DNA from: Hypanus sabinus
Lineage: Eukaryota
DNA: 64,000 nucleotides
NCBI RefSeq assembly: GCF_030144855.1
Contig: NC_082723.1
Coordinates: 35,526,001-35,590,000 of the forward strand
Direction of reading: 5' to 3'
Shown here: one piece after another, positions 1 through 64,000 of the stretch
Numbering within the stretch: position 1 is the first letter of the stretch
Layout of the letters: every line of letters starts with the position of its first letter
The notes under the pieces: model-generated
What the model saw: only the letters and a program-made list of their open reading frames with translations
Told to the model about the DNA's origin: nothing
Database searches by the model: none
Program-made: the position numbers and the translations under genes

Positions 1-1157
1 ACTGTGGCCGTCTTTGCAGAGAATGCAAAGAGAGGTGGAGGGACAGGTAGTGTATGGAGGTAGGGAGTCTGCAGAACCAAGAGTACATCGCTTTGTGGAT
101 CCAGAACTGGCTTGCCCACAGAAGGCAAAGAGTGGTTGTACACAGGTCATATTCTGCATGGAGGTCAGTGACCAGTGGTGTGCCTTAGGGATCTGTTCTG
201 AGACCCCTACTCTTCATGATTTTTATAAATTACCTGGATGAGGAAGTGGAGGGATGGGTTAGTAAATTTGCTGATGACAGAGGTTGGAGGTATTGTAGAT
301 AGTGTGGAGGGCTGTCGGAGGTTACATTGAGACATTGATAGGTTGCAAAACTAGGCTGAGGAGTGGCAGATGGAGTTCAACCCAGAGAAGTGTGAAGTGG
401 TTCATTTCGGTTGGTCAACTATGATGGCAGAATATAGTATTAATGGTAAGACTTTTGGCAGTGTTGGAGGATCAGAGGGATCTTGTGGTCAGAGTCCATA
501 AGACACTCAAAGCTGCTGTGCAGGTTGACTCTGTGGTTAAGAAAGCATACAGTGCATTGGCCTTCATCTATCGTGGGATTGAGTTCAGGAGCCGAGGGGT
601 AATGTTGCAACTCTATAGGACCCTGGTCAGACCCCACTTGGAGTACTGTGCTCAGTTCTGGTCATCTCACTACAGGAAGGATGTGGAAACCATAGAAAGG
701 GTGCAGGGGAGATTTACAAGGATGTTGCCTGGATTGGGGAGCATTCCTTACGAGAATAGGCTGAGTGAACTCGGCCTTTTTTCCATGGAGCGATGGAGGA
801 TGAGGGGTGTATAATATGATGAGAGACATTGATCATGTGGATAGTCAGAGGCTTTTTCCCCAGGGCAGAAATGGCTAGCATGAGGGGACACAGTTTTAAA
901 GTGTTTGAAAGTAGGTACAGAGGAGATGTCAGGGGTAAGTTTTTTATGCAGAGAGTGGTGAGTGTGTGGAATGGGCTGCCTGCGATGGTGGTGGAGGCGG
1001 ATACGATAGGGTTTTTTAAGAGACTCCTGGACAGGTAATGGAGCTCAGAAAAATAGAAGGCTATGGGTAACCATGGGTAACTACTAAGGTAACGACATGT
1101 TCGGCACAGCTTTGTGGACCAAAGGGCCTGTATTGTACTGTAGGTTTTCTATGTTTA
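1..1157 (+). mobile_element. CR1 LINE, 3' part of ORF2 (RT) plus 3' tail, degenerate
   Basis: Translations contain LYRTLVRPHLEYCAQFWS, RGKFF..RVVSVWNGLP and DLVVRVH; ends in a TTTTCTATGTTT tail; frameshifted. Confidence 0.92.
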
Positions 1158-1660
1158 TAATTTTGGGCCCTGTATTTAAGGAAAGATATGCTAACCCTTG
1201 ATGGGGGTCCAGAGGATGGTCACAAGAATGATAGGCTTAACGTATGAGGTGAGTTTGACGGTTCTGAGTTTCTACTCAGTGGAGTTCAGAAGGATATGGG
1301 TAGAGGGATGACTTCACTGAAAACAACCAGACATTGAAAGGCCGGGATATTTCTGTTCGTACTAGAGTCTAGGATCCAAAGGCATGGTCTCAGAATAAAG
1401 GTACGTCCCTTTAAGAGTGAGGGGAGGATTTTCTTCTGCCAGAGGCTGGTGAATCCTTGGAATTTGTTGCCACAAAGAGCAGTGAAGGCTGTGTCTCTGG
1501 GTTTATTTAAGACAGAAATTGATGGATTCTTAATTTGTAAGGGGCGAAGGGTTGTAGAGAGAAGGCAGGAGAGTGAGGCTTAAAAAAAATCAGTCAGAAT
1601 TGAATGGCAGAGCATACTTGATAGATCAAATGGCCTGACTCTGCTCCTGAATCTTGTCAT
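1158..1660 (+). mobile_element. Older CR1 LINE 3' fragment, different subfamily
   Basis: TTTGGGCCCTGTATTTAAGGAAAGATAT...GAATTGAATGGCAGAGCA...AAATGGCCTGACTCTGCTCCT match the CR1 3' ends at 22860-23700 and 50146-50530. Confidence 0.75.
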
Positions 1661-2447
1661 CTAAATTGCTGTATTTTAGCAGATGCAACAACAGTTAAAT
1701 CTTAAGTAGCAAAATTGGGAATTGCCTCTCTTCTAGAAGGGTACTTATTGTTAATAAATACAAGGAGTAATTAATATGACTAATAAGATCATACGAAAAG
1801 CAACGTCATTTAAATTCGTCTGATGAACTGCTCCATTTATGTTCAGTAGCATGACTAATGCTGCCGTGGAGAATCTGACTCTGGTCTAATGGTCATGCGC
1901 CTCATCTGCTGAACAATAAACACAATGATGTGTGGTCTTTTAATGAGACAAGTATGTAAATATGCAGATTGAACTGCTGCCAATTTTTGTTCTTTTAAAT
2001 TCTTTGTGGGCCACACATGTAAATCATCTTGAAATTACAGCACAAGCAGAATTGTTCATCTAAGAGTTCATTGTCTTTACAGTTAGAGCCAATCCTATTT
2101 AAATATCATTCTTGTAATACCCTTTTCAAATACTAATCCAGTCACTTCAGTGACTTCATAGTTTCAGTCTCAACTTGTAAAGCAGAAAACATTTTTCCTG
2201 TCATTTTAAAATCGGGTACACACATAAGTGAATTATAAAAGGAATGAGGTGAAATGAGTAGATTTTATTTTGGGCACTAAGATGTATCTGTAGTGTTCTA
2301 CTCAAAATAGAAGCAGATTCAGTAATAATTTTCATAAGGATTTGAAAAATTACTCGCAAGGAAAAGCATTTGCAAAGTTGCAAAGCAAGGGCTAATTGAG
2401 AGTTCAGGCACAACAGTTTAAATGGCCGCCTTCTGCTCTCCTGTGCT

Positions 2448-2511
2448 TCTAGCTTCATCTTGGTATAGCATATGACAATCTAGCTTCATTTTGGTACAAC
2501 ATATGACAATC
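2448..2511. repeat. Tandem duplication, 31-bp unit x2
   Basis: TCTAGCTTCATCTTGGTATAGCATATGACAA / TCTAGCTTCATTTTGGTACAACATATGACAA. Confidence 0.9.
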
Positions 2512-4309
2512 CTGAATCCATGGCACATATATCAGTTGGCCAATCAGTCCTTTGCTATCTTTCCTCTCTAAATATCTCATAGGTGAAACTCCAAAGCTTC
2601 ATTTGTCATGAGCTTCATCAACAGCAAATCAGTTGCATTACTAAAACACAACCTTATGAGTACAAACCACAGTTTTATTCTTAATCTCTTTTCTTTGACC
2701 TCTTATTGGGGCTTGTCATGTTAAAGATTTCTATCTGTATTTCTGTTATGCTGTTTAAAAACCCTAATTATTTAGGACATTCTATCCCGGTCACTCTTTC
2801 TGAAATGTATTGCTGCACATTTGTGTTCATCAGCATTATACCCACTTCGCGAGTTTCAATGACCTACAATCTTTTGTATTCTTCCTCGGAATTTGCTGGC
2901 AACCAGCCACTCATGTTCCCTGCTCTTAGAGCATCCTTTGACTTCTCCTCTTACCACCTTCTCTCTGTCCATGGGTTTGCATTTTCATTACCGATGACCT
3001 CTTTATTCTCAACAGAGCCAGGCAAGTAAATCTTGGAAGAGATTACAGCACAGCAGGATTGTTCACTACACTTAAGTGTTCACTGCATTTTAACTCTTCA
3101 GTTATAAATAATTACATTTAAATGTCAATCTCGTAGCCTTCTATATTTTGAATTCAAATACTAATCCAGTCATTTAAGACCTCTTTTGAGAAGGTGCTCA
3201 ATCTACTCAATTGCTTTTATTTTCATGCTGAAAAGAACAAGGAGTTGTTTACAAATCTATTCTAATGGCCATTGACTAGTCCCCTTTAAATGTATGTTAA
3301 CCCATAAGTGGGTTAATTGCTCAGATATAAGAGCCAGTTGCATGGCATATCCTGACTTCTTGAGCAGTGATATATTTGCCTTTCTATGGACTGTTGTCAT
3401 GATTCTTGCAGTTTCTGGAAAATTATGGTTTTTATCTGTGTTACCTTTATTTCTCCTTCAGCATTTGGGATGCAGGGTGCTTAAATATTGTCATTTATTA
3501 GTACCAAATGCTCCTGCAAAATGCATTAAAGTAATCTGATTTGACACATAATGTTCTTAGTTGGCAAGCACAAATTTTCCCTGACGCTAACATAGCAGTG
3601 TCTAATCTATAAACATTTAAGCCTTTTAACCTCCTGCACCCAATTCAGAAGATTGTCTTTAGAAGGTGGAAACTGTAATTTTACTGCTGAGTATTTCATT
3701 TTCAACCCTGTTTATCTATTTCAGGTAACAGATTTGATTTCACTGAAATCCTTGGAATTTAATCACTATAATTAATTTTATTCACTTGTATTACTTTGCT
3801 GTTGCATACAGCACTTAAGCCTTTAATATAAATATGAACAAGGTGACACAACAAATAATTAATTTACAATCTGAGGGAGATAAATATTTCCACTTGTCTA
3901 AAGTTAGCAGTCTATAACCTGGACAAGTAAACTGTACCAGCTGGAACTCTGCTCAGGTCTAATGGAAATTCAGTGCAGCCGTAATGCAAGTCCTGGAGCA
4001 ATTGCTGATACCATTGAAGAAGTAAAGACCAAAATATTAGTTTTAATCTTTTACTGTGTATGTTCAGTTTTTTTAAAACTATTAACAGAGACATGGTAAA
4101 TGTCCCTGCTAATTTATAGAACATTGAATTGGTTTGGCACATTGTGGGCCAAAGGGTCTGTACTAATCTATTCTCTAAAGGAAATAATATGTTTGGAGCT
4201 GTATCTATGGTTAAGTTAAAAGAAAGAATGAACGCACTTATTCTCCCAAATTTGATTTTTTAAAAAAGATAGTGTGTTTTCTGGACAAGATGACCTTTGG
4301 GTTTTGCTT

Positions 4310-4725
4310 ACCCGGAGAAATTGGTGGTAGCAGAATATTGCATCCACGATGGCCATAGGACTGACTTCGGCACAAAGCAATGTACCGCACCAATGGCTTT
4401 GGGGACTGCCTGGTGAAAGAAGCCATTGAAATAAAAATAGAGCAAAAGAATTTTAACAAAGATGAAGGTCTCGCTCCAGGAAAGAACTGGAATTTGATTG
4501 TAAACAAGGTTGGAGATTGGAAACCTGATGGGTTGAGGAACAACCAATCAGGAGGGATGGACAACTGGTATTACCACTGGACTAGACATGCCTAGGTATC
4601 ATCCCTGATGAAGGTGGCAGTTTGTCATCAAAACATTGGTTAAAGTCAATACCTGTGCCCGGCTGGAAGCCTGAGAAGAGTTATTTGTCTTAAATGCAAG
4701 GGAAGCACTGGATCCTTTTTCAAGA
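4310..4725 (+). mobile_element. Penelope-like retroelement 3' fragment (end of GIY-YIG endonuclease region) with degenerate hammerhead motif
   Basis: ORF 4380-4595 has LVKEAIEIK..KNFNKDEGL...W, resembling the PLE C-terminal (K/R)EAIEI..N.NRD.G motif; followed by CCTGATGAAG-GTGGCA..TGTCATC-AAAAC at ~4604-4634. Confidence 0.75.
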
Positions 4726-5624
4726 TGACCTTTCATCCATACTACTTGCTACAATATTTTTAAAACTTGAATTCACTACTCCTTGGCACTAGAGATCTAA
4801 ATAATGGGTTAGAATCATGTAGCAGAGATGGAGATCCTGCACTTTGTTTTCTTTCTTTGATCTACAGTATTTTCTTTTCCAAATGACCATTCAATTCCAT
4901 TTTGAAAACTGCTATTGAATCATGTTTCCCCATGCATTTAGAAATACCATCACTGCTTGAAAACCTTTTCACTCATTTGCAAACATAACCCCATCAAAAC
5001 TTGCAACCAAATTCAAACCATTCACTTCAATGTAAACATCCATTAGGAAATAACGCTCCTTGTAAAGATTAAATTTTGGAATGTTCATACTTTGCTAACC
5101 TGATTAAAATATTAATCTTGATGAATTTGCATTTTTAAAAAATCCAGATGTAATTTTCTTTATCTCCGTTGTTCTCTCGCCCTACCCTCTCAGCAGCAAA
5201 AAATAAATGCTCATTGTTGTAGAAGATCCTGTAAATAAACAATTGATGTAGTAAAATTACATGATAATTCAGAATGAGCTTGTAATTCAAGGTTAATTTT
5301 CCTGGTTGGGAGGTTCAAGTGTTTGTCAAAAAGACCCATCTCATTATTTGAGAACAGTATTTTTATTTTTTTCCCTCAAGTTCAATCATGCAACAATTGA
5401 TCATTTCTCTTCTTGTTATTTTTGAGCACTTCTTCATCAGGCGGTACTGTGGTTACATGCAAATCAGAAAACTGCACAGTGTAAACCGTTGTAGTTTCTG
5501 ACAGCTGGTCATTACTTGATAATATGAAATTCAGTTAAAATCAATGGGAGCAACTGTTTTCTTTTTGGTGCTTGTAAGCATTTTTTTACACAGCGTGTTA
5601 ATGGCCTTTACACTTCATTTTCAG

Positions 5625-5694
5625 ACAGTAATCTAAGGCTGTTTGTGAGCAGAGATGGAACAACAGCACTCAGTGGCATTCAGCTGGGTAACAG
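5625..5694 (+). CDS. EEIG1: EEIG1/FAM102A penultimate coding exon: (D)SNLRLFVSRDGTTALSGIQLGN(R)
   Basis: TTTTCAG acceptor and GTGGGT donor; 70 nt, phase 1 to 2; peptide matches the remembered FAM102A C-terminal region DSNLRLFVSRDG..LSGIQL. Confidence 0.92.
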
Positions 5695-6119
5695 GTGGGT
5701 TTCATACATTGTACAATCAGTGAATGCAATTAATGGGCCTGATACTGCAACCCAATTATCTGAAAGGCCAATTATTTAGTGGGTTTCTTTTTTCAAAATG
5801 AACTTGGTACTTTCCTCAAAATGACTATTTTTGACGTTTGTCTTGGATTATATGGCTGGCCTTCAGTTTTGTCTTTCCATGCTTGGGAACACAATGTAAC
5901 GGGGAAGCATTTTAACTTTCTAAAATTTTTTGCCCTTTTAAATCTACAACAGCTTTAATGTTGTATAAGAATGTTTACTCCTGCTCCCAGTGAGATCACC
6001 TGTGATCCTGTTAGAAGTTCCATAAGTTGACCTTTGCCCATACTCTATCTTCTCCTTGGTTAACTGAAATCCATGTTGTTGGTCTGTGTGAGTAATAAAT
6101 GTTGTTACCTTCTTTACAG

Positions 6120-6165
6120 GGTATCAGCGGGTGTCTTTGAGCCTGTTGTTATTGAGAGCCGTTGA
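6120..6165 (+). CDS. EEIG1: EEIG1/FAM102A last coding exon: (R)VSAGVFEPVVIESR*
   Basis: TTCTTTACAG acceptor, phase compatible with the previous exon, TGA at 6163-6165; resembles the mammalian C-terminus RVSSGVYEPVVIESH; adjacent to DPM2 as in human. Confidence 0.92.
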
Positions 6166-9100
6166 GAAGCTTGTGGGTCGCTCTGAATCTACTAACCACT
6201 TCCCATTCAAGTTCCACATCTACTGCACATCTAATCTCATCACCAAATCACGCCGCCCGCCCATACAGCTGGACTGAAGGAGGGTGGCTGCTTCTATCCA
6301 ATATCCCTCAGTATTGGCAGATGTTGATTCACACAGCATTGGAGTGATGAGCATTTGGTTTTGTTGTAAAACCTACTGAACCAATGCTGGAATTGAATTT
6401 TAGGTAAAACCTTTTTTTTTTGAAAGCCTACTTGAGAAATCATTTTAAAACAAAACATTTAAATACCAAAGCCATTTGGCTGTGATCATTTGAAAAGGGG
6501 ATAGCTTTTTTATAAGACGCCGTGACATTAATTCATGACATACCAGAGCATGTATAAAAGATCTCTCTCCTGAGAAGTTTGCAGACCAAGGCTGTGAGCA
6601 GCATGTTAGTCCACAAATCTTTCTTTGACTGTGATATTATTTTTGAATGCCCTTGAAGATTTTAATTGTGCTTGCCCCAGGCATTGGTGTGTGGCAGGAT
6701 TGCTAGTTAGGTTTACATGGACAAACTTGATTGTGATTCTGATCACAAGAAAAGCACACAAATTTTCCTTTAATTTAAAAAATAAATACCATGACAATAG
6801 TTTTTCACATCAGCTGTCAGGGAAAGATGGAGCTATCTATGTTTAATGATAACCATGATAATCCAATTCCAAATAAAACTCCAATCATTCCAATTCCAAT
6901 TGATGAGTCAACCATGACGCCACTAGAGTGTACTTAAAATACTGTGAAGTCGTTGCACTGAGTATTCAAGTAACCATTTGGGTGTTGGACTTCTGAAATA
7001 AAGTTATAGGATGTTATTTTGTTTCATTTTGTAGTGACTATTCTTGTCTTCTGATATTTCTTATGCTAGTCAGGGACTCAGCACCTTTGTGCAGTTTTTT
7101 TTTTCCTTTTAATAATGTATGTTAAAGGGCCATATTTCTTTTAGACAGGTTTATTTTGGTTTTAAATCGTTGCTGAAAGAGGAGAAAAAGTCAAATTGTT
7201 TTAACCTGTATTTTATGAACACTTAAAGGACAATGGCTGATTTTAAATATTCAAGGGAAGAATTATACTTAAGTGGCATCTAATGCAATTACAATAACCA
7301 AATTTTTAAAATATTCAGATAAAAGTATATTCAGTAGCGATAAACAATGGGTTACTGAACCAGACATTTGTGACCTCTATCACCTTTAAATTGAGCTCAA
7401 ATGTCCATAAAACCTTTGGGCAGTCCTCTTTACTGAAGATATTTTCTTAAACTATTATATTTTGAGCATAGATTCCTATTCTAAAATTGAGATGATCCTC
7501 AAAGTTTGTTGGTAAGTGTCCTTTATTACTAGCTTTTATTTTTGCTTAAAACAGTTCCTTTCCAAATCAAAGTTAATTTTTCAGGATTGATTCTGGACCA
7601 GTGAAATGAATTTAACTACCCTATTAATGAGTCCAAGTTAAAGAAATTTTACAGAATTCTGCTGCATAGCATTAATAACTATGTTACCTATAACACTGCT
7701 GCTGGGGAACTTCATTCTTGCCAGTACAAATATCTAGTGATGAAAATTTTGATGTCCCAGTACTGCAGTACATCCCCATTATCTACTGTTTAACTCTGGT
7801 AGATTGAGTGAATATTCTTGTTCTTGGACTTTGCAGTTCTGAGCCAGTTTGCTGTCATCAGCATTGTTGCCTCTGGAACAAATGACTCCATTTATGTCTA
7901 GAAGCTTTGGCTCTTTTGTGATGTCATATTCTGCTCCTGAATATCTTGGCATTTGTTAGCTATGCACTTTGAGGATTTGAACACTCTGCACCATTCACGT
8001 CGTCTTGCTATTGCATGTCATCTGTGAATATTGTGGCTTGATTGACGTACTGTGAATGGTTAACGTACATGATTTGTATCTGTGGTATATTGAGGCCTAG
8101 AACACAAGGCTGCAATGAATATGTCCTAATTCTTTAGTACTGTTTTAATAACTGTTCTGTAATAACTAGTATAAGAAAACACATTAGCTTGTTATCTATA
8201 AATGCACAGTAAAAATTAACATTTTACCTGCTGAGACAATTAAGTAACATATGCAGCAGATTCACAGATAATTAAATATACTTTCTTTCTAAGTCTGCAT
8301 ATTTGTTTAAATAATCTTTTTGGAATAGCTCTTTAGCCACAGCAAATGTTCTTTAAGCAGTAAAAGAATGTCCATTTGGCCAGCATGCACATATAATAAA
8401 GGTTAAAAAAATGGTGCCATTTGATAATGGTGTTGCTGCTGGTAAGCCAGTCACCATGTCAAGTTCCACCCCAAACAAAAATGGCTTCTAGATATCCACA
8501 TTCCATGATGAAGTTAAGCATGCTTATCTGCAGAGTGGAACTTTGAAGAGTTTGTTTCCACTGCTGAGATGGAGAATTGCTGAAACATTAGATAATGCTT
8601 ATATTGTGCAAATTTAAACCAGGATTTTTTGATTATTACCCAAATATGTTGATCATTGGACCTTCACAGGCAAAAAAAAACATGAGTTGAATTCAACCTT
8701 GAAAGTAGGGTAACCCAAGTTAATAAGAGTTTTAGGAACCCATTTTCTCTAAGCAAAATGATTCAAGAAAATCTGAGTGGCTTCTGATGCATATTTACAT
8801 CCAGTTGTGCAGCTTAGAGGCTTTAGCTGCATTTAGTTCAAGGTTATGGGTTATGTAATAGAAAAAGGAATGTTTGGCATAAGTAAATCTTTAATACCCT
8901 TATTATTTGGATTGAATTGTACATTCACACCTATTTTGCAACTTGTTGCCATTGGTTCTTTAGCTGACGCCATCTCCTCCATACCCTCTCCCATTGTTCT
9001 CACCCTTCTCCAATACATCCAATTTGCATTTTACTGAGAGGACACTCTCAATGTGCACAATTAATGGATGGTACTAATCCTCTGCAGCAGTTGTATATTA

Positions 9101-12100
9101 AAGTTCAGAGAAAATGGGAGGAATTAAACACCTCTTTTCAAATCAACATTGTTCCATGCCCCACACAATATAGGTCAATAGATATGCTTAATCTTAGCAT
9201 TGTGTGTTTTACAAGTACGCTCCATACAAAATAATTTTTATTTAATTTTTGATGGGGATCTGGATGATGCAGGCAAGTCCAGCGTTTATTTTCAATTCCC
9301 CATTCTTTATTGCTCTTCAGAAAATGTGGGGGAGCTGTTACCGTTCATAACCACTGCTTGTGATGGTATTCACAGATAGCTGTTAGGGAGGGAATTCCAG
9401 GAGTTGAACTACATGGCAATAATGGAACACTGCTTTTCCTGATCAAGAAAATGTGTGTCATGGAGGGGGAACATGCAACTCATGGTGCTCTTCTGCACTT
9501 GTTGCCCTTGTTCTTCTTGATGGTAGAGCTTGCGGGTTTGGAAAGTGCTTTTGGCGTGGCCAAGGCAAATGACTGCGATGCATTTTGTACATTGGTACAC
9601 ATTGCAACTTCTGTTCGCAGGTTGTAAAGGGGATGGAAGATGAGGCACCAATCAAGTGAACTACTTTGTCCTGGGTGGTGTTGGGCTCTTTGCAAATTGT
9701 TGGAGCAGTCCTTATCTAGAGAATATTTCATTTATGTGCCTTGTAGATAGTGAAAAGGATTGAGTGTTTCAGGAAATCACTCACTGTAGGATATCTGGTG
9801 TCTGACCAATTCTTGTGGCTCCTTTATTTGGGTAACTGGGCCAATTGCTTTTCTGGTCACTGGTGATTTCCAGGATCTTGATGGTAGGGATCTCAGTAAG
9901 GATAATGGACATTAAGGATAAATTATTAGTATTTCCTTTTGCAGGTCACTGCTGGGCCCCTGTGTTGGGTGAATATCACTTGCCACTTATCAATCCTTGC
10001 CTGATACATCTGCAAGCATTGATCATTTGATTTGCTGAGTTGTGAATGGAATTGAATATCAGCAAAATATCTCAATTTTTACCCGTATGATGGAAGCTAG
10101 ATCGTTGAAGCTGAAGATGGTTAGGTTTAGGATGTGGCTCTGAGGAGCTCCTGTATTAGTGGTTTAGACTTCAATGCCCACAACCATCTTCCTTTTTGCG
10201 AAATACGACTGCAGTCATTGGAGATTTCCCCCTTGATGCCATTCACTTCAGCTTTACTAGGGTTCCTTGGTGAAATACTGCCTTAATGTAAGAGTCACTT
10301 TCTTTTTTGGAATTCAATTCTTTGGTTCCTGTTGAGGCCATGTGTTGAGATGTGAGGCCAAGTAGTCCTGGTGGAATCTTATCTGGGCAATGGTGTGGAT
10401 GTTCCTGAGTAAATTCCACTTGATGGCAACATTACCAACATGGCCATTGATTGAGACTGAATGGGTATAATTAGCCAGAGGGCGTTGTCCTTTATTTTGT
10501 GAACAGGACATACCCAGACAGTTTTTGTCAGGTACATTCCTGTGACTTTTCTGAAATAGCTAGGCTTGAAGCACAGCTGGTTCTGAAATGCTTGTTCAAT
10601 AAAAGCTATAGATTTGATACCCAATGTTTTCTAGTTAATTCTCCATAGGTTTATTGCTGATAATTTGACAAAAATGATAGTGAATAAACAAGATAGTTAA
10701 AGAAAAAAAATATTAAATACTTTGTGTACTGGTAGTTTTTTGTCCTCTTGAGTTTTACTAATTAAAAAAAAATGGCCACCAGCAACAATATCCTTACAGT
10801 CAAGGAAAATAGCCAACAATTTCTAGACATTCAGTATTTCAGGAATTGATCTCCGTATCATTTAGCTTTTGTGTCACATGTCGAGATGGAGATCTAAAAT
10901 AGATTGCTAACTTCCTAATCTTCCAATTTTGAATCGGGGTTCTTCAAGTATATGTTAATAGACAAGTAGCAATATGTCATTAGAAAATCTTGTGTAATTC
11001 ATTGTGCATGAAATACTCATCTAATATACAGCCCTTTCTCCGATTCCTGGATCAAGAGAAATTAAACTTTTTGGGTGCTGTTGAAATGCAATTTTCTGCA
11101 TCAACAAAACCAACAGAGCAGTTTCAAATTAGAACCTCCTGCTTTTGTGTTTTAATAACTTCTGATTATTGGAGATTAGGATATTCTTTTAATCAGAGTT
11201 TAAAGTAAATTTTCTAACGAAACACATTTTTCCCCAAGCACTTTTTTTTGTTCTACTTATTTATGAGGTAGGATCACAAATGACTGTCAGGCTCACAGTG
11301 AAGTAACTTTAACTCTTGCAGTGCTTTGAATGAAGTAATTCCACACCGCATTGTCACTGACTCTGAGCTCTGTGCTGTGGCTTGATGTTGCCAATAAAAT
11401 ACCCAATTATATTCAACCAAAGCTAGCTATTGATAACTAATGTAGAGCACCAGCCTTTTAATTATTTTATCTTAGAACCCCTCAAACCATTTTCATTACA
11501 ATTCCTGCTTTTTTTTTGTATTGTTCTTTGGTTGAAAAGTTGATGGGTGATCTTGCCAGTTCTCTTATTAACTTCCCCTGTGCATATTCTGTGATGCCAT
11601 CACAGCATTATAAAGTACAAAGCCATCTCTGAAATCCTTGTGTGATCAGGCAAGCCTAGGGATCAAGGAAGTCAGACCTACAAAGCAAATCCACAATGGA
11701 AGTTGCACTTGTTTAAAAACCACATAACAACATTAACTTAAAAGGGAAGGCAAGACATTTTAGTTAAAAACAAAATCTAACACATGGGGTTTCCTGTTAA
11801 TGAAGATGATGGATTGCACCAACAAATACAAGTCCCCAAAAGGCTATATTCACTCAAAAAACTTAGCTTTTGAGTATGGTATGTGATTTTTGCTTTATCC
11901 GGTCCATGATTAAGATACTGTAATAGCTATTAATCCATTTTAGAGCTCAGGTGTACTGCTTTTTACAACTTACTTTGCCAATCAGACTTTTTTGTTACTG
12001 TTTAGTGATTGCTTTTTATATGTGAAACTGTGTCCAGTTTTGACCACTGTTGTAGGAACTTTTTTTGTATTACAGTACTTATAACCAGCAGGCTGGTTGT

Positions 12101-14000
12101 GTCCTTTTTTGCCATAATGAGTTGCTTACCTAAAATCAAGGGCATCTCCCTGTGACATTTTTTTAAAAAATGTTTAGAACATTGCATTTAAGTGATTGTT
12201 TCTGATTTTTGTTGTAAAAGGCAGCATTTTTTTTGGTATTATAGTGAATGAGAATTTATACTGGACTGTTGTAACCTCCTCTGACTAAAGATGATTGGAT
12301 AATGGAGTGCCATCTAGCCACACCGAAGGCAGTCTCTGTCCATTTAGGATAATAATGAATCATCAAGGCCCTATTTAATTTCTATGGTACATCAAAGCAA
12401 TTAACACAATATTGATAAACATAGCAAAGATTTTCTATGCCACTTCAAGATGCTGCAGCAACAATTAAAGCAATTGATTAAAACACATGTTGGCTCCAAT
12501 TAAATGCACTCATAATAAATACAGTGCTTTCTATGGACAAAATACACTATTTGGATTGGGAAGTGTTGGGTAGGTAACACTTTGAGATGCAAGTAATAAA
12601 TCCAAATCAAACTTGGGACATTAAACTTTTTTGATCCTGTAACTTTCTAGAATCTTCACCTCTTTGAAGCTGGATTACTATGATCAACAGTATGGTTATG
12701 ATGCATTTCCTTTCCATGTAACAAGTAGTCTATAGATCTGTTACTGTGCACAGCAAAATTTCATAATTGAATATCTTACAAATAATGAGTAAAATGTGAG
12801 TACAACATGTGAACATTTGCTTCATACTAAAGAAATATTTTGTCACTTTTAGACTAATTTGTGCAACTAGAAGTGGTAGGTTGTGTGCTGCTGTGAGGGA
12901 GATGTTTTGAGATATTGTTTCATTAATAAAGAATAAAAGTAATTGGAAGCAGGTTTTTAAAAAAACAGTTAAAAGGGGATTCCATTGTAAACCAATAGGC
13001 TAATTGTTGTAAAATGCCTCAGTACCAGGCATTTTGTTTTCAAAGGAAGAAGTGAGGGAAGAATTGAAATTCACTGTATGCTTCATAAACCACTGTTGAT
13101 CTGTGTTCTGGAAGCGTGTTAGTTATTTAAAAGCATAGAACAGGTTTACTAATTACAAAATCAACGGCAGATGTTTTATTTCAAAAGCTGGTTATTGAGT
13201 GCACTGCGTTACATTGGCCATTTAATTCATTTGAGTTCTGCTTGTAACAGTTGTCTCAAGGTTCAGTAGTACATATGAGAGAAATGACGTGCTTTATGGA
13301 TTTTAAAACTAATGAGCAACATTAAAATTGGTCTGTTTTCAAACTTAGTTTGTACTTAACTTTTTTAATTGAATGATTAAATGCCATAACACAAACCCAA
13401 CAAGTTTTCCAAAAGTGTCATTGATGTACCTGTACCTGTTGGGGTAGAACATTAAAATGATAAGATAAATTTATCAACTCTGTTCAACCAGCTGTCTTTG
13501 GGGCAAATGATGTGTGGCTATCTGGCACTCCTTGTCATAAGTGATGGTGTATATTTCAGAATGGGATTTGAAGCTATGCATTGGGAGTCCAGGCCCTTCA
13601 ATAGATGAATTTAACATTTTCTGAAATGACCTAACTCTCAACTAAAGTTGAATGATGACAAAAGAGTTCTATGATTTTGCTTAAAAAGGTGTAACAGAAT
13701 GTATTCCAAATGATATATTTAGACACTTATTTTTGTGATTCAATGGAGGTGGGTGTACAGGTTTCTTAAATGCCCAGAGGATGTGGAATTTATAGAAATG
13801 TTTATCAGCTGGAATATTGTATAACATTTAGATATGTTTAGAATGCACAATGAACTGTAATTGGTTAAAAGATATTTGTATTAAGGTTATTTGTTTCATA
13901 TTTTAAAGTGTAACTATAGGACAGTATCATGTAATACTGTGTTTCTGGGAAATGATATTGGGTACCCGTATTAACAATAAAAGCTGTTATTTTGTGTTTA
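6166..14000 (+). other. EEIG1: Probable long 3'UTR of EEIG1; true end uncertain
   Basis: AT/U-rich and almost free of young TEs compared with the flanks; several AATAAA hexamers, with a distal one at ~13976 followed by a GT/T-rich tract. Confidence 0.45.
9248..10620 (-). mobile_element. Old L2-clade LINE fragment, antisense
   Basis: Begins GATGGGGATCTGGATGATGCAGGCAAGTCCAGCGTTTATT..CCCA, the reverse complement of an L2-type tail (GGG..AATAAA.GCTGG.CTTGC); related starts at ~43168 and ~38055. Confidence 0.6.
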
Positions 14001-15007
14001 GCATTAAGAATTTTTACTTTAGACAATCAGTTGCCAGGGTTTTATCTCGTCTCCCAGGAGAATACTCTGAGTAATGTTCAAAATGTGTTTTATCAAGGAA
14101 TCATTGAGTAGAACAGGCTGAATCTCCCAAAGGGACTTGTCTATTTGCTTTTGTTTCTAGTTTTACAACTTCCTTGTCTCTTGTTATGATTGTGTGGATG
14201 TGATCAGCAGGCCACCTGTTGTAATTTTAGCCAGCAGTTTGCTCTACACTGGGAAATTGAGCAGATTTCCTGATTTCTTGAGACTGAAGGATAGTTTTCA
14301 GCTCAAGATTGCCTGTCATTAATAAATTTAGCACGAGTAGATTTCTTACAGTATATTGCAGCTAAAGCATTCTTGGTTGTACAGTTCAACAAACAATCAG
14401 GCATTTTCACAAATTTCAGAAACTATAAGCATTTTAGAATATTTCAACATACAAACCCATTCATTATGTCATACCTGCACTGGCTCTTTGGTAAAGCTAT
14501 CTGACTTCCCTTCCAATGCTCTTCATTGTCTAGTAAAATTTCAAAGGATTGCAAAATTATTTCTCGGATTAAAATTCTCTAACTTCTATGACATGAATTT
14601 ATCTCTGGACTTGTAATTTAGGTTTTGGATTACTGGTTGAGTAACAGTCATTCTAATCTCGTATTCTTACAAAACCTTGGATGAATTTATTTTATTGAGT
14701 TATGAATTTATAGATGTCAGTTCTAAAGGGATTTCTGGAAGCCAACAAAGATGTATCCTCCAAGCAGAAATTCTGGGAATAATTGATCTACCATCTTCAG
14801 TTATTTGTCTTTCAATCTCTGGCAAAATGTTCCCAGAGCATCCTTTAGTTTGTCTTTCAAAGCTGGAAAGCAAATATTTTTTTTAAATCTGTAAATTATT
14901 TTGCATATGTGTATTCAATATGAACAGCGAAATTAAACCTGAATGTTCTGCGGCAAATACTTGTGTAGATGTCCATAGGAGGTCATAGCTCAGGCTAATC
15001 TGCTTTA

Positions 15008-15144
15008 TTATTTCATTTGTGATGTCTGTCTTGTCCACTTCCTTTTTTTCTCCACACATGCAAAGCACAAACTTAACCAGATATTTTCCTTGGGAATGAT
15101 TTCAATGCCATTTGGAGTTCTGACTGGATGGAATGCACACAACC
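15008..15144 (-). CDS. MRH/M6PR-like membrane protein, coding exon 3 (cytoplasmic tail): (G)LCAFHPVRTPNGIEIIPKENIWLSLCFACVEKKRKWTRQTSQMK*
   Basis: ATTTTCAG acceptor; 137 nt, phase 1, ending in TAA; the G.E.IP...W..L motif is like CD-MPR/ATG27 tails; absent from the ORF track in this frame. Confidence 0.8.
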
Positions 15145-16103
15145 CTGAAAATAATCAGAGACTTTAGTTTCCTCACTTCCACTTGTCATTAACAAATACT
15201 TATTAGATGGAAGAACTGATTTAGCAAATTAAGGATTCACGTGCACCAAGAAAACTGTTTTTAGGGTGTCCTGGTAGTAATAAGTACATCAGCTTTTAAA
15301 ATTAACCAGAATGAGTGAATGTATACTCTAAAGCAAAGGGGTGATGTGCTTGTAGTGCTTTACAACCTTAGATTTTTGAAATATAGCCAATAGGAAAATG
15401 GCAGCCAAAATTTTGCTGCTTACAGGACCTTGGTCTTTAGTGTGATAAGTGATCTGTTTTAGTGAAGAGGGATAAATGTTCTCGTGCTTATTTAAACCAG
15501 GTGAAATGTTGAATATTCATCACTTCCTCAGTACAACATTGAGCTGCACCTTTGACATCACCTCCCCAAATCTGAGTGTGTAACCCTCTGACTCTGAAGC
15601 ATAAATGTGGCCACATAACAACAAAGGTAATATCCTGCTTGCTTCTCCACATTGGTGTGCAGTCTCCTCATTTAAAATGTTTAGATCTGTCATTTTTCAC
15701 CTTGTATCTCCCTCAATTCTAGGAACATCACTGTATGGTTAGTTTCTAAGTGTGTATCAACCCCTTCATCCCTTCCCTCTGTTGCCCTATTCTTAACACA
15801 CTGTCTCTTCTACCATCTGATCTCCATCATCCCCTTCAGTCTTCAAGCATAGAAGCAAACTAGGGGATAACACGAATCACACCTAATCATGTTGATAATC
15901 AGGATCTCATACTTTGCAGTTCCTTAAAGTTTCTGCATCCCTATAGTCCTTCAGCCCTTTCTTGAAAACCACTATTTTAAACTAAGCTTTGGTCAGGCCC
16001 ACTGCAATGCTTCCCTTCAGTTGTTCCCTTATAATTGTGATGATTGCCATGAATCACATTTTTTGTGTTAAAGATGCTGCTTGAGTGTATGCTGTTAACC
16101 CAC

Positions 16104-16319
16104 CAAACAAGAAGTAGGCTGTGATAGTTATGCTGAACACCACTAAGATGATGGTTCGTGGACCCACATCCTGAGGTTCGCAACTGTTGGGGCAAGCACA
16201 AGGACTATCGACAGAAATCCATAGCACATAAGGACTCTTTGGATCTTGAGAAGCAATCACTGAGTGATGGGAACTACAGTTGTATCGAACTACTGTCTGC
16301 AGTAAACTGCTGAGTGAAG
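16104..16319 (-). CDS. MRH/M6PR-like membrane protein, coding exon 2: end of lumenal domain (QTVVRYNC...VDSPCACPNSC) plus TM helix (IILVVFSITITAYFLFG)
   Basis: CTCTTTTCTGTTGCAG acceptor and G|GTGGGT donor; 216 nt, phase 1-1, open frame. Confidence 0.85.
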
Positions 16320-16499
16320 CTGCAACAGAAAAGAGGATTAAGATTGTATCTCTGGAAGTGAGGGGTATAAAAAAACAACTTCTTAGTACATTTTCATATA
16401 GTAAAACAATCCAAAGCACTTTAAATATCAACTAATTTGACATGAAGCTCAAAAACAAATACTAAATGCTGATTCCCATAACTGTGGAATGAACAGATC

Positions 16500-17070
16500 A
16501 GAAGCAGCATTCATTAGCACTGTTTGTGGATGAGGAAGAGGGTCAAAGTAATTGATTGTTTTTCCAACCTGGATGTGATGAATTTATGGTGCTAAGTAAT
16601 ATGAATACCATGATTACTATATATTAATAACTTGAATATATTCACATGAAGATCTCAAAGTTTGCCCACATCACCAAATTAGCAGTTGTGGTAAACTGTG
16701 AAGAATATTAAGAGGCTGCAAAAGGACCTAGTTAGGCTGTCAGAAAGGGAATACAAGTGGAAAATGAAATTTTTAAAGCATTAAAATGTGAAGTGATTCA
16801 TCTTGACCGAAGAACAAAGCACCAATCTGGACAAAATTGTCTGGTTCAAGGGTGTGAAGAACCTGAGTGGTGACATCACAAAAGGTCTTGCGGGGGGGGG
16901 GGGGGATGCATTTTGATTTGGAGCTTAATGCTTGTAAAGATGTTTCAACAGTCCATCAGGGAAAATTAACAGGTTTACAAGATCCCAGCAGGAAAATTGA
17001 ATTAATGGACTTAAGAGACACCTAGCATAGACCTAACGAGCAAAGAAGCTCTTGCTGTGTTATGACATTG
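16500..17070 (+). mobile_element. Highly decayed CR1 fragments
   Basis: AAGTTTGC..., GGCTGCAAAAGGACCTAG.TAGGCT and AAATGTGAAGTGATTCAT resemble the CR1 RT region. Confidence 0.5.
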
Positions 17071-17124
17071 TGCGACATTCAGACTGGTGACCAAAGGATT
17101 GACAAAGAGGTAAAGTATGAAGAA

Positions 17125-17430
17125 CATATTACATGGAGCAGCGTGGCACAAGACAGGTTCTTCAGCCCATGATCTTGAGCTGAACTAATGAAATTAATCC
17201 CTGCACATTGGCCATATCCCTCCCTTTTCTGCATATTCAGGTGTCCGAGGGTTTCATAAAAGTTCCTGTTACATTAGCTTCTACCACCACCCCTAGCAGT
17301 GCATTTCAGGCTCCGGCTACTATATAAATACTTGCTTTGTACATCTCGTTTGAACTTAACCCTCTTGCCTTAAATGCATGTCCTCAAACACTTGTCTTGG
17401 GGAAAAAGATACTGGTTGCCTCATGCCTCA
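17125..17430 (-). mobile_element. CR1 3' fragment
   Basis: TTCAGCCCA...CTACCACCACCCCTAGCAGTGCATTTCAGG...GGGGAAAAAGATACTGG, reverse complement of a CR1 3' end. Confidence 0.65.
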
Positions 17431-17469
17431 CGTAAAAATATAAAGGTTTTAAAAAGAGCGTTAGTGCTT

Positions 17470-20441
17470 TTTGGCTCTTCGCTGGCGAGTTGCAATCAGC
17501 ATGGGGCCAATAAAAAGGAGGTATAAGTGGAGTGGCTGTTGTTGGAGTGGGACAGTGTAAGAGTTAAGCCAAAGCTCGACCGTAGGCTTGGGCAAGCACA
17601 GGCAGATGTTCTAAGTAAGTTTCTAATAAGTTTTTGCTTTCTGTTGGTACATAGCTTGTGCACAAAGAAAGGGTTTGGAGGTAGCGGTATGTTTTATGTA
17701 GGAACTCTGGGAGGTATAGTATGATTAGGAATAGTCAGTATGGCTTTGCCAAGGGCAGGTCATGCCTTATGAGCCTGAGTGAATTGTTTGAGGATGTGTC
17801 CAAACACATTGATGAAGGAAGCCGAGAGGTAATGATGCAGCTATATAGGACCCTGGTCAGACCCCACTTGGAGTATTGTGCTCAGTTCTGGTCATTTCAC
17901 TACAGGAAGGATGTGGAAGCCATTGAAAAGCTGCAGAGGAGGTTGCCTGGATTGGGGAGCATGCCTTATTAGAATAGGTTGAGTGAACTCGGCCTTTTCT
18001 CCTTGGAGCGACGGAGGATGAGAGGTGACCTGATAGAGCTGTATAAGATAATGAGAGGTATTGATCGTGTGGATAGTCAGAGGCTTTTTCCCAGGGCTGA
18101 AATAGTTGCCACAGGAGGACACAGGTTTAAGGTGCTGGGGAGTAGGTACAGAGGAGATGTCAGGGGTAAGTTTTTTTTACTCAAAGTGGTGAGTGCGTGG
18201 AATGGGCTGCTGGCAACGGTGGTGGAGGTGGATATGCTAGGGTCTTTTAAGAGACTTTTGGATAGGTGCATGGAGCTTAGAAAAGTAGAGGGCTTTGTGG
18301 AAGCCTAGTAATTTCTAAGGTAGGGACAAGTTCGGCACAGCTTTGTGGGCCGAAGGGCCTGTATTGTGCTGTAGGTTTTCTATGTTTCTATCTAGTCTCC
18401 CTGATAACTAGATCTGCACAAAGTGCATCAAGCTGCAGCATCTTAGGGATCATTATAGAATTGGAGTTGCACCTCAATTCTTTGGCTCAAACAGAAAAAT
18501 GAACAGGCGATGGGAGCTACAGTGAAGTAGTCAGCCTAAGTTGCAGAAGGCAGGTACCTGGTTGATTGTCAGGAGAGGGAAAGGAGAAAAACTGCCAGTA
18601 CAGAGCATCTCTGTGGATGTTCCCCTCTAAGTACAACACTTTGGCTACTGTTGGGGGGGGGGGGGACAACCTACTGTGGGAAGCCAAAATGACTGGGCCT
18701 CTAGCTCTGTGGCTCAGAAGGGAAGGGGGAGAAGAGTGCAGTAGTGATGATTATTATAGGAGCAGAAAGCAGATTTGTGAGAGAGGCGCCTGGATGGTAT
18801 GTTGCCTTGCAGGTGCGAGGGTCAAGGATGACTTCGATAAAGCTGGAAGTCTTGGTACATATTGGTACCAATTACATAGGTAGGAAAAGGGAGGAGGTCC
18901 TAAAGAGAGACCATATGGAGTTGGCAGAAAGCTGAAAAAAAAGCAGAATCTCCAGGGTAGTAATTGCTGCCTGTGATCATAATATGACTGAATTCGCACT
19001 GCAGCTTGAGAGGGAGAAGCATAAGTCACAGGTATCAGTATCACAATGGAATAAAGGGATTACAGAGGCACAAGAAAGGAGCTTGCCCAGGTGGTTTAGA
19101 GGAGAATACTGACTAAGTAAAAATGGCTAAACTTCCTGGGAATAGTTCATAAGGTGCAGGATAGATACAGTATGTCCCACAGAAGTTCTCAAATGGCAGG
19201 GGTAGGCAGTCATGGCTGATGAGGGAGGTTAAGGATTGCTTAAAAGCCAAGGAAAGGGCATATAAGGTAGCAAAAGTGAATGGGAAGTTGGATGATTGGG
19301 AAGCTTTTAAAATCCAACAAAAGGCAATTTAAAAAGCTATAAGAAGGGAAAAGATGAAATATGAGGGCAAACCTGCGAATAATATAAAGTGGGATACTAA
19401 AAGTTTTTTTCCAGTTATATAAAGAGTAAAAGGGAGGTGTGAGTTGATAATGGACCACTGGAAAATGATGCTGGTGAGGTAGTAATGGGGGACAAAAAAA
19501 TGGCAGATGAATCTAATGAGTACTTTGCATCAGTCTTCACTGTGGAAGACACTAGCAATGTGCCAGAGATCCGTGACTATCGGAGCAGGAGTGAGTGTCA
19601 TTGCTATTACAAAGGGAAAAAGTGCTAAACAAACTGGTCTTAAGGTGGCTGAGTTAGATGGACTACATCCCAGAGGCCTGAGATGGGTTGCTAAAGAGCT
19701 GATGGATGCATTGGTCATGAACTTTCAAGAATCACTTGATTCTAGCATGGTCCCAGAAGATTAAAATATTGCAGATATTTTACCACTCTTCAAGAAAGGA
19801 GGAAGGCAAAAGAAAATTATAGGTCAGTTAGCCATACATCAGTGGTTGGGGAAAGTGTTGGAGTCTATTATTAAGGATGAAGTTTTGGGGTACTTGGAGA
19901 CTGATAAAATAAGTCAAAGTCGGTATGGTTTCTGAAAAGGGAAATCTTGCCTGACAAATCTGTTAGTTCTTGAGGAAGTAACCAGCAGGGTGAACAAAGG
20001 AGAGGCCGTGGATGTCATTTACTTGATTTTCACATGGCATTTGATAAGGTGCCACATGAGGCTACTTAAAAGAAAATCCTATGGCGTTACAGGAAAGATA
20101 TTGGCATGAATAGAGAAATGGCTGATGGGCAGGAGGCAGTGAGTGGGAATAAAGGGGGCCTTTCCTGATTGTCTGCCAGTGACTAGCGGAGTTCCTTGGA
20201 GGTCAGTATTGGAACCGCTACTTTTCACATTTTGATTCTGACCGGTGCTTTTCACATTGTTTGTCAGTGATTTGGATAATGGAATAGATAGCTTTGTGGC
20301 AAAGTTTGAGGGGTAGATAGTGCTGAGGAAGCAATGTGATTGCAGCAGGACTTAGACAAATTGGAAGAATAGGCAAAAGATGTGACAGATGGAACAGTGT
20401 TGGGAAATGTATAATAGTACATTTTGGTAAAAGGAACAATA
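17470..20441 (+). mobile_element. CR1 LINE: 5' region, ORF1 remnant and ORF2 remnant, interrupted by a nested CR1
   Basis: ORF1-like remnants (WMVCCLAGARVKD, EVLVHIGTN.IGRKREEVL); ORF2 DGLHPR.L...A.E..DAL...FQES and AAATCTTGCCTGACAAATCT. Confidence 0.85.
17717..18390 (+). mobile_element. Younger CR1 (same subfamily as 1-1157), 5'-truncated and internally deleted, nested in the ORF1 region of another CR1
   Basis: SQYGFAKGRSCL...HIDEG fused to SREVMMQLYRTLVRPHLEY; TTTCTATGTTTCTA tail; host sequence resumes TCTAGTCTCCCTGATAAC. Confidence 0.9.
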
Positions 20442-21168
20442 CACCTGCCTTGTTGTCATTTCCCTCGATCCCCTGACCGATCAGGAACCAACCTGCAGTC
20501 TGCGGCAGAGCATTCCACAGATTCACTACTCTGACTAAAAACATTCCATCTTGCCTCTGTTTTTAAAAAGTCGCCCTTCAGTTTTGAGGCTGTGCCCTCT
20601 AGTTCTGGATACCCCCGCCATAGAGTGGATGTGGAGAGGATGCTTCTTATCTATCTAGTAGTCCTTTCAACATTTGATAAGTTTCAATGAGATCTTCCCC
20701 CCACCGCCCCCGCCCCACACACACACATTCTTCTAAATTCCAGTGAGTACAGGCCCAACGCAGCAAACACTCTTCACATGTTAACCCCTTCATTCCTGGA
20801 ATCATCCTTGTGAACCTCCTCCAGACTCTCTCCAATGACAACATATCCTTTCTGAGATATGGGGCCCAAACTGTCAACAATACTCCATGCAGCCTGACTA
20901 GTGTCTTAAAAAGGCTCAGTATTATGTCCTTGCTTTTATATCCTATTCTGCTTGAAATAATGCCAACATTGCAATTGCTGCATTTATCACAATCTCAACT
21001 TGTAAATTAACCTTCTGGGAGTCTTGCACAAGGACTCCTGAGACCCTCTGCACCTCTGATGTTTGAACCTTCTTCCCACTTAGATAATTGTCCACACTAT
21101 TGTTCCTTTTACCAAAATGCGTTATCATATATTTCCCAACACTCTATTCCATCTGCCACTTCTCTGGC
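20442..21168 (-). mobile_element. CR1 ORF2 3' part, inverted relative to the adjoining + copy
   Basis: Minus-strand translations HFGKRNN, WAPYLRKDMLSLERV.RRFTRMIPGM and RVVNLWNALPQ. Confidence 0.88.
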
Positions 21169-21169
21169 A

Positions 21170-21755
21170 GCTGGTAAAGTTCCATCTGCCCCAGAACACA
21201 CTGATACAATTCTACACTTCCACCCTCACATCAGCCATTACTGTTTTGTTTGACGCAGCATTCTCTCACGATATTCAAAAACTACAGCTAACTAACAGGA
21301 CACCATTGGCTGCAGTCTGCCATCATTGCCAGACTTGTATATGTCTGGGATAAAGATGTAATCAGGAAAAATCATTGTGGGTACTACCCACCTAGCAAAT
21401 TGTCTTTTCCAAATGCCCCCTTCTGGAAAGCATTATAGAGTTACTAAAACAAAAACTTCATGCCATTTTAAAAATTTCTTCACCCAGGCAGCTGATCAGA
21501 TTAACCATTCTCATTACCCCCCACCCCCAACCTCAGTAACGGCACTGCACTATAAACACTTTAAACCATTTTTAATTGTTCTTTATATTGTAAATTCATG
21601 CTGTTTATGTAATTATGCACATTTTATCCCATAGCTGTACTTAGAACATTATTTTAATAAAATTATTTATTCTTTAATTGTTGAATGTCATGCCAACACA
21701 TCACAGCAAATTCCTAACACAGCTAAATGTTTATGGCAAATAAAGTTGATTTTTG
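21170..21755 (+). mobile_element. Rex1/Babar-type LINE 3' fragment
   Basis: LFQMPPSGKHYRV.K.KT..FKNFFTQA resembles the Rex1 C-terminus LPSGRRYR...RLKNSFFPQA; AATAAAG tail. Confidence 0.65.
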
Positions 21756-21879
21756 CTCCTTGATTTCATCCAGCAGAACAAGAGGAGGCCCATCAGCTAA
21801 AGCCTTTCAGCTTTAAGTTTTGTTTTTAGCTCAAGTTTGAGCTCTTCACATAAATTTTTTTTTAATGCAGAAATCTTAC

Positions 21880-22324
21880 CTGAGTAGGTGACGGTGAGTA
21901 TTTTTGACATGTTATCATAATTGAATTCATTCAGCTTATGGCTTCCATAGTTAAGAAAACCAACATTCCCTTTTCCTTGAGCTTGGTTCCTGATAATCAG
22001 GCATGCAGCCACATCCGAACAGTCAGAAGCAAACAAGAAAGGTTTACTGAATGGCTGGCAAGGACTAAATGAGTAGAGAATATTAAACTCAGAATTTTTG
22101 GTAGTGAGTGGTTTATCTCTCGCCAGAAATCCATTGTCATCTCCCACGGCTGCTAGATTGATCACTCCTGATCCATCCTTCATTATACATTTGCAGGGAT
22201 TCAGTTTAATGCATTCTGATCTTTGGGAGAAAGAGCAAGAAGGCCATAATATCAGCAAGCACAACCAGCTGTAAGCCCCACTCCCAGCACTCTGCATCTT
22301 GGAGAGGAATTTCTCACACTGCAT
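21880..22324 (-). CDS. MRH/M6PR-like membrane protein, coding exon 1: signal peptide plus most of the Cys-rich lumenal domain
   Basis: 445-nt open frame: WLCLLILWPSCSFS signal-like segment, C....PCKC, G.INL, YSFSPCQPF, DC..VAAC, NYG, LTVTYS; CAG|GTAAGA donor; the second ATG (22297, aagATG) has the better Kozak context; TTTTAAGCATAG immediately upstream could be an acceptor. Confidence 0.88.
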
Positions 22325-22859
22325 CTATGCTTAAAATGTAACAAGAGTGTGATGCATAGTTAAAGTCAGCAACTAAAAGGAAATACTTTGCAGTCGCTCA
22401 TTGGTACAATTATCTTGACTGCTAAGTGAAATCATCAGGTTAGTACAACCCTCCACAGCTGATTAGTGTGACACATGGCCCCTATATTGATCAAGGTCAA
22501 ATACCTCAAATTTTAAATGTTATCTTCAAATTTATCATTTTCTCTAACTTCCAACCCTGTAATCATCTATGTACACTGAACCTCACCTTTGCATCTTCAG
22601 TTTTAATCAATCCACCTATTGACGTTTGTGCCCTTAGTTTACAAGTTTTGGAGTTCCTACCTTCTCTAACTTGAAGAATTTTTAAAAATCTATCTCTTTA
22701 GAGTGGTCAACTAGAACTGGTAACTGGTAATTCTTATAGGCTGAAAATAACTTAAATTAGAGCTTTCTTGCTTATTCATAGAATATATTGGAATTAGGAA
22801 ATCAAATTTGATAAGGGGAGAGATGAAGGATTGAAATAACAAGAGGCATGTGAAGAAAG

Positions 22860-23702
22860 ACATAAGACCATATGATATAGGAGCAGAATTTGGCCCATTG
22901 AGTCTGCTCTGCCATTTCATCATGGCTGATCCATTTCCCCCTCAGCCCCAATCTCCTGCCTTCTCCCTGTATCCCTTCATGCTCTGACTGATCAAGAATA
23001 ACCTCTGCCTTGATATACACAATGACTTGGACTCCACAGCCACCTGTAGCAAAAAATTCCACAGATTCTCCACACTCTGGCTAAAGAAATCCCTCCACAT
23101 CTCCATTCTAAATGGACATCCCTCTATTCTGAGGCTGTGTCCTCTGGTTTTAAGACTCCCCCACTACAGGAAACCGCCTCTCTACATCCACTCTATCAAG
23201 GCCCTTCAACATTTGATAAGTTTCAATGAGATTCCTCCCTCATTCCAGTGAGTACAGGTTCAGAGCCATCAAACGCTCCTCATATTGGTAAGCCTTTCAA
23301 TCCTGGAATCATTTTCATGAACCTCCATTGAACCCTCTCCAATGCCGACACATCCTTTCTTAGATAAGGGGACCAAAACTGCTTACAATACTCCAGGTGA
23401 GGCCTCACCAGTGCTTTATAAAGCATCAATGTTTCTTACTTGCTTCGAAATACTAGTCTTCTCGAAATGAGTACTAACATTACATTTGCCTTCCTCACAC
23501 CAACTCAACCTGCAAATTAACCTTAAGAGAATCCTGCATGAGGTCTCCCAAGTCCCTTTGCACCATTTAGAAAATAGTCTGTGCTTTTGTTCCTTCTACC
23601 AAAGTGCATGCACTTCCTGACACTATACCATCTGCCACTTCTTTGCCCTTTCTCCTAAGTCCTTCTGTGGCCCCTCTGCTTCCTCAAAACTACCTGCCCC
23701 TC
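22860..23702 (-). mobile_element. CR1 3' fragment
   Basis: CATAAGACCATA.GA tail (reverse complement), AAATTCCACAGATTC.CCAC.CTCTGGCTAAAGAAAT. Confidence 0.88.
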
Positions 23703-23907
23703 AAATGAAGGTATTGAAAAACTGGGAGGGGGAGCCAAAAGTTGTGTATAACATCAGTCTTTATCTCAAAGGGGCTCACTCTAAAATGAAGAGAAAAAAT
23801 AACCATTATAATTGGTAGCTTAGAACCAAATTATTAAATTGAGTTAGGATATAAAAAATTATAAATAACCAGTGGCAAAATTTAGCAAGTCAGTTGAAAT
23901 AAGTGGT

Positions 23908-24045
23908 CCCAGACCTGATGAAAGGTCTTGGCCTGAAACGTTAACTGCTTACTCTTCCCAATAGATGCTGCCTGACCTGCTGAGTTCCTCCAGCATTTTG
24001 TTTGTGTTACTTTTGATTTCCAGCATCTGCAGACTTTCTTGTGTT
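23908..24045 (+). mobile_element. Penelope-like terminal repeat remnant with hammerhead core
   Basis: AGACCTGATGAAAGGTCTTGGCCTGAAACGTTAACTG...GATGCTGCCTGACCTGCTGAGTTCCTCCAGCA; same unit terminates the PLE at 28640-29400. Confidence 0.75.
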
Positions 24046-24504
24046 TGAAATAAGTGGTAGTAGCCTGAAGAAGTTAAATTCAAAATTGATGTACTAGAAT
24101 CTGAGGTTTTGATACTCTGTGTATCAGAGGTGGAGAAGGTTATTTGAATGTTTTTTTTGTTCAAAGAGACTGCTGTGAAACAACACATTTCATGGCATGT
24201 CAGTCATAATTTCTCTTTCACAAGATCTGAATCAAACTCCTTAGGTTATGTTTCCTCCTTATATTTGATTAATGGACACCAACAGAAGGGTTTGACTACG
24301 GGCTAAAAAGTTATAATGATCTAAATGGGAGCAGTAGCAGAACCATGTCAGCCCAGTGTGGCTGGTTGTCACTTGCAAATGAATGTAAAATTCTATTATG
24401 CAATGATCCCGATTCCACAGGTAACTCTGCACTTCTCCAATCGATATGAGGTTCTGGTAGCTTGTGTGAACAAGGATAAGTATAATGCCCATAGAATCAG
24501 TTAT

Positions 24505-24900
24505 TATTGTAGTGTCAGCATCATTGCGTGCAGTGTTGTATGACGTGGGTGTTCACAGTCTCATGACCATGATTGTTCTTGGCCAGTTTTTCAATAGGAG
24601 TGGTTTGCCATTGCCTTCTTCTGGGCAGTGTCTTTACAAGTCAGGTGACCCCAGCTATTATCAATATTCTTCAGAGATTGTCTGCCTGGAGTCAATGGTT
24701 GCATAACCAGGGCTTATGAAATGCACCAGCTGCTCATATGACCATCCACCACTTGCTCCCATGGCTTCGCGTGACCTGGGTAAAGGGGGGGGGGTGCTAA
24801 GCAAGTGCTACACCTTGCCCAAGAGTAAGCTGCAAGATAGCGAAGGGAAGCAGTGACTTAAGCCTTTGTTGGTAGAGACTTATCTCCATTCTGCCACCCA
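24505..24900 (-). mobile_element. SINE with RTE/BovB-type tail
   Basis: GAGTGGTTTGCCATTGCCTTCT, reverse complement of AGAAGGCAATGGCAAACCACTC, typical of RTE 3' tails. Confidence 0.55.
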
Positions 24901-24954
24901 TATTAGGAGGGTACTAAGGAAAGAAACAATCAAGCTTATCCAGCAGAAACAACA

Positions 24955-25305
24955 CTGGATCGTAAGAGGCTGCAGTGAGTTGGAGACGCGATCAGTTCCA
25001 GCATGGGCACAACCCTCCCTGCCACTGAAGACATCTTCAAGAGGCAGTGCCTCAAGAGGGTGGTAATCACCATTAAAAACTTTCACCACCTAGTGCATGG
25101 CCTCTTCACATCGTTACCATTGGAGAGGAGGCACAGGAGCCTGAGGGCCCACCTTCAATGTTTTAGGAACAGCTTCTTCTCTGCCTTCCAATTTCTGAAT
25201 GGTCCATGAACACTACCTTGTTACTTGTCTTTTGCAACATATTTATTTTTGTAACTGATAGTTTTTTTTTATGTCTTGACTCTCACATATATCAGTGATA
25301 ATTTC
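24955..25305 (+). mobile_element. Rex1/Babar-type LINE 3' fragment
   Basis: LPATEDIFKRQCLKR..IIK..HH..HGLFTSLP..RR.RSL.....FRNSFF. Confidence 0.75.
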
Positions 25306-25329
25306 TCTACTGAGACAGTGAACCCGGCT

Positions 25330-27740
25330 GAATACTGACAACCTGTGCTGATCAGCTGGCTGGCGCGTTGACTGATACCGTTAACCTCTCACTTTGGCAG
25401 TCTGAGATACCCACCTGCTTCAAGCAGGCTTCAATCATACCGGTGCCCAAGAAGAATGTGGCAGACATTCCACCTCTCCCGGAAGTTCTGGGATTCTGCT
25501 CTGATGCTTGCAAATTATATACAATAGCCTGGAAATCGATTTCTTTTTTGAGAGTGAGCGAGCAAGAGGAGGGAGGGAGTGAGGAAGGAGAAAATCCTGA
25601 TTGGTCTCTCTTTGTGCAAAGTAGACCAATCAGTTTTCTCTGTGGGCGGGCTTTACAGTCGATCTCTCTCTTTCTCCCTCTCCCTCTCCCCCTCCCCCTC
25701 TCTCTCCAGTTTATTGTCCATGGCAGTGTTCCAAAAAAAGAAAACATAAAATTTTCTTCACCCCAGACTGCACTAAAGTGTACCCCTGACTAATAGGGCT
25801 CAAAAATAGTGACAGTGTTGCTCGCTGCACTGTTTGCAACAGTTGCCCATGGTGGGTTAAATGACTGTAAAAGACATGTTGAGGTGAGTTTAACAGGTGT
25901 TATTTGTTCATTAGCATAGCTAACGTTATTTAAACTAGCTGGCCGGCTGCTAAGGAGCTACTCTATTGATGTCCTATGTGATAAATTGTTTTTTTCTTTC
26001 GTAGTCAAATGTTCTGTATACACCCTTATTAGAGGTCGACCGACCGGGGGGGGGGGGGGATGCTACCTCCCTGAAATGAGTTTTGCGGGGTGGGATGTCT
26101 GATGTGGTAACCTGCCTCAATGACTATTGCCCAGTCACACTTAAATCAACTGTGATAAATGTGCTTTGAGAGGTTGGTCATGGAACATTGTACCGCTGCC
26201 TGAGTAGGGACTTGCCTACCATCACAATAGGTCAACAGCAGATGCTATTTCATTCATTGGCTCTTCACTCAGCTCTGGAACATCAGGACATTGAAGATGC
26301 ATACATCAAGATGCTCTTCATTGACTACAGCTCTGCATTCAACACTATCATCTCCTGTAAATGAATCAATAAGCTTCAAGTCCTGGGCCTCAATACCTCC
26401 TTGTGTAACTGGATTCTCAATTCCCTCACTTGCAGACCTCAGTCAATTCAGATTGGCAACACTATCTCCTCTACAATCTCCATCAGCACAGGTACGTCAC
26501 AAGGCTGTGTGCTTAACTCCCAGCTCTACTTGTTTTATATTTATGACCGTGAGGCAAAGTACAGCCCTAATGTCATATTCGTTTGCTGATGACACCATTG
26601 TTGTTAGCCAAATGAATCAGCATATAAGAGGGAGATTGAAAATCGAGCTGAATGGTGCAGTAATAACAACCTCTTGCTCAACATCAGCAAAACCAAAGAA
26701 CTGATTATTGACCTACAGGATGAGGAAACCATTTGTTCATGAGCCAGCCCTCGTCATGGGATCAGAGATGGAGAGGGTTGTAATTTTAAATTCTTTGGTA
26801 TTAACATTTCAAAGGATGTGTCCTGGGTCCAGCATGTGAGTGCCATTACAAAGAAGGCACATGGCATCTCTACTTTCTTAGAAGTTTGCAAAGATTTGAT
26901 AGGTAACCTAAGACTTTCAGATATTTATGTAGATGCATGGTGGAGAGAACACTGATTGGTTGCATCTCGGCCTGGTATGGAAATACTAATGCCCTTCAAC
27001 AGAAAAGCCTGCAAAAAGTAGTGGATAACCCCAGCTCGTCACAGGTAAAGCCTTTCTCAGCATTGAACACATCTACAAGGAGTGTTGTTGCAGGGCAGCT
27101 GCATCCATCTTAACGATACCTACGATCAAGGCCACACTCTTCTCACTGCTGTTATCAGGAAGATCCTACATCTCCAGGTTCAGGAACAGTTATCACCCCT
27201 CAACCATCAAGTGCCTGGGCCAGAGTGGATAACTTCACTCACTTCAATTTCAAGAATCCTCCATACTCGAGCTCTCAGTGTTGTTTATTACTCATTTATC
27301 TATTACTAGTTTTAATAGCACCAGCATGCGTTGTGAAATTTGTTAACTTAGCGGCAGCAGTAGACAGCAATGCATGATAATATTGAAAATAAGTAAATCA
27401 ATTACAGTAAGTATATTAAATAGATAAATTAAAATAATGCAGAAACAAATAATATAAAAAAGTGAGGTAGTGTTGATGGATTGGCAGAGGGGAAGAAGCT
27501 CTTCTTGAGTCGCTGAGTGTGTGTCCTTCCTGACAGTAACGAGAGTCCTGGGTGATGGGGATCCATAACAATCGACGCCGCCTTTCTGAAGCACCGCTCC
27601 TTGAAGATGTCTTGGAGACTAGTACCCAAGATGAAGCTGACTAATTTCACATCTCTCTGTAGCTTCTACCGATCCACTGCAATAGCCACCCACCCCATAT
27701 AACACGTACTTTGATAATAAATTCACTTTAAACTTTGAAA
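25330..27740 (+). mobile_element. Rex1/Babar-type LINE ORF remnant, interrupted by a MITE (25462-26101) and an antisense Rex1 piece (~27313-27700)
   Basis: NLSLWQSEIPTCFKQASIIPVPKK | CLNDY.P; [15 protein letters not shown]; FADDT; ACTTTGATAATAAATT tail. Confidence 0.85.
25462..26101. mobile_element. Non-autonomous DNA transposon (MITE), 640 bp, 13-bp TIRs, 6-bp TSD
   Basis: CAGACATTCCACC ... GGTGGGATGTCTG flanked by ATGTGG at 25456-25461 and 26102-26107; removing it restores the host LINE sequence. Confidence 0.88.
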
Positions 27741-27889
27741 TATGTAAATCATTTCAAAAACAGCTGTCAGCACGAGGGAAACTAGTTGAGTACTGTAATA
27801 TCCTGACAGAGGAGAGGAGGCGTTTGTGGAACTACAAAGTGATTTAAAGCTCCGGCTGGGGAACAATGCAGGAGACGTTTAGGCCCTGA

Positions 27890-28180
27890 CATTGGACTTT
27901 ACGGGCTGTAGCAGCTTCTGTCGCTGGACATTGTCCTTCACCCGACGGGCTGCGCCATCTTCCATCACTCGGCTGTTCCTCGCCGGACTGCGCATGCGCC
28001 CGGTTATACCTCCGTCACGCCGGCGTTCTGCGTGATGCACGTGACCGCGGCTGGCCGTGACCCCGGAAGTTGACGTTCCGGCGCCCGGAGTGGTGACGAT
28101 GGTGAGTGAGGTGGCGACGGGCTGAGGGCGCTTTCACCGGGGTAGTTCCTTAGGCCAGGAGGTGGCTTGCGGCCTGCCCT
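27890..28180. promoter_or_regulatory. CpG-island promoter of DPM2, probably bidirectional
   Basis: Only CpG-dense unique segment; YY1-like AAGATGGCG (minus, 27953-27961), NRF1 TGCGCATGCGC (27989-27999), E-box CACGTGAC (28038-28045), ETS CCGGAAGT (28063-28070), TGACGT (28071-28076), inverted ETS TTCCGG (28076-28081). Confidence 0.85.
28099..28101 (+). CDS. DPM2: DPM2 coding exon 1 (ATG only)
   Basis: GACGATG|GTGAGT inside the CpG island; an ATG-only first coding exon agrees with the human DPM2 structure as I recall it; phase 0 fits exon 2. Confidence 0.88.
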
Positions 28181-28639
28181 ATTGACATGTCGGTTCTGAG
28201 GCAATTGTACTTTGAAATTTGATTGATCTTCCATAAGTGGGACAGGAAAATAGCCTGAGGGATGAGTGGGAAGATTATGAATAGTATCCATTGGTACTGG
28301 TCTGTGTGCTCACATGTATGGTGTAAAAACTAGGCTGAATGTCACCTCCTTTTTCTTCTTTTAATACACTCTTAAATCTTTTTTCTAAGTTAGCTAGTAG
28401 TAATCTTCTTTAAAGAGCTTTGAATAGACTTGAGACCCACCCAACACAGCTAGCTGATATTAAGTGCTTCTGTGTTGTTATTGGTTAGTGGCTTATCTTC
28501 TGAATGGATAAAAAGGATTTTGCAGACACACTGTTTATAATTTTTTTTTAGTGCCTTGAATCACCTGCTGTAGATTGTTCATGCCTCTGAAGCAGGAATC
28601 AGTGGGTCTTGAGCTTTGTGCGGGTTTGAGGTCAGGTCA

Positions 28640-29400
28640 CAAACAAGAGAAAATCTGCAGATGCTGGAAATCCAAGCAACACATGGAACTCAGCAGGCCA
28701 GGCAGAATTTATGGAAAAGAGTTGATGTTTCAGCCCGAGACCCTTCATTGGGACAGGAGAAGAAAGATCAGACAGGATAAGGGGGGAGGAGGGGAATAAG
28801 TACAAGGTAGGTGAAACTGGGGGAGGGGTGAAGTAAAGAGCTAGGAAGTCAATTGGTGAAAGAGATTGGCTGGAGGAGAGGGAATCTGATAGGAGAGTAT
28901 AAAAGACCATGGAAGGAGAAGGTGAGTAAGGAGATAGAGGGAAATGGTGAAGGGTGGGGAGAGCCAATTATTGCAAGTTCAAGAAATCACTGTTTGTGCC
29001 ATCAGGTTGGAGGCTAGCCAGGCAGAATGAGTGCCTAGCCAACTTGAATGTGGCCTCATCGCAGCAGTAGAGGAGGCCATGGACTGACATGTTGGAATGG
29101 GATGTAGCATTAAAATAGGTGGCCACTGGGAGATCCTGCTTTTTCTGGTGGATGGGGCATAGGCACTCGGCAAAGCGGTCTCCCAATCTACGTCAGGTCT
29201 CACCGATATACAGGAAGCCACACCAGGAGCATACAGTAGATGACACCAACAGACTCACAGATGAAGAGTCACCTCACCTGGAAGAACCATTTGGGGTCCT
29301 GAATGGTAGCAAGGGAGAAGGTGTAGGGGTAGGTGTGGTACTTGTTCCACTTGCAAGGAAATGTGCCAGGAGGGACATCCATGGAGAAGGATGAATTGAC
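28640..29400 (-). mobile_element. Penelope-like retroelement 3' part (GIY-YIG endonuclease remnant, pyrimidine-rich 3' region, terminal repeat)
   Basis: YIGET.RRLGDRFAE.L...DLPVATYFN..HS.MSVHGLLYC.DEAT.KL...LASLQPDG.N.DF. Confidence 0.85.
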
Positions 29401-29432
29401 AATCTTCCCACCTTCTGACTTTTCATCTTTTT

Positions 29433-29525
29433 TCTGATGAAAGCATCCCAGCCCAGGATGTTGACTGTTTACTTCTTTCCTTCAGTGCTGCCTGGCCTGC
29501 TGAGTTCCTCCAGCATTCTGTGTTT
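29433..29525 (+). mobile_element. Inverted copy of the Penelope terminal repeat at the 5' side of the element
   Basis: CTGATGAAAG...GTTGACTG...GCTGCCTGGCCTGCTGAGTTCCTCCAGCA. Confidence 0.75.
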
Positions 29526-29766
29526 GAGGTCAGGTACTCATTTCCTCCAGCTTCCACAGGTTGCACTCTAGCGCAGGTAAGACTGCTGCCCCCCCCCCCC
29601 CCCCCCAAACTCCAGCAACCTGGATTTGACTTCAACCTCTGGTGCTTCAACACAGTGTTCATATGTTCTTCCTGTAATCATCTGTGTTGCCCTAGATGCT
29701 TCAATTTCCACCCAAATCCCAAAGATGGTTGGTAGGTTAAAGGGCTGTTGTCAATTATACCTAACA

Positions 29767-30571
29767 CAGGTTGAGTACCCCTTATCTGAAGTGCTTAGGG
29801 CTGGAACTGTTTCAGATCAGGTCTTTTCAGATTTTGGAATATATGTTGTGATAGCTCAGGATTGCCATTGTTTCCAACTCTGAAATAATGTGCTACCAGT
29901 AAGCAGTCTTTGCCTTAACTTGTTCCTCGCACATGTGAACTGATGCAGCCATTCGGTATGTTAGATTTTCATCAGCAGAGCCTGTTCTGTTTTGTTGTGC
30001 CTGTTCAATTTTTGTTATTTTTTGTGCAGAGAGGTGGGATTTGGGGGTTGATGATTGTGCTGCCTTTCTTTCCTTTCTTGGTTTCATGGCTACCCGATTG
30101 AAGAATTACGGAGTTGTATACTTTGATAATAAATTAACCTTTGTACTTCTTGAACCTATTACCATCACAAATCTTTAAAAATTTCATTCTGTGCGTTTTC
30201 TTAAACTTTCGCAACTAGCCTGCTGGATATTCACAATTACCTTCATTTTTCAGTTCATCACGATAGATCTTCACTTGTTTCATGTTCAGCATACCTTTGA
30301 GCAGCATATGTTCTTTCTGCTGACAAATCACACGACCGAGATCTTCATTTTTCGCTTTATGCAGTTTTTATCTTTCATTGGCTTCAGTTCATTACCTATG
30401 TGATGTCACTTCTTAGAATTGTCTGTAGTGCGCAGAGACCTGTGCATTGCCTGGGAACCTTCCAGTGTCTTGTGGAATTTTCCATATGTGACATCATGTG
30501 AGCACTCAGAACAATTATGGATTTTGGAGGTTTTTGGATTTTGAAATTTTGCATAAGGGCTACTCAATCTG
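29767..30571. mobile_element. Tigger/pogo-type (MER46/Tigger4-like) non-autonomous DNA transposon, with an internal LINE-tail insert at ~29980-30150
   Basis: TIRs CAGGTTGAGTACCCCTTAT / ATAAGGGCTACTCAATCTG. Confidence 0.8.
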
Positions 30572-31739
30572 TTCGTGGCTGACAGGAGAACCCAGATGTT
30601 TAGTGAGAGAATTTGTTGAATGTTGCAAAGGGATTGATTTGAGAACCATAAATTACTTCTTTTTATGAGAATATTGGGACTTAGGGATGGAACAGATCTC
30701 TGAGCATGTTCATCTTCAACTGCTGAGTAGTTTGAGAGAACATAGCATGAAGATGGCACATCTCCAGCAACCAGAGTTCAGTCCTATCCCTTTTTCTTTC
30801 TTCAGTCAGTTACTCACTAAATTGCCCCAAATGTGTAGATGAAGAGTAGAATGTAGAAGGGTGGAAGAGGGATGGAATTGAAGGGGGGAATAGATAACAA
30901 AGGGGAAAAACAGTGGAGAAATGAGATTGCACTATAAAATAGCATACTTTAAGGTTTGAAGTTGCTTTTATGTGTCTGATGATTGGATGTAAAAAGAATG
31001 ACAGGAGGTACTGTAGATGCTGAATGATTCCTTTTGGTGAGACAGACTTCAAATATTCTGAAAACTGAGAAAGATAACTGTAAAACAAGGGAATAAAGGT
31101 TACATTGGGTAGGTAGGAATATGGTTAGAAGCAGATCAGCCATGATATTAACTGGTGGGGGCAGGCTTACATTGCTACTCCCATTACTAATTCCTTTGTT
31201 TATAGGGTGCAACCTCAAGTCTTGCATCGTATGAAGGTGGACCCTTCCCACTTGCAACCATAATGCCTCTGATGCCCTCTCTCATTTTGACAGCAATTTC
31301 TTGTCGCCAACTGTCTTATCTCCATGGATGTCAAAGCCCTCCGCACCTCCAAACAAAGCTAGTATTGGGTGTGACCTTTCACTTTTTCCTTTAGCACTGG
31401 CACAACCAGCTCCCTTTCATACTACCTTCATTTGCCTGAGTCAACTCATTTGCTAATTCAACATCTTCTTCAATCCATGCATCTTTTGCAAATCAAAGAT
31501 GTAGCTATGGAAATTTGTATGGTTTCTTGCATAGAACAGTTCTTAGAGTCATGAGGTTCAGAACAGAAAAAGACTTTCAGCCCCAAATACATGCCAACCG
31601 TCAAGCACCCATTCTTACACTCATCCTAATCTCATTTTATTCTGCCCACATTCCCATCAATTCCCCACAGACCTTATGACTCATATACACGAATCTTAAA
31701 GTAAAAGAACCCTTAGAAGGATTCATCGATATTCACCAT

Positions 31740-33280
31740 GTCATAAGACATGGGTAATCGTGGTCTTCCATCTATCTTTAATCTGAGAAGTTGTTATAAG
31801 CTCTTCAAAACTTTTGACTGTTCATTCTTGATATAACCCATGAATATAATGTGCTGTGGACCACGACTTTTTCTTCCATCAATTTTTCCTGTCACTACAA
31901 GATGTTTGAGCTTCTCTTTCTCAGTACATGTCCCAGACATTCCAGCTGCGTTTTCCTGATTGATGATATCAGTTCTCTGGTTTTTGCAAAGCTTCCTTAT
32001 TTGTCACTCTGTCCTTGCATTATTTTTTTAAATCTTTCTTCTCAAAAACCACATTTCTGCAGCTTGGAGTCATCACTCATTTTGCTTGGATATTGTCTAA
32101 TATTCACTTCCAATGTTAGTGTGTAATGAACTGTGACACTCTTCAGTTTAGTACCTTAGAAATTATGTTATTCTTGTTCAAATGTGCATTTAGCAATTCC
32201 AATCTTCTAATTTGAACATTAGGGCTACTGTCAGATGTTATCGTGCTCCCTAAGTAATTGAGCTTCCATGTCTGTTCAGTTGTTTTGTTGCCCACTTTCA
32301 GTTTGTATTTCTGCATTTCTTTCTTACTTCGTGTCAACTGTACATTCGATCTTAGAGTTCTCTTTGTACTTTCTTTGACTTTATCTAGAATTTTTTGGAT
32401 CTTCTCTTTAGAAGTAGCTATCAGCTCTATGTCATCTGCGTATCGTAAGTTGCTCTGATTGTATCCACCAATTATCATGCCTAGAATTCTGCTAATTTCT
32501 CTTAGAATCTTCTCATCATAAAGGTTGAATAGGTCGGGTGAGAGAACACAACCCTATCGGATTCCCCTCTTAATCTGGAGAAAAGCACTTGCCTCATTTT
32601 CACCTCTCATTCCCTCCCTTTGTTCCCAATACAAATTTCTGATGATTCTGATATCTTTCCCATCAATGTCCAAGTGCTGAATGATTTTTATAAGCTCTTG
32701 ATGTCTGACCTTATCAAGCTTTGGGATACTCGATGAAACATAGATATAGGTCTTTCTAGATGTCTATGGCGCATTCACAAATCAGTCGGAGGATGACAAT
32801 TGCATTCCATGTTCCATTATTTTCAATGAAGCTGCACTTTCTTGTGTGATCCCTGAATTTATGATTTTTCTTGCTCTCATCGTGATGGTTCATAACAGGA
32901 CTTTCACAACATGACTCATCAATCTAGTTGTGTGGTTTCTTCGGCAGTGCAATAAATACTGACTTACTCATTTCTTCAGCTATTTCCCTGCTATTATATA
33001 TTTCATTCAGCAACCTTTCAATCCTGAAATCTTCCAGTGCTTGAATAATTTCTATGGCAATGCCATCTGGCCCTAATGCCTTACTTTTTTTCATTTTCCC
33101 CGCTGCTGCTTTAACTTCTGATTTCATAATCGGTGGGCTGTTGATGTTCTTAGTAATTGCTTCTCCCATTTTGTATCTTCAAACAAGTCAGGAATGTATT
33201 CAGGCCATCTAGCCAGTACATCTTTTTCCATGAGTATCGATCCTTCCAAGTATTTCACCTTCAAATACCCACTTAGCAGG
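31740..33280 (-). mobile_element. RTE-clade LINE ORF remnant
   Basis: NLRYADDIELIA, KALGPDGIAIE, KSVFIALPKK and YLGSTITSD. Confidence 0.85.
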
Positions 33281-34665
33281 CAATGATCATATAATTATAG
33301 AATTCACCCTGCAGTTTGAGAGGGTGAAGATAAAGTCAGAAGTATCAGTTTACAGTGGAGTAAAAGGAATTGCAGAGGCATGAGAGAGGAGCTCATCGAA
33401 GTTCATTGTAAGGGGACACTCAGGGATGATGGCAGAACAGCAATGGCTGGAGTTTCTGAGGGCAATTTGGAAGCCACAGGATTGCCACTGCTAATGATGA
33501 AGTATTCTAAAGGGCGGATGAGGCAACTGTGGCTGACAAGGGAAGTAAAAGACAGCATAAAAGCAAAAAAAGAGCATATCATGTAGCAAAAATTAATCGG
33601 AGGTTAGAGGTTAAGGAAACTTTTTTTAAAAAACAGAAGATAACTATGAAAGCTGTGTGGAGAGAAAAGATGAAATATCAAGATTCGCTAGCTAATAATA
33701 TAAAAGAGGATACAAAAGTTTTTTCAGATATATAAAAAGAGAGGTGAAGGTGGATATCGGTCCACTGGAAAGGTAGTAATGGGAATACAAGGAAATGGCA
33801 GACAGTAAGTATTATCCAACAGTCTTCACTGTGAATGACACTAGCACTATGCTAGAAACTCGAGTGTCAAGGGGCACATGTTTGTGTAGTTGCTATTACC
33901 AAGGAGAAGGTGCCTGGAAAGCTGGAAGGTCTGAACGTAGATAAGTCACCTGGACCAGATGGACTACATCCCAGGGTTTTGAAAGAAGTAGCTGAAGAGA
34001 TTGTGGAAGCATTAGTAATGATTTTTCAGGAACAAGGTTCACTTTTATTTTAACAGCTGCACGGAGCAACCATTGTTCTGAGCAAGAATTTTTTAAATTC
34101 TGAAAATCCTGAAAACGACCTGAAAACTATGCACACTTTAAATTAACATTATATAAAAGAAAATTCTATCTGCATATCAACAAAGGCTATCTGCATGGAA
34201 GCATTTTATTTACTGCGTGGCCATGCACCCGTGTAGCTTTGAGGGAACACTGTTCAGGAATCATCAGATTCTGGAATGGTTCCAGAGGACTAGAAAATTG
34301 AAAATGTCACTCCACTCTTTAAGAAAGAGGGATTAGCAGAAAAAAGGAAATTATAGGGATGTTAGCATGGGAAGATGTTGCAGTCTATTATTACAGATGA
34401 GGTTTTAGGGTACTTGGAAACACATGATGAATTATACCAAAGTCTGCAAGGTGTCCTTCAGGGGTAATCTTGCCGAACAAATCCATTGGAAGTCTTTGAG
34501 AAAATAACAGGCAGGATAGACAAATCAGAGCCAGTGGATGTTATTTATTTGGGTTTTCAGAAAGCCTTTGACAAGGTGCCGGACATAAATCTGCTTAAGA
34601 TAAGAGCCCATGGTATTACAGGAAAGATACAAGCATGGATAGAAGGTTGGCTGACTGGCAGGAGG
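33281..34665 (+). mobile_element. CR1 ORF2 fragment
   Basis: WLTREVKDSIKAK, KSPGPDGLHPRVLKEVAEEI and VDVIYLGFQKAFDKVP. Confidence 0.88.
34033..34252. mobile_element. hAT-type MITE, 220 bp, with 8-bp TSD
   Basis: TTCAGGAA duplicated at 34025-34032 and 34253-34260; imperfect TIRs CAAGGTTCAC / GGGAACACTG; host CR1 resumes exactly. Confidence 0.88.
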
Positions 34666-34819
34666 GATACGGGAGGAATCTGGTGGAAATGCTTAGGGTC
34701 ACAGGGAGAATATGTAAACTCTGTACCTGGAGCAACAGAGATCAGAATTAAACTCAGAATCAGATTCATTATCACTGTACTGCTTTGCGGCAGCAGTATA
34801 ATTAAAAATCTTAATATCT

Positions 34820-35360
34820 ATGGTAGCATAGCGGTTTTTGGGGCGTCAGAGTTGAATTCCAGCGTCCTCTGTAAAGTCTTTGTACATCTTCGCCGTGAGT
34901 GTATATGTTTCCTCCAGATGCTCTGGTTTGTCCTACAGTCCAAATACGTAATGGTTCATTTCATTTCATAGCTTGTCACACCAGTCAGCTATTCTTGTCT
35001 GGCGCGTAGTGTCAGGATTGGTCTCCTTTCAGAGTAACCGGGTCATGATATGAACATTCCTGTCTTGACCCTTGTTTTGTTTTTACGAGGCCGAATAGCT
35101 AGCTTGATGCTCAACCCGGCACAGATGGAAAGTGTGCTGGGGGGTGGGGGGCCTGACTGGGTTTGAACTTGGGAGCCTTCACTTCCGAAGTCCGGCGCTG
35201 ATGCCACTGCGCCATCAGCCAGCTGAACGTAATGATTAGTAGGTTAATTGATCATTGTAAATTGTTCTGTAAATCAGGCTAGGATTAAACAGGAGAGTTG
35301 TTAGCAGTGTGGCTCATTGGGCCAAGGAAGTTTGTTCTGTGCTTTATCACTAAAATAAAT
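34820..35360 (+). mobile_element. SINE remnant interrupted by an antisense element
   Basis: GGTAGCATAGCGGTT...GAGTTGAATTCC...TCCTACAGTCCAAA.ACGTA | AGTAGGTTAATTG.TCATTGTAAATTGT. Confidence 0.6.
35070..35225 (-). mobile_element. tRNA-derived SINE head with Pol III A and B boxes
   Basis: Minus strand: GCTGATGGCGCAGTGGCATCAGCGCCGGACTTCGGAAGTGAAGGCTCCCAAGTTCAAACCC; no acceptor-stem closure. Confidence 0.7.
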
Positions 35361-35369
35361 GGCTCAAAA

Positions 35370-35880
35370 TTTTAAGGAATAAGGAGCAAGTGTTCATGGA
35401 TTTGTGAACAGTTTCAAAACCTGATAGCAGAGGAGAAGAAGCTGTTCCTAAATCATTGAGTGTGGGCCTTCAGGTTCCTGTACTATCTCCTGATGGTAGA
35501 AACAAGAAGAGTGCAAGTCCAAGATGGTGAAGAGTCTTGATAGTGGATGCTGTCTTCTTGGGGCACTGCGTCTTTAAGCTGTGATGCAAGCAGTCAGAAC
35601 TTATAAGGCTCTTTGGTGGCATACCAAATCTGCTTAAACTTCTAATAAAGTAGACCCACTGGTGTGCTTTTGTGATTACATTGATGTGTTGGGTCCAGGA
35701 TAGGTCTTTAGTGATGTTGATTTGAAGCTGCTCACCCTTTCCACCACTAACCCCTCAGTGAGGACTGGTGTGTGTTCTCCTGACAACTTCTTCCTAAAGC
35801 CAACAGTTGATTCCTTGGTTCTTTTGATGTTGAGTACAAGATTGTTATTGAGACACTATTCAACCTGATGATCCAGCTCA
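35370..35880 (-). mobile_element. Rex1/Babar-type LINE 3' fragment
   Basis: GAAGAAGCTGTTCCTAAATCATTGAGTGTGGGCCTTCAGG, homologous to 27490-27520 and 59935-59975. Confidence 0.75.
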
Positions 35881-36234
35881 GATCCCTGACACTGGGAGGC
35901 AGCAGTTCTACTCGCAGCACCATCGTGCCACCCTTAAAATCTGAATATTAACCTATGATATCCTTATTTAACAGTGACAAAGTATGTTTGATGTTTATGT
36001 GAAGTGCCTTGGAATGGTGTATTTTTCATACCATACACAAATGAAATTGCAGTATAAAAATTAGCAAGTGAAGAAAAATTCTAGAAAAGATTATTATCAA
36101 GTCAATCAGAATTATTTAAAATTACTTGCTGTGTAACTCTGCTGTGGGAAATCTGAATACCACAGAGTGAAAATAGGCTGCAGCATGAAGTATGTTTATG
36201 TTATGGACTGGTGCATTAGTCATTTTGTCTGTAG

Positions 36235-36535
36235 GTTTCAGATTAGCTTTATTTGTCACGAGTACATTGAAACATACAGTGAAATGCGACATTTGTGTCA
36301 GCAACCAGCTCAGTCTGAGGATATGTGGGGGGGAATGGTCCGCATGTGTTGCCATGCTTCCTGTACCATCACAGCATGCTCACAACTTACTAACCTGTGT
36401 GCCTTTGGAATGTGGGAGGAAACCCATGTGGTCACAAGGAGAGCATACAATTTCTTTACAGACAGCGGCGGGAACTGATTCCCAATTGCTGGTGCTGTAA
36501 AGCATTATGCTAACCGCTACAATGCTGGACCACGT
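36235..36535 (-). mobile_element. SINE
   Basis: TTTGGAATGTGGGAGGAAACC...GACAGCGGCGGGAA...GCTAACCGCTAC; tail region similar to 63585-63715. Confidence 0.65.
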
Positions 36536-36649
36536 GACTGTTACACATTCTCATTCTGTGTTATATTGTGTCCAGGAATGTTTAATGATCATTTTTAGAA
36601 TCACTCATCTTGCATTGCATTGAAGAAAAATCAAAACTGTACTTAAAAT

Positions 36650-37545
36650 ATGAAACAGTGTAGTACAGTACTGGTCCTTCAGCCCATAATGTTGTGCTGA
36701 CCTTTTAACCAACTGCAAGATCAATCTAACCCTCCCTCCCACATAGCCTTCCATTTTTCTTTTATCCATGTGCTTTTCTAAGGGTTTCTTAAATGTTCCT
36801 AATGTATCTGCCTCTACCACCAACTGTGGCACAGTGTTCCTTGCATTTACCACTCTGTTTAAAAAAAAACTTGCCACTGATATCCCCCCCTATACTTTTC
36901 TGCAATCCCCTTAAAATTATGCCTTCTCATGTTAGCCATTGCCACCCAGGGAAAAAGGATCTGACTGTCCACTCTATTAAGCTTCTTATCATCTTATACA
37001 CCTTTATCAAGTCACTTCTCATCCTCCTTCACTCCAAAGAGAAAAGCCCAAGCTCGCACAGCCTTTACTCCTAAGACATGCTCTCTAATCCAGGCAGCAT
37101 CTTGGTAAATCTCCTCTGCATCTTCTCTAAACCTTCCACATCCTTCCTACTTTGAAACAACCAGAACTGAACACAATATTCCAAGCGTGATCTAACCGGA
37201 GTTTTATAGAGCTACAACATTATCTTGTGGCTCTTGAACTCAATCTCCCCCACAGCCCATCCAGTACGCCATACACTTTCTTAAACAACTTGCACAGCAA
37301 CTTTGAGGGACCTATGGATGTGGACTCCCTAGATCCCTCTGTTCCTCTACACTGCTATGAATCCTGCTATTAGCCTTGTATTCTGCCTTCGAGTTAGACT
37401 TTCCAAAGTGTATCACTTCACCCTTCACTGCATTGAACTCCATCTGTCACTTCTGAGCCCAGCCCTGTATCCTAACAATGTCCCCATTGTAACCTAGAGC
37501 AACCTTCCACACTTTTCACACCACCACCAACCTTCCTGTAAACTC
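36650..37545 (-). mobile_element. CR1 3' fragment
   Basis: FFLNRVVNA.N.VP..VVEADTLGTFKK. Confidence 0.85.
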
Positions 37546-37855
37546 AATGTGAAGACATTGATTCTGCTTCATACTTGTGAGAAATCCCTCTTAAAAGTTT
37601 TTTTTTACATGCACCCTGTATTTGAATATAGCCAGCATGCGTCTGTAAAATACTGTGGGATATTTAAATGTCTTAAAGCTGTTAGTATTGGAGCAGTCAG
37701 TGAGCTTTCTAGAGAATAACATGCAACTTTAAAGAAGCTGAACCTTTTTTGAATATATAGCAATATATGATTTACCTCAATGTGGTACAGCAGAGATGAT
37801 AGAATTATGTTTTTAATGTTGTTTGCTGAATTTCTCTGTTTTTTTTCTCCTTTAG

Positions 37856-37945
37856 GCTACAGGAGTAGACCAATTAGTTGGAATGGGACTAGTGGGATTC
37901 AGCTTGGTAGTTTTCACATATTACACCATTTGGGTCATTGTGTTG
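37856..37945 (+). CDS. DPM2: DPM2 coding exon 2: [30 protein letters not shown]
   Basis: Polypyrimidine tract plus TTTAG acceptor, GTGAGT donor, 90 nt; FTYYT.WV motif of DPM2 TM1. Confidence 0.97.
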
Positions 37946-38633
37946 GTGAGTACCGATTACAAATGCTCTGTTGTATTCACTTAAGTAACTTTGCTTAGTG
38001 CTTAAGTTACTGATTCAATAATCAAAAGACATGTATTCATCTTCAGTTTTCTCAGGATATGGATGTTACTTACCCACATCTATTTATTGCACTTCTGAAC
38101 CTGTTTAGGAACTAGATCACAAGCAGAGTCTGGTGTGTTAGTGCAACAGGAGTCACATGAATAGATACGATGGCAAGTTTTTTTTCCCTGGTGGCATCTT
38201 TTTTGGGGTTTCTGCAGTAATCCAACATGCTCATGGATAATTTACTGAAATAACATTACATAATGACCTAATTGTTTGTTGTAAAATAAACATTGAGGTA
38301 AAAAGAATATTTTGTCTACTTTTCACATCCTTAGGACCTCCAGAATGTTCTACAATTATTTCTCAAGTGGAAAAACAATTGGAATTTAAGGAAGCAAAAC
38401 AAAATAGAAATTGCAATATAGTGATTTTGATGGTTGTCTAAAAATAATATTTAGGAAGTAGGAGAGTTTTTCTGGTCTTATTTATGTAGTAATATTAGTC
38501 ATTTGGGGCTTCAGCCTAATAATTTTAAGTTTGTTGAGCTTGTTTCTCTCACTAATCATGGATCTTCTCAAGACGTATTTCATATTTTATCTTACTTTAA
38601 ACCAGCTGATCAACGTAATTCTTATGTTTGCAG

Positions 38634-38736
38634 CCATTTGTGGATAGTAGACATATTCTTCACAGCTACTTCTTACCACGGGAATATGCGGTGATCTTGC
38701 CGGCGGTCGCTGGTCTGCTCCTGGTTTTATTAGTGG
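38634..38736 (+). CDS. DPM2: DPM2 coding exon 3: [34 protein letters not shown](G)
   Basis: TTTGCAG acceptor, G|GTAAGT donor, 103 nt; PF.D..H..H.YFLPR.YA motif. Confidence 0.97.
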
Positions 38737-39224
38737 GTAAGTGCTCTGATGTTTCTCGGTTATTGCTTGGTAATTGCTTCAATGTCATTTCTATCAATAA
38801 TGTATTACTTAGCTCCTTTAGTTAGCTAATGCTAACTACACTTCAAAGTATTGCATTGAGATTTAAAGAAAAGATTTGATAGGTAATATGTAAATCTGGT
38901 GGATTCTTTCAGTATCTACTGGATATTTGGGATAACTTGCCATTTGAAAAAATGATACAGAAAAGCAGAAGGAATTAAAGGTCAAAAGCAATGAGAGATT
39001 GTGGAGTTAGACTTAAAAAAGCTGAATCAACTAATGCTCTTTTTAAAAAAATAACGTTGATGTTTGCATAATGGAAGCGTTTAAAAATGATGGTGAGGTT
39101 CGATAGGATTTACCAGAGGTTCACCAGGATGATAGTAGGCTTTACCAAAGAAGTTTACTAGGGTGATAGGATTTACCCAAGATTTTACTAGAGTATAGGG
39201 TTTACCAGCCTGTTGGCTGAGTTA

Positions 39225-39630
39225 GAGTGCACTTGCTATAAGAGGAAGTTGGGACAAATTTGGGTTGTTTTCTCTGGAGCAGCAGAGGCCGAGGGTATAT
39301 CTGATAAAGGCTTATAAAATTATGAGAGGCATTGACAAGAGTAGACAGACAATCATTTTCGCAGGTTGAACTGTCTAATACTAGAGGGTATCCATTCAAG
39401 GTGAGGGGTTAATTTCAAAAGGAGATGTATAGGGCCAGTTTTTTCACACAGAGTGGTGGATTCCTGGGGTGGTGGTGGAGGTACATATGACAGGTGTTCG
39501 AGGGGGACTTAGGCATATGAATGTGCAGGGAGTGGAAGGTTATAGACAATGTATAGGCAGAAGCATTTGATGACTAATTAGTTCAGCACAATTGTGGGCC
39601 ACAGGGCCTGTTCTGTGTTACACTGTATGC
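39225..39630 (+). mobile_element. CR1 3' fragment
   Basis: GGGTTGTTTTCTCTGGAGC...TATAAAATTATGAGAGGCAT...TTTTTCACACAGAGTGGTG. Confidence 0.8.
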
Positions 39631-40073
39631 TCCAGGGTCAGTTGAGAAAAGATCGATGTATCCTATCAAACCCATCTTCAATCCATCCTCAAACTTTAGT
39701 TTTAGTAGAAGACTGATTCAAAATAATTATTTTCAATCTCTGCAGCATTTCTCTATTTTCCCATTGTTAGTCATCATCTAAAGAATAATATTTTAACTAT
39801 TTTTATATACTTTTTTCTTTTTCTGTGAGTTACACTCATATTCTATCTTACTTTATTTTTTAGTCATTCTTTGCTGTTTTCAAAACATTTTTCCGTCCTC
39901 TAGCCTACCACTAATTTTGAAACATTGTAAACCTTTTCTTTTAATTTGATACATTTGTCCTTGCAGGAAATTACATTTTGCAGTTCATGAAAAATCTCTT
40001 TAAATATCTATCATTGCAGATCAATGCTCTTCATTTGATTTTCCCAATCGGCTTTAATCCTTATGTCAATGTA

Positions 40074-40590
40074 CACTCAGTGGCCACCTTATTAGGTACA
40101 TCTGCTTGTTAATGCAAACAACTAATCAGCCAATCATGTGGTAGCTACTCAATGAATAAAACCATGCAGACATGGTCAAGAGGCTCGGTTGTTGGTCAGA
40201 CTGAACATCAGTATGCGCAAGCAATGTGGTCTAAGTGACATTGACCAAGATATGATTGTTAGAGCCAGAAGGGGTGGTTTGAGTATCTCAGAAACTGCTG
40301 ATCTCCTGGGATTTTCATGCATGACCATCTCTAGACTTCACAAAGAATGGTGCAAAAATCAAAACGAAAACATCTGGTGAATGGCAGTTCTGTGGGCGAA
40401 AACACCTTGTTAATTGGAGAGTACAGACAAGAATAGCCAGACTGGTTCAAGCTGACAGGAACGTGACAGTAACTCAAATAACCACACATTACAACAGTGG
40501 TGTACAGAAGAATATTTCTGAATGCACAACACATCAATCCGTGAAGTAGATGGGCTACGGCAGCAGCAGACCATGAACAAACACTCAGTA
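40074..40590 (+). mobile_element. Tc1-like deleted transposon (transposase N-terminal HTH remnant)
   Basis: TA|CACTCAGTGGCCACCTTATTAGGTAC terminus; LSD...MIVRARRGGLSISETADLLGFS..TISR. Confidence 0.85.
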
Positions 40591-40729
40591 TAATTTTCTC
40601 TTATTTAAGTTTCAGATACTGCTTTCAAACTTGGGGGTTTTTCACCCTCCAACTGAAGTTGATGTTCTATGGTCCTCTGATCACTCCTTTCAGGGTCAGT
40701 CTTTATTATGAGATCATCAGTCATCATCA

Positions 40730-40912
40730 CAAGGGATTCTGCCGATGCTATAAGTCTTAAGCAACACACACACAATGCTGGAAGAACTCAACAAGTGAAC
40801 CAGCATCTGTGGAGGGAAATAAACAGTCGATGTTTTGGCCTGAAACGCCAACTTTTTATTCCCCTCCAAAGACGCTGCCTGATTTGCTGAATTCCTCCAG
40901 TATTTTGTGTGT
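40730..40912. mobile_element. Two Penelope terminal-repeat remnants in opposite orientation
   Basis: Minus arm AATGCTGGAAGAACTCAACAAG..CAGCATCT; plus arm GCTGCCTGATTTGCTGAATTCCTCCAGTATTTTGTGTGTG. Confidence 0.7.
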
Positions 40913-41128
40913 GGTGATCATCAGTCAGATATCTGCCTTCTATAATTTTTTTTTAAATTCTGATATCGATCTTGGAGAGCAATTCCAGACCCCTGGTGTA
41001 TTTAAACTCTCGGAATTGCAGTTTCCACTTTTTTTTAAAGTGCATGGATCCATTGCTCTGAATAGCATGTTTCTATGTATTAATTGTGAACTTTAAGTGA
41101 TAGTGTCCTTTTTTTCTTTTCATTCCAG

Positions 41129-41187
41129 GAACATTTATTGCTGTAGTAATGTGGAAAAACAGAAAGCCTACAAAGAAAACAGATTAA
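41129..41187 (+). CDS. DPM2: DPM2 coding exon 4: (G)TFIAVVMWKNRKPTKKTD*
   Basis: Long pyrimidine tract plus CCAG acceptor; total CDS 3+90+103+59 = 255 nt = 84 aa; C-terminal KKxx ER-retrieval motif. Confidence 0.95.
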
Positions 41188-41290
41188 ACAGAACTCAAAT
41201 AAGAACTGCAAGATTACTTCATTGTGAGTTTGTGCAGATGAAAACAGCAGAATAACAACAGAGGATTACAGATAGACGGCAGATTTATAG

Positions 41291-41296
41291 AATAAA
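41291..41296 (+). terminator. Candidate DPM2 polyadenylation signal
   Basis: First AATAAA after the stop codon (~100 nt downstream); usage not verifiable from sequence. Confidence 0.5.
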
Positions 41297-42049
41297 CTTC
41301 TGCTTCACCGATAGTTGTGAGAAGCTGTCACATACTGTTTTTCTTCTCTATTTGCTGTATTATCTTAATACCTGACTCTAGTCTGCAGTGATATTCTTCC
41401 ACTTTCGGTTATGGACATCTGTATTTGCTGGTATTAGAGCGTACATGCTCCTATAAAACAGAAACATTTTTTTCAGTCAATAAGGCATATCTGTAATCAA
41501 AAAAGCTTGTTTTCTGAATTTGAGTACAACTTGGACTTGTGCATGTGCTTGTTGAAGGCAAATCTAAAATACTGCTAGACAGGAAAAGTATTTTCTGGAG
41601 AGGATTGTTCCTATTAAGAAAACTTGACTAGCTCCAACTACTGCAAAGCTCAGGAAGTACCAGTTTAAGAGTTTTAATTCATGAGTTTAAGCCTGCACCA
41701 ATTCATAACGTCATATGTCCATGTTTCCTCTCGTAACATGACTATAACTAAGGTCTTGGCAGTGTACTGCAAGCAAGTGTGCAATGAAGAAGCATGGCAA
41801 ACAAGCTTGAAGTATTTTAGAGAGTAATGTTGTAGTTACAATTAACTCACAAGGAAATTAATGCTACATGTGTTGAACAGCAAACTGCAAATTGTGTAAT
41901 CCCTAAACCTGAGCTGTGGGGTAAAGGGAGAAAGACTACTATGCATTCCTGGATATTTTGGAAATTTACTTGAAGCATCCATTTCTTGCAGTATATATAT
42001 TTTTTAAAAGTCCCGTTTGTAATTAATTTAAGAAATCCAGTGGACATTA

Positions 42050-43089
42050 CAGTCAGCCCTCCTTATCTGTGAATTCAACCAACCATGAATCGTGAAAACC
42101 CAGAAGTGCTCTTCTAGCNNNNNNNNNNNNNNNNNNNNNNNNNNNNNNNNNNNNNNNNNNNNNNNNNNNNNNNNNNNNNNNNNNNNNNNNNNNNNNNNNN
42201 NNNNNNNNNNNNNNNNNNNNNNNNNNNNNNNNNNNNNNNNNNNNNNNNNNNNNNNNNNNNNNNNNNNNNNNNNNNNNAGTCAGTAGGTGCAGGAGTAGGC
42301 CATTCGGTCCTTCTAGCCAGCACCGCCATTCACTGTGATCATGGCTGATCATACATAATCAGTATCCTGTTCCTGCCCTCTCCCTATATCCCTTGACCCC
42401 GCTATCTATAAGAGCGGTATCATGGATCGGGATTGAAAAAAATCTGGAGTTCTCTTACTAAGTAAGTCAGAACAGGTATATCCAGTATTTTTTAGCGTTA
42501 GTTAGTCAAACGTTTGCATTCGTATAAAATATATATTTTACCTTTCTGTGCATATAAAACACTTAAGAACGTATGTTCCAGCGCTGGGCTCAGGAAGATC
42601 CCGAGTTCGATCTAGTGACAGATGGCTATCGAGTGTACTCTCCACCATACTGGATTGGTGTGGAGGATCAAAAACCCAAAACCCAATAATTAAACCACTG
42701 AGTTGCTTAGTAAAAATTGTAGCTTTCATCGGGGCACAACTTTTCTCACTTTATCCTTTAAAATTGTTCCGATGGTTGACCGACGTAGCCTAACGTTTTT
42801 CCAATGACCGATGGCGTTTCACCTCTTTCCAGTCGCTTTATTATTTCCACTTTATTTTCAATCGTTGTCATGATTATTTTTGTAAACAGAAACACTACGG
42901 ATTCAGAGCTCTACCGTCGGGTCCTAATGTCCACCGCACAGAGACAGGTTACATAGGGTCTGGGGTTCCGCTGGGTCCTAAGGTCCACCGCATTGAGACA
43001 GGTTGAATTAAGGGGTTTGAGCATCCGTAAATTTTGGTATCCGTGAGGGGTCCCGGAACCAATCCCTCGCGGATAAGGAGGGCCGACTG
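42050..43089. mobile_element. Tigger/MER2-like non-autonomous DNA transposon spanning the gap, with a CR1 3' end inserted (~42278-42413, minus)
   Basis: TA|CAGTCAGCCCTCCTTATC ... GATAAGGAGGGCCGACTG TIRs; internal direct repeat GGGTCCTAA.GTCCACCGCA..GAGACAGGTT x2. Confidence 0.82.
42119..42277. other. Assembly gap (159 N)
   Basis: Run of N. Confidence 1.
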
Positions 43090-43167
43090 TGTTCTTAAAT
43101 CTGACGTTTCGGTTTCTTGGAGTTTCATGTAAGACAGTGGTGAGATTTTCAGAAAATTATTTCTCAA

Positions 43168-43520
43168 GATGTAGGTGTTGCTGACAAGGTCAGTATTTAT
43201 TACCTATCCCAGGTTGCCCTTGAAAAGGTATCAGATTGCTGCCTTCAACACAATAATTTATGTGGTTGTGGTTCTCTACTGTTACAGCCAGGTGGAGAGT
43301 TCCGGGATCTTGTTTGGGGTGGTAGTGAATATCCAAGCTGCAGTGGTGTGACCTGTGATGTTTTCTGGTACTGCTGTTGTTCCTGGATGTTTAAGTGATG
43401 AAGGCTCCAGGTTTCAATATGCTGCTGAAGAAGCCTTGACAAATGATTGCATTGGATCCTGAGGATGGTCCATACCTTATTCAGAATGGGCCAGTATTGC
43501 GGAGAATGACCGAGCTGCTG
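43168..43520 (-). mobile_element. Old L2-clade tail fragment
   Basis: GATGTAGGTGTTGCTGACAAGGTCAGTATTTATTACCTATCCCAGGTTGCCCTTGAAAAGGT. Confidence 0.6.
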
Positions 43521-46500
43521 GTCAAGCATGGTGTCTATCCCTGCTGTGTTAGGAAGTAAAATCAGAACCTGACTTTGCACTTGCAGGTCTTCCACAATGA
43601 CCGGGTGAAATGGTAATTAGATTGTAAAGTAATCAGGAGTATAACCAGTCACTTGCAGTTTTAAGGACAACTTGAATTGTGGGAGAGTAATGCTGAAAAT
43701 TATTATTTTTTTCTTAATAATAAGTACATTTTGTATCATAAATTATGCACAGGAAAAGATACACAGGAATCCTATTGCTACATTTAAATCTATTTGCATA
43801 TGGCCTTTTACAGTACATAGTAAAGGGCATAATTCTACTTGCAGCTCGTTTTATATTTTATGATACATATAAAGAGCAATAAAATAATTTCAAAGTGAAG
43901 GATAAGGATGTTTGTTGTAAAATTAGAATTTTTTGATGCTGGATCATGAGTAAAGATTCACTGAGATATCTAAATTTTTAACAGAAAGCAAAGTGTTTGC
44001 AATCTGTTCTGGTTTTTCCTCTGCCTAAAATATTAGGTTATATTTTAATTTGCACCATAGTAAATTTTTTTGTTGAAGTAGAATAACAACATCACTTCAT
44101 CCAGATAAAATAGAAACTCGCATGATCCAGCCTTCATGTGAAAAGTATAGAAAAGGCCTTGTTTCAGTTTACTCACACTTACTGTCTTGCCTCTTCTGTT
44201 TCTTCAATGACTGTATTGTTGCTATTTCCATACGTCATTGCTTTTACTAAGGTTTTCCACCCGCCTTTCATTTTTGCACAGTCCATCTCTGATTCTTCCC
44301 ATTCTGGATCTTTCTGTCTAAATCTCAGCGGATAAGTTTGCAACAAGCATCCATTACATCTCTCGCATCAGTGTGGTTTATTTTTCTGTATGCTCTGCGT
44401 TGTACAGCTTTCATGCTCTTTGCTTTGTGATTACTCTCACTAACTACCCTCATTTCACAACTATCAAGTTTTTCTTTGTTCATGTTATTTTCTTCATTAA
44501 CTCATTAGGTAAATTATTTCTTCAACCAGTTATCCCCTTAGCAAACCAGACTTCACACAGTGATATTTCCTTTGCATTATCTATCTTGACCCCACTACCC
44601 ATGGAGCTTAAATATAATTTGTTTTCTTTGTTTCCTAGTTTCAACAAAAGTTCTTTAATGCAAAAGTTGACTCTTTTTTCGCAGATGCTGCCTGACCAGA
44701 TGAGCATTTCCAGCAGATGAGGGATAGCAAAGCCACCTCAAGGCACTTCAAAAAATAAAGATAACACTCAGACATACATTTTAGGCAGATATAACAAGAA
44801 GCTTAAACAAGTAGCTGAGTTTTAAGGAATTCAATAAAGAATGTAATAAAGATGCACAGATTTAGGAAGAGAAGTCTAAAGCTAAAAACCCTTGCAGCTG
44901 ATAGCATTAGGTGAATTATGTCAATTGAATTAAGAAATTAAATGAATTAAGAAATGCATTATTTCAATAAATGAGCTCTATAAAGTGAAGTGATTAAATT
45001 CAGGGCTGCCACAACTGGAGAAGTGAATATATCTTAAATGTCTAAATGGCTGAGGATATTACACAGTTGAAAGAGGGAGCCCAACACATGGGATAGTTGA
45101 AAGTTAGGATGATTTTGCTTTCATGTTTCCCTGCATTGTCAATAAAGACATGCAGCAGAGATTTGAATAAGTTATAGAGAGCGTGACTAAAGCATGCAAG
45201 GATTTTGTTGGAATAGGCAACTCTGGAGGTTTTAACAGGATATATGAGGGTTTTGACAGCAGATGAACTGAGGTAATATAAAGGAAATGAAAATAGATGT
45301 CTTAGTGATGAACTTTTTAAAAATCAGAAGATGTTGTTAAGCAGCTGAGGCTCAGAATGTTTTTTTTTAATTCAGCACATTTTCTTCTCTTTATCCCTCT
45401 ACCTATCCCTCCTGCCTGGCAGGGGTTGACCTGATTGGCCTGGCACATCTTCAAAAAAAACTTTAATTCCCTTAATCTTATTATTCTTTCATGAGGTGCT
45501 TTTCAGCGATACCTTAGCCTATAGATCTTTGCCCCTCCTCAAAAGGATTATACCTTGGAAAGGCTTTTGGTGGCAATCTGGAATAACAACAGGAACTAGA
45601 AGAGGCCAATTCAAACCCTCAGCATGTTTGAAAAGGGGTTTTCAAATCTCAAATTCATATTTTGTGCAGAATTGGTTCTTCACTTAACTCAAAGATTGGA
45701 TTCTGATTTTTAGTACATTCTTTTTATTTCAGTTCTCCAAACAACAAACCTTTTTTCCTATCCTCATGAGTATCTTCTTTAACATGAAAACTTGATCTGG
45801 TAACCCTTTATTTCCAAAATCAATTTTGCTAACACAGCTATGGGAGTCCTGGTATCAATTTCCCAAAACCAATTGATCTAATTAACTTAGATTTCCAGAT
45901 CTGAACTTAACACCCTGGTGTGGCTTTGAAAGGACTTTAGAAAGTCTGAGCATAATTTCCATTTTAGTCTCATATACTAGATACAAGAACTAGTATTCCA
46001 TCAGCTTTCTTGATTTTGTTACACTAGATGACATTTTAGTAATGATCTCTGGGTCCAGGCTCTTTGTTTTTTATCTCCATTGTTTTGAGCTTTTCATCAT
46101 TTAGAATATACCTCATTTATCAAAACCAATGGTTCACTTATCTAACAGCCTCCTTTCCCTCCCTTTACCTGTAATCACCACACTCCAACTTCTTCATTGA
46201 TGTCGACATTGAATAGAGTGATCCAAGCCCCAAGTTGGTGAGTGCTTAGTGAGGCTGTGTCGTACCCCATCCGCTGCGGGCTTACTGACTGTGAGCTTTG
46301 TGGCAACTTACCTCTGTGATAGACTGAGACTTTGGGCCCACTCTGGCTGCTCTCAACTTTGGGCTTATGGAGTCAATTTTTTCTGAATGCTGACACTTGC
46401 TTTATTGTTCACATGATTTGATTTGATTTTTTTCTTTTTCTCACTCTGCACATTGGGTGTTAGTCTTTTCTTAAAATGGATTCTTTCAGGTTCCTTGTTT

Positions 46501-49500
46501 TGTGGTTGCCTGTTAAACAGAAGAATCTTGTATAATTTATACATTGATAATAAAATGTACTTTGAACGTTTTTTTTGTTTTATGTGTTTCTGAATCATTA
46601 CGTAATGTAGCCCCACTTACAGTTATTCACATGTCAGTATGGTGTTTCTCATGTCTTTTTGATGCAGTCATATCTTAGAGCAGCAACTCAGCTACTCCTT
46701 GCGTCAGCTTTTAAAATATTTGTTTTAATTTATTTTCTCCCTGGAAATTGGCTGAGTATCATTGAAAACCGCTACATGTTTACTGTAATTGTGGAAACTG
46801 TTAATACCTGTTGTGGTTGAAGCTGTTTTATTTACTTCAGTTATAGCAAGCTGCAGCTGGCCTGGTTAAAATCTGTATGTTGTGGAAATTTATAATTAGA
46901 AACATTAGAGTCAATTATAGCTTTAGTTTTGTTGTTCCATCAGAGAGTGGGTTTGCAACAAAGTTTTCTGATTAATGAGCTAAGTGACAAGAGCTCATGT
47001 GGGACAATGGAAATATCTTATTAGAGTCAATAACGTGGATAACTTATATTAATGGCTAAACTACATGTGAGAGGTTACTGTGCACAAGCTTTGTCTGAAT
47101 GCAATTGTACCAGAACTGAAGGGTTTTAATTAATAGGAATGGTTAAACAGGCTCTTTCTTCTGGTAAACAGAGGTAGTTTAAGGATAATGTGATAAGGGT
47201 TTTGATTATGTAAGTGTGATAAACACTACCTTACTATATTTTAATTCTATTTTTCTACTACTTATTTAATTTTACTATTTAATATATATTTACAGTAATT
47301 TATGGTTTTTTCCATATTATGTATTGCATTGTACTGTTGTTGCAAAGACAGCAAATTTCATGACATATGCTGATGATATTAAACCTGATTCTGACTCTGA
47401 GGTCGTTATATAGGGGAGACCAAAATGAGTGCACATAGGGTTAAGATATTCAGGGATTTATTTAATTATCCATAGAATGGTGGAAATTCTGGACTTGCTA
47501 AAAAGCCCTAACAATATCTTGGTGTAACTAGCAAAAAAGCCAGTAGTGAAAGACTAGACAGGTGTGACAGGGAGAAAGCAATAGAGGAACATGTCAGTAA
47601 TGATTTAAGAGATGGCAGGAAAATGGTGTGGATGTTATACATCAGCTTAGAACATTTGAATTGAATTGGTTGCTGTAATTTTCTCCGTCAAATTGACTGA
47701 AGCCATCTTACTCTGGCAGCTCAGTGGCATGGCTCTAATTTTGCACTTAGATATCATGAAATGTCTTTACATCTTCCAGTACAGTTAATAAGATGTTTCT
47801 TAAGCCTTTTTCTTCCAGTGACTTTTCTAGCCATGGCTGCAAAAAGTTTCTACATCAGCATTTAATTCCTTATTAATATGAATTTCAGCAAATATTACTA
47901 TTCCTCTGTCATAGATACTGGGCTTGATAGAAGTTTGGACTGCGCAGAGTTTTTAAATTATAAATTAAATCTCAAGATTTGTCATGTTTGGCATTGATCC
48001 TTGTTTAACACCAGCTTGTTTACTCCAAACACCCATCACCAAAAGATGATTCCATCTATGATGAAGTCACTTGGGAGTGAAAGGTAATCCCCAGGTCTGT
48101 ATAATAATTCTCAGGCTGGCAACAGTTAGTAAGGGCAGCATCTATTTTAGTGCTACCTATGAAAATGTTGACTGCCTTATTTTTGAATGATTGCAGTTTT
48201 GTAATGATGCTCCAATAATGACTTTGGGTAGGGAATGCCAAGGTGAAAAACTTGGTGAAAAACTCCAGGATGATGTGAGATTTAGAAGGATTTTGAAGGA
48301 TGGTAGTGTTCCTATGCAGTGCCACATTGGTCTTCCAGGTAATTGATGTTTGAGGTTTGGGTATTACAATATCCTGAAGAAACCATTGATTTCCATAGAT
48401 GCTGCCTCACCTATGTATTTACAATGTTTATGTTGTAGTTTGATTCAAATAGTTTTTTTTGAATTTGTTCAGGAAAGGACATAATAAGCAAATGGTGCAG
48501 GGAGTAAGTAATTTTCCACCTACCTAAACCTTCAGAAACAATTTACCAAAAGGCATGCATATTTCTGCCGTTATTTATTGCATTGATGTTCTGGTTGCGG
48601 CCTCCTTTGTGTTGGTAAAACTGGACATGTTACTTTTGCTTTGTCCATTGTGGCCATCTGGATCTCCCAGTTGCCAACTATTTAAGTTCTCCACACTCAC
48701 ATACAAAGATTCACACACTGATTAAATTCGATCTCCACTCTCTCCACATCCCATTGTTGACCACCCTGCATGTTTTCATTTCGAAGGATCCTGTGGGAAA
48801 TTGTCTGAAGGATGAAGAGAAATTCAAAGAAGGAATTACTAATTTTACCAAAAGTTTAACTTCCTCATTTTTAGTGTTATGCTGTGATGAAAATGTAAGG
48901 AGTTTTGAGTAGGAAATATGTTTTAAATTATTGTCAGTTCTAAAATACATAGGACTATATATGGTATACTTAAATGGAATACTATCTTTCAAAGTACTTA
49001 CGTCATCACCTAGCAACCTTATGAAGTATTAATATTTAATACTATTGCTGATATTACTGTGCCTTAGCTTTGCCAAAACATGCACATGCAAACAATCAGA
49101 ATAAAAACACATTTCACATGCTTGTTGACAACGAGGAAGAAGAAGGGCTCTTTCTGAAGAATGGTGAACCGATGAAGCAGGTTCCCTTGCTGTCGTTAAA
49201 GAGACTATTATGCTCTGTGACTGAAAGGAGTCACAGTTTTTTGCATTGGATAACAGACTTCCACTCTGACAATGCATCTGAGAGCATCGTGATGAAAAGC
49301 AATTAAGTAAGGGGTCAGAATTTCTGCTGTGGTCAACAGGATGAGGACCAATGTTACCACAGCAACCAGAAATTAACTGAGCAAATGAAGACTTTCGGGT
49401 GTAACCGGTGACAGCAAAAGCAAGTGGAGAGATGGTCTTGCATTTATTGAGAGGTTTGGATATACATTCTCTTTCACATGGCATTGTGATACAATTAAAA

Positions 49501-50145
49501 AACTTGTCTTCAACATTACACCAAAAATTAGATGTTCAAAATATAAAATTCTGAATAGCCCATTAGGTCATAATGGACTTGTTATTGCTGTTTGTATTAT
49601 CTAGATTGTATTGTCAGATTTCACCAATAGATTACATTCCACCACAATTTTTAACTTCATGGTTTGGTATATCCCTTAATGCCACTAATTCCATTGGGAT
49701 AGGGGCTAACCTTGTTTTAATACACGTAGAACAGCACACTAGGAACAGGCATAAACAAAAATCAAGTGCTAGCCTGGTTTAACGATAATACTGGATCATG
49801 TGCCAAACAGCAGATGTAGTATGTAATAGAGTAGAAATCAAGCATCACATTAAAACTATAGTCTTGCCTTCTTCGTTTATGAATAATAGTGGACAATTAA
49901 AACAACTAACAGAAGGAGAGGGCTTTAAAAATTGTTATCCTCATCATCAATAATGGCAGAGCTTGGCATGAGCAAAAAAAAACCTACAGTCTTTCTACCA
50001 TCTTCAAAATGTTTTGTTAATGTGATGGAAAATTATATACTTGCCTAGGTAAGTGCAATCAGAGAGTAACTGTAGTTAGCTGTATTTTATTTTTCATTAA
50101 AATTTGCAGAGTGATTTAGGCCCTGCTTCTCTAAACAGGACCTTT

Positions 50146-50532
50146 AGAAGGATGAGGGGATATCTCATTGAAACCTTTCAAATGTTGAAAGGCCTAGACA
50201 GAGTAGATGTGGAAAGGATGTTTCCCTTGGTTGGTTAGTCTAGGACAAGAGGGCACAGCCTCAGGATAGAAGGGCATCCATTTAAAACAGATGTGGAGAA
50301 ATTTCTTTAGCCAGAGGGTGGTGAGTTTGTGGAATTTATTACCACAGGCAGCTGTGGAGGCCAGGTCATTGGGTGTATTTAAGGCAGAGATTGATAGGTT
50401 CTTCATTGGACATGGCATCAAAGGTTATGGGAAGAAGGCCGGGGAATGGGGTTGAGGAGGGGAAAAAAGGATCAGCCATGATTGAATGGTTGAGCAGATT
50501 TGCTCTAATTCTGCTCCTATGTCTTATGGTCT
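50146..50532 (+). mobile_element. CR1 3' end, well preserved
   Basis: AATTTCTTTAGCCAGAGGGTGGTGAGTTTGTGGAATT...CTAATTCTGCTCCTATGTCTTATGGTCTT. Confidence 0.9.
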
Positions 50533-51369
50533 TCAGTAACTGAGGCCCCATGATACTACTCACTGGTCTTGAACCGACATGACAATTTTTCCAGTACTTG
50601 AGCAAACTAAAATAGGCAGCACTGTGTAAAATGGTCATTGTGTTTTATTTACTGAATACCATTGAAGGTAATAGCAGTGAAATAATCCATTTGACCCAGC
50701 AGGGGTTTATGCTCAGCCTGAGTTAATGCTTCATGATCTAACACTTTCTGTTCCTTTGTCTCACTGTCATTGTCTAGCTTCCTTTTAAAGATACTTTCTA
50801 ACTAGCCATAACTAAATTACGTAGCTTTTTAGTACAGTCAAAAGTGCGCCCAAAAGGGAAATTAATCTAAGATCCTTTTGGACCAATCTCATTTCCTAGC
50901 ATTCTTCTGCTATTTTCTAATAGGGTTGTTGGTTGCTGTTAAGTATATGATAGGTTGGGTTGTTTCATAGGGCTTTAGTCTAATCCCATCCAAGATTATA
51001 ATTTCTCTTTCTATAGGAAGAGCATTGTCAGTGCCTGGGAACTTTGCATGATCTTGATAACTAGCTACTGCTTCTGGGATGAGTCCCAGAAAAGTCTCTA
51101 GACCCCAAACATCAACTATCTGTTCATTTCCATAGATGCTGCCTGACCTGCTAACTTTCTCCAGCATTTTGTTTGTGCTGCTTTGGATTTCCACCCCCGC
51201 AGATTTTCTCATGTTTAATCCAGATGAGGCCATCATAAAATTAAGGCAATGCAAAATAGTCATAGTTTCTGGACTCAATAATTGGGAAGATTAACTTCTT
51301 TCAGGAAAGCCCTAAAGCTTTCATTTTTTTGTCTTTAAGTTGTAATTAACTACATAGATAAATATAGTT

Positions 51370-52065
51370 TGCACTTTCAGAATTTTGGATTTTCAGAAGA
51401 CTTGTGATAAGGTGATATGCTAAGGATTATTTAAAAAAATTAGAGCACATGCTATTGTAGGTAATGTACTGGTATGGATTAAAAATTGAGAAACTAAAGA
51501 GTAAGAAAAAATAGATAATCTTTACTTTGGGAACCCCAAAGGAGTACCAACTGTTCACAATGTAATGGGATGGGGACATCAAGAGTAATATATCCAAGCT
51601 GCTGATGATACAAAACTGTGTGGCAGGCAGCTTGGGCTGTGAGAAGGATGCGGAAAGGTTTTAGGGGGATAGCAACAGTTTAAGTGAAAAGAAAAGAATA
51701 TAGCACGTGTGGAAAAAATGTGATGTTCATTTTGTTACAAAAGAGAAAAGTGGAATATTTTTAAATGGTGTGAGTTTGAAAGATGCTGTTTAGATTGTCC
51801 TCGTCCACTTGCAGATACTGCAAGCAGTAACGCAAATGATACCCTTTACTGCAAGACTCCAAGTACAAGAATAGACAAGTCCTTCAAATGTTTGCGGCTC
51901 TAATCAGACTGTATAAGAGTATCCGAATAAGAAGCAAACTAATCAGAACTGAGATAAAAGAAAGTATATTCAGGAAAGAGATTGGGAGGTATTTAGAAAT
52001 TAAAGGAAACAAGTGATTAATGTAGGGAACTGGCACTGTGTAGAAGATCATTCTGCATGGCAGGT
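51370..52065 (+). mobile_element. Highly decayed CR1 fragments
   Basis: GGATTTTCAGAAGACTTGTGATAAGGTG and TCCAAGCTGCTGATGATACAAAACT. Confidence 0.6.
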
Positions 52066-52614
52066 CTAACTCATATTTTAATTTATATTAAGGTTTAGCA
52101 TCCACCTAATGAAGAGTTGATAATACCACTTGGAAAAAGAATAAAATTCCTAATTTCACCTCAGTGACAAGTCAGTGGGAGGGCCACTGAGTTCAAGTTC
52201 CTCTACTCCAGTGCTAAGGGAATGTTTGAACTGTTTGAGATACTGTTTCTTGGATGAGAGGTGAAACCAAGGAGTGGTCAGAGGTTGCAAAGGTACAGAA
52301 TGGAAGCCGGCCATTCAGTCCAATTAGTCAAGACTCTCAAGTGTATCTCTCTATTCCCTTGCATATTCATCGTTTCCTTTCAAAACTATCTAAAATACTC
52401 CAAATTGCTGTGGTGGTTCACTCATGCTCTGTGATTTCACAACACTCTGCTACTGGGGCAAAGAAAGCAAGTGGGAATGTCAAAACACGGTTGGAAACCC
52501 GTGCTTATTAGATTATTTTAGTTGAATATCACAAAAGAAAATAGAAGTTTTTGTTATTTTAATAACAAATTTATTTGCAGGTTTTAGATATAAAGATCAT
52601 AAATGGTTCACTTA

Positions 52615-55580
52615 GACCATAAGACTAAAATATAGGAGCAGAATTAGGCATTTGGCCATCAAATCTTCTCTGCCATTTCATCATGGCTGATCAATTTTCC
52701 CTCTTAATCCCATTCTTCTGCCTTCTCCCCGTAACCTTTCACCCCCTTACTAATAAAGAACCTATCAACATCTGCCTTAAATATATCCAATGACGTTGTC
52801 ACCTGTGGCATCAAATTCCACAGAATCAACACCATCTGGCTAAAGAAATGCATCTTCGTCTCCATTATAAATGGACATCCCTCTATTCTGAGGCTGTGCC
52901 TAGTTTCCCCCACTATAGGAAACATCCTTGCCGCATCCACTCTATCTGCCCCTCCTTATTCTTCTAAATTCCAGCGAGTACAAGCCCAGAGCCATCAAAC
53001 ACTTCTCATATGTTAACCCTTTAATTTGCAGAATCATTCTCATGCCCTCTCCAACATCTACATATCCTTTCTTAGATAAAGGACCCAAAACTGCTGACAA
53101 TACTCTAACTGAGGCCTCACAGTGCCTTATAAGGCCTCAGCATTATATCCTTGCCTTTATATTCTAGTTCTCTCAAAATGAATGCTAACGTTACATTTGC
53201 CTTAGCAGGTTGACTCAACCTGCAAGTTAACCTGTAGGGAATCCTGCATGAGAACTCCCCAAGTCCTTTTGCACCCTGAATTTTTGGATTTTCTGCCTGT
53301 TTAAAAAATAGTCTCTTTTGTTCATTCTAGAAAAGTGCATGACCATATATTTCCCGACACTGTATCCCACCTGCCACTTCTTTGCCCATTCTCCTAATCT
53401 GCCCAAGTCCTTCTGTAGCTTCTCTACGTCCTTAGAACTACCTTCCCCTCCACCTATCTTTGTATTGTCCAGAAACTTTGCAACAAAGCCGTCACCCAAA
53501 TCATTGACATTTAACATTACAAAAAAGTAGTCCCAACACCAAACTCTGCAGAACACCGCTAGTTACCAGCAGCCAACTAGAAAAGGGTTCCCTTTATTTT
53601 CACTCTGCCACCTCACAATCAGCCAATCCATTATCCATGCTTGTATCTTTCCTGTAATATCAGAATCAGGGTTATTATCACTAACGTGTCTTGAAATTTG
53701 TTAACTTATTAGCAACAGTTCAATGCAATACATAATATAGAAGAAGAAAAATAAAATAATAATAAATAAATAATGGACACTGCCTTTCTGAAACCACCTT
53801 GTTAAGCAGCCTCATGTGCAGCATCTTGTCAAAACCCTTCTGAAAATCCAAGTTCACAACATCCACTGATTCTCCTTTTGTCTATGCTTTTTGTTATTTC
53901 CTCAAAGAATTCCAATGGATTTGTCAAGCAAGATTTTCTTTTAACGAAACCATGCTGATCTTGGCCTATTTTATCACGTGCCTCCATGTACCCAAAACCT
54001 TATACTTAACAATTGACTCCAACATCTTCCCAACCATTGAGGTCAGGATAACTGGCCTATAATTTCCTTTCTTCTGCCTCTCCTCTTTCTTGAAGAGTGG
54101 AGTGACACTTGCAATTTTCCAGTCCTCTGGAACCATGCTAGAATCTAGTGCTTCGTGAAAGATCATTACCAATGCCCCCACAATTTCCTCAGCCACATTT
54201 TTCTGAACCCTAGGGTGTAGTCCACCTGGTCAGATGACTTACCAACCTTCAGACCTTTCAGCTTTCCAAGTGCCTTCTCCCTAGTACTGTAATAGAAATT
54301 GCACTCACTTCTGCCCTCTGACATTCTCAAACCTCCTGCACACTGCTAGAGTCCCCCACAGTGAAGACAGATGCAAAATACTTCTTAAGTTTGTCCACCA
54401 TTTCCTTGTTCCCCCATTACTACCTCTCCAAGGTCATTTTCTAGCAGTCCAATCTACTCTCACCTCTCTTTTACTCTTTATGTGTCTGAAAAAACTTTCA
54501 GAATCTTCTTTAATATTATTGGCTAGCTTGCCTTCATATTTCATCTTTTCCCTCCTTATGGTTTTTTAATTGCCTTCTGTTGGTTTTTAACAGCTTTGCA
54601 ATCCTCTAACCTCATTAATTTTTGCACTACTTATAAGCCTTCCCCTTTTCTTTTATGTTGATTTTGACTTCCCTTGTCCACCACAGTAACATCATCCTGC
54701 CTTTAGAATACTTCTTTGGGATGTATCCATTCTGCACCTTCCAAATTGTTCCCAGAAACCCCAGCCATTGCTGTTATGCTGTTATCCCTAGTAGTGTCCT
54801 TTTCTAATTAACTTTGACCAGCTCCTCTCTCATGCCTCCATAATTCCCTTTATTCTGCTGTAATACTGATTCAGATGACTTTATTCTCTCCCTCTCAAAT
54901 TGCAGGGTAAAGTCTATCATTATGATCACTTCCTAGGGGTTCCTTTACCTTAAGCTTCCTAATCAAATCCAGTTCATTTCACAACATCCAATCAGAATAG
55001 CCTTTCCCCTAGTGGGCTCAACCACAATCTGTTCGAAAAAGCCATCTTGTAGCTTTCTATAAATTTTCTCTCTTGGGATCCAGCATCAGTCTGATTTTCC
55101 CAACCTACCTGCATATTGAAATCCCCCATGTCTCTAACATTGCCCTTTTGACTGTGTTTTCTATCTCTTGTAATTTGTAGCCCACATCCTGGCTACTTTT
55201 CAGACCTGTATACAACTCTTATCAAGGTCTTTTATCCTTTACAGTTCCTTAACTCTAACCACAAAGATTCTACATCTTCTGCTCCTATGTCACCTCTTTC
55301 TAATGATTTGATTTCAGTTTTTTAACAACAGAGTCATCCCTACGTACCTACTTGTCTACGTACCTGCCTGGCCTTTCGATACAATGTGCATCCTTGGATG
55401 TTAAGCTCCCAATCTTTCAGGCATGACTTGGTGATGTCCACAGTGTCATACCTACCAATTTCTAATGGTACTGCAAGATCATCAACCTTATTCCATATAC
55501 TGCTTGCATTCAAATATAATAGCTTCAGTCCTGTATTTGTCCCTCTTTTCAATTTTGTCCTCAGGTTACATTGCAACTTG
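52615..55580 (-). mobile_element. CR1 LINE ORF2, ~3 kb from endonuclease start to 3' tail, decayed; small Rex1-tail insert at ~53660-53795
   Basis: LKLLYLNASSIWNKVDDL, VPEDWKIASVTPLFKK...GNYRPVILTS, VAKFLDNTKIGG and LQKDLGRLGEWAKKWQ. Confidence 0.92.
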
Positions 55581-56954
55581 TTGCAAAGCAACTTTGTATT
55601 TAAGGTTATTGATAGTTAGGTTAATGTACCCAGACTGGTTATACCACTTGTGACCATGCCAAGAGAACCTCCTGCAGATCTTGCGCGGAGTATTTGACTA
55701 TTCAGATTTTGTTGCAGGTGGATTTGAATGACTTAATGTGCCACAGGTAAGAAAGCAACAATAGATCCTGAAACAAGAGGAAGAAGGACTTGTATTAATG
55801 CTGCCATGATCGAGGGTTTTTCTCTGCAATCTGAAAGCAGGAATGGAGAAAGGATTGGTAATGGTCTGCAAGGACATCACTTACATTATGAATAATGGAA
55901 TTGCTTTTAGCAACGAGCCTAGTTTAGGTCTGTGTAGAAAAGGAAGCAAAAGGTTTTTGGAAAAGACTGCTAAGTTGTGCTATCTTTTGAATTTTCTTGT
56001 ATAACTCTGGCAACTGCACAAACGCGGTCCTCAACAATCAGAGAACACAGATTTTGAAATTTTGAAACACTTGGCAAAATATAAGAGGAAAGATAGATTT
56101 ATTTTAACATGGAAAGGAGACCCTGAAAATGTAATGGGACCGTAGTCAGCAGTAACTTCTGAAATAAAATTAGTTAAATTGGAATAGGAATGTTTTGATA
56201 GACTTTAGGGGAATGAGATACAAGTAAGTTCTAGAAACTGGACAATTATGCTTTGGTTCCACATTTGTCTTTGTATCAGAAAAAGAGAATAGAGTAAGTT
56301 GAATTATAATGACAGCATTCTATACTCTGAGATGACTCATGGTATTAGCTCCAGTAACTTGGGAACCAATGAGCTTTAGATACACTGTGTAGTTTATTTC
56401 TTGACATCTGTTTTGGTGCCTCGAGAATTTTGATGCCAGATCTTGCTCGCAGTGAAATTTCTAAAGATCACTTTTTAATTCCCATAAACTCTAGGAGAGT
56501 CATGGAGGTTGGTAATTTTTTCATCCTTAAATGTTAAATAATAGGATCAATTTAATTCTGTTCTTACATATTGAGATACTGAGCTGTTTGGTTTTCTATT
56601 TTCTTTGGTCATGCTGTTATTTATTATGAAATGTATAAGAGATTGAATTAAAAGCATGATTGAATGTGGAGTAACTGGAATAGAGGGGGTAAATGATAAT
56701 TTTCCTTCAATCCCCCACAAATGTCAAAACAGTTGAAAAGCCTTCATAGTAATTTCCCAATTCAATCTGATGATTGTAACAGAATATCATTGGTGTACAC
56801 AACAGAAAATCCAAGTACTTGTGGATGGATTTGCATGTTTTAGATATTGCAGCCATGAGGGGACAAAGTGCTTCCTCATCCTTGTATTTCACTGTTGAAT
56901 AACTGTTTTACTCTAATATTCTGAATCTGCTGATGTAAAATCCTATTTGGATTA

Positions 56955-57795
56955 AGTGAGTAAGCAAATGGAGTCTAATGTGGAAAAGCTGAAATTGTCC
57001 ATTTTGGTAGGAAAAGTAAAAGAAGAAGCATATTGACTCAGATATGACAGAAGGAGGGGCTTTAAATTACTAAGGGATCCAGAGCAAGAGTCTAGTATGC
57101 CAGTAATTAGGGACATTAATGGAATGTTTTTGTTTATTACCAGGAGGAATGCATAAAAGTAAGGGGCTTTTGCTTTATTTATGGAGGGCATTGGTGAGAT
57201 CACATGTGGAGTACAGTGTACTGATCTTCTTGTCCAAGGAAAGATGTCCTTGTGTTAGAAACAGTTCAGAGAAAGTTTACTATACTAATAACTGGAATGG
57301 ACAGGTTGCTATGTGAGGAAAGGGTGTGCAGCTTTGGTTTATATCTGCTGCTGTTTAGAAGAATGAGAGGGGACGTTATGTAAGATCCTGAGAGATCTTG
57401 ACAGGTGGATCTGGAACAGTTGTTTTCTCTTGTAGGATAATCTACAAATATAGAAGACGGTTTAAATCTAGGGACTTGCCTGTTTAAAACAGATGAGGCA
57501 TCTTTTTTTCTCTCTGTGAGTGCTGAGAATCTTTGGAACTCTCTTCATGAGAAACAAAAGCAGAGTCTTTGAATGTTTTAAGCAGAAGTGTCTAGACATT
57601 TCAAACTTGGAAGTAAATTTATTATCAAAGTACATGTATATCACCATATACAACCCTGTGATTTGTTTGATAAGCAAGGGGCTGAAATCTTAGCATATTC
57701 AGATGTGAATGAAGAAGTTCGGTTATAGTTATGATCTTATTGAATAGCAGACCAATCTTGAGATGTCTACACCTGCTTCTGATCTATAGATTCTA
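56955..57795 (+). mobile_element. Decayed CR1 3' part with a short LINE-tail insert
   Basis: LWRALVRSHVEYSV; TTTAGAAGAATGAGAGG. Confidence 0.7.
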
Positions 57796-58051
57796 CTTCC
57801 CAGGCAACTAAGTAGCTTCTCCCTCCTGTTATTCACAGTCATTTTGGAGTTTAGGTTCATAATAATTGACCAATTATTACCAATAATTAGATCCAGATTT
57901 GGTGTATTGACAAGACCAAACATTACAGTGGAACTTTTAAAAGATTTGGAACAAATTACTTTGGACATTTCAAATGGTTTATAACCAATATATTACTCTT
58001 GGGTTCACAATTGTTAGGCAAGCAGCCAATAAACTCACAGCACAAAGCTAA

Positions 58052-58190
58052 TCTAGTTTCTGATGAAGGGTTTCGGCCCGAAACGTCGTCACTACCTCCT
58101 CCCAGAGATGCTGTCTGGCCTGCTGAGTTCTGTCAGCATTTTGTGTTTTTATTTATTTCCAGCATCTGCAGATTCACTCGTGTTGCCTTA
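58052..58190 (+). ncRNA. Penelope-derived terminal repeat with an intact minimal hammerhead-ribozyme core
   Basis: CTGATGA-A-GGGT[TTCG]GCCC-GAAAC-GTC at 58060-58087, followed by the GATGCTGTCTGGCCTGCTGAGTTC repeat body. Confidence 0.6.
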
Positions 58191-59069
58191 GTTTCTAGTT
58201 CTTGCTTTTTGTTGAATTTTGTATGCAAACTTGCTGCCATATATTTCACCTTGAAACATTGACCATATTTCAAAAGTTATTATAAAAATAACATAATACA
58301 GTGTTTTCCGGAAACCTTAAATATATTATAGAAATGGGTCTGGGGCACTTGCGAAAAAGTGTTGAACATTTTTTTGTTTCCATTACCATAGGAATGGGGA
58401 GGTGAGGTCAGAAGGGGTCTGGGATAGTTGAGTGTTGGAGTGATAAGTAGATTTGCGATTGTGGGGGAGCATTTGAAGGATCCTAGATAGGAAATTGGAA
58501 TTTGGAATCAGAAGAGACCCCAGAAAAACAACTTCAGTTATATGGAGAGACCACAGAGCTGGGTTTCTTTAAACAAAGCTGAGTGGTAAATGTTGTTCTA
58601 ATATTCAAAGTCCAGCTCCCTGGCAACTAGAATAAAACAGTGAAAATCAAGGGGCCATCTCTTAAAAGAATACAAAAATCATGAGGGGATTTTGTCTGTG
58701 TGTGGAAAGCAAGCTGTTTTGGAGGGGAAGATGATTTACAAACGTTTGTATATTCAGGGGACACGAATTTAAAATAATTGACAAAAGATAAAAAAATAAG
58801 ATGTGAAAATGTTAGTATACTAAACTTCCATAATCTGGAATAAATTACCTTAATGATAGCTCAATCAGATACAATAGTAACGTTCAAAGGAATTGTATAT
58901 GCAGTATAACTAGAGCAGGAAAAGTCTGTAAGGCAATAAAGAAAGTGTGAAGGCTTGGTCCTTAAGTATACTTAGTGCTGTCATATTGTGTGATTATATA
59001 AGAGAACTGTTGAGTTTCTGAGTCTACATGAAACACTATACACATTATCAGAAAAAGAATCAGGTTTAA

Positions 59070-59718
59070 TAGATAGGGTTGTAAAGAGAGCTTTTGGTAC
59101 ATAGGCCTTTATAAATCAAAGTATTGAGTATAAGAGTTGGAATGTTATGGTGAGGTTGTATAAGGCATTGGTGAAGCTGAATTTGGAGTATTGTGTGCAG
59201 TTTTAGTCACCAAATTACAGGAAGGATATTAATAAGTTTGAAAGAGTGCAGAGAAGGTCTACAAGGATGTTGCCGAGACTTGAGAAACTGAGTTACAGAG
59301 AAAGGTTGAATAGGTTAGGACCTTAGTCCCTGGACTGTAGAAGAATGAGGAGAGATTTGATAGCGGTATATAAAATTATGATGGGTATAGATAGTGAATG
59401 CAAGCAGGCTTTTCCCAGTGAGGCTAGGGGAGAAAAAAACCAGAGGACATGAGTGAAGGGGGAAAAGTATAAAGGGAACATTGGGGGAGGGGGCTTCTTC
59501 ACACAGAGAGTGGTGGCAGTGTGGAATGAGCTGCCAGATGAAGTGGTAAATGCATGCTCACTTTTAACATTTAACAATAACTTGGACAGGTACATGGATG
59601 AGAGGTGTATGGAGGGATATGGGCCAGGTGCAGGTCAGTGGGACTAGGCAGAAAAATGGTTCAGCACAGCCAAGAAGGGCCAAAAGGCCTGTTTCTGTGC
59701 TGTAATGTTCGATGTTTC
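59070..59718 (+). mobile_element. CR1 3' fragment inserted in an antisense Rex1 tail
   Basis: FFTQRVVAVWNELPDEVV; Rex1 tail GAATCAGGTTTAAT resumes as TGACCAGCGTATGTCATGAGATTTG. Confidence 0.85.
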
Positions 59719-59719
59719 A

Positions 59720-60617
59720 AATATGACCAGCGTATGTCATGAGATTTGTTAACTTAGCAGCAGCAGTACAATGCAACACTTGATAAGTATAGTAAAAAAT
59801 AAATGAATTATAGTAAGTAGATACATTAAATAGATAAGTTTAAGAAGTAGTGCAGAAACAGAAATAAGTACAAATAAAGTAGTGAGGTCATGTTCATGGG
59901 TTCAATGTCCATTTAGAAATCAGATGACAGAGGGGAAGAAGCTCTTCCTGAATCATTGAGTATGTGCCTTCAGGCTTCTTTACCTCCTTCTTGACAGTAA
60001 CAATGAGAAGAGAGCATTTCCCGGGTGGTGAGGATCCTTAATGATGGATGCCACCTTTCTAAGTCACTGCTCCTTGAAAATGTCTTGGATGCTACGGAGG
60101 CTAGTACTCAAGATGGAGCAGACTAATTTTACAACTTTCTGCAACTTATCTGCAACTTACTTTGATCCTGTGCAGTAGCATCCCCACCCCCAATACCAGA
60201 CGTGATGCAGTTAGTCACAGTATATCCGTAAAAGATTTGGAGTGTTTTAGTTGACAAACCAAATCTGCTCAAACTCCTAATGAAATATAGCCACTGTCTT
60301 GCCTTCTTTATAGCTACGTCAATATGTTGTATCCAGGTCAGGACCTCAGAGATATTGATACGAAGAACTTGAAAATGGTCACTCTCTCCACTTCTGATGC
60401 CTCCATGAGGATTGGTACGTGTTCCCTCATTCTACCTTTTCTGAAGTCCACAATAAACTCATTGGCCTTCCTGACCTCGGTTGTTGCTGTGACACCACTC
60501 AGCTAGCACGTATATCTTCTTCCCCCCCCCCCCCCCCGTATACCTTCTGATCGCTCTCTGAGATTCTGCCAATAATGTTTGTATCATCGGCAAATTTATA
60601 GATGGCATTTGAGCTCT
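59720..60617 (-). mobile_element. Rex1/Babar-type LINE 3' part
   Basis: GTATCATCGGCAAATTTATAGATGGC is the reverse complement of AIYKFADDT; homologous to 27313-27700. Confidence 0.82.
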
Positions 60618-61130
60618 GTACCTGCTGGTTAATGCAAACATGTGATCAGTCACTCATGTGGCAGCAACTCAGTATGCAAAAGCATGAGGCTCAGTTGTTG
60701 TTCGGACCATACGTCAGATTGGGAAAAAAATGTGATCTAAGTGACTGACTTTGGAATGATTGTTAGTTCCAGAAAGTGTGGCTTGAATATCTCAGAAACT
60801 GCTGCTCTCCTGGGATTTTTATGCACAACAGTCTCTAGAGTTTACAGAGACTGGTGCAAGAAACAAAAAATATCAAGTGATAAGCAGTTCTGTGAGCAAA
60901 AACGTCTTGTTAATGGGGGCTGTCAGAGGAGAATGAACCAAATTGGTTCAAGCTGACAGAAAAGTGACAGTAACTCAAATTACCATGCATTACAACAGTG
61001 GTGAGCAGAAAAGCATCTGAATGCAAAACACATCGAACCTTGAACTGGATGGGCTACAGCAGCAGAATACCGTGAGCAAACATTCAGTGGCCACTTTATT
61101 AGATACCTAATAAAGTGGCCAGTGAGTGTA
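60618..61130 (+). mobile_element. Tc1-like deleted transposon (same family as 40074-40590) ending in a palindrome
   Basis: MIVSSRKCGLNISETAALLGFL.TTVSRVYR; CATTCAGTGGCCACTTTATTAGATACCTAATAAAGTGGCCAGTGAGTG|TA. Confidence 0.85.
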
Positions 61131-61965
61131 TGTTCACCCCACTGGGCCCTGGCCTCTGCCTCACCATCACAGCTGAAGATAGAAATAGGAAACCGCGATA
61201 AGGCTTGACTGTGAGAAACACACCTGTCACTTTGACATTAGTTGTTGTGATGTAAGGGTATTTTTCTGCTACATGTTTTGTCAGAAGGCACCTGCAGCAC
61301 TGAAATAAGTATTGTATATGCTTGAAGTTACCTGGCAACATGGTTGTTTATTGCTGAGTGTATGATTATAGGATGGACTGAGCGCAGGAATCAGCTGCAA
61401 TGCCGTCAATATTAGTCCTGCTGACTGGAGCTTTTTATTTTGGCACAGTCTGAAAACCCTGCCCTGCACCATTCCATTAATGGATGTGGCAAAAATAATT
61501 TTCTATATTTAAAAAAAAAATCAAATGCTCCTGGTCAGAAAAACAGTTTTATTATTGAGGGAAAGGACATATTTCTGAAAAAAAAATCTACGGTTATGTG
61601 GCTACAAGTGAGCGTGCAATCAGCAATGTGAAATCTGACCACCCCTACTACAATTTAAATAAAGGTTCAGCCCACTAGCTCTTGATCCAGCAGACTAATA
61701 GTGATGGATTTTTCTGTTGGCAAGTTTCTGTGCTACAGGGGTAGCCTAGAATGAGCAGTTATCTTTTACTTGGCAAAAATGTGTTAAAAGACCTGACGGC
61801 CTGATTACTACCAGGCTTGAGAGTGAGGTTAACTAGCAAGGAAGATGCCAGAAAGGAGAGTAGTTATTAACTCAGTCTGGCCCTTGGGAGCCTAGCGAAA
61901 TAACTGTCTCTAACAAATCAGATCAAGTCAGAAGGCAACCAGGCTGCTGTCAGCATCTGTGCATC

Positions 61966-61977
61966 ATGGCTGAGGAA
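61966..61977 (+). CDS. Candidate first coding exon (MAEE) of the next gene, possibly PIP5KL1 by synteny
   Basis: gcatcATGG strong Kozak context, four codons, then a consensus GTAAGT donor, in unique sequence; identity rests only on the human gene order FAM102A-DPM2-PIP5KL1. Confidence 0.4.
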
Positions 61978-62264
61978 GTAAGTGAAATTAGTTGAAAGCT
62001 ATTAAATCTTTTAGTATGTTTGAAATGATTATTGTTTTTATAATTATTTACTATACTGTAAATATAAGAGCAAATTGGGTTGGTAACCTAACTTAGAAGT
62101 TTCATTAATTACATTTAAGATTGGAAGAAATCTATTTCATTGGAAACACCTCGAAATTGCTTCCTAGATGTTTGTACATTTGCCTGATCTTGCTTTGCGG
62201 AGCAACGCACTTTCTTTACTGCAGGTTTTGTTTGGTTGCATATAAAGTAAGGAGGTTAGATTGC

Positions 62265-62595
62265 TGCACTAGCTTCAGAGTTCTGGACTCCTAATCTGGG
62301 GTAAAGGAGTCAGACTTTATGTGACAACTGGAGAAATTAAATCCATGTAATTAAGTAAATCTAGAATTCAAGTTAGTCTCAGTAACAAAATCATGAAAAT
62401 ACCAGATTGTCTCTTTTTTAAAAAACTCATAAATTTCCTTCAGGAAAGGTAATCTGATATTTTCATTCTGATTTGCCATTCTGTGAATAAGGACCCACCA
62501 GAATGGTAGACGTGTACACCTCTCTTATGTTCAGGGCAATTAGGAATGTATATAATAAATACTGCCATTTCCAGTTATCTCCAGTCTGTGGATGA
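62265..62595 (+). mobile_element. Old SINE with L2-type tail
   Basis: AAATCTAGAATT..GTTAGTCTCAGTAA..CATGAAA...CCTTCAGGAAAGG.AATCTG...CAGGGCAATTAGGAATG..AATAAATACTG. Confidence 0.55.
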
Positions 62596-64000
62596 TACAT
62601 TTTAAAAAGGCAGTAGAAAGAAAATGAAATTTTCTTTCTTTTATAAATTAGAAGATAATCTTAATTTCAGATTATTATTTTTATTCTATATAAAGTTTAA
62701 AGTAACATAGTTAGATAATTACACAAAATCTACAGAAACTTGCTACTTGGTCTAATTGACTATGCCAGTGTTTTGGATCTGAAACAGCTTCCTCCCACCC
62801 CACTTCATTTCTACTGAAAAGCAAATCCATTTATTTGTCTTCCTTTAAGTAGTTATCAATTTTTATTGTTAAATTCACTAAGGTTTCTTTGAACAGCTCT
62901 TCATGGATGGGTTTCAAATCATCAACCTCCAACTGAAAAAGTTACTCCTGAATTCTCTTGGTTCCTGTAGAGAGCTAGGAGGAGGCGGAAAAGGCAGAAA
63001 GGCCTATCTCCGTTCCCACTATGTACTTGTCTTGTTGAATCTTCTTAAATGCATAATTAATCACAGAGCAGCATTTCTATGATCAGTTTCATTTACTGTT
63101 AGTTCCTAAGTAAGAGTATTTGCTGTATGTATCTAATTCCATTACAGTAATACTGCCTTTTGAAAGGCTCCAAAGCTTTTATGTCTCCGTTATCATAGAT
63201 AGTGGGCCAACCTAGTTGTTACTCAGATATTGAAGTGCTTTCTGGTCACCAGTAATGACTTCAGCAGCGACAAGTCAGTATCTGTGCTGTATGCTTGTCA
63301 CTTGTTCTGAAGTTTTACAATTAACCTCTTCCTCTCCAAATAATATTTTATCTTCCTGTCATTTCAAGACTAAAATAAATAAAATTTTGTTAGGCAAGGG
63401 TATTAATAGAAACAAGATGGATATTAATTCTTAAATAAAGCCAGTAATGATTTATCTGAATCATCCTTGGGAAATTGAATGGTCCACTCCTATTTCTGAA
63501 TTCCCATTAAGAAGTTCCTTCTCGTTTGCTTCCTTTCGATGAAACAGAAAATCTGAGTTCTCAACCCATTTCTCATTCAGATTGAGATTTATTTATCGCA
63601 GGTACATTGCAACATAGAGTGAAATACGTTGTTTCTGTTAATAACCACACACCCAAGGACGTAGCAACAGCCTGCAAGAGTCGCCTCACATTCCGGCGCC
63701 AACCGTAACATGCCCACCCTGTTCATCACAACACAGAACAGCACAAGCAGCATTAACAACAACAGAAGACAAGGCAACAACAGCAAAGCAAGCCCTTTCC
63801 CACCCTCTCACTCCATTCACACACACTGGCCTCCAACCCCAATGCAGACTGCTTCCAGGCCTCCAGTCCTTGGCCCTAGACTTTCAAACCTCTGATACCA
63901 GAGGTGAATCACTGGTCCTTCTCCAGATTGGTTCCCATTACTTGGGTTCCCTCCACTATGCATCAGTGTCCAGAACTAAATGGAAGACTCATTCTGATAT

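Follow-up and report, generated by a model that had tools for sequence, protein, structure and literature searches.

The window analysed here, a 64,000-nt stretch of Hypanus sabinus contig NC_082723.1, contains a three-exon gene for a type I membrane glycoprotein 256-265 aa long, made up of a signal peptide, a predicted MRH barrel, a transmembrane (TM) helix and a short basic tail. In RefSeq the gene is LOC132407476, an "uncharacterized protein". As an earlier note on this DNA had placed it, the locus lies between DPM2 and an EEIG1/FAM102A-type gene: the flanks carry a DPM2 domain (PF07297) and an NT-C2 domain (PF10358), the latter consistent with EEIG1/FAM102A. The features are as follows:

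21880 to 22324, minus strand: exon 1, coding, 445 nt (sequence; RNA contig breaks at 21879/21880)
16320 to 21879, minus strand: intron 1, 5560 nt, GT...AG (sequence)
16104 to 16319, minus strand: exon 2, coding, 216 nt, phase 1 at both ends (sequence; RNA contigs)
15145 to 16103, minus strand: intron 2, 959 nt, GT...AG (an X1 contig, with a 959-nt gap, CT..AC on the plus strand)
15008 to 15144, minus strand: exon 3, coding part (sequence; orthologue alignment)
16180 to 22219, minus strand: predicted lumenal MRH domain, about aa 36-195, split by intron 1 (AlphaFold2 model; structural alignment)
28099 to 28122, plus strand: start of the DPM2 CDS, a divergent neighbour about 5.8 kb upstream of the MRH gene's CDS start (gene table)

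Inspection of the sequence confirmed the AG acceptors and GT donors of the three exons proposed earlier (22324-21880, 16319-16104 and 15144-15008). Joined, they give the expected 798-nt coding sequence for 265 aa, with no internal stops and phase 1 at both junctions. Exon 1 has ATGs at 22324 and 22297; the second, already preferred in the earlier note and giving 256 aa, is the conserved start, as orthologues begin at the second Met. This exon encodes the signal peptide and the MRH strands as far as LTVTYS, and its donor GT lies at 21879-21878. Upstream, an AG at 22326-22325 may be the acceptor for a non-coding exon, and an X3 RNA contig from a related species aligns to 22173-22324 with a 12-nt overhang. 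The final MRH strands, the SPCACP motif and the greater part of the TM helix come from exon 2, which an in-frame isoform skips. Exon 3 encodes the end of the helix and the cytoplasmic tail, and its TAA stop codon (15010-15008) overlaps a minus-strand AATAAA at 15009-15004. The three-exon model is better than the RefSeq protein XP_059850047.1, in which exon 3 is absent and the C-terminus is wrong; full-length orthologues align with the three-exon protein over its whole length, exon-3 tail included.

RNA contigs of related rays carry both splice junctions at exactly the predicted sites. An X2 contig (329 nt) covers 22139-21880 and 16319-16251 and so contains the exon 1-2 junction, and an X1 contig (153 nt) joins 16103/4 to 15143/4 across the exon 2-3 junction; over exon 1, the alignments of X1 and X2 contigs end exactly at 21879/21880. 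This support comes from two related species, whose junction contigs are 95-97% identical to the stingray sequence. The RNA contigs show five substitutions (two synonymous, three not) and one in-frame 9-nt deletion. RNA runs labelled organism G, as are four of the best-matching DNA sets, contained none of the sampled words. Dispersed repeats crowd intron 1 at about 17.6-21.2 kb, where RNA contigs of four species, 85-95% identical, reach very high depth across 17600-21200; the same four-species alignment shows no contigs over the unique parts of the intron.

The ectodomain contains ten Cys and the two expected sequons, NMS (138) and NCS (162). A single hydrophobic span lies at about 204-225 and is followed by a tail of about 40 aa, and the proposed type I topology is supported. 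In the homologue alignment, C38, C44, C46, C89, C102, C108 and C191 show no variation and C163 almost none; a profile alignment places C89, C102, C108, C163 and C191 on Cys of CI-MPR domain 5. The Cys framework expected of the MRH superfamily is present, and these residues would hold the barrel together. The tail has a conserved G-x-x-I-x-P-x-x-x-W followed by Cys247 and Cys250, and it ends in a basic stretch. Amblyraja, Heptranchias and Scyliorhinus all conserve this tail, and it can still be made out in bony fish, frogs, marsupials and amphioxus. Not every member has the second tail Cys, which is Arg in one related species and missing in many teleosts.

Structural modelling and comparison bear out the MRH / M6P-receptor / Atg27-type fold suggested by the earlier note. 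The AlphaFold2 model has a pLDDT of 85.9 and a pTM of 0.75, with strands at 38-187 where pLDDT is mostly >90, and it predicts that the lumenal domain is an MRH beta-barrel. In a Foldseek search, the top 48 PDB matches are all MRH proteins. Z scores from 12.9 to 9.6 span CI-MPR, ELAPOR1 and CD-MPR: CI-MPR domains reach 12.9 (rmsd 2.5-2.8 Å over about 130 residues; model 33-199, VIA), and CD-MPR reaches 9.6-10.8 (model 37-192 on CD-MPR 16-154). OS-9, GNPTG, XTP3-B and GIIbeta follow at 6-8, and Z falls to 3.8 for the best non-MRH chain. Among AFDB Swiss-Prot models, Foldseek returns Atg27, Mrl1, CD-MPR, CI-MPR and ELAPOR2, with Atg27 at the top (E 2e-7).

Pfam and PDB sequence searches used the stingray RefSeq model or close orthologues as queries, and the corrected 265-aa protein entered the scripted analyses only. 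Exon translations searched singly gave no Pfam or PDB match, and signals came solely from orthologues of full length and from profiles. The family profile matches CI-MPR domain 5 with five Cys columns aligned (E 1.3e-4), the only significant PDB sequence match. Man-6-P_recep (PF02157) does not match the stingray RefSeq model and scores 11.6-20.5 bits on orthologues, below its gathering cut-off of 25.4, which supports the earlier judgement that the gene is not the M6PR orthologue. The sub-threshold match (profile 130-214, E 3e-4 to 1e-2) runs from the final strands through the TM helix into the juxtamembrane tail. ATG27 (PF09451), with a gathering cut-off of 27, reaches 27.1-32.3 bits on some orthologues (Amblyraja 31.3, Heptranchias 27.3, Anguilla 31.3, Mantella 32.3); the rest reach 18-21 bits or do not match, and the stingray RefSeq model, which has no exon 3, gives no match. 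The two Pfam models overlap on the same relatives. An hhalign comparison of alignments A1 and A2, inflated by common rows, served column correspondence only. A language-model atlas search gave CIMR/ATG27 leads with scores under its own reliability level.

Sequence and profile alignments anchored on CI-MPR domain 5 map the sugar-binding columns. The Gln site, equivalent to Gln66 of CD-MPR and Gln644 of CI-MPR domain 5, is the column after Cys108 and holds Leu or Val in all 29 of the 29 vertebrate rows. The Tyr site, 10 residues before Cys191, is Leu, Met or Phe in vertebrate members, and the Arg and Glu columns are variable and not conserved. At the four positions through which a P-type lectin touches the mannose ring (Gln, Arg, Glu and Tyr), the stingray protein has Leu, Leu, Pro and Leu. 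With the canonical Gln and Tyr replaced, this is probably a "sugar-blind" MRH protein, though a non-canonical sugar site is conceivable. The amphioxus paralogue P0038 keeps all four residues, as do several invertebrate relatives.

Sharks, rays, ray-finned fish, amphibians and six marsupials have unnamed orthologues. The earlier description of the gene as unnamed and uncharacterised holds for its name, and literature searches found no papers on the family; it is not undiscovered, with dozens of "uncharacterized protein LOC..." models in RefSeq and UniProt. The suggestion that mammals lost it fails because the six marsupials have an intact, annotated orthologue, and the bilby copy sits in the same DPM2 / NT-C2 position. 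No eutherian, monotreme or sauropsid orthologue was seen among database matches, so on this sampling the gene would at most be missing from those three groups.

Stingray, bilby and amphioxus all have the order DPM2, MRH gene, NT-C2. The ORF at the stingray DPM2 start is short, a Met start and then a stop, and is consistent with a short DPM2 first exon. In amphioxus, the positional orthologue CAH1272455.1 (P0042) is head-to-head with DPM2 and tail-to-tail with the NT-C2 gene. Stingray, seahorse and amphioxus share two phase-1 intron positions, and the exon 2 homologue, 219 nt in seahorse and 225 nt in amphioxus, has identical phases. A tree supports the vertebrate clade at 100/100 with a topology that equals the species tree; its grouping of P0042 with this clade joins two long branches and is supported independently by synteny. 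The seahorse locus has neither DPM2 nor NT-C2 within 10 kb, and the hemichordate, brachiopod and other amphioxus paralogues are not beside DPM2. Given the DPM2-linked positional orthologue in amphioxus, the locus is at least as old as chordates.

Comparison with known systems reveals a mosaic of likenesses. Like CD-MPR, the stingray protein has a single MRH barrel of similar size, then one TM helix and a cytoplasmic tail, with the weak Man-6-P_recep match over the helix and juxtamembrane region. The aromatic site of the CD-MPR tail is Phe18-Trp19, and the stingray tail Trp lies in a similar position. The Cys that follow are placed similarly to Cys30 and Cys34 of CD-MPR, both of which are palmitoylated, and CD-MPR trafficking needs Cys34 (PMC2199859). 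Unlike CD-MPR, the stingray family lacks or does not conserve equivalents of Gln66, Arg111, Glu133 and Tyr143, has sub-gathering Pfam scores and lies beside DPM2; the N-terminal C-x-C-x-M-x-DGSG-x-I-N-L hairpin of the stingray protein is of the CI-MPR-repeat or invertebrate type. The acidic-cluster dileucine (DXXLL), the C-terminal sorting signal of the CD-MPR family, is absent from the aligned chondrichthyan tails.

The closest structural counterparts are the CI-MPR repeats (Pfam CIMR; Z 12.9, rmsd 2.5-2.6 Å), and their five Cys columns and N-terminal hairpin align with those of the stingray protein. The non-lectin domains 8 and 11 of CI-MPR also lack the sugar-binding quartet. Whereas CI-MPR consists of 15 tandem repeats, the single domain of the stingray protein stands alone, with a TM helix and tail of its own. 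Amphioxus P0042, labelled "M6PR" or "Autophagy-related protein 27", shares neighbours, orientation, two phase-1 introns, the DGSG hairpin, the Cys pattern, a G-x-x-I-P-x-x-x-W tail and the absence of Gln and Tyr at the sugar site, and it is sister to the vertebrate clade; unlike the stingray protein, it passes both Pfam thresholds and keeps Arg. The remaining paralogues of amphioxus and lophotrochozoans, P0038 among them, differ in having the full Gln/Arg/Glu/Tyr set and in lying elsewhere, in tandem clusters. With P0038 as query, a protein search and a PDB search returned no vertebrate M6PR.

Repeat-rich introns, a RefSeq model that differs from that of the earlier note and single-exon pieces with no Pfam or PDB sequence match might suggest a chance ORF, a decaying pseudogene or an annotation artefact. 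This reading is already refuted and retains virtually no probability, given spliced RNA contigs in two related species, homologue sets of 88 and 69 sequences that span sharks to marsupials and share invariant Cys and motifs, a confidently predicted fold, and synteny and intron phases kept down to amphioxus. A working P-type lectin, serving as a third mannose-6-phosphate (or mannose) receptor for lysosomal enzymes, would fit the sorting receptor envisaged by the earlier note and has several points in its favour: an MRH fold with Z 10-13 against both MPRs, a size and type I topology that match CD-MPR, a tail resembling the CD-MPR juxtamembrane region, and invertebrate relatives that score above the Man-6-P_recep threshold and have Gln/Arg/Glu/Tyr. 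A lectin role is nevertheless doubtful, and on balance quite improbable, because the Gln and Tyr sites are hydrophobic in every vertebrate member and the Arg and Glu sites are unconserved. The lack of an acidic dileucine signal and the sub-threshold Man-6-P_recep scores also count against it.

Fungal Atg27 (PF09451) has the same architecture, and the protein could be its animal counterpart, an ATG9-vesicle passenger or organiser that acts through its cytoplasmic tail, with a largely dispensable MRH barrel. Atg27 binds Atg9 via its C-terminal region and does not need its MRH domain for autophagy; tail binding to Atg9 and residence on Atg9 vesicles would mark Atg27 function (bioRxiv 10.1101/2025.11.06.685569). 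The top Swiss-Prot matches and the orthologues at the ATG27 gathering score favour such a counterpart. However, these scores lie right at the threshold of a model that overlaps with Man-6-P_recep on the same relatives, TM-scores against Atg27 models are <0.5 and identity is 9-16%. Moreover, tail conservation extends to CD-MPR-like amphioxus proteins and not visibly to Atg27, and eutherian ATG9 trafficking apparently runs without the gene, which leaves an Atg27 role unlikely.

The explanation held with good confidence as a whole is a genuine, expressed, single-copy stingray gene of an unnamed gnathostome MRH family, together with a predicted route and ligand. Gene structure, splicing, fold, orthology, synteny, the Gln/Tyr replacement and the lack of conservation at the Arg and Glu sites count as its demonstrated part. 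The protein may cycle in the Golgi/endosome system much like CD-MPR, steered by the conserved juxtamembrane tail, in which a Trp is followed by Cys residues that sit much as the palmitoylated Cys30/Cys34 do in CD-MPR. The predicted ligand of its barrel is not mannose 6-phosphate but a protein or an unusual glycan, by analogy with those MRH domains of CI-MPR, ELAPOR and Atg27 that are not lectins. Taken jointly, cycling and such a ligand have something just short of an even chance. A wider scenario is more tentative: a third chordate-wide MPR-like cycling receptor may have stood head-to-head with DPM2 for >500 million years, traded M6P recognition for new cargo and later been dropped by eutherians and perhaps sauropsids. 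If true, fish, amphibians and marsupials would have a lineage-specific sorting route invisible to mouse and human cell biology.

To our knowledge, vertebrate MRH proteins (M6PR, IGF2R, GNPTG, OS9, ERLEC1, PRKCSH, ELAPOR1/2) have been treated as a closed list, to which this DPM2-linked locus contributes a further single-domain member, unnamed and deeply conserved. The family may have escaped study because it is absent from the eutherian matches seen. These findings raise the question of what a CD-MPR-shaped protein does without sugar-binding residues, and why the gene has stayed linked, from the chordate ancestor onwards, to DPM2, which regulates dolichol-phosphate-mannose synthesis. The gene is directly testable in zebrafish, Xenopus and marsupial cells. 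In practical terms, XP_059850047.1 should give way to the three-exon model.

The gene at LOC132407476 has three coding exons, listed here in window positions:

22324-21880, minus strand: exon 1, with a GT donor and a phase-1 junction to exon 2
16319-16104, minus strand: exon 2, with an AG acceptor and a GT donor, phase 1 at both ends
15144-15008, minus strand: coding part of exon 3, with an AG acceptor and TAA at 15010-15008

Spliced together, these exons give 798 nt of window sequence with no internal stop, encoding 265 aa. The translation is hydrophobic at its N-terminus; its ectodomain contains ten cysteines, N-glycosylation sequons lie at N138 and N162, and one hydrophobic span (about 204-225) precedes a tail of about 40 residues. 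The analysis shows that the product is a type I membrane glycoprotein whose lumenal part is an MRH barrel and whose tail is conserved. Because orthologues begin at the second Met (22297), the start favored in the earlier note, a 256-aa product is likelier than the 265-aa form.

An exhaustive HMMER search with exon 1 as query recovers XP_059850047.1 from Hypanus sabinus (236 aa, 100% identical), titled 'uncharacterized protein LOC132407476'. This database model runs past the exon 2 donor into intron 2 (window 16054-16103), stops at 16054, lacks exon 3 and ends in 16 unconserved residues. The three-exon model is better, because the tail is conserved (60-78% in skate and sharks, recognizable as far as amphioxus in the alignment) and the exon 2-3 junction is present in RNA. 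The gene had been described as unnamed, which stands, though it is already recorded as a database LOC; literature searches found no paper on it or its family. In the assembly gene table, a DPM2-domain gene lies divergently about 5.8 kb upstream, and a convergent NT-C2-domain gene of 407 aa, consistent with EEIG1/FAM102A, lies about 10 kb downstream. The assembly also contains a run of 159 N at window 42119-42277, a gap or a mask.

Exon 1 words occur in RNA from four data sets of related species at 95-97% identity and are absent from RNA runs under the likely species label. Among contigs from related species, a 329-nt X2 contig spans the exon 1-2 junction (22139-21880, then 16319-16251), and the X2 loose end at exon 2 is the sequence of the exon 1 end. 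The exon 2-3 junction appears in a 153-nt X1 contig running from 16103/4 to 15143/4 across a 959-nt gap bounded by GT..AG. Both junctions, for which the earlier note had proposed looking in RNA, are therefore present in related species, and its three-exon, stop-free model with GT-AG sites and phase-1 junctions is confirmed by splice sites, reading frame and RNA contigs. A second form also exists: a 201-nt X1 contig joins exon 1 straight to exon 3, skipping exon 2 (16104-16319), and contigs of this form cover 15116-15149 and 21879-22051. The skipped mRNA remains in frame and is about as deeply covered as the full form in species A RNA; catshark isoform X3 (P0002, XP_038637387.1, 185 aa) is annotated with the same skip. 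A protein made from the skipped mRNA would have neither the final strands of the barrel nor the TM helix.

At the 5' end, an X3 contig from a related species aligns over 22173-22324 and extends 12 nt beyond this stretch. Because of this overhang and an AG at 22326-22325, immediately before the first ATG, the sequence suggests a non-coding exon upstream of 22324, possibly in the DPM2 promoter region at window 27890-28122. The window's GC maximum, at 28-30 kb, falls in the DPM2 promoter region. At the other end, a 1773-nt contig of species A RNA covers about 13240-15014 at about 110x, compared with about 4x for coding contigs, and it stops at 15014, within the stop-codon region by six bases. This contig may represent either a long 3' UTR of LOC132407476, covered with 3' bias, or the distal part of the 3' UTR of the convergent NT-C2 gene. 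The following signals lie there or close by:

15009, 14696, 14691 and 13180, minus strand: AATAAA

AlphaFold2, run on a 43-sequence alignment, predicts a lumenal domain of 12 strands plus a TM helix (pLDDT 85.9, pTM 0.75). The best 48 Foldseek matches in the PDB are all MRH proteins, bearing out the MRH fold that had been proposed. VIA-align gives Z 12.9 to CI-MPR domains 8, 11-14 and 5 (rmsd 2.5-2.8 A over 127-138 residues), 11.4 to ELAPOR1, 9.6-10.8 to CD-MPR, 6-8 to OS-9, GNPTG, XTP3-B, Yos9 and GIIbeta, and 3.8 to unrelated chains. Among Swiss-Prot models, the best matches are fungal Atg27, Mrl1, CD-MPR, CI-MPR and ELAPOR2; in AFDB clusters, unnamed fish and amphioxus proteins come first, and entries titled 'Autophagy-related protein 27' or 'MRH domain-containing protein' come next. 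The family profile matches CI-MPR domain 5 (E 1.3e-4), and five Cys columns coincide in that alignment. On Pfam ATG27, with its cut-off of 27 bits, some full-length orthologues reach 27-32 bits. Against Man-6-P_recep they reach 12-20 bits, over the last strands, TM helix and juxtamembrane tail, versus a cut-off of 25.4 bits, in agreement with the view that this is not M6PR.

The protein has an MRH fold that no longer carries the canonical lectin site. In the CI-MPR domain 5 alignment, the sugar-site residues are construct Q67, R110, E132 and Y137, which we take to be receptor Gln644, Arg687, Glu709 and Tyr714, consistent with the printed sequence. The Gln site, directly after Cys108, is Leu or Val in all vertebrate members, and the Tyr site, ten residues before Cys191, is Leu, Met or Phe. 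The Arg site, eight before Cys163, is Leu in stingray and Arg in skate and bilby; in sharks and frogs it is displaced by one position, and teleosts lack it. The Glu site varies. With these sites replaced or variable, a lectin or sorting receptor, as once suggested, is doubtful. All four are kept in an amphioxus paralogue outside the DPM2 locus (P0038) and in several mollusc, brachiopod and hemichordate relatives; these invertebrate proteins pass both Pfam cut-offs.

Sequence searches find 69 relatives at E <= 1e-3 and 88 in a further search, and every named one is titled 'uncharacterized' or 'hypothetical'. Members occur in rays, skates and sharks; bichirs, gar, bowfin and many teleosts; frogs and a caecilian; and six marsupials (bilby, wombat, monito del monte, Tasmanian devil, antechinus, tammar), so the loss suggested for mammals does not hold for the group as a whole. 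None was seen in eutherians, monotremes or sauropsids by word-based searches with 50% clustering, which is absence of evidence only. In the ML tree, vertebrate proteins form a single clade (100/100) branching like the species tree, the pattern that single-copy orthologues should give, with long stems for the family (1.8) and the marsupials (1.5). In marsupials P0020 and P0179-P0182, the DGSG motif, invariant elsewhere, is replaced by GSHQ, ESHQ or GSRQ and the C-terminus differs; together with the very long stem, these changes suggest that evolution was accelerated or relaxed in the mammalian lineage that retained the gene.

The locus itself is old. In bilby the gene lies between divergent DPM2 and the convergent NT-C2 gene, as in stingray, and the Branchiostoma lanceolatum protein P0042 has the same neighbors and orientations, its CDS starting 117 bp from that of DPM2 (9884 and 10001 in the amphioxus locus L001). 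P0042, labeled 'M6PR' by the genome project and 'Autophagy-related protein 27' in UniProt, also lacks the Gln and Tyr. The tree places it as sister of the vertebrate clade (99/98), subject to a long-branch caveat. Two introns share position and phase 1 in stingray, seahorse and amphioxus, one after the '..V.Y..' strand and one inside the TM helix end, enclosing an exon of 216, 219 or 225 nt, respectively. The remaining invertebrate relatives lie at other loci, often in tandem arrays. Because of P0042's synteny, tree position and introns, the family, or at least its locus, appears to have separated from sugar-binding CD-MPR-like genes before vertebrates. Head-to-head linkage to DPM2 over 500 million years suggests shared regulation; a functional tie to dolichol-phosphate-mannose metabolism would be speculative.

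The tail carries a G-x-x-I-x-P-x-x-x-W motif about 21 residues past the membrane, then one to three Cys at about 25-28. This segment resembles the CD-MPR region with Phe18-Trp19 and palmitoylated Cys30/Cys34. Cys34 palmitoylation is needed for CD-MPR trafficking (PMC2199859). Because of this resemblance, the protein would be expected to be palmitoylated and to cycle between Golgi and endosomes, while its barrel would bind protein or a non-canonical glycan, like non-lectin MRH domains. The main rival, an Atg27-like role on ATG9 vesicles, draws on a protein of the same architecture that acts through its tail, with a dispensable MRH domain (bioRxiv 10.1101/2025.11.06.685569). It is rated lower than the CD-MPR-like cycling protein, since the resemblance to Atg27 in Pfam and in structure is marginal, and the conservation of the tail points to CD-MPR-like proteins.

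Dispersed repeats in intron 1 (window 17600-21200) match thousands of RNA contigs from all four related species at 85-95% identity, at depths that reach tens of thousands, with peaks at 17800-18400 and 20600-20800. Three multi-repeat proteins carry 3-5 copies of the domain's N-terminal half:

P0008: 697 aa, amphioxus
P0009: 919 aa, from Logan/JGI contigs, no Pfam match
P0033: 934 aa, pearl oyster
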